Below, piece by piece: positions 1 to 37,618 of a stretch of 37,618 nucleotides of DNA. The stretch covers positions 1 to 37,618 of the forward strand of contig JANRJA010000237.1 in assembly GCA_033764315.1 (NCBI GenBank). Direction: 5' to 3'. Source of the stretch: Oculatellaceae cyanobacterium bins.114 (GTDB lineage: Bacteria > Cyanobacteriota > Cyanobacteriia > Elainellales > Elainellaceae). Made by a program: the position numbers and the translations under genes. Within the stretch, counting starts at the first letter, position 1; the number at the start of each line of letters is the position of its first letter. A model generated the notes under the pieces. It was not told the DNA's origin. It was given only the letters and a program-made list of their open reading frames with translations, and did not search any database.

Positions 1-40
1 TTTTGAGATGGGTTTGGTAGGATGGAGGCAATATATTCAT
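1..40 (-). CDS. IS4-family transposase, first 13 codons only
   Basis: Reverse complement of 40..1 is ATG AAT ATA TTG CCT CCA TCC TAC CAA ACC CAT CTC AAA; open to the window edge. Confidence 0.65.
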   Translation of the reverse strand, partial: MNILPPSYQTHLK

Positions 41-139
41 TGGGATAGGTCTGCCTAAAAAACGACCTATCCTTTTTTACTAGATTTTGCTCAAATTGTT
101 ACCCGATCAGCCTTAGAGCTGTGTTTGTCACCCCGTCAG
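1..139 (-). mobile_element. End of an IS4-family insertion sequence (continues off the left edge)
   Basis: Minus-strand ATG at 40 reads MNILPPSYQTHLK, resembling the recalled N-terminus of cyanobacterial IS4-family transposases (MLPxFYQTHL). There is a ggataggtc/gacctatcc hairpin at ~43-72 and a putative terminal IR ttgtcaccccgtcag at 125-139, after which cas3-like codons (xRFFKI) begin. Confidence 0.7.
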
Positions 140-2394
140 GTCGCTTCTTCAAAATTGGAGCGAAAGAAAGACAGCATCAATTTTTACTCAATCTCCAGGT
201 TGCAGCACCGTTTCATGATGCTGGCAAAGCAAATGAAGACTTTTTGGCAGCAGTCCTAACACCAGGATTCAAACCTCAGACACTTCGCCATGAACATCTC
301 AGTGCGTTGATTCTCTGTCTGCCACAGGTACGAACTTGGTTGGCTCAGAACCCTTTGTTGGATGTGGATGTCATCACAGCCGCTGTCTTGTCTCACCACT
401 TAAAAGCTTCTAGGGGAGAAGTCAGTATTAATGGCAAAAACTATAAGTGGTGCCAACCTCAAGCGGGAAAGCTGAACCAAACAGTCGAGCTTTATTTGCA
501 GCACGAAGAAGTTACCAGAACATTAGAACAAATTGCAGCGATCGCTGACCTCAAAGGGATTCCTGAACTACCTACGGTTCCTTGGAAGTCCAGTGGTTCT
601 ATGTGGGACAAAGTTTACCGAGAGGGTATCAAGTCAGCCAATGACTTTGAAGATGATATACAAGACGATCCAGAGCGGCGATCGCTTCTCCTTGCGGTTA
701 AAGCAGCATTAATGGTATCTGATGCCGTTGCTTCGGGACTTGTTCGAGAAGGTTACGAAATTGCCGACTGGATTGAGGAAGTGGCTCATTCCACAGCGAT
801 CGCCCCTGACGAAATTGCTGAAAAGATCATCAATCCTCGTATCAAACAGATTGAGAAAAAAACGAAAACAACGTTTACCTATCAAGCTTTTCAGGAACAA
901 GTGGCTGAACAAGGTTCAAAAACTTTGCTCTTAGTTGCTTGTGGTGCTGGCAAGACTTTAGCTGCCTGGAAATGGGCAGAGCAGCAGATTAAGGAATACG
1001 AGGTTGGAAAGATTATTTTCCTCTACCCAACGCGCGGCACTGCAACAGAAGGCTTTCGAGATTATGTGGGCTGGGCACCGGAGGCTGATGCTGCCTTGGT
1101 GACGGGCACAGCTCGTTACGAGTTGGAAGCGATGGCAGAAAATCCTAGCGATGCGATCGCTGACAAAACCTATCGCTCTGAAGCAGACGAAAGGCTCTAC
1201 GCATTAGGCTTCTGGCAAAAGCGGTTTTTCAGTGCCACAGTCGATCAATTTCTTAGTTTTATGGAGCATAGCTACCAAAGCCTATGCTTGTTACCCGCCT
1301 TAGCTGATAGCGCTGTCATTATCGACGAGGTGCATAGCTTTGATCGCTCCATGTTTGATACGTTGATCAGTTTCTTAAAGACTTTTGATATCCCTGTCCT
1401 CTGTATGACGGCAACGTTGCCCAAGTCCAGGCGAGATGAACTAATCGACGCTGGGTTAAAAGTGTTTCCGACAGAAACCGATCGAGCCAGTGAAAGCCTA
1501 AAAGATTTAAGGGATAAAGAGCAGCGTGATCGATATCTGCTAGAACCTGTCCAAAACTTCACTGAAGCCTTTGACAAAGCAGTTGCAGCCTATCAGCAAG
1601 GGCTGAGAGTTTTATGGGTTGTCAACACTGTAGACCGATGCTTGGCGATCGCTCAAAGGTTGGATGAAGAGTTAGGGGTTGAAGTCTTGACTTACCACAG
1701 TCGATTTCGGCTCTGCGATCGGCAAAAGGTTCATGCTAAAACGGTTGACGCTTTTACCTTTCCCGAAAATGATGACCCCAAACCAGCGATCGCTGTAACG
1801 ACTCAAGTTTGTGAAATGAGTTTGGACTTGGATGCTGATGTCCTTATCAGCGAAATTGCTCCAGTGTCAGCATTAGTTCAACGTTTCGGTCGGGCAAATC
1901 GCCATTTAAGGCGTTCCTTTGCGACCCTCCATCCTTATATGCCACCAAAGCATCATCCTTATCAAAAGGAAGACTTAGAGATTGCAAAAACGTTTCTAGA
2001 GAGCTTAGGTACTGACCTGATTAATCAGCATCAGTTGGCGATCGCTTTGGAGCACTATGCTCGTTCTGAACGCTCTGCTGCTGTCGGCTCCTCATTCCTC
2101 GATGGTGGCTACTTTGCAATTCCTGGTTCCTTTCGAGACACCGATGAATTTGCAGTACCTTGCATTCTTGACTGCGACTTTAAAGCTGTGGAGGAACTAA
2201 TAAACGATCGCCAACCCTATGACGGTTTCAAACTAAACGTGCCTCATAAGTGGGTCAAAGCCTGGTTGGAGGACGGTAACACTCGCCCCACTTGGCTACC
2301 TAAGTATCTCCATGTTGCAAGTGGAGATTCAGAGCGATATAGAACGGACCGAGGATTTATCACGAAATCTCCCAAGGAGGTGAGCCTTGGCTAA
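140..2394 (+). pseudogene. cas3: CRISPR helicase/nuclease Cas3, probably 5'-truncated by the IS (the ORF-track start, GTG 121, lies inside the IS end)
   Basis: HD motifs FHDAGK, RHEHLS, SHH; Walker A ACGAGKT; DEVH; MTAT; QRFGRANR. The usual N-terminal AKS...H segment is missing. Confidence 0.85.
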
Positions 2395-4072
2395 AGCAGG
2401 AACAAAGCCAACAACTGTTGAAACGCTTGCGCTGAACTACCAATTAGCTGAACTACCTTCCTCTCAGCATCGGGCAGGATTGGCAGGGCTAATACTGATT
2501 ATCAGGTGGTTAGAGCGACAGGCAGAAGATTCGCATTTCAAGCAGCAGGTGAGAGATGGAGCAATCTGTAAAATTCAACGACTCGACGATAAGGGTGCAA
2601 CTCTTGAGCTGAACCAAGCAGGCGTAGAAGCTTTATTTGATGAAATCTATGCTGCTAGCAATGAGGAACAAGAGCGCAATCAGGTTCTCAAAAATGCTCG
2701 AACAAAGGCAGTCATCCCACCTCTACGTGAGGAGGAACACGAAGAGGTTGATGCTAAGGGCAAAACGAAAACCAAGAAGGTTTATATCTATCCTGTCGTT
2801 GTGCCTAAAGGTTCGTTCCTCGCAGATCCTAGCTATGACAAGAGTTTTGAGGGCAAAAATGGACACTGGATTAAGCTTTGGCGAGATATGGTCTGGAGTA
2901 TCTTGCGGGGAGTCCCTGCCACTCGTAAACCTTTTGAAGCTAGAGCAGAGGGGGCTTTTAACGATGATGCAGTAGCAGTTTGGAAACAACTTACCCAGCC
3001 TGAAGATTTTACTGTAGACTTGCCCAGCACCTATTTCTTAGGGGCGCAAGCCAACAATGCAGAAAATGTGCCGTTCAAGGATCGAGCCAGGTTTCAGTTC
3101 TTGTTGCACTTTTGGTTATTTGCTGCTCAAATTTACGTTCCAGCCGTACTGAATAACGAAGGAAAACGTGATTTTGTAGGCTATGCATTAGCCGTTCCAG
3201 ATGTTGCTGACCTTAAACGCTTCTGCGATCGCTTACCAAAAGTATTGGCAGAACGTGGCATTGAATTATCTGGCTACCGCCCTCGTAATTGCATTGTAGA
3301 TGTAGCCATTGAAAGTGCGCTGGATTTAATGCGGCGGTTAAGCGATCGCCTCATTCAAACAACTGGTGAGCAGAGAACTGCTTCAACGGTTTTAGGGATT
3401 GATGTCATTCACACCGAGAAGCAAGGAAATAATGTTCGCGTTTTAGGGGTATCTAGACTCCAGCCAGAAGATGCAATGGTCAATGAATATGTACAAATTC
3501 GTGACAGCTTCTGGCATCCTCTTTTCCGCAGACAGTGCCTGTTAAATCTAGTGAATCATCAGCCTTGGTATAGCGGATTTGATGCAGTACTTTGCACATT
3601 GCCCTATGAGCAAAGCATTGAGAATGAGTACTTTCGGCGGGATGTGCGAGAAAAAATTAAAGCTTTGATTGCAGAGGACGTTCACATGGAAGAAACAACA
3701 ACAGCAAATGCTTCAACCTCTATTGAACCATTGGTCTTTCGGTTAGTAGGAAACTATGTATCCCGAAAATTGAAAACTAAATATGACTTGGAATGGAAGC
3801 CAGAATGGAAAGGTCTAAAAAATGAAGAATTGAGTCAGAAGGCTGACTACAAGAAGTATGCCGAGATGAAGGCAAAAGTTGCTAAATCTGCATTTTTAGA
3901 TGTTCGTAGTCGCACTGAGCAGATGGATTTTGTCAATTACTTTGTCTCCAGTTTGTGTTCAGTTCCACAGCACATGAAATCTGAAGACTTTGTTGATCTA
4001 ACAAAAGCGTTGTACCAGGAAACTGACAAAATCCGAACGCTCACTTTACTCGCCCTATCTGCTAACAGCTAA
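2387..4072 (+). CDS. cas8: Type I-B/I-MYXAN large subunit Cas8 (Cmx1/Cmx8-like)
   Basis: 561 aa with LPSSQHRAGLAGL and WRDMVWSILRGVPATR motifs; overlaps the cas3 stop and precedes cas7. Confidence 0.9.
   Translation: MAKAGTKPTTVETLALNYQLAELPSSQHRAGLAGLILIIRWLERQAEDSHFKQQVRDGAICKIQRLDDKGATLELNQAGVEALFDEIYAASNEEQERNQVLKNARTKAVIPPLREEEHEEVDAKGKTKTKKVYIYPVVVPKGSFLADPSYDKSFEGKNGHWIKLWRDMVWSILRGVPATRKPFEARAEGAFNDDAVAVWKQLTQPEDFTVDLPSTYFLGAQANNAENVPFKDRARFQFLLHFWLFAAQIYVPAVLNNEGKRDFVGYALAVPDVADLKRFCDRLPKVLAERGIELSGYRPRNCIVDVAIESALDLMRRLSDRLIQTTGEQRTASTVLGIDVIHTEKQGNNVRVLGVSRLQPEDAMVNEYVQIRDSFWHPLFRRQCLLNLVNHQPWYSGFDAVLCTLPYEQSIENEYFRRDVREKIKALIAEDVHMEETTTANASTSIEPLVFRLVGNYVSRKLKTKYDLEWKPEWKGLKNEELSQKADYKKYAEMKAKVAKSAFLDVRSRTEQMDFVNYFVSSLCSVPQHMKSEDFVDLTKALYQETDKIRTLTLLALSANS
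3686..4072 (+). CDS. cas11: Probable internally translated small subunit Cas11 (128 aa, in frame with cas8)
   Basis: GAGGA at 3674-3678 lies 7 nt before an in-frame ATG at 3686, at a linker before the C-terminal domain. Internal Cas11 translation is established for types I-B, I-C and I-D. Confidence 0.7.
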   Translation: MEETTTANASTSIEPLVFRLVGNYVSRKLKTKYDLEWKPEWKGLKNEELSQKADYKKYAEMKAKVAKSAFLDVRSRTEQMDFVNYFVSSLCSVPQHMKSEDFVDLTKALYQETDKIRTLTLLALSANS

Positions 4073-4098
4073 TTCACTCTACTTGGAAGGTAATTCTC

Positions 4099-4989
4099 AT
4101 GAACAAGAACCTATTTGCTACAGTTTTGACCTACCCTGCTCCTAGCTCTAACTATCGGGGTGAGAGTGAGGAGAATCGTACCGTGCTACAAAAGATTGCT
4201 AAGGGCAATAAAGAATATACGGTGATCAGCCCTGAATCCATGCGGAATGCCTTGCGGGAAATGTTGATTAAAGCTGGAATGCCCTGCAATCGCACTCGTT
4301 TGCACAATGAAGACCAGCTTGCAGTCGAGTTTAAGGAGTTTCCCAACGCTGAGAAGTACGCAGATGATTTTTTGTTTGGGTATATGGTTGCCGATAACGA
4401 GGCAATCAAGAAAAACAAGGGTACACCGTCAAAGCGGGACAGCATCTTACGGATGAACTTGGCTGTTGCTCTGACTCCTTATCGTTTTGATGCAACTTTC
4501 CACCAATCCCCCCTCAATGCAGGTGCGAGTCCCTGGAAAAACTCATCAACATCTGCCCTCTTACATCGAGAGATTGCCCATACCGCCTACCAGTATCCCT
4601 TTGCACTGTCATCCTCTGACTGTAAAGCAAAACCAGATTGGACAAAGGCACTGCTGAATGCGATCGCCCAGTTATCTGACGTAGCAGGCGGTCATGCTCG
4701 TAGCTATTACGAAATGGCTCCAAAGAGCATCGTGGCTCGTCTCACTCCTAGCTTGGTCGCTGGCTACGATACCTATGGCTTTAATGAACAGGGTGGCTTC
4801 TCAGAACTGGAACGGATTAGCGCCAGTGACCTTCCTGGTGAGGAATTCTGGATTGGTGGCGAAATTGTCCGGAATATGAAGCCTGAACAGCGGCAATACT
4901 TAACAACTCAAAAGGCTCATCTCTACGAGAACCCACAAAAGCTACTGGTAGACTTGGCAGCGGCTTTCCTAACAACGGAGGCAGCTTAA
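4099..4989 (+). CDS. cas7: Cas7/Cst2/DevR backbone subunit
   Basis: 296 aa with NYRGESEENRTVLQKI, DDFLFGYM and VAGGHAR motifs; operon position. Confidence 0.92.
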   Translation: MNKNLFATVLTYPAPSSNYRGESEENRTVLQKIAKGNKEYTVISPESMRNALREMLIKAGMPCNRTRLHNEDQLAVEFKEFPNAEKYADDFLFGYMVADNEAIKKNKGTPSKRDSILRMNLAVALTPYRFDATFHQSPLNAGASPWKNSSTSALLHREIAHTAYQYPFALSSSDCKAKPDWTKALLNAIAQLSDVAGGHARSYYEMAPKSIVARLTPSLVAGYDTYGFNEQGGFSELERISASDLPGEEFWIGGEIVRNMKPEQRQYLTTQKAHLYENPQKLLVDLAAAFLTTEAA

Positions 4990-5700
4990 ATGGAGTGCTT
5001 ATGGCTCCGCATCCGTGCCCCCTTTGCAGCATTTCGCGGCTTCCAGGCAGGTGTTTATCGCGCAACGGCTCCAGTAATGCCTCCCTCTACAGCATTTGGG
5101 TTAGTGCTGAATTTGGCAGGGATTGAAATGCGAGATACCACGAATCGCCCAACGACTCTCATTCGTTCAGACCTACCTTGTTTGAAGCTGGCGATCGGCA
5201 CTGTACCGGGTACTGATAGTGAAGTCTGTACACTATACCAACAGCTTCATAGTTACCCTGTAGGTGCTTCTGGAAAAGAGTTGGCTGCTCGAACGCATGG
5301 TGCAAAATACTGGATTGTGCCAGTTCGTCGAGAATTTCTGGTGGGACTGGATATGGTGTTGGGGGTTCAGGCAGAAGCACAATTGCTTCAGCAAGTTCAA
5401 CAGGGATTACGAGGGGAGTTAGATAAGCCTCGCTATGGTCTACCTTTTGCGGGAGACAATAACTTCCTATTCGATCGCATTGATATTCTTGATGCTCCTC
5501 CGCCAACTCTTTGGTATGTCCAAATGCAATCGGATGATCCACCGATGCACGGTTCCTATCGCTTAACCGTTGGCATCAATCGCGCCGATAACAGTAAAAC
5601 AACTAGTTTTCTCTATGCACCTCTAGAGGAACCTAGCAGTGAACCACCGGAAACTGCATGGACATGGACACCCAAACAACCTGAAATGGCTGTAGTCTAA
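4990..5700 (+). CDS. cas5: Cas5/DevS
   Basis: N-terminal LRIRAPFAAFR...PPSTAFGLVLNLAG Cas5 signature; YGLPFAGDNNF. Confidence 0.92.
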   Translation: MECLWLRIRAPFAAFRGFQAGVYRATAPVMPPSTAFGLVLNLAGIEMRDTTNRPTTLIRSDLPCLKLAIGTVPGTDSEVCTLYQQLHSYPVGASGKELAARTHGAKYWIVPVRREFLVGLDMVLGVQAEAQLLQQVQQGLRGELDKPRYGLPFAGDNNFLFDRIDILDAPPPTLWYVQMQSDDPPMHGSYRLTVGINRADNSKTTSFLYAPLEEPSSEPPETAWTWTPKQPEMAVV

Positions 5701-5787
5701 TCAGCGATCGCCAAAAAAGGCAAATCATAATTACTAATTTTCCAAGTTTTGAACCTTGAAAACTAAATATGATCACAATGCAACCTC

Positions 5788-5822
5788 CCAGCAAACCTTA
5801 GATGCCGTTAGGCGATTTTAGG
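5788..5822 (+). repeat. Solitary degenerate CRISPR repeat
   Basis: ccagcaaaccttagatgccgttaggcgattttagg matches the array repeat at 20 of 23 positions over repeat positions 5-27; the GCC-N4-GGC hairpin is kept and the 3' 8-nt handle has diverged. Confidence 0.8.
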
Positions 5823-5888
5823 GAGGGGCAACACTCCTATCAATGAGCATTACACTAAAAACAACACCTTCGATCGCCCGATCGCCCT

Positions 5889-6443
5889 ATGGTTCACATT
5901 ACCGATAAACAGCTCACCCTGGAAGAATTTTTGGCATTGCCCGATGGCGATGTCACCTACGAACTGGTTAATGGAGTTGCAATTCCAAAAGTGTCGCCTA
6001 AATTTTTTCATTCCACCGTTCAAAGAAACCTACTCTTCCTGCTAGATAGCTGGTGTGAAGACAAAGGGCGGGTTGTTCCAGAATGGGCAATTACTCTCAA
6101 ACGACACGGAAAAGATTGGGTGCCTGTTCCAGATCTGACTTACATTTCATTCGATCGCCTTCCAGCAGAATGGGTTGAAGATGAGGCGTGTCCCGTTGCA
6201 CCCGAGTTGGCGATCGAAATTATTTCTCCAGGGCAAACCTTTGGTGAAATGGTCGAAAAAGCGATTAATTATTTAGAGGCAGGAGTTCAGCGCGTTTGGG
6301 TGATTGATACTCAAGCCAAGAATCTTACCGTTTTCTATCCCGATGCCCCACCCCAAACTTATACAGGTGAAATGCTGTTGGCAGACTCGCTCTTTCCGGG
6401 GTTACAACTGACGGCTCAAGCTATCCTTCCTTCGCAGAAATAG
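5889..6443 (+). CDS. Uma2-family (PD-(D/E)XK) endonuclease
   Basis: LTLEEFL, YELVNG, VPDL, PELAIEIISP and VQRVWVID motifs. Confidence 0.9.
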   Translation: MVHITDKQLTLEEFLALPDGDVTYELVNGVAIPKVSPKFFHSTVQRNLLFLLDSWCEDKGRVVPEWAITLKRHGKDWVPVPDLTYISFDRLPAEWVEDEACPVAPELAIEIISPGQTFGEMVEKAINYLEAGVQRVWVIDTQAKNLTVFYPDAPPQTYTGEMLLADSLFPGLQLTAQAILPSQK

Positions 6444-6533
6444 TTTGTGTGTAACTCCCTAACAGAAGTGGGTTACATCGCCCTCCTAGTGGCTCTCTAG
6501 TATGATAAGCGTGTACCCATTGAGATAAATGCC

Positions 6534-7157
6534 ATGATGCAGGCATTGTCTAAATCCCTGAGTTTTGATGAATTCATGGCATGGTATCCAGAGCAATCGG
6601 AATACCGCTATGAGTTGCATGATGGAGTCGTGATTGAAATGCCGAAACCGACTGGCAAGCATTCAGAAATTGCCGGATTGATTGCGGCTGAATTAAACTT
6701 TGAAATTCGTCGTCAGCAGTTGCCCTATCTAATTCCTAAGGAATGCATTGTCAAGGTTGACGAATCTGGGTACGAGCCAGACGTGATTGTTTTGAATCGT
6801 CCAAACCTCACAAACGAACCGCGTTGGGCGAAAGAGTCAACTATCACCCAGGGACAATCGGCAAAGCTTGTGGTTGAGGTGGTCAGCACTAATTGGAGTG
6901 ATGACTATGCACTCAAACTCGAAGATTATGAAGCGTTAGGAATTGCGGAGTACTGGATTTGTGATTACCTGGGATTGGGCGGCAGGCGGTTTATCGGCTT
7001 TCCCAAGCAGCCAACCTTTTCGGTCTACTGCTTGAAACCATCTGGCGAGTATCAACTTCAGCAATTTCGAGGAGAGGAGGCGATCGCTTCTCAGATCTTT
7101 CCACAGTTACACCTCAGCATGGCTCAAGTGTTAGCAGCTGTAAGCCAGTCATCCTGA
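6534..7157 (+). CDS. Uma2-family endonuclease
   Basis: YELHDGVVIEM, YEPDVIVL, LVVEVVSTNW and YEALGIAEYWI motifs. Confidence 0.9.
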   Translation: MMQALSKSLSFDEFMAWYPEQSEYRYELHDGVVIEMPKPTGKHSEIAGLIAAELNFEIRRQQLPYLIPKECIVKVDESGYEPDVIVLNRPNLTNEPRWAKESTITQGQSAKLVVEVVSTNWSDDYALKLEDYEALGIAEYWICDYLGLGGRRFIGFPKQPTFSVYCLKPSGEYQLQQFRGEEAIASQIFPQLHLSMAQVLAAVSQSS

Positions 7158-7316
7158 GCCACGAGTGATCTTTAATACGGTTGTTCTTCGTAGAGATTAT
7201 CGAAATACACTCGTACTGAAGCAGCAAAGTCAGGTAGGAACTCGGAATGCGATCGCCAGAGCATGGCAGTACAGATCGAGTAGAGATGTTTATCTACCCT
7301 CTACCGAGAACTGGAA

Positions 7317-8981
7317 ATGCTGTCACACCCGATCGCACTACTCGAAGTTGAGCCGCAGGAGCCGTTGCGAGTCAACGCATTGCACGCTCTAGCCTACTGT
7401 CCGCGTTTGTTTTATCTCGAAGAGGTTGAAGAACTCTATACCCAAGATGCCGCTGTATTTGCGGGGCGACGGCTCCATGTAGAACTGGAGCGCGACGAAG
7501 ATGGCACATGGGAGACGCTAACCCTTGAAGATGAGGCATTGGGATTACGAGGTAAGGTTGATGCCTTGCGATCGCGTAATGGGCAACTGATTCCCTACGA
7601 ACACAAGCGTGGGCGCTGCCATCGAGGAGCCAATAATGAAGCCCAAGCATGGGAGAGCGATCGCCTGCAAATTCTCGCCTATGCTTGTTTGATTGAAGCG
7701 GTTTTAGGAGTCACGATAGCCGAAGGGCGCATCCGTTATCACGCTGATAATGTGTTAGTCAAAGTTCCATTGGATGATGAGGCGCGACAGCAAGTCCAGG
7801 ATGCCATTCACAGGGCACAGCATTTGCGACAAAGCACCGAACGCCCACCCATTGCCAATAACGAGCGGCTATGTGGTCGCTGCTCCCTTGCCAGTGTGTG
7901 TTTACCTGAAGAGACACGCTTTGCTCAAGACCCAGACCATCAACCCACACGGCTGTTTCCAGAGGATGACGAGCGCGAAATTTTGCACGTTTTAGAGGCA
8001 GGTACGAGAGTCGGCAAAAGTGGAGGACAAATCAAAATTACTAAATTAGATGGCTCTGCTACGGGTCTACCTGCCCGTCAAGTAGGTCAACTCGTCTTAC
8101 ATGGGGCTGTGCAGGTTTCAACTCAAACGCTGCATTTTTGTGCAGAGCAGGAGATTGGGGTGCATTTCCTCTCAGGTGGTGGTAAGTATGTCGGCAGCTT
8201 TGATACTCGTGCTGGCAGTATTCAACGTCGCCTTCGCCAATATAAAGCATTGAGTGATCCAGAGTTTTGCTTGAAGTTGGCACGGCAACTAGTGACGTGT
8301 CACGGGCAGAGTCAACGCAAATTTTTGATGCGGGGGCTGCGAAATACTGAATCTGAAAAACTAGAGTATGCCATTGAGCAGATTCAAAAACTGCTGAAAC
8401 AGGTGAATGAAGCCCAATCTATCGCCTCGCTATTAGGTTATGAGGGCAACATTGCGAGACTGTATTTTGACGCATTGCCGGAGCTATTAGGTGACAGTAT
8501 TCCTGAAGAGTTCCAATTCAGCGATCGCAATCGTCGCCCACCCAGAGATCGGTTCAATTGCCTGCTCAGTTATGGCTACTCACTGCTGCTCAAGGATGTG
8601 ATGAATGCCATTCTGGCAGTTGGGTTAGAGCCTGCTCTGAGCTTCTACCATCAGCCCCGCACTCAAGCGCCACCTCTGGCTCTGGATCTCATGGAAATCT
8701 TTCGAGTGCCGCTGGTTGATTTAGTCGTGATGGGATCTGTCAACCGGGGACAGTGGCAAGTAACTGAAGATTTCGACATCAAGGGGGAACAGGTCTTTCT
8801 CAGTGATAGTGGTCGTCGGAAGTTTATTCAACTCTATGAGCGCCGCAAAGAGGAAAGCTGGAAACATTCGATGTTGGGCTATTCCTTGACATATCGCCGC
8901 TTGCTAGAGCTAGAAGTGCGTCTGCTGGAAAAAGAGTGGACGGGCGAAGGTGGTTTGTTTGCCCAACTCGTGATTCGCTAA
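7317..8981 (+). CDS. cas1: Cas4-Cas1 fusion
   Basis: The N-terminal Cas4 part has YCPR, GKVD, EHK and CxxCxxxxxC. The C-terminal Cas1 part has GYEG, RNRRPPRDRFNCLLSYGY, FYH and LALDLMEIFR. Confidence 0.95.
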   Translation: MLSHPIALLEVEPQEPLRVNALHALAYCPRLFYLEEVEELYTQDAAVFAGRRLHVELERDEDGTWETLTLEDEALGLRGKVDALRSRNGQLIPYEHKRGRCHRGANNEAQAWESDRLQILAYACLIEAVLGVTIAEGRIRYHADNVLVKVPLDDEARQQVQDAIHRAQHLRQSTERPPIANNERLCGRCSLASVCLPEETRFAQDPDHQPTRLFPEDDEREILHVLEAGTRVGKSGGQIKITKLDGSATGLPARQVGQLVLHGAVQVSTQTLHFCAEQEIGVHFLSGGGKYVGSFDTRAGSIQRRLRQYKALSDPEFCLKLARQLVTCHGQSQRKFLMRGLRNTESEKLEYAIEQIQKLLKQVNEAQSIASLLGYEGNIARLYFDALPELLGDSIPEEFQFSDRNRRPPRDRFNCLLSYGYSLLLKDVMNAILAVGLEPALSFYHQPRTQAPPLALDLMEIFRVPLVDLVVMGSVNRGQWQVTEDFDIKGEQVFLSDSGRRKFIQLYERRKEESWKHSMLGYSLTYRRLLELEVRLLEKEWTGEGGLFAQLVIR

Positions 8982-8991
8982 GGGAGACATC

Positions 8992-9285
8992 ATGGCAGAG
9001 TCCAAAAATTTCTATATGATTTGCTATGACATTCGCGATCCAAAACGCTGGCGGAAAGCTTTCAATCTGTTGAAGGGGTATGGCGAGAGTTTGCAGTACT
9101 CCATCTTTCGCTGTCGGCTCAGTCAACGCGATCGCGAACAACTGCGCTGGGAGCTAGAGAAGATCTTGACCCCTGAGGATAGTCTGCTCATTGCTGGATT
9201 GTGCAACCAATGTGTAGAACGTATCCAGGCTTGCAACCGCCCGGAATCGTGGACAGTCGAGCAGGAAAAAGTCCGAATTTTTTGA
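8992..9285 (+). CDS. cas2: Cas2
   Basis: 97 aa with YMICYDI and LQYSIF motifs. Confidence 0.95.
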   Translation: MAESKNFYMICYDIRDPKRWRKAFNLLKGYGESLQYSIFRCRLSQRDREQLRWELEKILTPEDSLLIAGLCNQCVERIQACNRPESWTVEQEKVRIF

Positions 9286-9532
9286 TGCAAGGATCACTGC
9301 GTGTCAGATTCAATTGTTTGGGAAAAGAGGCGATCGCCTCACTGTATAAAGATTTGAGGCTCTGAGTAGAACAAACCAATGCTTGCAAACTCCACAGGCT
9401 TGATGCTGTGTTCATTTTCATCCGAGCCTCTAGTAGTACAATGGGAACAATTGGGGACAGTTGGTTCCAAGGAATTCACACCTTGCAAAACTACCCAGGA
9501 AGCCTCTCCTGAAGAGGATTTCCAACCCCGCT
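9286..9532 (+). promoter_or_regulatory. CRISPR leader
   Basis: Non-coding stretch between cas2 and the first repeat; the degenerate repeat is at the far end of the array. Confidence 0.7.
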
Positions 9533-11202
9533 GTTCCAAACCTCTGATGCCGTAAGGCGTTGAGCACTGGAACAAGTTATCAATAGCATCAAAGATTATT
9601 TAGACGAGTGTTCCAAACCTCTGATGCCGTAAGGCGTTGAGCACTATTTAGGATTTAATTAATAATGTCAAAAACTACGTTCCAAACCTCTGATGCCGTA
9701 AGGCGTTGAGCACTGTTTAGCGATCTTGCACCGTTCCTGATTTTTGACGTTCCAAACCTCTGATGCCGTAAGGCGTTGAGCACAGTTACCTTTCCATGTC
9801 AAATTGAATTGCTCTAGCAGTTCCAAACCTCTGATGCCGTAAGGCGTTGAGCACATTTACTCCAGATAAGTGGTTCCAACATCGAAGAAAAAGGTTCCAA
9901 ACCTCTGATGCCGTAAGGCGTTGAGCACAGAATAGGTTGAGCGACAAACAGTTGCAAGACCTGGTTCCAAACCTCTGATGCCGTAAGGCGTTGAGCACAA
10001 GTGATTTTTCTACTCCGTCACTGACACTTCCATGTTCCAAACCTCTGATGCCGTAAGGCGTTGAGCACCGGTTGAGTGGCAAGTTGTCGAATATGCCGAT
10101 TGCGTTCCAAACCTCTGATGCCGTAAGGCGTTGAGCACGTCGTCTTTTAGGCATTGCAAGCAACCTGTAAGGCGTTCCAAACCTCTGATGCCGTAAGGCG
10201 TTGAGCACGGGTACAAGTGTCTCAAGCCAAAACCATGCTGCATGTTCCAAACCTCTGATGCCGTAAGGCGTTGAGCACTACCGCACAGGGATGAGCTAAA
10301 TAAACCGATGCATGTTCCAAACCTCTGATGCCGTAAGGCGTTGAGCACGTGCGTCGTCCTGTGCATCTCACTGAATCACGGAGGTTCCAAACCTCTGATG
10401 CCGTAGGGCGTTGAGCACTAAGTAATTAATTGGTTTTCGTACGTTTCAGGAGTCGCTCCAAACCTCTGATGCCGTAAGGCGTTGAGCACACGCACACCAC
10501 CGGGGTTCTGTCCTTGTGACGTACGTTCCAAACCTCTGATGCCGTAAGGCGTTGAGCACGAGAGAGTGAATATGGAGAAACGGTTTACTTCCGGTGCAAT
10601 CAAGTTCCAAACCTCTGATGCCGTAAGGCGTTGAGCACCGGTTTCTGAAGTTGTTCATGGGTGGGCTTATCTCGTTCCAAACCTCTGATGCCGTAAGGCG
10701 TTGAGCACAGGGCACTGCTGGCAAGATACGCTTGTAGCCCTGAAGGTTCCAAACCTCTGATGCCGTAAGGCGTTGAGCACGGGATTGCTCAAATATTACT
10801 GGCTTCCCTATCAAAAGTTCCAAACCTCTGATGCCGTAAGGCGTTGAGCACATTGAAGTGCCTGATGAGTATGTATCTCAGGTTAAGGTTCCAAACCTCT
10901 GATGCCGTAAGGCGTTGAGCACTGGCTGCTGGATAGGAGCAGGGGCGATCGTATTACCGTTCCAAACCTCTGATGCCGTAAGGCGTTGAGCACGAGCGAA
11001 TTCCTCCATTAGTTTCATCATCTCGTCGGTTCCAAACCTCTGATGCCGTAAGGCGTTGAGCACTATGAATCAATCATTTCTCACTCTGGGCAACGAGCGT
11101 TCCAAACCTCTGATGCCGTAAGGCGTTGAGCACATAGTTCTGGGGATCTTGAGAAGATCGTTTACTTGTTCCAAACCTCTGATGCCACAAGACCTTGAGA
11201 AC
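9533..11202 (+). CRISPR. CRISPR array: 24 repeats (35 nt, GTTCCAAACCTCTGATGCCGTAAGGCGTTGAGCAC), 23 spacers of 34-44 nt
   Basis: Counted directly. Repeats 13 (10384) and 14 (10455) each carry one substitution; terminal repeat 11168-11202 is degenerate (GCCACAAGACCTTGAGAAC). Confidence 0.99.
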
Positions 11203-11281
11203 TTAAACAATGTTTGATTCTTCCCCAGAACCAAAGTTTTTCAACCTCACAAAAGTGCAAAGTATCAATCACCACTTTCAA

Positions 11282-11313
11282 CAGAAAACCCGGCACAAGC
11301 TACCGGGTTTCTG
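11282..11313. terminator. Hairpin, probable bidirectional terminator between the array and the convergent ORF
   Basis: cagaaaacccgg-cacaagcta-ccgggtttctg. Confidence 0.6.
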
Positions 11314-11345
11314 CTCTAGAGAGGTTTTATGACTGCTGATTCAGA

Positions 11346-11618
11346 CTACTCGAACAAAGTAATCCGTTTAGTCAAGATCCTCATCACCTCTCCTGGGTTA
11401 ATCGTTGGAATCTGCCGAGACCATTCCTCTGGTCTGGCATACCCCAATTGAAACAGGCTCATGACAAACGAGTTGACGATTTGAGGACTGCCGATCGCTA
11501 ACACTCTCAAAATTTCAGGAGACGGGCGATCGCGCAAGTCGATTAAGGGCTGATCTTCTGGCCCTAACGGAAAAACAGTCGAATCTGGCAAAGTGGGTGG
11601 TTTTGTTTCTGTCATCAT
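11346..11618 (-). CDS. Hypothetical protein (90 aa)
   Basis: Clean ORF with GGAG upstream; IGSP...LFQLGYA...EWS...GEVMRILTK resembles a recalled small cyanobacterial family. Confidence 0.7.
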   Translation of the reverse strand: MMTETKPPTLPDSTVFPLGPEDQPLIDLRDRPSPEILRVLAIGSPQIVNSFVMSLFQLGYARPEEWSRQIPTINPGEVMRILTKRITLFE

Positions 11619-11748
11619 AGGTTTAACTCCATTGGTGAGTTGCCCAATCCTTGTAGTTTTCCAGGCTCTAGGATTGGGCTATTGACCGCCTGTATATTCT
11701 CATTTTTTAGACATAGCGGCAATGTGAGAATACTGGCAAAATTGCCCC

Positions 11749-11961
11749 ATGGGAGCTAAGAACCGCATCATAGAGCTGTTAGAACAGCGAAGCATTACTC
11801 GATATCGTTTCTGGCAAGATACTGGGCTGAGCCGAGCAACTGCCTACAGGTTGTGTGATGACTCAAGCTATATCCCAACTGGCGGGGTGATTGAGAAGAT
11901 TTGCCGTGCTTACGGATGGCAACCAGGGGATTTTATTGTGTACGAACCTGATCCAGAGTAG
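11749..11961 (+). CDS. Cro/C1-type HTH transcriptional regulator
   Basis: 70 aa; ITRYRFWQDTGLSRATAYRL...IEKICRAY..QPGDFI. Confidence 0.85.
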   Translation: MGAKNRIIELLEQRSITRYRFWQDTGLSRATAYRLCDDSSYIPTGGVIEKICRAYGWQPGDFIVYEPDPE

Positions 11962-12102
11962 CGAAGGGTGTTCTTAGACCAATGGCACTGCACAGTATTT
12001 GAGCTTTTATAACACAAATACATTTTTAGTACAATAGTACTTAAGAAATTAATGATTGTAAGACCAAATCTTAAATTTTTATAAAATTGAAGAAAACTGA
12101 AG

Positions 12103-12126
12103 ATTGAGATCCAAATTGAGATCCAA
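12103..12126 (+). repeat. Tandem 12-bp direct repeat (attgagatccaa x2), candidate integrase arm sites
   Basis: Exact duplication about 60 bp before the tRNA fragment; the function is inferred. Confidence 0.5.
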
Positions 12127-12186
12127 CCTATCTTCGATATTCACCTAAACCTTGTAAGTCTTGTAGGAAAAGGGATACAGAAATAG

Positions 12187-12238
12187 GAGCAGCTGACTTG
12201 TAATCAGCAGGTCGCAAGTTCGAACCTTGTCACCAGCT
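12187..12238 (+). other. 3' fragment of tRNA-Thr(UGU), probable att site of an integrated island
   Basis: Anticodon arm gctga-cttgtaa-tcagc (TGT at 12199-12201), T arm gcaag-ttcgaac-cttgt and 3' acceptor caccagc-t are present. The 5' acceptor strand GCTGGTG is absent upstream. Confidence 0.85.
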
Positions 12239-12262
12239 TCTTGTTTTTAAGCATCGTGCTTT

Positions 12263-12300
12263 ATTGCCGAGGGTTATAGCCCTTGGCAATTCTAGTTTTT
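12263..12300 (+). terminator. Terminator-like hairpin after the tRNA fragment
   Basis: attgccgaggg-ttatag-cccttggcaat followed by a T-rich tract. Confidence 0.6.
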
Positions 12301-12462
12301 GGGCAAGATTTAAAATTTACTTGGGTATTTGTAGGAACTGATCAGATTAATGGTGGTCGCGATCGCCTGAACATTTCTCCCATAAAAGTAAATTTTCTTG
12401 CCTCTCGTCTAGATGCGCTCTGAATTGTGCCGAATCCTATGCCGCTAAATACCATGCCAAAG

Positions 12463-12480
12463 TCTCTAGTTGACTAGAGA
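12463..12480. promoter_or_regulatory. MerR/CueR-type operator-like palindrome (orphan)
   Basis: Perfect tctctagt-tg-actagaga, the same motif as in the promoters at 18837 and 18938. Confidence 0.55.
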
Positions 12481-12573
12481 GCTAGGTGAGCTATATGCAG
12501 GGGGGAGAACAACATGAATCTTAACGCTTAAGAGAAAAAGAAATGGTAGTCTAAGGATTGCAAATACAGTGAA

Positions 12574-12690
12574 TTCGGTTCTAATGGGGGTCAGCCATTA
12601 GAAGAAATGGGGAAAATTTGGTGTAAGCCCAATGCTGTCCCGCAACTGTGATGAGTCTGTGTGACTCTTAGCCAGGATGCCCACCGAAAT
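12574..12690 (+). ncRNA. Cobalamin riboswitch
   Basis: ggttct...ggggaa...ggtgtaagccc...gctgtcccgcaactgtga...agccaggatgcccacc pattern with closing ttcggt/accgaa. A downstream tctg-cgaggta-caga hairpin covers the cbtB RBS. Confidence 0.88.
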
Positions 12691-12727
12691 CTCTACGGCA
12701 TATCAAGCAATCTGCGAGGTACAGAGC

Positions 12728-12913
12728 ATGGTTAGTGGGTCTTTAATTTGGAAACGGACACAACAAGTTACGCTGTCTCTGCCAATGCAAGCTAGTTTGC
12801 TCACTGGCTTGTGCATGTTGAGCCTCTGGACTTTTTACTTCTCGACTTACCCCCCTGCACACGACGCAGTTCACACGACTCGTCACAACACGTTGGCTGT
12901 AGCGTGTCACTAA
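12728..12913 (+). CDS. cbtB: CbtB-domain cobalt transporter subunit
   Basis: 61 aa, one TM segment and C-terminal HDAVHTTRH...ACH; downstream of a B12 riboswitch; start moved to ATG 12728. Confidence 0.85.
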   Translation: MVSGSLIWKRTQQVTLSLPMQASLLTGLCMLSLWTFYFSTYPPAHDAVHTTRHNTLAVACH

Positions 12914-12946
12914 GTCACTGTAGAAGAGCGATCAGAGTAAGTTTTT

Positions 12947-14116
12947 GTGAAATTAACTAAATACGTTGGTCTTTTTCTGGTAGCGAGTGTTGCTAGTTTA
13001 TCGGTTTGGCTATGGAACTCACTGCCCGCCGCATCTCAAGCCACAGTGCAGTTGCAGACCAATCCACCCATTGATCAGGTGATTCCGGCGACAGAGCCTG
13101 TGCAATTAACCTTGCAAGCGATTGATAGCCATCAACAGCCCCTAGCCGATGCCAACTTTCAAGTGCAGTTGTTGACTCCTGCCAAAACTCCCTGGTTTAC
13201 GTCAGACTTTCCAATTGTGGAGGGAACCACGTTACTGGAGATAAATGCGATCGCCCCTTCAGGATCATTCCAGTTTGAGCAAACACTGCCCATTCGAGGC
13301 ACCTATCACCTAGAGGTGAATGTCTCGCCTCAAACACCTGGCAGTTTTGAGCCGTTTGATCAGGTGATCTCGTTTTCTGTGCCAGAAAATCCAGTGAAGT
13401 ATCGCAACGTCGCCATTTTAGCCGTGATTTTGCTGTTAGCAGGCGCAGGCAGTGGTTGGGTGTTAGGTGCTGATCAAATCCTTGAAGAGGGCGAGATTGC
13501 CCCCAGACCCGTGAGGATGTTGCTGAGTGCTGCGATCGTGCTAGCGATCGCTGTCTTGTTGGTGATCAACATTAGTTCTGAGATCACTGAGGGTCATGGC
13601 AGCCATAGTCATGAACATGAGCAGGCAATTACTTCCTCTGCTCCTGCCACACAAACCTCTCAAGACATTCAAGTGACGCTTTCTGGAGACACGCTAGCAA
13701 CGGTGGGGCAAACGGCAACCCAGACGGTGCAAATTGTCGATGCAACCACTCAAAAAGCGGTGCCAGACGTTGTAGTCAATGTGCAAGTCAACTCTCTAGA
13801 GCATAACGAGCGCATCTTTAGCCTTGAGGGATTGCCTAACACATCTGGAGAACTCATATGGCAACAGCAATTTTTTGATGGTGCTCCTCATCAGGTGATA
13901 GCCACGATCGCACCGACTGGTAGCAGTTCACGCCAATTTTTACCGATTCAAGTGTCTCATGAAGTCAGTGTTGAGGCGATCGCTCCCCCCTTATATATCC
14001 GTTTTATTACACTGATTTATTTCACGGCTATCTTTGTGGTGAGTTTAGGGATTGGTTTCATCATTCAACGAAAAACAGGTCACTCTAAGTGGCGTGTTGG
14101 TGATCGAGTTGGGTAA
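12947..14116 (+). CDS. Uncharacterised membrane protein with His-rich segment
   Basis: Signal or TM segment, two soluble beta-rich-looking regions, three further TM segments, and HGSHSHEHE. Confidence 0.75.
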   Translation: MKLTKYVGLFLVASVASLSVWLWNSLPAASQATVQLQTNPPIDQVIPATEPVQLTLQAIDSHQQPLADANFQVQLLTPAKTPWFTSDFPIVEGTTLLEINAIAPSGSFQFEQTLPIRGTYHLEVNVSPQTPGSFEPFDQVISFSVPENPVKYRNVAILAVILLLAGAGSGWVLGADQILEEGEIAPRPVRMLLSAAIVLAIAVLLVINISSEITEGHGSHSHEHEQAITSSAPATQTSQDIQVTLSGDTLATVGQTATQTVQIVDATTQKAVPDVVVNVQVNSLEHNERIFSLEGLPNTSGELIWQQQFFDGAPHQVIATIAPTGSSSRQFLPIQVSHEVSVEAIAPPLYIRFITLIYFTAIFVVSLGIGFIIQRKTGHSKWRVGDRVG

Positions 14117-14313
14117 GGGCGATCGCCACGATCAACATCACCACGATCAACAATGTAATGGCAAAGACTCTGGCAATGGCTCTGGCTCCGTAGCCAACTT
14201 TCTCAGATCAGGTGATTTGAGCATCCCTTGCCTTAATTGGGCATTAGCAGCCGAGCTGATCGCCAAAAAGTTGCCTGCCGAACCCGCTCCGATCATGGCT
14301 AAAAAATATCCAT
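14110..14313 (-). pseudogene. DMT (YdcZ/DUF606-like) transporter remnant
   Basis: Frameshifted MDIF/LAMIGAGSAGNFLAISSAANAQLRQGMLKSP; internally truncated; boundaries approximate. Confidence 0.5.
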
Positions 14314-14328
14314 GATCATCTGCCTCTA

Positions 14329-14910
14329 TTACCGTCCATTGGGAGCGTAAAAATTTAAACGGCTGTAACCCAAAAACAAACCAGGACTGTCTTCACCAAC
14401 AGGATAGGCCGTAACCCCCAAAGAGTAGATCCCATCTTGGGATGGATTGCGCTCAGGTTTGAGATAGAGTGTAACTGTTTGTCCGGGTTGTACTGGTTGC
14501 TCCAAAACGACCATCACTTCCCCTGGTTCTGGCTCCGTTCCACCCAGATTCATCTGAGAAATCTCGGTTCTAGGATTCATTGCAAAAATGCGAGTTTCGT
14601 TAGGTTGAAAGGCGATCGCTTCTTGGTCTGCTCGTTGCGTAATTCTAATGGCTTGCAAGGGTGCTCCTGCATCTTCAGGAACAGAAATCACCAATCGATA
14701 GGTATCACCCGATTGATTAACTTGAGCGGAGTTAGACACGACCCGAACAACACGGGGAGCACGATCAAACACTTGTTGTCCATTACTTAGTTGAGCTGCG
14801 ATCGCAGGAAAAGATAGCAGTAAAAACGAGCCTGAAATGAGAGTTTTGAGTAACAGATGAGAGAGATTAGAAAATTGAGTCATTATTGATTTCAGTTGAA
14901 AATGCATCAT
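14329..14910 (-). CDS. DUF2808-like secreted protein
   Basis: Signal peptide; FDRAP, VPEDAGAPL, PVQPGQTVT, NP..DGIY..GVTAYP and FLGY motifs. Confidence 0.75.
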   Translation of the reverse strand: MMHFQLKSIMTQFSNLSHLLLKTLISGSFLLLSFPAIAAQLSNGQQVFDRAPRVVRVVSNSAQVNQSGDTYRLVISVPEDAGAPLQAIRITQRADQEAIAFQPNETRIFAMNPRTEISQMNLGGTEPEPGEVMVVLEQPVQPGQTVTLYLKPERNPSQDGIYSLGVTAYPVGEDSPGLFLGYSRLNFYAPNGR

Positions 14911-14972
14911 TTTTGATTTCTCCTGGAGAGAGTGAATTGTGTTTGAAAGAAAAATGGGCAGAGGCTAATCAC

Positions 14973-15530
14973 CTATTGAGAGAGCAAAAAAATTGCAACC
15001 CTTACCAACCCAATTGCAACGCGACGATAGCAAGTGAGGCAATGTTGAGGCAGTGTTGAAGCAGTCCTAACCAACCAACATGATCGGTAACAACTCCGGC
15101 GATCGCCTGTCCAAAAACAATAAAGCCTAAAGTCAGTGTGGCTCCTAATACCAATTTGATTGGAAAACACCCCTCCCAACCTCCCCTTGGCAAGGGGAGG
15201 TGCCGTAGGTGGTGGGGTCAAGTGCAAGGTTCACTGTTTAAATTGGTATAAATGGAGATGAAATAGGCACTAAAGGCGATATACCAGGTACCGATACACT
15301 CCCCTGTCAAACTCCAGCGAGGTTTAGGGTAAGACAAGCCAATCAGGATGATCGAATTGGTGGGCGAGTAAGAAGGCAACTAGCACCACTAACCCAACGA
15401 GATAGGAAATATTTGCCGCGAGAGATACAGAGTTTAGCGATCGCGCCAACTGCTCATTCAGGCTGGCTTGAATAGGTAACGCACTCCTTAATAGTGACAA
15501 CAGCAGATAGAGACAAAGTTGATATGACAT
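14973..15530 (-). pseudogene. DMT (YdcZ/DUF606-like) transporter pseudogene interrupted by a MITE
   Basis: Fragments LPIQASLNEQLARSL, PRWSLTG, GTWYIAFSAYFISI and LGATLTLGFIVFGQAIAGVVTDHVGWLG are spread over different frames; about 150 codons once the insert is removed. Confidence 0.75.
15149..15248. mobile_element. 100-bp MITE
   Basis: TIRs taccaattt/aaattggta, flanked by TAA on both sides; internal hairpin cctcccctt-ggc-aaggggagg. Confidence 0.75.
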
Positions 15531-15701
15531 TCGATAGCACTTATCCAATCTTGGAATAATGTCACCCAAAGCTTCTCCAACTCCAGCTAGATATTTCGGC
15601 TTTTGCAGATAAAGGGGCAAGGTGCTGCGAATTGCCCAAACATCCACTCATCGCAACCAGACATGAGTTGATAGATCCCCTGCTTAACGTGGAATTCGGG
15701 A

Positions 15702-16235
15702 TCAGAATTCTTGTACCTCAACAACACCTCGAAACATATTCATACCGCAGGTAAATTCATATCTACCGGGTTTATCGGGTGTGAACTCGATCGCCGTGAC
15801 TTGATTGAGCGGCAGTTCTTTAGCAATGCGAAAATTAGGAAACCGCACTTCTTCAAGGCAACTGCTGGGGTCTTTGCGATCGAAGTTTAGGCGCACAGGT
15901 TGACCTGCTTGCACGACGATCTGACTCGGTTCGTAGCCCCCATCAACAGTCACGGTAATTTCCTGAATGCCTGCCTGGGTCGTGGCTTTGCGCGATTTGG
16001 GTTTGCTGAGTAAAAACCACCACAGTTCTAAGCCAATTAATCCTAAACCGCCTGTGGTCACGACTCCTTTGACCCACAGGGGTTGTTCAATCCGATGGAA
16101 TTCTCCAGTTTGCTCACTCGTTTGTTCGATGGGTTGCATTCCGTCATGAGGCGGTTGAGTCGCTGTTTCAGCCGAAACGGTTCCCAATATTATTGCTATC
16201 ACTGCAATGCCGCCAACAAATAATAATTTCATCAT
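15702..16235 (-). CDS. Cupredoxin-domain membrane protein
   Basis: VTVDGGYEPS, DPSSCLEEV and EFTCGMNMFRG motifs. Confidence 0.9.
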   Translation of the reverse strand: MMKLLFVGGIAVIAIILGTVSAETATQPPHDGMQPIEQTSEQTGEFHRIEQPLWVKGVVTTGGLGLIGLELWWFLLSKPKSRKATTQAGIQEITVTVDGGYEPSQIVVQAGQPVRLNFDRKDPSSCLEEVRFPNFRIAKELPLNQVTAIEFTPDKPGRYEFTCGMNMFRGVVEVQEF

Positions 16236-16314
16236 CTAAACACCTCCTATATTGCTGCTGCAATAGCTCCTGAAATTTCTTGATGGACAAGCGTAGTCGA
16301 GCCGCATTACCCCA

Positions 16315-18591
16315 TCAGCGATTTTCGGCTGGCTTAAAGTTCCGTAGACGGAGTGCATTTGTCACAACCGAAACTGAGCTAAATGCCATCGCTGCCCCCG
16401 CAATAATTGGGCTGAGCAACCAACCAAAGATCGGATAGAGAATTCCAGCGGCGATCGGGATTCCGGCAACGTTATAGATAAACGCAAAGAACAAGTTTTG
16501 CCGGATATTACGAATGGTGGCGCGGCTCAGTTGAATAGCGGTCACGATGCCTTGCAGATCTCCGGAGATCAGGGTGATGTCACTGGCAGCGATCGCCACA
16601 TCAGTTCCTGTTCCGATCGCAATTCCTACATCGGCTTGAGCCAGGGCAGGGGCATCATTAATGCCATCACCGACCATTGCCACGACTTTACCTTCAGCTT
16701 GCATGCTCGAAATGATTGCGGCCTTTTGATCAGGTCGAATTTCGGCAAAGACGCGTTGAATCCCCACTTCACGAGCAATCACGTTAGCCGTGCGTTGATT
16801 ATCGCCTGTCAGCATAACCACTTCTAAGCCCATCTTTTGTAAAGCGCGAATAGCATTCACAGAAGATGGCTTGACCGCATCAGCAATACCCATAATGGCT
16901 TCTATGTGACCATCAACTGCAATCCAGATGACGGTTTTGCCGAGATACTCCAATCGATCCCACTGGTGTTGTAGCGGGCTAGTACTCACGCCCAACTCGT
17001 TCATCCAACGGTGAGTGCCAATCTGAACCAGACGATCAGAGACATAGCCTTGTACGCCACTACCTGCGATCGCCTCAAAGTTTTGGGTATTGAGTAAGGG
17101 GCGATCGCTGTATGCCCCCACAGACTGAGATTGAGCATATTGCACCACCGCTGCCGCTAAGGGGTGCTCTGAGTTCCGTTCGATCGAAGCGGCTAACTGC
17201 AACAGTTTGATTTCATTACTGTTAACGGTTCCGTTCACCGTCACATAATCTGTCACCGTGGGTTTGCCCTGAGTAATCGTGCCTGTTTTATCGAGAACGA
17301 TCGCTTGCAGTTTGTGGGCAAGTTCTAAACTATCTGCCCCTTTGATCAAGATGCCGTTTTCTGCGCCTTTTCCAGTGCCCACCATGATAGAGGTCGGAGT
17401 TGCCAAACCCAACGCACAGGGACAGGCAATAATCAACACGCCAACCGCCGTGATCAACGCCATTGTGACGTTACCCATGATGTTAAACCAGAAGATAAAG
17501 GTGAGAATGGCGATCGCCATTACCGCTGGCACAAACCATCCAGTCACGCGATCGGCAAGGCGTTGAATGGGTGCTTTCGAGCCTTGAGCTTGTTGCACCA
17601 GTTTAACGATCTGAGCCAAGACGGTATCTTTGCCAACTCGGGTTGCCCGAAACTTAAAGCTGCCTGTTTTGTTAATCGTTGCACCAATCACTTCATCGCC
17701 CGGTTGCTTTTTAACAGGGACACTTTCCCCCGTCACCATTGCCTCATCGATCGTGGAAGACCCCTCCACAATTTCACCATCCACCGAAATCTTTTCACCC
17801 GGACGAACAAGAACAATATCTCCGAGAACGACTTCGGCGATTGGGATGTCAACTTCGCGATGATTGCGAATGACTCGCGCCGTTTTTGCCTGCAATCCGA
17901 TTAACTTGCGAATCGCATCTGAAGTTTGTCCCTTGGCTCGGTTTTCTAACAACCGCCCCAGTAAGAGCAGGGCAATGATAACGGTTGCGGCTTCAAAATA
18001 GACATCGGGGTTCAGCCCTTGAGCCGTAAACCAACCAGGCACAAAGGTTGGAAACAGGGAATAGAGATAGGCGATACCAGTCCCAACGGCAACCAGCGTA
18101 TCCATTGTGGCGGTGTGTCGCTTCAACGCTTTCCAAGCATTGATAAAAAATCCACTCCCTGCCCAAAATAACACCGGAGCGGTCAGCACAAGCTGAAACC
18201 AGGGGTTGTGTAACCACATCGGCAAGAAAGGAATCGATAAGCCTGTCATTGCAGGCAAAGAGCCAATGACCAGCACTAAACTGACAATGCCACTGACCCA
18301 CACCTTGCGGGTGAGTTTGCGGTTCTCAGCGTGTCGCTCTTGCCGCTCTACATCATCTTCGGGAGCCAGCACATCGTCTTGCATCGGTAATGCAGCATAG
18401 CCTGCGGCATCGACTGCCGTTTGAATTGCGGCAACATCGGTTTGGTGAGAGTCATAGGTGACGATCGCCTGTTCTGCCCCATAATTGACGCTACACGCCT
18501 CAACCCCAGGAACAGCCCGAATTGCCTCTTCGATGTTGTTAGCACAGGAGGCACAACTCATGCCCCGTAGCTTTAAGGTTGCATTGTCCAT
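16315..18591 (-). CDS. copA: Copper-translocating P1B-type ATPase (CopA/PacS-like)
   Basis: [43 protein letters not shown] and MAFSS motifs. Confidence 0.95.
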
Positions 18592-18600
18592 ATAGCCCTC

Positions 18601-18795
18601 CTATGCAATGGTGTAACCCGCATCGGTAATCGCTTGCTTGATGGTCGTCTCGGCGGCTTGGGTGTCAACGTTGACGAGTTTAGTTTTAGGATCAGCCTGA
18701 ACAGTTGCTGCCGGGTCGATCGCCTTGATTGCTTTGGTGATGGTGTCGCTGCAAGCAGAGCAAGCCATATTGGGAACGGTTAGTTGAAGAACCAT
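18601..18795 (-). CDS. copZ: Copper chaperone (CopZ/Atx1-like)
   Basis: 64 aa HMA domain with MACSAC. Confidence 0.9.
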   Translation of the reverse strand: MVLQLTVPNMACSACSDTITKAIKAIDPAATVQADPKTKLVNVDTQAAETTIKQAITDAGYTIA

Positions 18796-18827
18796 GAGCC
18801 AAATCCTCTAAATTTGTGGTTAATCCT

Positions 18828-18859
18828 ATCTTGGAGTCTCTAGTTCACTGGAGAGTCAA
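18828..18859 (-). promoter_or_regulatory. MerR-type promoter of copZ-copA
   Basis: TTGACT-N20-CAAGAT with the dyad tctctagt-tc-actggaga in the long spacer. Confidence 0.75.
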
Positions 18860-18932
18860 GGGGGTAAAGCAACTATTTTTGGCTATCCCGATTCAACATT
18901 AACTTCAGGTTGCGATCGCCCCACCGTTGCCC

Positions 18933-18964
18933 TTGACTCTCTAGCTGAGTGGAGAGTTTAAGAT
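18933..18964 (+). promoter_or_regulatory. MerR-type promoter of the DUF305 gene
   Basis: TTGACT-N20-TAAGAT with the dyad ctctctagctgagtggagag. Confidence 0.8.
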
Positions 18965-18991
18965 GATCCCATACCGGTTTATCAGGTCATT

Positions 18992-19690
18992 ATGGTTATG
19001 AAAAAAGCAGTCACCTCATTCATGATGTGGGGATTCGTCCCTCTGCTGTCGTTCAGCCTTGCGGCTTGTAGTGGCACAACCTCCCAGTCTACTGAGAGCA
19101 GTCCCAGTAATTCCAGCATGGCGCAGATGGATCACGGCTCAATGGGTAATTCCAGCCCTATGCCAATGGAGCATGGCTCGATGAGTATGGATTTGGGACC
19201 GTCTGATGAAAGCTTTGATTTACGGTTTATTGATGGCATGATTCCTCATCACGAAGGAGCCGTTGCTATGGCACAAGAGGCACTGCAAAAGTCAAACCGT
19301 CCTGAAATCAAAGCTCTCGCTCAAGCCATTATTGATACTCAGGCTCAAGAGATTTCACAAATGCAGGCGTGGCGAGCCACCTGGTATCCCAACGCGGGTG
19401 ATGAGCCGATGATGTATAGTGCCGAAATGGGTCACACAATGCCCATGACCGATGAAATGCGCTCTAGTATGATGATGGCAGGCGACTTGGGGGCAGCGGA
19501 CGACCAGTTTGATTTGCGGTTTATCAATGCCATGATCCCGCATCACGAAGGAGCCGTTGACATGGCGCAGCAGGTCTTAGAAAAGAGCGATCGCCCTGAA
19601 GTCAAAGCACTAGCTCAAAATATCATCACCAGTCAGCAACAAGAGATTGACCAGATGCAACAGTGGCGACAAGACTGGTATGGACAGTAG
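18992..19690 (+). CDS. DUF305 (CopM-like) Met/His-rich metal-binding lipoprotein
   Basis: Lipobox LAAC; two DLRFI..MIPHHEGAV.MA repeats. Confidence 0.9.
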   Translation: MVMKKAVTSFMMWGFVPLLSFSLAACSGTTSQSTESSPSNSSMAQMDHGSMGNSSPMPMEHGSMSMDLGPSDESFDLRFIDGMIPHHEGAVAMAQEALQKSNRPEIKALAQAIIDTQAQEISQMQAWRATWYPNAGDEPMMYSAEMGHTMPMTDEMRSSMMMAGDLGAADDQFDLRFINAMIPHHEGAVDMAQQVLEKSDRPEVKALAQNIITSQQQEIDQMQQWRQDWYGQ

Positions 19691-19844
19691 TGATTAACTC
19701 CAGTAAACGTTACACAATCTATCTCCCCCGTTAGGAGTCATCCGATGTTTTGAGGACGACAATAGGGCGATAGAGCAGGTGGGGGCGTTTCACAAAATGC
19801 CTTTGCCAAACTGGTAACGGATGGGTCTGACCCTCTGTAGTGAT

Positions 19845-19935
19845 ATAGCAATCCTAAATGGGTTGTGAGAGTCGCACCCCTCCGGGGTGCGACTCTCACA
19901 ACCTTCTAATTTCACAAATGATTTAGGACTGCTAT
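19845..19935. mobile_element. MITE-like repeat
   Basis: TIRs atagcaatcctaaat/atttaggactgctat; perfect 20-bp internal stem at 19861-19903. Confidence 0.8.
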
Positions 19936-20080
19936 GTATAGCCATGACATTAGGTTAGGACAGGGATATCAGGGCACACACCCCATACCCCTGTCTCAAC
20001 CCAAGTGCCTTTTATATCAAATTAATTTATTTCAAGATTTTTTTGTATATAACCCTCAAAACGGTATTACAATTTCAACC

Positions 20081-20112
20081 GATATTTATAAAATTTGATA
20101 TTTATAAAATTT
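20081..20112. repeat. Tandem 16-bp duplication gatatttataaaattt
   Basis: Two exact adjacent copies. Confidence 0.9.
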
Positions 20113-20331
20113 ATAGTTAGCCTTCGTAGATCCCTGCAATCAGCAGTCAGATAACCTAGAACTGAGGAGATGTAGGGGTTATGCTCTAAGGGTTGCACCC
20201 CGTTTTACCTCGTTCTCAGTCATCGGGCTATGTCTGATCTGAGTCGTTCTTTCGGATTTATCTTCTCTTTAAGTTTAATTTAAGGTTAAGGAAAGTTAAA
20301 GTTACTATTATTGAGATTTTCCGTTTCAAGT

Positions 20332-20583
20332 ATGATCATCTTCAATCAGAATGACCCTCCACCGAGGACACGAGTTAAAACTTCATCCACTACACCAGAG
20401 ATGATTAAAGTGGGCGATCGCGTCGAGCTTCTAGCTCCAATCTATGTGGCTGGCAAAATTGGGGTTGTGTGTGGCAGAGAACTATTGACTCCTGATGAGT
20501 TGAGCGATCGCTGGTTGATTCAAGTTGATGTAGAGAAGGTGATCGTTTCCCTCTATGTCACTGAGTTTCGAGTGGTTGAGTGA
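20332..20583 (+). CDS. Small hypothetical protein (SH3-like pattern)
   Basis: IKVGDRVEL...GKIGVV...RWLIQV; start uncertain (20332 or 20401). Confidence 0.6.
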   Translation: MIIFNQNDPPPRTRVKTSSTTPEMIKVGDRVELLAPIYVAGKIGVVCGRELLTPDELSDRWLIQVDVEKVIVSLYVTEFRVVE

Positions 20584-20629
20584 TTGATTTTCAAGGTTTG
20601 ACTGACGTTAACTGAGCTACAGCTTGACC

Positions 20630-23086
20630 TCAATCTGCGGTTGCTGAGGGTACTAAATTTTTTGATTCATGCTGAATCGCAGCCATTAACCCGGCTAACT
20701 CAGTTTCAAGTTGCTGCACTTGTTCCTCTGCGATCGCCGTATTACCCCCCTGTGCTGTCCGTTCGATCGCCTGACACAACGCCGTAAATCGCTGGGCACC
20801 AAAGGTCAGCCCTACTCCTTTTAACGTGTGGGCAGCCAGAGATAAATCCTCAGCACTGTGTCGAGCGATCGCCGATTGCAGAGCTTGCATCAATTGGGGA
20901 AGTTGCTCAATGTGAGCATTGAGATAGTCTGCCAAAAAGTCTTCATCGTGATCGGTTAATTCCCACAAGTCTTGTCGCACCCCTGGCGACAACATAAATG
21001 GCACCTCAGCGATAGACGGTGAGGCAGTCGGCAGAGGGGAATAGTGCCGCTCTTGATAGGTGTAGAGCACTCCCAAATGCTCTGCTATCTTGCTAAACAG
21101 CAATCCTTCTTGAACGGGTTTGCGGATAAAGTCATCACATCCCGCTGCCAACGCCATCGACCGTTCCTCTTCAAAGGCGTTGGCTGTCAACGCCAAGATT
21201 TTGGGAGAGTGGGTTAGCCCAGACAATTGGCGAATGCGGCGGGTGGCTTCGTAACCATCCAGGATCGGCATTCGCAAGTCCATCAAGACCAGATGAGGAG
21301 CATGGCGTTGCACTTGGGCGATCGCATCTTCACCGTTGACAGCCTCTAAGACCGTAAAACCAACCGAGGAGAGCAATTTGACTAACAACTGGCGGTTGGT
21401 TGCTTGATCATCCACGGTCAAAATACGGTAGGTCGGTTGTCCCGGTGCCAGACTGAGAACCGACTGCTGTTGGGGTTGGGCGATCGCAGGTTCTATGCGA
21501 TCTGCTAGCGTCACCGGAATCGCAAACCGAAAAATTGAACCAACCCCCACCTCGCTTTGCACCGTAATATCTCCGCCCATCAACTGCACAAATCGTTGAC
21601 TAATCGATAGCCCTAACCCAGTCCCTTCCTGTAGTTCCCGTCCGGTATCAGTTTGAACAAAGGGCGTAAACAACAGATCAATCTCATGAGAGGCGATTCC
21701 CAAACCTGTGTCTTCCACCTCAAATTGCAAGCTCAGGGCATCCCCGACGGATAGAGCCTCTAAGTTGGAGACAGTTGGAACCGCAATTCGCAACGTCACA
21801 CGACCTGCCGTCGTGAACTTGATGGCATTATCAATCAAGTTAATTAACGCCTGTCTCAGTTTCATCTGATCGGCTCGGATAAAGCGAGGCACCTCTGGAC
21901 TACGGGCGATCGCAAAGCCAAGTCCCTTCATTTGCACTCTGGGTTCCATCATGGCAGCCAACGACTCTGTCAAGGCATCAAGATCTAAAGAAGTTTCACA
22001 GAGCGTTAATCGCCCTGCTTCAATTTTGGTCAACTCCAACACATCGTTGATCAACGTCAGGAGATGGTCGCTGCTGCGGTTAATAATGTCGAGCTGATCG
22101 CGTTGCTCAGCATTCAGCAGCGGTTCTCGCCGCATCAATTGGGTATAGCCCAAAATGGTGTTTAAGGGACTGCGAAATTCATGGCTGATATTGGCCAAAA
22201 ACTGACTTTTAGCCTGGTTTGCTAGTTCTGCTGCGACCTTAGCCTCTCGCATCGCAACCGCCGCTTGTTTACAGGTGGTGATGTCTAACGTCATGGCTAG
22301 AATGCAGGGCAAATCTCGTAAGTAAATTACTTCAGCCGACACCAACAGATAGCGAATCTCCCCTGCTTCGGTGAGAAACGCATATTCCTGGTTGTGGATC
22401 ACCTGTTGTTCTCGCAAGGACTTCAAAAAGCGATCGCAATCCTCTGAATCGACACACAGGGCTAGCTCTTCAAAGGTTTTTCCCAGTACTGCACTGGGGG
22501 CATATCCCAAAATTTTGCAAAAGTTTTGGTTAATCTCGATAAATCGCCCCTCAGCCAAAGTGAGGATCATCATCGGGCCAGGGTTCGATCGAAAGGCTTT
22601 GGCAAACTTCTCTTCAGAAAATCGTAGAGCTGATTCAGCAATTTGACGCGATCGCGCCTCTTCCTGCAAAAGAGAATTTTGCTCTTCCAGTTTCTTGGTC
22701 AAATACCGCATTTTGAGGTGCGTATTCACCCGTGCCAACACCTCCTCTTGCTGAAATGGCTTGGTAATGTAATCCACTGCCCCTAATGTCAGCCCCTTAA
22801 TCTTGTCGATCGGGTCAGCTAACGCCGTCATAAAAATCACTGGAATATCACGAGTAGACTCTTGAGCTTTGAGCCGACTACACGTTTCAAATCCATCAAT
22901 TCCAGGCATGAGCACATCCAGCAAAATCATGTCTGGCGAAATGCGTTGGAGCTTTTGCAATGCATTTTCTCCGTCTCGCGCAATTAACACCTCAAAACCG
23001 TACTCAATCAATAGATCCGACAACACTTTAATATTGGTCGGATAGTCATCCACAATTAAGATTTGGGATTTTTTGGAGCTGTTCAT
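20630..23086 (-). CDS. Hybrid sensor kinase: REC-PAS-HisKA-HATPase-REC-Hpt
   Basis: ILIVDD/LLDVLMP, FLANISHEFRSPL, NAIKFT, GTGLGL, LMDLRMP and AHTLKG motifs. Confidence 0.93.
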   Translation of the reverse strand: MNSSKKSQILIVDDYPTNIKVLSDLLIEYGFEVLIARDGENALQKLQRISPDMILLDVLMPGIDGFETCSRLKAQESTRDIPVIFMTALADPIDKIKGLTLGAVDYITKPFQQEEVLARVNTHLKMRYLTKKLEEQNSLLQEEARSRQIAESALRFSEEKFAKAFRSNPGPMMILTLAEGRFIEINQNFCKILGYAPSAVLGKTFEELALCVDSEDCDRFLKSLREQQVIHNQEYAFLTEAGEIRYLLVSAEVIYLRDLPCILAMTLDITTCKQAAVAMREAKVAAELANQAKSQFLANISHEFRSPLNTILGYTQLMRREPLLNAEQRDQLDIINRSSDHLLTLINDVLELTKIEAGRLTLCETSLDLDALTESLAAMMEPRVQMKGLGFAIARSPEVPRFIRADQMKLRQALINLIDNAIKFTTAGRVTLRIAVPTVSNLEALSVGDALSLQFEVEDTGLGIASHEIDLLFTPFVQTDTGRELQEGTGLGLSISQRFVQLMGGDITVQSEVGVGSIFRFAIPVTLADRIEPAIAQPQQQSVLSLAPGQPTYRILTVDDQATNRQLLVKLLSSVGFTVLEAVNGEDAIAQVQRHAPHLVLMDLRMPILDGYEATRRIRQLSGLTHSPKILALTANAFEEERSMALAAGCDDFIRKPVQEGLLFSKIAEHLGVLYTYQERHYSPLPTASPSIAEVPFMLSPGVRQDLWELTDHDEDFLADYLNAHIEQLPQLMQALQSAIARHSAEDLSLAAHTLKGVGLTFGAQRFTALCQAIERTAQGGNTAIAEEQVQQLETELAGLMAAIQHESKNLVPSATAD

Positions 23087-23092
23087 AAGAGG

Positions 23093-25519
23093 TCAGGGCG
23101 TTGACGAAGGAGTAGGGAAATAGGGGTCAAGTAGTTGCAGGATAGCCACGTCATCAAATTGATCTGCCATCCCTTTAACCTGATAGGCAAAGGCACCATA
23201 ACGGGAATCTAAAGATTGCAAGCGAGTCACTTCCTGAAGAATCCGTTCAATGTGACCGATCTGAGCAGCTTCGTAGAGACCCATCAATTCTTCTTTAGGA
23301 GGAATAATCATCTCGCCTGAGGAATTAACCTCTGACAAAGGTGACTGTGGAGTAGTCAAGGCTTCTCGCACCCACGTCAAATTGAGATAAATACCCAATT
23401 TTTGCAGCAACTCCTCTGCCTGAATCGGTTTTGGCAGAAAGTCATCGTATCCTGCCTGCTGGCTTTGATACCGATCAAACTCAAACACACTGGCGGATGA
23501 GGCAATGATTGGGGTTGCTTGAAACGCCTTTTGTTGTCGCAACTGGCGGGTCATCTCAAACCCATCCATCACGGGCATGACTAAATCTGCAATGATCAGG
23601 TCTGGCTGAGCCAGGATCGCTTGTTTGAGACCCGCTAACCCATCTTCTGCCTCAATCACATCAAAGCCAAGAGCGTCTAACCACCCCAGCAGCACTGCCC
23701 GATTGTCTGAGCGATCGTCCACGACTAAAATCTTGCGGCGGCGACCTTCATACCCGACTACATCCTGGTTTGATTCTTCTAAAAAGGCAGCACTTCCCCC
23801 CAGGCGTCCTAACAAAGTCACCTCTAACCAAAAGCGGCTACCCTGCCGGGGTTGACTCTCAACCTGAAGACACCCCCCCATCAGCTCCACCAACTTTTCA
23901 GTGATCGTTAACCCCAAACCTGTTCCTTCGGCGCGACGGGTATAACCACTGACCTGCTCAAAGGGTTGAAAAATGCGATCGATCTGATCCAGTTCAATGC
24001 CAATTCCGGTATCAATCACCTCAAATCGGAGGTGGTACGTAGAAAAGGGTGAATCAGCTTCAGGGGCTTCTAGGCTCTGACTCCCGATGGGACTCAGTTT
24101 TTCTGCTGAAGTCATCGCCTCAACACGAAATATGACCTCTCCTTGGTCGGTAAACTTCACCGCATTGCTGAGTAGATTTAGCAGAATCTGTCGCAATCGC
24201 TTTTCGTCAATCTGAATGACATCTGGCAAGATACCGATGGTTTCATAGAGAAATTTCAAGCCTTTTTGCTCGGCGCGGATCAGGCAAATGCTGGCGACTT
24301 CCTCTAAAAAGCTTTCCAAGTGAACTTCCTGGGCGTTTAGTTCGATTTTTTGGGCTTCAATTTTAGAGAGGTCAAGGATGTCATTAATCAAAGTCAACAG
24401 ATGAGAGCCACACTGGTGAATCGTGCGAATGCTGCCGTGTTGTTTGGGGGTGAGGGTGCGATCGCGCATTAAAAGCTGGGTATATCCCAAAATGCCGTTG
24501 AGCGGAGTCCGCAGTTCGTGGCTCATATTTGCCAAGAAAGAACTCTTAGCCTGGTTTGCCACCTCAGCCGCTTGCTTTGCGTGTCGCAATTGTTCCAGGG
24601 TGGTCTCTAACTCTCGATGCTTTTGCAGCAGTGCTTGCTCTGCCTGCTTCCGCTCTCGGATGTCACGAACCATAAACAGAGCTTCTGTCTCGCTGCTGAC
24701 AACCACCCGCACTTCTTCGTAATAGGTGATGCCCTCCCACTCAAACTGCTGCTCATAAAGTTGACTCTGCCCAGTATCAAGTGCCTGTTGCAGGTAATAG
24801 AGATGTCGCTGAGCAATATCAGCAGATAAAGCCTCGGCAATATGCTTCCCAATCGGCTGAAAATTGGTGGGCAACAGATCTGAGAAGACGTTGGTTTTGA
24901 AATAGTTGGTGTAGATTCCGTCTCGATTGACTTGAAACATCAAGTCTGGAATAGCAGCTAGAATGGCTCGATTTTGGCTTTCACTCTGATCGAGGGCAAC
25001 CGCCGTACGCAGACGCTCGACCTCAAGGCGTTGGCGTTCATTTTCGATGCGCTGGCGTTCAAGCTCTAGCCGAGTGCGATCGGTGATGTCTCTCACAAAC
25101 CCCTCATAGTAAAGCACCTGTCCTGATTGATCGCGTACAGCTCGACAGGTTTCAGTAATCCAGATGATGCTCCCATCTTGGCGATAGATTTGGGATTCAA
25201 AATCTTTAATAACGTCTTGTTTAGCCATCAGCGACACAAAGTCACTACGACGGCTTGCCTCTACATATAACTGTCCAGCGTGATTGGGTTGCGCTATCAT
25301 CAGCGCGGCAGGGGACTCATACCCATAGATCCGAGCTAACGCCGGGTTAACCCGCAAGTAGCGACCTTCTAAATCGGTTTGAAAAATGCCATCAGGCGCG
25401 TTCTCAAACAAACTCCGATACTGATCCGCATGATTAGCGATCGCAGGAACGGCGGCAGGCTCAGGAACAAAGGCTTGATCCCCAGGGCAGTTGGGTGAAT
25501 GAGAACCTGGAGCAGACAT
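23093..25519 (-). CDS. Hybrid sensor kinase: PAS-PAS-HisKA-HATPase-REC
   Basis: [40 protein letters not shown] and DLVMPVMDG motifs. Confidence 0.93.
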
Positions 25520-25783
25520 AGGGCAGCGTTAGAGACGACTGAGTACAGCAAGTAACAGCGATTTTAAATTGATAAACCACAGTCAGGTGTAGATGGGTCG
25601 ATGTAGCTGAAGCCAATGCAAACGGCTGTAAGGCAAACTTTGAGAGTTAATTTATCGTTTTGAGGACAGTCATATAGCCAATCTACTTCTCTAATACAGA
25701 ATATTGACCATTGAAACCTGAATCTTTTTAGAGGTTAAATATTTATCGTGTCTTTTTTAGAATTATTTAAACTTGTCTTTACC

Positions 25784-25874
25784 TACAGCAGTCCTAAATC
25801 GTTTGTGAGATTGGGGAGTTGTAAAAAGCACGCCTCATTAGGGTGCTTTTTACAACCCCTGTGGGACTGCTATA
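25784..25874. mobile_element. MITE-like repeat of the same end family as 19845-19935
   Basis: Ends tacagcagtcctaaatcgtttgtga / ggactgctata; internal stem gttgtaaaaagcac/gtgctttttacaac. Confidence 0.7.
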
Positions 25875-26053
25875 TTAGCTTAAGTTTAGAGTGCTGAAGT
25901 TTTTTGAGTTGAGTCTAACGTTGGTATGGTTATAGCCAACCATGATAGCCAACCATTTCAGTGTCCTCATACCCTTTCTAGAAAGGTAGATTACCTATCG
26001 ATATCTCTGTAAGGACGTTTTGCGAAAAGCTCCTACCCACCGATCTATCACCG

Positions 26054-27286
26054 TTATAGGTTGAATCGGGATGACAAAGACTGTTGGGTTTTGGCGTGAT
26101 GATAGATCTGATGATATATGTCGCGTTGAGCGTGGCTGCCACCGAGTTGATGTAACTTGGGGTTGGCGATCGCCAATTGTTTTACACAGGTTGACCAATC
26201 TTGTCGGGCATGAGCCATCATCGCCTGAGCTACTGGAACGGTTACCTCTGCCCAAATTGCCCGAATCGAGGGATGAGCCTGTTGGCTATAGGCAACAATG
26301 CTATCAAGCATTTCACGCACCCATTGATCATAGCCAGCCCGTGTTAGTGCGTAAATGTATTGCGTATCGAGCAATGGAGAAATGTGATCATGGCGATCGC
26401 GCACCGCATCCCCCAACTCTTGCCAGCGATCGCCCACATCGATGCCCCGCAACTCTAATCGCACCAGCAATGAAATCGCATTGATCAGACATTGAGAATA
26501 GTCTTTAACGGCTCGTCCCCAAATTTGGCTGTCATACAGGTGCAACACTTGCTCTACATTGCTCTGCGCCAGATAATACAGGGCCACATGCCACCAGTTG
26601 TGCGTCCTAAAGGTGCCGCAATTCTCCCAGGTATCCGCCAGTGACTCCATCCAGGCGATGCCTTCGTCCAAACGGTGTTGCGTTTCCATCACATGAGCAA
26701 CCGCATGATGTGCCCAAGGGTCTTGGCGATTCATCTCAACAGCTTGTCGTCCAGCGGTTTCTGCTTCGGTCAAACGGTGGCATTGCTCCAGTCCAAATGC
26801 CACCATGCCATAGACAAAGTGGTTCTCTAAATTAGCAGGCAAGATGGTCTCAGCCAACTTGAGCAATCCCTGAGCATTGCCTAGATTAAAGTGGTGATAT
26901 TGCCCGATTTGAGCCGCTAAGACATCCTGCGGATAGCACTCTGCTAAAACAGTGTGACAGGCAAGGGCACGATCGAAATCATAGTCAGACCAAGCGGCGA
27001 TCGCCTCTACATAGAGCTGTTCTCGCTCGGTCGCCAAATCGAGATGCTGTTGAGCCGCGTACAAATAGGGTTTTGCTGCCGTTGAGGCACTGGCAGTTTC
27101 AGCAAACAAATGTAAGGCCGCCACATGTGCGTTGACTAACACACTGGTTGGGTCTGCCGCTAACCCCTGCAAAATGACCTGGGGGTTGTTCTCATAGCCC
27201 AACATCTGTTGAGCAAACTGATCAATTGCGGCGATCGCATCGGGTGAATCGGTAGTCACGGGTAGTCCCTGATGATCGAGCAGCAT
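26054..27286 (-). CDS. Tetratricopeptide repeat protein (TTC38-like)
   Basis: DPWAHHAVAHVME, HNWWHVALY and LGGSHAQRD motifs; start set at ATG 27286. Confidence 0.85.
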   Translation of the reverse strand: MLLDHQGLPVTTDSPDAIAAIDQFAQQMLGYENNPQVILQGLAADPTSVLVNAHVAALHLFAETASASTAAKPYLYAAQQHLDLATEREQLYVEAIAAWSDYDFDRALACHTVLAECYPQDVLAAQIGQYHHFNLGNAQGLLKLAETILPANLENHFVYGMVAFGLEQCHRLTEAETAGRQAVEMNRQDPWAHHAVAHVMETQHRLDEGIAWMESLADTWENCGTFRTHNWWHVALYYLAQSNVEQVLHLYDSQIWGRAVKDYSQCLINAISLLVRLELRGIDVGDRWQELGDAVRDRHDHISPLLDTQYIYALTRAGYDQWVREMLDSIVAYSQQAHPSIRAIWAEVTVPVAQAMMAHARQDWSTCVKQLAIANPKLHQLGGSHAQRDIYHQIYHHAKTQQSLSSRFNL

Positions 27287-27382
27287 GAGTTCTTTTAAGG
27301 CAAGGTTAAACCCTACTTTAAATCTAATTTTCAAGGTCAATTCTGCTTCTAGCTTCTAAAATTGAATCTACTTCAGACCAGG

Positions 27383-28459
27383 ATGATCACCATGAGAAAG
27401 CTGGGAATTTGGCTGGCGTTATGTGTTGTAACAGCAATTGGCATCGTGGTCGGTTGGAATTGGCATATGATCTCGATTCACCCACAGGCGTTAGAGGCAA
27501 GTTATAGTCCTGATACTCAGTTTGAGCCTCAAACAAAATCAGAGGTGCCCGTAGTTGCGCCAACGATCGATGGCGATCGCGTCTGGGCTGATTTAGAACG
27601 ATTGAACTTTCGGCGATTTAGTGAGAGCGAACGAAACCAGGCTCGCAGCTATATCGCCCAAGCACTACGCGAGGCAGGATGGACGCCTCAAGTTCAATCC
27701 TTTGATCGGGGGGTCAACGTTTATGCTGAGCGTCCCGGCACCGACCCCACAGCGGGCAGCATCTTGTTAGCCGCTCACTACGACTCGGTAGAGCGATCGC
27801 CCGGTGTAGATGACAACGCCACTGGGATTGCCACCGTGTTAGAAGCCGCACGATTATTGGGCGATCGCCCCACACCACGCACCCTCAAACTAGCTCTGTT
27901 TGACCTAGAGGAGTCGGGGTTATTGGGCAGTTTTGCGTTTGCTAAAGAAGCGGCTCAAATTGACAACTTACAGGGAGCGATCGTGCTCGACATGATTGGC
28001 TTTGCCTGTCACACCGACGGATGCCAAACCTATCCTGCCGTATTGCCAATCACCCCCCCAACCACTCAAGGCGATTTTTTAGCCGTGATTGGCGATCAAG
28101 GACACATGCCGCTGATTGACGCGTTTGCACAAGCCAGTGGAGGTGAATTGCCTCAAGTTTTAACCTTGCCTGTTCCTCTTTTAGGGCCATTTACGCCAGA
28201 TTTGTTGCGCAGTGATCACGCTCCGTTTTGGCAAGCAGGCATTGGAGCCGTATTGCTGACAGATACCGCCAATTTTCGGAATCCTCACTATCACACCGAG
28301 AGTGACACCTTAGACATCATCGATCGCCCCTTTTTCACCGGGTCAGTTCAAATTGTGATCAACGCTGTTACTCAACTACTCCACGATCGCAATAGCACTG
28401 CAACTCAGACCGTGCCTCAACAAGACAGAACGACTCCAACCAGAACAACTCCGTTGTAG
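27383..28459 (+). CDS. M28-family peptidase
   Basis: AAHYDS, GVDDNATG, FDLEESGLLGS, LDMIG, RSDHAPFW and HYHTESD motifs; start uncertain. Confidence 0.9.
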   Translation: MITMRKLGIWLALCVVTAIGIVVGWNWHMISIHPQALEASYSPDTQFEPQTKSEVPVVAPTIDGDRVWADLERLNFRRFSESERNQARSYIAQALREAGWTPQVQSFDRGVNVYAERPGTDPTAGSILLAAHYDSVERSPGVDDNATGIATVLEAARLLGDRPTPRTLKLALFDLEESGLLGSFAFAKEAAQIDNLQGAIVLDMIGFACHTDGCQTYPAVLPITPPTTQGDFLAVIGDQGHMPLIDAFAQASGGELPQVLTLPVPLLGPFTPDLLRSDHAPFWQAGIGAVLLTDTANFRNPHYHTESDTLDIIDRPFFTGSVQIVINAVTQLLHDRNSTATQTVPQQDRTTPTRTTPL

Positions 28460-28510
28460 AGGATCTCGTTGTAGGGGATCTCGTTGTAGGGGGTTTCAAA
28501 CGCCCCACTC
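28452..28510. repeat. 15-bp tandem repeat ending in a REP-like hairpin
   Basis: cgttgtagRggatct, about 2.7 copies, then ggggtttcaaacgcccc. Confidence 0.6.
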
Positions 28511-28519
28511 GACCCGTCA

Positions 28520-29185
28520 CTATTTCCCGCGCGATCGCCGCCTTTGTTTTCCAAGCCGTCGGCTGACATCTAAAAACAGATCTCGCCGTAAAAAGGGATA
28601 GTCGCTAACCCACAAATCATAATCTGAGAGATAAATATCAGACAGTTTAGAAAATCGGCTCAGGTCTTCTCGATTTGACATCACCAACATTTCAGCCATG
28701 TCTCCAGGGCGAATGACACGATGAGTGCGTTGCAGGGGGACTTGTAATGCAGTGCTAAACCCTGTTTCATCCCCAATTTCCAGGTTCAATCGGCGTTCTC
28801 GGTTTTCAACAATCACCAAGTCACCTTGTTTGTTGACGGTTTCTTCTTTGCCAATCAACTCCTCAGTGATGTAAACATCCAACACTTTACCGCGCCAAAA
28901 TCCGCTGTATTTGTACTGGCGACATTCCTGGTTGCGACGACTAGCCAAATAAATGGGCCCCCACAACCAATACAAGCCAACAATCACACCTGCCAAAAAA
29001 TCAATCAACCCCAACCACTCAGGCAGCACTGATTTCACGACAAAGACAAGAACCACACCAATCACAGAGATCAGGAGTCGTCTCAGAAAGTCATCGGGTT
29101 TGCCCCAGTAATATTTGTACTGATCGCTTGTGGCAACTAGCGGAATCAGTTGTTCAAACGTTTCGCGGGTAATGGGGATCAGCAT
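28520..29185 (-). CDS. Conserved cyanobacterial membrane protein of unknown function
   Basis: MLIPITRETFEQLIP..AT..QY.YYWG, two TM segments, WVSDYP. Confidence 0.85.
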   Translation of the reverse strand: MLIPITRETFEQLIPLVATSDQYKYYWGKPDDFLRRLLISVIGVVLVFVVKSVLPEWLGLIDFLAGVIVGLYWLWGPIYLASRRNQECRQYKYSGFWRGKVLDVYITEELIGKEETVNKQGDLVIVENRERRLNLEIGDETGFSTALQVPLQRTHRVIRPGDMAEMLVMSNREDLSRFSKLSDIYLSDYDLWVSDYPFLRRDLFLDVSRRLGKQRRRSRGK

Positions 29186-29277
29186 AGGGCTAGGTCAAAA
29201 AGCACCGATCACAAGGAGCACTTAAAACTAAGAGTCTGTTTTGAGCCTAACATTTGCGCTGCCTAACCACTACCTTA

Positions 29278-29533
29278 ACGTCAGTTCGGCTTAATAGCCT
29301 AGCGAATAAATTCGCAGCTATCAGAGCAAAGTTCGCCTTCGCGAACTACGGAGAATCAAGGGTTGAGTGAACCGACTCCTATAAAATCCGGCTAGTTGCT
29401 TACTAGTTACTTTCCTACAGGCAAAGGTTTTAGCCTAGCCTTGCAACAGGGAAGCAGCCAGATTTCATATCAGATCGGTTTTGCTCCTATAGTTGCGGTT
29501 TCAACCGCCAAAATCCTTGTTCCGAATTCACGT
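29278..29533. mobile_element. 256-bp MITE with IS982-like ends
   Basis: TIRs acgtcagttcgg/ccgaattcacgt; flanking direct repeat TACCTTA at 29271-29277 and 29534-29540; internal REP-like hairpins. The IS982 assignment is from recall. Confidence 0.75.
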
Positions 29534-29735
29534 TACCTTAGTCCTATTACCAGTCAGACCGTGACTCCAAAATCATTACGTTCAGAGCCTCTCCCTAGTC
29601 TCAACAGAACTGCCGATACAGTAAGCAAATATAGGGGCAAACCACAATTTACCCCTAACCGATGTCGTCACGCACCACTTCAACGAGATACTCACCCTTA
29701 AAAGGCTTGACGCCTACATCAGGTAGATGCGTGTA

Positions 29736-31049
<1,314 letters not shown>

Positions 31050-31252
31050 CTAGCTAGACAATCAACCCACTCGCTTAGAATACGCTGGATTTGCATTTAG
31101 GAGAATGGGGAGAGGATGCCATTCTTCGGAATCTCATTATTTCATCATCTAGCCGCTCCAATTAGCAACTCCACTGACAGCCATTGCGACGACACCTAAC
31201 CGGAATTCTGGTGATGCTGCACAATAAAAAGAAAGCGTTGAGGAAAGCCATT

Positions 31253-31690
31253 ATGCGAATGCTACACACCATGTTGCGAGTCGGCAACTTAGAAAAATCG
31301 TTGAAATTTTACTGCGATCTGCTGGGCATGAAACTGTTGCGCCAAAAAGACTATCCCGGTGGAGAATTTACTCTGGCATTCGTAGGATATGGTGACGAGT
31401 CTGACCACACGGTGTTGGAGTTGACCTACAACTGGGGCACCGAGCAGTATGACTTGGGCAACGCCTATGGTCACATTGCACTGGGTGTAGATGACATTTA
31501 TGCTACCTGCGAAACCATTAAAAATCTGGGTGGCAAGGTTGTACGTGAACCCGGCCCGATGAAGCACGGCTCGACTGTCATTGCTTTTGTAGAAGACCCA
31601 GATGGCTACAAAGTCGAATTGATTCAACTGGGTACTTCGGGATCAGAGTCTGCTAAACAGGAAGCGACTCCTCAATTGGCAGCGCAGTAG
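31253..31690 (+). CDS. gloA: Lactoylglutathione lyase
   Basis: [19 protein letters not shown] and [11 protein letters not shown] motifs; start moved to 31253. Confidence 0.97.
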
Positions 31691-31711
31691 TTGCAGCAAA
31701 GTTTTAGGGAA

Positions 31712-31900
31712 TGGTAGAAACGCGATTGGGAGTTTGATTGGGGCATTGGTAGAAACGTAATTGGGGAGTTAATTGGGGCATTGGTAGAAACGCGATTGGG
31801 GGGTTGATTGGGGCATTGGTATTGGTAGAAACGCGATTAATCGCGTTTCTACAACGTTTCTACCAATATTTCTGCCAATGCCTCTAATTTCCCCTAATTG
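31712..31900. repeat. 35-bp tandem repeat (3 copies) built from a REP half-site, followed by the full palindrome
   Basis: Unit tggtagaaacgcgattgggagtttgattggggcat; then gtagaaacgcgattaatcgcgtttctac; then a degenerate inverted copy. Confidence 0.85.
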
Positions 31901-31972
31901 CTCTACTCCTTGCCCATCTGTCAAACTAGAACATGGTGGTATTTTTAATGTGGTGTGGTCAGGAGACATGAA

Positions 31973-32461
31973 GTGATGATGGTCGGGATTGCCTTTTTCG
32001 TTGGTGCTTTTATATTTGCCAGTTTTGTGGAGTATTGGATCCATCGTTTGATGCATGCGTCGCCCAAAGTCGGTGAGCGTCATCGCGATCACCATCGCCG
32101 TAACGAAGGACAAGGGGTAGTGTGGGAATTTCGCGACTATGTCAAGGGCAGTGCGATCGCCATGTTTATCCCATTTTTGTTTTCAGTTGAAGCGGGGATT
32201 GGTTGGCTCAGCGGTGCATTGGTGTTTGCTGCTTTTTCTGCCTATGCTCACCAACTTCAACACGAGAACCCGATCAAGTGTTTTTGGATGAAGATGCCCG
32301 TTCACTACGTCCACCATCGCTATGGCATGTGGCATCACAATTTTGGTTTAGCGGTCGATTGGTGGGATCACGTCTTTCGCACCTACAAGCTAGTGGAATG
32401 GCGGGCTGAAGCGGAACAAAAGATTCCCCCTCGTGGTTATTTAGAACTCCGTTGGTGGTAG
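31973..32461 (+). CDS. Sterol desaturase/fatty-acid hydroxylase family protein
   Basis: His boxes EYWIHRLMH, HRDHH, HQLQH, HYVHH and NFG; AGGAG at 31961. Confidence 0.88.
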   Translation: MMMVGIAFFVGAFIFASFVEYWIHRLMHASPKVGERHRDHHRRNEGQGVVWEFRDYVKGSAIAMFIPFLFSVEAGIGWLSGALVFAAFSAYAHQLQHENPIKCFWMKMPVHYVHHRYGMWHHNFGLAVDWWDHVFRTYKLVEWRAEAEQKIPPRGYLELRWW

Positions 32462-32479
32462 AGCACTAAATCAGAATTA

Positions 32480-32512
32480 AGTTCCCCGGAAGTTTGAAGC
32501 TTCCGGGGAACT
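32480..32512. terminator. 13-bp stem hairpin between convergent genes
   Basis: agttccccggaag/cttccggggaact. Confidence 0.75.
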
Positions 32513-32517
32513 AGGCT

Positions 32518-33378
32518 TTAAACCAACGAAAGTCGGGGTGTAGTCCCGGCTCCGACAGGGATCGATCGCCCAACGGCAGCTGCGATCGCCCGCAAACTCC
32601 GCACTAAACTCACCATTTCGTCGAGAGAGAGAGCCTGACGCGCATCAGACACCGACTTTTCCGGTTCGGGGTGACACTCCACCATGACTCCATCAGCACC
32701 ACAGGCGATCGCGGCTCTTGCCAAATCAGCTACCAGTTCTCGCTTGCCAGCAGCATGACTAGGATCAACAATGACAGGCAGATGAGTGATTTGCTTCAGT
32801 GCGACTACGGCTCCCAAATCCAACACGTTGCGAGTGTAGGTGTCGAAACTGCGAATGCCCCGTTCACAGAGAATCACGTTGGGGTTACCGTGGCTAAGAA
32901 TGTATTCCGCTGCCATAACAAACTCTTCAACTGTGGCAGCGAGTCCGCGCTTGAGCACGATGGGCTTATTCACCTGACCCAGTGCTTTTAACAGGTCAAA
33001 GTTTTGCATGTTGCGGCTACCGACCTGCAATACATCAGCATGAGTCACGATTTCATCAATTTGGGAAATTGCCATTACCTCAGTGATGACAGGCATATCA
33101 TATTGCTTGCGAATCGAGCTGAGAATTTGTAATCCCTCTAACCCCATGCCTTGAAAGTCATAGGGAGAGGTGCGGGGTTTATAGACTCCCCCTCGTAATG
33201 CTTGAACTGGAGCATGAGTCAATTGACTGGCAACGGCTTCCATTTGAGCTTGGCTCTCAACAGAGCAAGGTCCGCCCACAATTAAGAGGTTTTCGCCTCC
33301 CACTGTCACCTGATCAGACAGACGAATCACGGTTGTTTGAACGGAATCAGTTTTGAGAGCGAGTTTAGCCTTTTGCAC
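32518..33378 (-). CDS. aroF: DAHP synthase, type I-beta (short form)
   Basis: [37 protein letters not shown] and DPSH motifs; GTG start with AAGGAG RBS. Confidence 0.96.
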
Positions 33379-33449
33379 AAGAATCTCCTTATGAAATTGA
33401 GTTGTAGACGGTGTACGAGGAAAACGAAATAGGCAAGAGGTGAGGCATT

Positions 33450-33480
33450 AAAAAACCCGGTTCCTTTTAGGTTCCGGGTT
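33450..33480 (-). terminator. Attenuator terminator 2 (proximal)
   Basis: AACCCGG-aacctaaaaggaa-CCGGGTTTTTT on the minus strand. Confidence 0.85.
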
Positions 33481-33503
33481 CTCTACGAGAATGCATGACT
33501 AAG

Positions 33504-33575
33504 TCACCCGGAGTGGTTCCTGGTCCAAAAAAAGTAAAAGCTAAAGCTGAACTGGAATTGGGTGAGCATGGTCAT
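33504..33575 (-). CDS. Aromatic-rich leader peptide 2, MTMLTQFQFSFSFYFFWTRNHSG
   Basis: Translated by hand; 6 Phe, 1 Tyr and 1 Trp within 11 codons; followed by terminator 2. Confidence 0.8.
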   Translation of the reverse strand: MTMLTQFQFSFSFYFFWTRNHSG

Positions 33576-33610
33576 ATCCTGAAAGTTACGTCTTGAAAAC
33601 GAAGCTACAT

Positions 33611-33642
33611 AAAACAAAAACCGCAGAGTTTGTTCTGCGGTT
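33611..33642 (-). terminator. Attenuator terminator 1 (distal)
   Basis: AACCGCAGA-acaaac-TCTGCGGTTTTTGTTTT on the minus strand. Confidence 0.85.
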
Positions 33643-33669
33643 CACCTGAGGTTCCATGACAATCTGGAC

Positions 33670-33726
33670 TCACCCCTGGTGAACCTGTCTAAACCAAAAA
33701 TAAAAATAGGACGTGGAGCAACGCAT
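33670..33726 (-). CDS. Aromatic-rich leader peptide 1, MRCSTSYFYFWFRQVHQG
   Basis: Translated by hand; six consecutive aromatic codons YFYFWF; followed by terminator 1. Confidence 0.8.
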   Translation of the reverse strand: MRCSTSYFYFWFRQVHQG

Positions 33727-33775
33727 AAATCTTGCGACAAGCTTCGCGGTTTTTGTGATGACTAACTTGTTAACA

Positions 33776-33805
33776 ACCGTATCAAGGATAGCAAAGGAAC
33801 GTCAA
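33776..33805 (-). promoter_or_regulatory. Candidate sigma70 promoter of the aroF leader
   Basis: TTGACG-N18-TACGGT with an extended TG. Confidence 0.5.
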
Positions 33806-33942
33806 GTACCCAAGTGGGGGAGATGGGGTAAAGAGACCCGATTCATCCTGTCTGTCCCTGACTCCTCACCTGTCCTCACTCTGTGCTATGGTGGCTATGC
33901 GTTATCTTCATGTGATTGAAGGGATGTTGAGGAACCAAAATC

Positions 33943-34968
33943 ATGATTGAAGTCGAGCACCTCAGCAAAGTTTACGGTTCTACCGCTGCCATTGAGGATG
34001 TTAATTTCTCAGTGGAAAAAGGTGAAATTATGGGCTTTTTAGGCCCTAATGGAGCCGGAAAAACAACCACTATGCGCATCTTAACGGGTTATTTACCTGC
34101 CACTCAGGGCACTGCCCGAATTGCTGGATTTGATGTGCATGAAAATTCGATGGCGGTGCGACAGCGCATCGGCTATCTGCCAGAGACACCTCCTCTGTAT
34201 CCAGAAATGACCGTCGAGGGCTTTTTATATTTTGTGTCTCGCATCAAAGGAGTTGCCGCGGGCGATCGCACCAACCGAGTGCAATCGGCGTTATCACGCT
34301 GTAACTTGCTTGAAAAGCGGCATGTGCTGATTCGCAAGCTATCTAAAGGATTTCGCCAACGAGTGGGCATTGCTCAGGCGATCGTGCATGATCCCCCTGC
34401 GATTATTTTGGATGAACCCACTGTAGGGCTTGATCCCCGTCAAATTATTGATGTTCGCAACCTGATCAAAAGCTTGGCAGGCGATCACACCATTATTCTC
34501 TCGACCCATATTTTGCCGGAGGTCAGCATGACCTGCAACCGGGTAGCTATCATTAACCGGGGTCAGGTTGTAGCCACCAATACCCCAGATCAGTTGGTGG
34601 CTCAATTGGCAGGAGGGTTGCGCTATGAGCTAGAGGTCGAGGGTGAGTTTGATGCTGTGCAAGACCGATTGCACAATTTGTCTGGCATGCAATCTCTAAA
34701 AACAACTCCAGTCGCTGAAAATCACGACTTCCCTAACCGTCACAAAATTATGTTGGAGTTGTCACCTGGAGTTGATCCCGGTCGAGAGATTGCGGCGATC
34801 GTCGTCGGGGCAGGACTGGGCTTATATGAGATGCGCCGCACCCAGGTCAGCTTAGAAGATGTCTTTTTGCAATTGACAACCGAAGAAAAAGTGGAAACTG
34901 AGGCGATCGCGCCTTCAGAATTGACACTTGACGAAGATCAACCAGACTCCAATGGAGAGGCAGCATAG
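33943..34968 (+). CDS. ABC transporter ATP-binding protein (ABC-2/GldA-like)
   Basis: GPNGAGKTT, LSKGFRQR, ILDEPT and STH motifs. Confidence 0.95.
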   Translation: MIEVEHLSKVYGSTAAIEDVNFSVEKGEIMGFLGPNGAGKTTTMRILTGYLPATQGTARIAGFDVHENSMAVRQRIGYLPETPPLYPEMTVEGFLYFVSRIKGVAAGDRTNRVQSALSRCNLLEKRHVLIRKLSKGFRQRVGIAQAIVHDPPAIILDEPTVGLDPRQIIDVRNLIKSLAGDHTIILSTHILPEVSMTCNRVAIINRGQVVATNTPDQLVAQLAGGLRYELEVEGEFDAVQDRLHNLSGMQSLKTTPVAENHDFPNRHKIMLELSPGVDPGREIAAIVVGAGLGLYEMRRTQVSLEDVFLQLTTEEKVETEAIAPSELTLDEDQPDSNGEAA

Positions 34969-35769
34969 ATGAAAGTCATTCTGGGAAACATCCTGGCAAT
35001 TTATCGCAAAGAACTACAAAGCTATTTTGCTTCACCCTTTGCCTATGTCATTGCAGGGGTGTTTTGGCTCTTGAGTGGCTTCTTTTTTGTTGCCATTTTA
35101 TTAGGGCCAGATGGCGTCATTGCCCAAGTTGCTACCCGTGATCAATTAGGTGTGACCGATCCTCCAATCGATGTGCCCTATCAGTTTTTAAGTGTTTATC
35201 TGGGAGTCATTGGCTCATTTTCATTGTTCTTGTTACCGATGCTGTCGATGGGGTTGTATTCCGAAGAACGTAAGCGCGGCACCCTGGAACTCCTCGCCAC
35301 ATCACCCGTTACTAATTGGGTTGTGGCCGTGGGCAAGTTATTGGGAGTGCTCACCTTCTTCGCCACGATGGTGATTCCCTTAATGGTCTATGAGACGATT
35401 GCGCTGACAGCCTCTGATCCTCCCATTCAAATGACGGTGATGTTATTAGGGCATGCTGGCTTGATTTTGATGGCAGCCGCTGTCTTATCGCTGGGAATGT
35501 TTTTATCGTCTTTGACAGATAGCACCATCTTGGCGGCGATCTTAACCTTTGGATTAATGCTGTTTTTGTGGATCGTCGATGTCGTTTCCAATGCCATCAG
35601 CGGCCCCATTGGTGAAGCACTCGCTCACCTCTCGTTACTCAAGCACTACACCAACCTGGTACAAGGTGTTCTAGACACAGGCAGCGTCGCATTGCTCTTG
35701 AGCTATGTTGTTTTAGGGTTATTTCTCACAGCCCAATCCGTTGAAGCCCTGCGTTATCAGCGATCATAG
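34969..35769 (+). CDS. ABC-2 transporter permease (GldF-like)
   Basis: KELQSYFASP, EERKRGTLELLATSP; about six TM segments. Confidence 0.92.
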   Translation: MKVILGNILAIYRKELQSYFASPFAYVIAGVFWLLSGFFFVAILLGPDGVIAQVATRDQLGVTDPPIDVPYQFLSVYLGVIGSFSLFLLPMLSMGLYSEERKRGTLELLATSPVTNWVVAVGKLLGVLTFFATMVIPLMVYETIALTASDPPIQMTVMLLGHAGLILMAAAVLSLGMFLSSLTDSTILAAILTFGLMLFLWIVDVVSNAISGPIGEALAHLSLLKHYTNLVQGVLDTGSVALLLSYVVLGLFLTAQSVEALRYQRS

Positions 35770-35958
35770 GGCAGGTTTAAGCAAGATACAGCAGACAAAA
35801 CACCCTGACAGAATTCATACATCTGATCAGCAATCCAAAAAATACTGCCTAGACATCCTTCTAGACAGATGAAATTTAACCAGAGTTGGCTATTGTTCAA
35901 GTAGCGAAGCTTTGTATTGCCTACTTGCAAATCGCTGATCCACACAAATGAGGTCATC

Positions 35959-36747
35959 ATGTTGGAGTTATATCAATTTGAACTGTCACACTATTGCGAA
36001 AAGGTGCGGTTTATTTTGGATTACAAGGAACTGCCCTATCGCAAGATTGAAGTCACCCCCGGCATTGGCCAGTTAGATATATATCGCATGTCAGGACAGC
36101 GGCAAGTGCCTGTGTTGAAAGACGGCACTGAGGTGATTGCTGACTCAACAGCGATCGCCGAATATTTAGACAAGACTTATCCAGATAAGCCGGTTATTCC
36201 AGCCGATCCCAAGCTACGAGGGTTAACCCTGATTATTGAGCAGTGGGCAGATGAGTCGATTGGGCTAAGTGCACGTCAGTGTTTGTTGAGTGCGATCGGT
36301 CGTAACGCTGACCTCCGCACATCAGTTTTGCCGAGCAGTACACCTGATTTTGTCAAAAATCTAATAGGAGCCTTTCCTAGCGACCTCTTAAATGGTTTAG
36401 GAATTGGGCTTCCTGACCCTACCAAAGCTGCTCAAGATGTAATGAAACATGACCTTGCTGCGTTGTGCTTCATTCTAGAGCAACAACCCTATCTGGTCAC
36501 TGATCATCCCACCCTGGCAGATTTTGCAGTGGCCGCCTTGACAATGTATGTCAAGTTTCCTGAAGGCCCCTATTTAGACTTGCCATCTGGCTTAAAGGGT
36601 AAAGGCACTCCTGGCATCGCTGATGTCGGCGTGTTTGAGCCATTCTTTAGCTGGCGCGATCGCCTCTATACCGATTACCGCAAAGCCTCAACCCTGCCAA
36701 CATCGACAACATCGGGCTCTGGCCCCACCTCGATCGACATTGATTAA
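35959..36747 (+). CDS. Glutathione S-transferase family protein
   Basis: MLELYQFELSHYCEKVR, QVPVL, DSTAIAEYL and TLADF motifs; start moved to 35959. Confidence 0.92.
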   Translation: MLELYQFELSHYCEKVRFILDYKELPYRKIEVTPGIGQLDIYRMSGQRQVPVLKDGTEVIADSTAIAEYLDKTYPDKPVIPADPKLRGLTLIIEQWADESIGLSARQCLLSAIGRNADLRTSVLPSSTPDFVKNLIGAFPSDLLNGLGIGLPDPTKAAQDVMKHDLAALCFILEQQPYLVTDHPTLADFAVAALTMYVKFPEGPYLDLPSGLKGKGTPGIADVGVFEPFFSWRDRLYTDYRKASTLPTSTTSGSGPTSIDID

Positions 36748-36871
36748 GCCAGTCAAGCTCAAGGCTGAACCGCTAGATCCCCGGCTTCTAATGTGACTAT
36801 TGAAACAAAGGTAAACGCTTTAAGGAGAAACCGAAGATCTGTCTTTTGATCCTTTATCCTTTGTCCTTTCC

Positions 36872-37618
36872 TCAAGGAAGCCACGGATATTGCCGAAAGT
36901 CGGGTTTGCGTTTTTCTAAGAAGGCTTGTTTGCCTTCGGCTCCCTCTTCAGTCATGTAATAGAGCAGTGTGGCGTTGCCTGCGAGTTCTTGCAATCCGGC
37001 TTGACCATCACAATCAGCATTAAACGCCGACTTAAGACAGCGAATGGCGATCGGGCTTTTGTCTAAAATCTCGGTCGCCCATTGAATGCCCTCGGCTTCG
37101 AGTTGGTCAATCGGCACAACGCAGTTGACTAACCCCATCTCTAATGCTTGTTGAGCATCATATTGGCGACAGAGATACCAGATCTCTCTCGCCTTTTTTT
37201 GTCCCACAATGCGAGCAAGATAGCTAGCCCCAAAGCCTCCATCAAAACTGCCCACTTTGGGGCCCGTTTGCCCAAAGATGGCGTTATCAGCGGCGATCGT
37301 CAAATCACAAACAATGTGCAACACATGTCCACCCCCGATCGCATACCCAGCGACGAGTGCAATCACCACCTTGGGCATCGAGCGAATCAATCGCTGTAAA
37401 TCCAATACATTGAGCCGAGGTACCCCACTTTCATCCACATAGCCTGCTTGACCGCGAACGCTCTGATCACCTCCGGCACAAAAGGCATATTTGCCATCGG
37501 TATGAGGCCCTGCACCCGTTAACAAGACTACGCCAATGCGAGTGTCTTCTCTGGCATTTGTGAATGCATCGTAGAGTTCAACAATGGTTTTGGGGCGAAA
37601 GGCATTGCGCTTGTGAGG
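36872..37618 (-). CDS. menB: 1,4-dihydroxy-2-naphthoyl-CoA synthase, 5'-partial
   Basis: Frame open from the window edge ([11 protein letters not shown]); FCAGGDQ, YAIGGG and VGSFDGGFG motifs. Confidence 0.97.

Follow-up and report, generated by a model that had tools for sequence, protein, structure and literature searches.

A solitary repeat-like hairpin between the effector and adaptation genes of a type I-MYXAN CRISPR-Cas locus: a candidate Cas6 processing site

The locus and its genes

The window, by which we mean the whole stretch of 37,618 nucleotides analysed here, holds a type I-MYXAN CRISPR-Cas locus on the + strand, with the order cas3, cmx8, cas7, cas5, two Uma2-family genes, cas4/1, cas2 and the array (Table 1). 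The window starts 120 bases 5' of cas3 and does not contain cas6, the gene that directly precedes cas3 in related loci; by analogy with these, cas6, its promoter and a mini-array are expected in the DNA upstream of the window. The array repeat is GTTCCAAACCTCTGATGCCGTAAGGCGTTGAGCAC, and 20 of the array repeats pass the threshold of the Rfam family CRISPR-DR33 (RF01343); the terminal repeat is decaying, and its hairpin is gone. GCGATCGC palindromes are also present in the window and, like the nearest relatives of its Cas5, indicate a filamentous cyanobacterium; relatives closer than those compared below have a Cas5 that is 82-88% identical.

Between cas5 and the first Uma2-family gene lies a solitary repeat-like element, which we call psiR. 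The same region has a small ORF at 5844 (21 codons, 17 bases from a GGAGG) that begins MSITL and has a counterpart beginning MSRTL in a related locus, L003 (related loci are numbered with an L throughout). A conserved ACACTAAAAACA stretch, common to the window and L011, is part of the Uma2 upstream region.

Table 1. Features of the I-MYXAN locus, in window coordinates
Feature	Position	Strand	Remarks
cas3	121-2394	+	
cmx8	2387-4072	+	
cmx8 copy of the 17-base sequence	3770..3786	+	encodes L-K-T-K-Y-D of the conserved RKLKxKYDLE motif
cas7	4099-4989	+	
cas5 (Cmx5/DevS)	4990-5700	+	gene upstream of psiR; TIGR02586, 120 bits
Possible hairpin-less first pseudo-repeat tTTCCAAgttTTGAACCT	5739..5756	+	inferred, and only if the region encodes a guide; fits repeat start TTCCAA, handle 5/8
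Leader-like box CCTTGAAAACTAAATA	5754..5769	+	
CRISPR-leader motif CTTGAAAAC	5755-5763	+	32 bases 5' of psiR; holds the "handle-like" octamer
17-base exact identity with 3770-3786	5756..5772	+	20/22 including flanks
Extended stem CCTCCC (5785-5790) / GGGAGG (5821-5826)	5785..5826	+	encloses the hairpin; from folding
psiR, solitary repeat-like element	5787..5822 (36-base repeat register); 5788-5822 (35-base register)	+	
Cas6-type hairpin GATGCC-GTTA-GGCG(AT)	5801..5816	+	four-pair core 5803-5806 with 5811-5814
Uma2-family gene 1	5889-6443	+	cargo between psiR and cas4/1; PF05685, E 5e-34
Uma2-family gene 2	6534-7157	+	cargo between psiR and cas4/1; PF05685, E 4e-38
cas4/1 fusion	7317-8981	+	adaptation
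cas2	8992-9285	+	adaptation
Leader motif CTTGCAAAA of the true array	9482..9490	+	50 bases 5' of repeat 1
CRISPR array	9533-11202	+	23 good repeats and 1 degenerate terminal repeat
Degenerate terminal array repeat	11168-11202	+	

The psiR element and its fold

The core of psiR at 5792-5814 (CAAACCTTAGATGCCGTTAGGCG) is identical to positions 5-27 of the array repeat at 20 of 23 bases, as the first-pass annotation had claimed, and the element diverges from the repeat in its first four and last eight bases. When the core pattern is searched over the whole window with at most three mismatches, 24 sites are returned, namely the 23 array repeats and psiR, which is the sole site beyond the array; the same pattern in 100 shuffles gives a mean of 0.00 matches. 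The distance to the array had also been given correctly as 3.7 kb. As a single copy with diverged ends, psiR is not a CRISPR array, which would show at least two repeats, spacers and intact ends; as intergenic sequence that resembles the repeat of its own locus, it is a standalone repeat.

More general models see less of it. Against CRISPR-DR33 psiR scores 15.9 bits (E 1.2; gathering score 39), with a two-base insertion 3' of the hairpin, and against a covariance model of the full repeat, built from 43 array repeats, it scores 8.9 bits, a low value because the invariant handle dominates that model. The full-repeat covariance model is therefore dropped for a handle-less model and a weight matrix. 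With the handle-less model psiR is the top match outside the array (15.0 bits, E ~0.05), and the runner-up in the window, at 26096, is near at 13.9 bits. Since the family-wide models score psiR weakly and the runner-up is so close, it is the similarity to the local repeat, together with conservation, that carries the case.

What psiR retains of the array repeat is only the hairpin recognised by Cmx6 there. The hairpin GAUGCC-GUUA-GGCG is intact, as first noted, and its core is identical to that of the array, which makes it a candidate Cas6 (Cmx6) substrate by sequence; L051 and L080 have the loop GTTA in their real arrays too. Folding of 5777-5836 (-18 kcal/mol, z -1.9, equalled by 8 of 200 shuffles) reproduces the outer stem CCUCCC/GGGAGG and puts AUUUUA on UUAGAU, so that both pairings proposed from the bare sequence, the bracket around the element and the changed 3' handle folding back, are recovered. 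An equivalent outer stem of different sequence is present in L003. In two Acidobacteriota loci (L036, L068) the outer stem round the hairpin covers the cas4/1 ribosome-binding site, with folding z-scores that are not significant, and in these loci cleavage could switch on translation.

A hairpin of this kind followed by a T-rich stretch (GGCGATTTTAGG) might also act as a plain transcription attenuator, cutting read-through into the downstream genes with no role for Cas6. The energy of the extended stem fits such a role, and so do the T-rich tails that lie 3' of many of the hairpins (ATTTTAGG in the window, TTTTCTTT in L011, TTTTTTCC in L009 and ATTTTAAT in L068). We consider it very unlikely, however, as the T run is short and interrupted, a terminator scan of 5400-7400 returns one site at 6765 and none at psiR, and the exact sequence of the Cas6 hairpin is kept in the 26 elements described below, where any stem would do.

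Recurrence and conservation in related loci

The recurrence of psiR is examined in a Cas5-anchored set of 81 loci (80 relatives and the window), in which the cas genes are mapped by tblastn. The interval from the cas5 stop to cas4/1 (or 1.5 kb) is scanned with a position-weight matrix made from the 43 array repeats without the handle; 79 of the 81 loci are assessable, giving 48,033 bases. Matches of at least 8.8 between cas5 and cas4/1 are found in 24 of the 81 loci, versus 0.9 expected, the expectation being taken from 16 matches of at least 8 on both strands of 424,344 bases of cas coding sequence. Conservation in related loci, which the first-pass annotation had named as a check, is thus observed. 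One further locus, L051, is borderline with a score of 6.2.

Three of the 24 loci have true arrays at this position. L004 has a 5-repeat array after cas5 and a broken cas4/1, and in L056 and L080, which have no adaptation genes, the array follows cas5 immediately. The remaining 21 loci have one to three pseudo-repeats each, every one on the operon strand. Among the carriers are many cyanobacteria, four Acidobacteriota loci (L036, L057, L059, L068) and one from Cryomorphaceae (L069). By a hand tally of the locus rows, the element is missing from about half of the cyanobacterial loci, and the Myxococcota-labelled loci have no post-cas5 element except the true array of L056; the Synechocystis PCC 6714 plasmid pSYLB has the upstream element and none after cas5. 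An element that is absent from many loci cannot be essential.

The elements are heterogeneous, with one to three copies, some with an intact handle, at 0 to 1020 bases from cas5. In eight loci (L009, L010, L011, L014, L015, L036, L068, L078) no more than 20 bases separate the cas5 stop from the start of the element, too few to accommodate a promoter together with a first pseudo-repeat and spacer. In L019, L029, L030 and L076 the element is found 67-118 bases 5' of cas4/1, behind inserted genes. The element keeps to the junction on whichever side the cargo is found: cargo genes lie 3' of it in the window, L009, L010 and L011 and 5' of it in L019, L030 and L076. L029 and L037 also carry a like hairpin 8-10 bases 3' of the cmx8 stop, and L077 has one 106 bases 5' of cas7.

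We align 26 post-cas5 elements, psiR and 25 from related loci. The four inner pairs of the hairpin are standard in 25, 26, 26 and 25 of the 26, and the nine one-sided changes in these pairs all retain standard pairing. No two-sided compensatory change is found in the hairpin among the 26 elements, and the structure is therefore backed by conservation, not by covariation. The pair next outward is broken in 8 of the 26, psiR among them, where the base after the stem is A and all 43 array repeats have T; judged from the sequence, this A could impair cleavage. The six handle bases come within one mismatch of GAGCAC in 5 of the 26 elements and are lost in 21. An A before GATGCC is present in 13 of the 26 elements as compared with 2 of the 43 array repeats, and this shared derived base argues for the descent of a common element over repeated copying from local arrays. 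It suggests that the post-cas5 elements descend from one another and not from each local array.

The leader-like box and the origin of psiR

Upstream of psiR is a leader-like box, CCTTGAAAACTAAATA, which recurs 3' of cas5 in L004, L005, L010, L012, L064, L069 and L077. The box contains CTTGAAAAC, and this motif can be recognised in the leaders of true arrays, where CTTGCAAAA, or CTTGAAAAC in Myxococcota, stands at a fixed distance 5' of repeat 1. With at most two mismatches the leader motif is found in 27 of 43 leaders versus 4 of 43 control windows, at -50 to -53 in 17 of them and at -39 to -41 in 5. The first-pass annotation had seen two handle-like octamers in this region, ttgaacct (5749-5756) and ttgaaaac (5756-5763). 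They stand at the positions claimed; compared with TTGAGCAC, they match at only 5/8 and 6/8 bases. When the psiR region is aligned with the leader and repeat 1 of its own array, the order is the same and the linker is 18 bases shorter. Because the octamer lies inside a conserved leader motif and the order is shared, the psiR unit resembles a truncated leader and first repeat. In its composition psiR is a degenerate one-repeat CRISPR unit, in which a motif of the leader type and a shortened linker precede the pseudo-repeat. A scan of the + strand at 5400-7400 finds no sigma-70 promoter. By eye, a -35-like TTGAAA is conserved in the box and a -10 is not.

This arrangement invites the explanation that psiR is a relic without function, a decaying leader and first repeat left behind by recombination. 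An adaptation module or cargo inserted into a former post-cas5 array, or repeat-to-repeat recombination between loci, would be possible sources. In favour of this, L004 has a real array and the same box at this very site, together with a broken cas4/1, and in the two loci without adaptation genes the array directly follows cas5. The variable number, distance and handle state of the elements, the many loci that have none, and the gathering of cargo genes at the cas5 junction agree with a relic as well, as does the core of psiR, which is closer to other repeat variants (CCTTAGATGCCGT, loop GTTA) than to the local repeat. The decay is not uniform, however. While both ends have been free to change, the core is kept in 25-26 of the 26 elements and any one core pair is broken in at most one; the terminal repeat of the array, in contrast, has lost its hairpin. 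Moreover, elements that abut the cas5 or cmx8 stop have no leader, and the element is carried by several phyla with a shared derived base. We therefore take a functionless relic to be unlikely, though a serious alternative.

Comparison with guide-encoding mini-arrays

Does psiR encode a guide? CreR/CreA RNAs are the products of mini-CRISPRs and guide Cascade to repress cas or toxin promoters (10.1101/2023.03.10.532045, PMC8501985). The related loci provide a positive control, as many of them have mini-arrays about 1.3 kb 5' of cas3. These upstream mini-arrays consist of a pseudo-repeat 1 keeping GTTGAGCAC, a spacer of 29-35 bases, and a pseudo-repeat 2 that retains the hairpin, has no handle, and often reads GGCGATT. 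In 6 of 9 mini-arrays (L007, L011, L013, L037, L075, L078) the start of the spacer matches a site 64-81 bases downstream. With seed runs counted so as to skip every sixth base, these verified regulators have runs of 13-16, with mismatches at positions 6, 12 and 18, and the target flank is ATG in all six. Their pseudo-repeat 1 is mostly GTTGAGCAC with at most two changes; that of L029 departs more. The upstream mini-arrays agree with what PMC10120712 reports of I-B mini-arrays 5' of cas6, and they are in line with the CreR concept (10.1101/2023.03.10.532045). As an independent check of the PAM, the array spacers were compared with phage sequences and gave no match; their matches among plasmids are other arrays, not protospacers.

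The post-cas5 elements do not behave in this way. Under the ATG rule, the longest run among 19 elements is 9 (8 for psiR) when the register before the hairpin is used, so that none attains 10, and none of 30 does so in the register after the handle; ATG-flanked runs of 9 are at chance level. One 9-run with an ATG flank, in the L075 mini-array at a site 67 bases 5' of cas3, is taken as noise, being shifted by a single base from the register and no more than the roughly one such run expected over 30 elements. For the psiR spacer, no ATG-flanked site with a seed run above 8 exists in the 37.6-kb window. A target for the stretch before psiR, which the first-pass annotation had suggested searching for, is accordingly not found under the ATG PAM within the window, which begins 120 bases 5' of cas3. 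A convincing upstream pseudo-repeat with an 8-base 5' handle is likewise missing from psiR, no hairpin standing before the two octamers. The Cas6 hairpin that the downstream pseudo-repeat of CreR/CreA keeps is present in psiR.

There is one observation on the other side. The 17 bases at 5756-5772 are identical to 3770-3786 within cmx8, while the maximum in 100 shuffles is 13. Exact-match searches of the element surroundings against their own locus give 13 in L003, 14 in L069 and 12 in L012, all at the level of shuffles, which the 17 of the window exceeds. The 12-mer of L012, which starts from the first spacer base, lies inside an ORF with the flank CGA and is taken as a chance match. If the PAM rule is set aside, the cmx8 site (run of 14-15) stands alone in the window as a strong candidate target. 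The cmx8 sites of L004 and L012 likewise share 15/17 and 14/17 bases with the box of the window; it is on account of the bases specific to the window (ACT in cmx8, TATGA in the box) that the full identity is not easily dismissed. L003 has a 21/23 copy of its own homologous stretch (9800-9822) upstream of its operon.

A CreR/CreA-type guide against cmx8, or against a target beyond the window, would be constructed as follows. The first pseudo-repeat at 5739-5756 would give the handle (TTGAACCT or TTGAAAAC), with 5757-5786 serving as pseudo-spacer and 5787-5822 as second pseudo-repeat, and the loaded Cascade would bind 3770-3786 without cutting and block transcription into cas7 and cas5. The identity with cmx8 speaks for such a guide, in that its seed run resembles what the six verified regulators show upstream of cas6, its end is as abrupt as with partial-match guides, and the homologous stretch of L003 likewise has a copy elsewhere in its locus. 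The second pseudo-repeats of the regulators look like psiR, and guides of this sort are established for I-B, I-E and V-A (10.1101/2023.03.10.532045, PMC10120712). Several details of the match, however, speak against a guide. The three bases beside the cmx8 site read AAA, AAT or AAC, according to register, and never the ATG of the verified targets; the identity spans the would-be handle, which is not needed for pairing between guide and target; and the target would be intragenic and not a promoter. The cmx8 site is conserved coding sequence, whose counterparts in L004 and L012 also resemble the box of the window, CTTGAAAAC is a leader motif, the octamers are poor handles with no hairpin from which Cas6 could form the 5' end, and the ATG-flanked runs of the whole family are short in both registers. 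The real identity with cmx8 keeps the guide alive as an explanation, which we nevertheless regard as improbable.

Discussion

The first-pass annotation had left two choices, a mini-guide or a site at which Cas6 cuts the cas messenger. The second gains from the comparison, as the core is kept, the handle is lost and every element is on the operon strand; the first loses by it, as the octamer belongs to a leader motif and no ATG-flanked target is found. Our preferred reading, which we put forward tentatively and at somewhat less than an even chance, is that psiR is a Cas6 (Cmx6) hairpin by which the cas transcript is marked or cut where the effector genes give way to the adaptation genes. From its sequence, recurrent position and pattern of conservation we infer the following course of events. 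The element would act as RNA and in cis, being transcribed within the message of the cas operon and possibly from the leader-type motif too. Cas6 would bind the hairpin and probably cut at its 3' base, which would leave an effector message with a protein-capped 3' hairpin and free a downstream message with a new 5' end. The cut would thus uncouple the expression of the effector genes from that of the downstream genes, here the two Uma2-family genes, cas4/1 and cas2. The 17-base identity with cmx8 is left unaccounted for by a Cas6 processing site.

The hairpins after the cmx8 stop and the outer stems over the ribosome-binding site are consistent with a role at the level of RNA. They lead us to a broader and more doubtful proposal, namely that I-MYXAN operons are punctuated by Cas6 hairpins derived from their own repeats, with Cas6 cutting the messenger of its own system. 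The sites of punctuation may be those after cas5 (psiR), after cmx8 (in one cyanobacterial clade), and before cas6 within the guide-encoding mini-arrays.

How does psiR relate to the systems already described? Like CreR/CreA, it is a degenerate repeat in a type I cas locus, and in both the downstream pseudo-repeat keeps the Cas6 hairpin while the handle part drifts (10.1101/2023.03.10.532045, PMC8501985). The differences are that psiR has neither a convincing handle-bearing first pseudo-repeat nor a PAM-flanked promoter target, and that the post-cas5 elements often abut a stop codon. In Haloarcula hispanica, whose CreA has one repeat, it is the handle-giving repeat that remains (PMC8501985), so that this CreA and psiR have kept opposite halves. 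The standalone repeats catalogued in PMC10120712 are, as psiR is, repeat-like, intergenic among cas genes and conserved in relatives. According to the same source, some single repeat units may have been mini-arrays of which one repeat decayed, cargo genes gather beside single repeat units and mini-arrays, and in I-B the units are enriched around cas6, with targets between mini-array and cas6. The searched text of PMC10120712 makes no mention of cas5, cyanobacteria or Myxococcus. Standalone repeats in cas loci are thus a known kind, and in the parts of these sources that our search covered we did not find described the position of psiR or its target-less, hairpin-only form.

Phage RNA anti-CRISPRs (PMC10651486) share with psiR the lone repeat-like hairpin, and solitary repeats of phages do act as decoys. 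We regard it as highly improbable that psiR RNA titrates Cas6 or other Cas proteins in this manner, since the anti-CRISPRs are virus-borne and directed against the host system, whereas psiR is part of the host operon, chromosomal, within its own cas genes and vertically conserved. No phage genes are found among 19 further window ORFs that were scanned, the plasmid collection searched with 5650-5900 gives no match, and neither the region nor the array brings up a mobile copy in phage and plasmid searches.

In its architecture psiR also recalls the minimal or empty CRISPR array, which consists of a leader and one repeat and in which integration needs both repeat ends. The leader motif is followed by one repeat in the orientation of the array, and L004 shows that a working-looking array is possible at this position; the repeat ends of psiR, however, have diverged and its leader-to-repeat spacing is 18 bases short. 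Engineered Csy4/Cas6 sites, finally, insulate genes in synthetic operons. There, too, a Cas6 hairpin stands between cistrons and its cleavage uncouples their expression; what is artificial in the insulators is proposed here for psiR. Our literature search found no natural Cas6 insulator within a cas operon.

Standalone repeats of cas loci are known mainly as guides by which the effector represses promoters. The psiR element fails the guide tests that real guides in related loci pass, and yet several phyla have kept its hairpin at a gene boundary. Should Cas6 cut the message of its own operon there, repeat relics would have a second use, at the level of RNA, and cells a simple route to abundant effector and scarce adaptation proteins from a single operon. 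For the little-studied I-MYXAN subtype, which includes the dev operon of Myxococcus, an operon known to repress itself, the comparison yields a PAM that can be tested (ATG) as well as a group of self-regulators. If the punctuation of operons proposed above is true, it would be the natural counterpart of the engineered Csy4 insulators and would determine in what proportion effector and adaptation proteins are made, and the expression of cas4/1, cas2 and the Uma2 cargo would be linked to the level of free Cas6.

The cas5 - cas4/1 junction

The table collects the features around the degenerate, repeat-like element that follows cas5 (the pseudo-repeat), together with those found elsewhere in the window and in the related loci (L numbers). 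In the window and in L003, the roughly 20 bases just 5' of the pseudo-repeat have a near-exact direct copy elsewhere within their own locus. In L004 a second CRISPR array stands directly 3' of cas5; it has a leader-like box and is followed on its 3' side by cas4/1 fragments.

Two genes of the Uma2 family lie in tandem at this junction in the window, and Uma2-like genes are also seen there in L009, L011, L030 and L076, where they lie 5' or 3' of the pseudo-repeat. Small antitoxin-like ORFs are found 3' of cas5 in L003 (9712-9800) and likewise in L015 and L027. That of L003 appears to be shortened by the box (the leader-like stretch upstream of the pseudo-repeat) and the pseudo-repeat itself.

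At 75-90 bases 5' of cas4/1 we find the conserved element CGGAAnnnTTTTTGCCnGG, carried by L005, L007, L010, L012, L013, L017, L037, L054, L064, L077 and L081. The Synechocystis PCC 6714 copy folds into a clean hairpin, CCCCUG...CAGGGG, with Us after it. The stem around the pseudo-repeat hairpin pairs with the cas4/1 Shine-Dalgarno sequence in L036 (9744-9793, AAGGAG) and L068 (9705-9754, AGGAGG), with folding z-scores of -0.7 and -0.6 respectively, neither of which is significant.

Features of the window and related loci
Feature	Locus	Position	Remark
Terminator-like hairpin and T run	window	43-90	about 30 bases 5' of cas3 start
Copy pair	window	5756-5772; 3770-3786	before pseudo-repeat; inside cmx8
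Uma2-family gene 1	window	5889-6443	PF05685; between cas5 and cas4/1
Uma2-family gene 2	window	6534-7157	PF05685; between cas5 and cas4/1
Leader motif of array	window	9482-9490	
Cobalamin riboswitch	window	12559-12702	58.9 bits
Tandem repeat	window	31712-31821	35-base unit, 3.1 copies
Copy pair	L003	9800-9822; 1860-1882	before pseudo-repeat; upstream of operon
Second CRISPR array	L004	9771-10103	five repeats; directly 3' of cas5
CGGAAnnnTTTTTGCCnGG element	L081	9693-9716	
Repeat-like hairpin	L029	5643	near cmx8/cas7
Repeat-like hairpin	L037	7994	near cmx8/cas7
Repeat-like hairpin	L077	98	near cmx8/cas7
Repeat-like hairpin	L075	6861-6877	near cmx8/cas7
CreR-like mini-array	L007	2761-2900	
CreR-like mini-array	L011	about 2200-2340	

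Elements elsewhere in the loci

In one cyanobacterial clade, a repeat-like hairpin lies 8-10 bases 3' of the cmx8 stop and 5' of cas7, with the handle (the 3' repeat end) partly retained as TTGGGCAG or similar. Across the leaders of 43 arrays, the motif CTTGCAAAA / CTTGAAAAC keeps a fixed distance 5' of repeat 1, at -50 to -53 or about -40, and a second motif, AGGnTTTCAG, is located nearer the repeat in cyanobacteria. Because of the terminator-like hairpin and T run, cas3 in the window may not be co-transcribed with whatever is upstream. The cobalamin riboswitch lies 5' of an unassigned ORF at 12947-14116.

Mini-arrays and the PAM

CreR-like mini-arrays, each of two degenerate repeats and a spacer, are present upstream of cas6 in L007, L011, L013, L037, L075 and L078, those of the last four about 1.3 kb 5' of cas3. 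Their self-targets are located 64-81 bases downstream. All six self-targets are flanked by ATG, and the spacers mismatch them at positions 6, 12 and 18; the sequences suggest ATG as the PAM of type I-MYXAN.

Follow-up and report, generated by a model that had tools for sequence, protein, structure and literature searches.

Candidate tandem leader-peptide attenuators for phenylalanine, tyrosine and tryptophan upstream of a cyanobacterial DAHP synthase gene

Organisation of the aroF 5' region

How is transcription of a DAHP synthase gene adjusted to the supply of aromatic amino acids in a cyanobacterium? This question is raised by an aroF paralog (32518..33378) on the minus strand of the window, the whole 37,618-nt stretch of DNA from Oculatellaceae cyanobacterium bins.114 that was analysed here. 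The gene encodes a protein of 286 aa from a GTG start codon 7 nt after AAGGAG. An earlier note had placed two aromatic leaders, with hairpins and alternative pairings, in front of this DAHP synthase gene. The two small frames, the two hairpins with their U-tails and the competing pairing of each unit were all found on the minus strand at the coordinates given there. The two leaders are located between a conserved promoter and aroF, on the same strand. We consider it very probable that the aroF 5' region is a single transcript with a pair of ribosome-mediated transcription attenuators arranged in series, and that Phe, Tyr and Trp are all read by each of them. This tandem attenuator interpretation, which the earlier note had put forward, gains support from conservation of the leaders, covariation of the stems, coding-type substitutions and strict linkage to aroF. 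Leader translation, termination at the hairpins, the response to amino acids and multiplicative action of the two units are what we infer from these patterns.

The leader transcript is predicted to start at a sigma-70-type promoter (33776..33805, minus strand) composed of the -35 element TTGACG (33805-33800) and the -10 element TACGGT (33781-33776). In a MAFFT alignment of the 78 upstream sequences described below, the promoter block 5' of leader 1 reads TTGAC, identity being at least 90% in each of these columns, and TAnnnT comes after a further 17-18 nt. The promoter at 33776..33805 was absent from the list returned by a simple consensus scan.

Leader ORF 1 (33670..33726, minus strand) extends from an ATG at 33726 to a TGA at 33672-33670 and would encode MRCSTSYFYFWFRQVHQG. 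Its six aromatic codons occupy 33708-33691, and a clear Shine-Dalgarno sequence is absent. Downstream of these codons, GGUUCACC (33685-33678) is complementary to GGUGAACC (33646-33639), and both lie within the arms of antiterminator hairpin 1 (33639..33685, minus strand), which are GGUUCACCAGGGG (33685-33673) and CCUCAGGUGAACC (33651-33639). The 5' arm ends at the leader 1 stop codon, and the hairpin folds with an energy of -23.9 kcal/mol (z = -3.9). Predicted intrinsic terminator 1 (33611..33643, minus strand), detected by a terminator scan, has a 10-bp stem (33643-33618) and a U-tract reaching 33611. It consists of GAACCGCAGA-ACAAAC-UCUGCGGUUU followed by UUGUUUU and folds with -14.7 kcal/mol (z = -5.8). 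The sequence GAACC (33643-33639) is common to antiterminator 1 and terminator 1. The overlap described in the earlier note is therefore present, but it comprises 5 nt only and the switch may be partial.

Leader ORF 2, (MT)MLTQFQFSFSFYFFWTRNHSG, occupies 33504..33575 on the minus strand and ends with a TGA at 33506-33504. Two in-frame start codons are available. The ATG at 33569, giving MLTQFQFSFSFYFFWTRNHSG, is more likely to be used than the ATG at 33575 because it is better spaced from AGGA (8 nt) and matches the ML-T starts of close relatives. In antiterminator 2 (33473..33512, minus strand), UCCGGGU (33512-33506) pairs with ACCCGGA (33479-33473), so that the 5' arm is the end of peptide 2 plus the first base of its stop codon; the predicted fold in the window has an energy of -14.1 kcal/mol. 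Predicted intrinsic terminator 2 (33450..33480, minus strand) is formed by AACCCGGAACC, a loop and GGAACCGGGUU (33480-33454), with a U-tract to 33450 giving six U in all after the stem, and folds with -12.9 kcal/mol. It was missed by a simple scan because of its 2x2 internal loop. Antiterminator 2 takes nine of the ten bases of the terminator 2 5' arm, ACCCGGA being within that arm.

To what extent could such an arrangement be fortuitous? The window contains three distinct aromatic-rich sORFs (4 nested starts) among 482 sORFs, and 20 shuffles gave 0-3. A single aromatic-rich sORF is not unusual in a window of this size. As judged from the alignments, two adjacent aromatic sORFs before aroF, each with a terminator, in 77-78 of 78 loci are not chance. 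An Rfam cmscan of 33000-34200 at E up to 10 returned three chance-level matches only (AaHKsRNA41, U6atac and Six3os1_3). No Rfam family, including Trp_leader and Phe_leader, matched this region at E of 3 or better.

Conservation of the leaders and their RNA structures

The AroF protein was used to search for related loci, and the best 80 of 535 were kept. These 80 were cyanobacterial by title, with the exception of one MAG labelled Candidatus Obscuribacter. Two of them had less than 110 nt of upstream DNA and were set aside; the other 78 had at least 394 nt upstream. The earlier note had proposed checking cyanobacteria for conserved F/Y/W-rich sORFs and for covariation, and the alignments revealed both, with compensatory changes in all four helices. 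Among these 78 loci (from the best 80 of 535), leader 1 was present in 77, the exception being L043, which has unrelated DNA upstream of leader 2, and the leader 2 frame was present in all 78, with the usual stop codon lost in L066. The locus labelled Candidatus Obscuribacter (L038) has both leaders.

In the 78 aligned sequences, leader 1 has a length of 16-22 aa and an ATG start in all 78. For leader 2, the start codon is ATG in 66 sequences and GTG or TTG in 11, and one has none (n = 78). F, Y and W all occur in 75 of the 78 leader 1 sequences and in 76 of the 78 leader 2 sequences, the median number of aromatic residues being seven and eight, respectively. The aromatic columns of both leaders are 85-100% aromatic, and within them TAC alternates with TAT, TTT with TTC, and F, Y and W interchange; amino-acid changes at these positions are mostly to another aromatic residue. 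The N-terminal residues of the leaders vary freely. The stop column of leader 2 contains TAA in 48 sequences, TGA in 15 and TAG in 14. These codon patterns are those of translated frames, suggesting that both leaders are translated. The earlier note had described unit 2 as weighted to Phe. This was observed in the window; it does not extend to the family, where the consensus is WFYGFYFW.

Helices were tested on alignments of the 78 sequences, using 500 shuffles and controls in which the partner strand was slid. In antiterminator 1, 88.4% of cells were paired, six pairs had changed on both sides and 60 cells were compensatory. Terminator 1 was paired in 96.7% of cells, 13 of them compensatory. 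For antiterminator 2 the values were 93.4% paired (96.8% in a second alignment), three pairs changed on both sides and 16 compensatory cells. Terminator 2 was paired in 93.3% of cells, with 37 compensatory cells and a closing pair that is A-U in 39 sequences and G-C in 32. For all four helices, the observed compensatory value was reached by 0 of the 500 shuffles, and pairing dropped sharply with slid partners. The U-tract columns of both terminators were at least 90% T. Unguided RNAalifold recovered antiterminator 1 and terminator 1.

Two substitutions illustrate how the RNA constrains unit 1. A CAC to CGC change in leader 1 (His to Arg) occurs in exactly the 13 sequences in which GGUGAAC is replaced by GGCGAAC, and the 'VH' motif of leader 1 is therefore explained as an RNA constraint. 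At a base shared by the two helices, A is replaced by G in eight sequences; in these, the terminator 1 partner changes from U to C and antiterminator 1 keeps a G-U pair. The terminator 1 stem is almost invariant in sequence, beyond what pairing needs, which hints at an extra constraint for which we have no explanation.

Three further pairings were considered. RNAalifold placed an outer helix in unit 2, joining UUUGG of the Phe-Trp codons to CCGGG of the terminator 2 3' arm. It was 99% paired, but we did not count it, since it has three G-U wobbles and covariation is nearly absent. In the 5' UTR, a CGCAG-like word considered as a partner of the terminator 1 3' arm was not conserved across clades. 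A conserved upstream partner for either antiterminator 5' arm, which would form a 1:2 pause or anti-antiterminator hairpin, was not found in the alignments, in which the leader coding regions are U-rich and variable.

The earlier note had also read duplication from the way both leaders end in GGG-TGA and are followed by GTCATG. The family offers little for either clue: GGG-TGA ends leader 1 in 16 of 77 loci only, and, out of 77 loci, GTCATG is present after unit 1 in 2 and after unit 2 in 25. A unit 1 HMM searched against the 78 unit 2 sequences gave a best E of 3e-4 and 69 matches at E up to 10, compared with 1 in shuffled controls, and most of these matches span the aromatic codons only. When applied at E up to 1 to the genome from which the window derives, the unit 1 covariance model failed to detect unit 2.

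Linkage to aroF and properties of the encoded enzyme

Covariance models of unit 1 (R1) and unit 2 (R2) were run on the genome of origin and on 150 further genomes of the phylum. Each model gave one match in the genome of origin. Among the 150 genomes, strong matches to R1 were obtained in 20 and to R2 in 19, one per genome, and all of these belonged to the 52 genomes of the same class. The other 98 genomes, from outside the class, gave no credible match to either model; the one weak R1 match (E = 0.003, in G138) is to a terminator of similar appearance that has neither a leader nor aroF in its vicinity. At all 20 strong unit 1 loci, including that of the window, an aroF homolog follows on the same strand at a distance of 55-330 nt.

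A close aroF homolog (67-79% identity, E of 1.7e-123 or better) was present in 20 of the 150 genomes. A relative of ~50% identity and ~350 aa occurs in nearly all of the 150 (best E = 1.8e-90). The 20 genomes with the short paralog are exactly those with an intact unit: the tandem occurs in 18, unit 1 by itself in one (G038) and unit 2 by itself in one (G089). In G050, leader 1 and its hairpin are fused by a deletion to an internal aroF fragment, indicating a decayed locus.

The aroF product is a type I-beta DAHP synthase. It scored 399.3 bits against NF006421 (cut-off 335), covering profile positions 68-336 of 338, 358.8 bits against TIGR01361 (cut-off 267.75) and 268 bits against PF00793. 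Among Pfam domains, the 286-aa protein has PF00793 only and lacks PF18152, and it consists of the catalytic core only. PF18152 is the N-terminal ferredoxin-like regulatory domain borne by the usual cyanobacterial paralog. In a 352-aa paralog from another cyanobacterium (L106), it was detected at residues 1-67 (E = 1.9e-17), and the 286-aa protein is 52% identical to this paralog in the catalytic barrel only. The ferredoxin-like domain mediates inhibition by Tyr and Phe in the DAHP synthase of Thermotoga. The genome of origin encodes a 361-aa PF00793 protein elsewhere (contig C156); a class II DAHP synthase was not found in it. Since PF18152 is missing and another PF00793 protein is encoded in the genome, the attenuators would control an additional isoenzyme, probably one that is insensitive to feedback. 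For an enzyme without an allosteric domain, attenuation would supply the end-product feedback that the protein cannot sense.

Proposed mechanism, alternatives and related systems

In the mechanism that we propose, each unit would consist of a short ORF with 6-8 clustered Phe, Tyr and Trp codons, whose last codons and stop codon would serve as the antiterminator 5' arm, and a 3' arm that would also be part of the U-tailed terminator. With an ample supply of charged aromatic tRNAs, the ribosome would reach the stop codon and cover the 5' arm, the terminator would fold and RNA polymerase would stop. When Phe-, Tyr- or Trp-tRNA is scarce, the ribosome would stall upstream, the antiterminator would form first and the polymerase would read on. 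Transcription of aroF would follow only when both terminators have been passed. The scheme assumes that translation and transcription are coupled in cyanobacteria. According to the excerpted text of PMC12360218, Cyanobacteriota lack Rho, and an intrinsic terminator is therefore the expected stop device.

The spacing of the elements is consistent with this scheme. The antiterminator 5' arm runs up to the stop codon in unit 1 and into it in unit 2, so that a terminating ribosome would bury the arm and allow the terminator to form. All eight aromatic codons of unit 2 begin 13-34 nt upstream of this arm, and those of unit 1 begin 8-23 nt upstream. By toeprinting, a ribosome reaches ~12 nt beyond the first base of its A-site codon. 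If this reach is assumed, ribosomes stalled on any of the unit 2 aromatic codons or on the first four of unit 1 would leave the arm free.

We performed equilibrium folding with a ribosome mask on all 78 sequences. For unit 1, stalls on Tyr-Phe-Tyr-Phe gave a modelled terminator-foot probability of ~0.5 (0.32-0.38 in the window), and from the Trp codon onward the terminator probability was 0.93-1.0. Taken with the 5-nt overlap, these model values suggest that unit 1 may be roughly bistable, with partial relief and poor sensing of Trp. For unit 2, the terminator was the more stable fold at equilibrium, and antitermination must therefore rely on the order of co-transcriptional folding, which we assume. 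Folding of the antiterminator first is accepted for classical attenuators.

The modest response of unit 1 in the model raises the alternative that only unit 2 is a true regulated attenuator, with unit 1 acting as a terminator that is leaky and largely constitutive, or as a translated sORF with a hairpin that serves some other purpose, e.g. in polymerase pausing or transcript stability. In that case, the tandem logic would hold less strongly than we propose. The antiterminator overlaps the terminator by 5 nt in unit 1 compared with the whole 5' arm in unit 2, the equilibrium model allows unit 1 about half relief at best, and with the leader RNA free the minimum-energy fold of unit 1 still has an 8-bp terminator. 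Moreover, unit 2 is found alone in G089. However, unit 1 is found alone in G038, before an intact aroF. When the leader is masked, unit 1 of the window folds as the full antiterminator with the terminator cut to a 5-bp stump, 2 nt away from the U-tract. The pair shared by the two unit 1 helices covaries compatibly with both of them, and the aromatic codons of unit 1 are conserved as well as those of unit 2. Collectively, these observations make a sole role for unit 2 unlikely.

A second alternative is that the sORFs encode functional hydrophobic micro-proteins, or that each unit yields a small regulatory RNA with a terminator of its own, the position before aroF being incidental. Both units do resemble free-standing short genes with terminators, and many small proteins are encoded by cyanobacteria. 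In contrast to what such roles predict, it is the aromatic run alone that is conserved at the amino-acid level: substitutions in the C-terminal residues accompany those in the paired RNA segments, and the N-termini vary without constraint. The elements also occur once per genome and solely with the aroF paralog, and the device decayed where aroF decayed (G050), which leaves this explanation very improbable. Equally hard to credit is a ligand- or protein-binding riboswitch, i.e. a tRNA-, amino-acid- or protein-sensing leader in which translation of the frames is irrelevant, for despite strong sequence conservation in the terminator 1 stem and in the segment from the leader 2 stop codon to terminator 2, Rfam yields no family with an E as good as 3, and the third-position and aromatic-for-aromatic changes, the conserved starts and the three stop codons at one column point to reading by a ribosome.

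Returning to two attenuators in series, we tentatively suggest, as a possibility that we regard as less probable than not, that the units, rather than being redundant copies, are sensors of different construction which together act as an AND gate on a DAHP synthase that is blind to feedback, and that they also report isopentenylation of tRNA position 37 (MiaA). In unit 1, where the overlap is partial, the switch would operate near equilibrium and sense chiefly the first Tyr and Phe codons; in unit 2, where the overlap is full, it would be kinetically trapped and sense all eight codons, two of them for Trp. The outcome would be a steep, multiplicative response to a shortage of any aromatic amino acid. 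All of the codons sensed are UNN, and the gate would thus read out the isopentenylation state of tRNA position 37 (MiaA) as well, connecting tRNA modification with entry to the shikimate pathway.

Proteobacteria and actinobacteria provide the textbook cases of leader-peptide attenuation. The mechanism proposed for aroF is ordinary in kind; it is new in its phylum, in its homotypic tandem architecture and in having a target without a regulatory domain. A survey of full-text literature found no cyanobacterial aroF leader or leader-peptide attenuation; subscription papers and transcriptome supplements could hold an unannotated transcript. The RNA ncl0160, which encodes a conserved peptide of 23-25 aa in heterocystous cyanobacteria (83 strains), is a different element as described in excerpts of PMC4734099.

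The nearest functional analogue is the aroR-aroF attenuator of Corynebacterium glutamicum. As summarised in part of PMC11802643, it has a Phe-Tyr-Phe leader before a DAHP synthase operon, and ribosome stalling raises transcription; the original source is Neshat et al. 2014, as referenced in PMC8079986. Like the cyanobacterial device, it places clustered aromatic codons upstream of a DAHP synthase gene. The likeness is one of description: aroR-aroF is a single unit in another phylum with no Trp codon reported in the excerpts of these sources, whereas the cyanobacterial device has two units of 6-8 codons covering all three aromatic amino acids. In Acholeplasma, the candidate uORF uORFC-13-1 has Phe codons directly before an intrinsic terminator and is found exclusively upstream of aroF (Brewer et al. 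2021, PMC8632094, in the excerpted text). It too resembles the cyanobacterial device by description, and differs from it in being, in that text, a single unit from Acholeplasma and environmental sequences only, whose U-run codes for at least one Phe.

The E. coli trpL and pheL leaders, as outlined in the same excerpts of PMC11802643, share with the cyanobacterial units an ORF containing the regulated codons, mutually exclusive antiterminator and terminator, and a stop codon that lets the ribosome block the antiterminator. Unlike trpL and pheL, the cyanobacterial units have no 1:2 segment and no Rfam leader match, read three amino acids per leader and occur as a serial pair. In E. coli, DAHP synthase is under the TyrR and TrpR repressors; in the cyanobacterial case, DAHP synthase itself is the target. 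Two short ORFs in one long leader are known from Salmonella mgtCBR, where each is thought to govern the choice of stem-loop and transcription (Lee and Groisman 2012, PMC3641672, in the excerpted text). In the cyanobacterial tandem, by contrast, both units read the same three amino acids. The mgtCBR ORFs sense different signals, and the operon is not one for amino-acid biosynthesis.

If the AND-gate reading is true, this locus would be the first documented case of ribosome-mediated attenuation in cyanobacteria, in which translation-coupled control of transcription has been little explored. The locus offers a handle on ribosome-RNA polymerase coupling in cyanobacteria, on what serial attenuators add to a response curve and on how carbon entry to the shikimate pathway is set. 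This pathway feeds the aromatic amino acids, and also sunscreen pigments and many natural products. The device could provide a compact, amino-acid-responsive part for cyanobacterial engineering. It is phylogenetically broad, being present in 20 of the 52 sampled genomes of the class, and the natural single-unit variants serve as controls.

Terminator 1 stem and the aromatic codons of the leaders

In terminator 1, the stem core CCGCAG...CUGCGG (window 33618-33640) is near-invariant in 78 of the 78 sequences of the unit 1 alignment (columns 116-141), which covers those of the best 80 among 535 related loci that have enough upstream DNA. Across these sequences, the constancy of the core far exceeds what pairing would require. 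A third pairing partner for the core was looked for and none was found. All of the codons that would be sensed in the two leaders (UUU/UUC, UAU/UAC and UGG; window 33691-33708 and 33522-33557, minus strand) start with U. Codons of this U-initial class are read by tRNAs that bear a MiaA-dependent modification at position 37. For Pseudomonas, MiaA is reported to be connected with tryptophan attenuation (PMC13434334).

Variant, decayed and possibly transferred or mis-binned loci

Single-unit architectures occur naturally. At L100, the locus of genome G038, a promoter is followed by leader 1, the hairpin, terminator 1, ~65 nt and then aroF, with unit 2 absent; L103, the locus of genome G089, carries unit 2 alone, preceded by its own promoter-like sequence. 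The locus of genome G050 (L101) is decayed: leader 1 and the hairpin are both intact, and a deletion that removed unit 2 and the aroF start fuses the 5' arm of terminator 1 directly to an internal aroF fragment (match of ~80 aa, 47% identity). Locus L043 is without leader 1, and its leader 2 frame has no start codon. The DNA 5' of that frame is unrelated sequence, which suggests a rearrangement or an assembly join. In four Nostoc loci (L034, L035, L041 and L044), runs of short, heptamer-type tandem repeats, with units such as GGGGACT or CCCAATG, are inserted between terminator 2 and the aroF start, lengthening this spacer to 200-300 nt.

Both leaders also precede aroF (73% identical) at L038, from a metagenome-assembled genome titled Candidatus Obscuribacter. 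Since the tandem leader device was absent from all 98 sampled genomes outside the class, this locus should be viewed with mis-binning or gene transfer in mind.

Other features of the window

An aromatic-rich sORF, MLSLWTFYFSTYPP... (window 12815 onward, plus strand), is the third frame in the window that passes the 5-of-8 filter. It is probably due to chance, because shuffled windows yielded 0-3 such frames. Convergent with aroF lies a 168-aa ORF (window 31955-32461, plus strand), rich in His boxes (HRLMH, HRDHH and HHRYGMWHH), which had no NCBIfam match. Between this ORF and aroF is a GC-rich hairpin, CCCCGGAAG...CUUCCGGGG (window 32488-32512).
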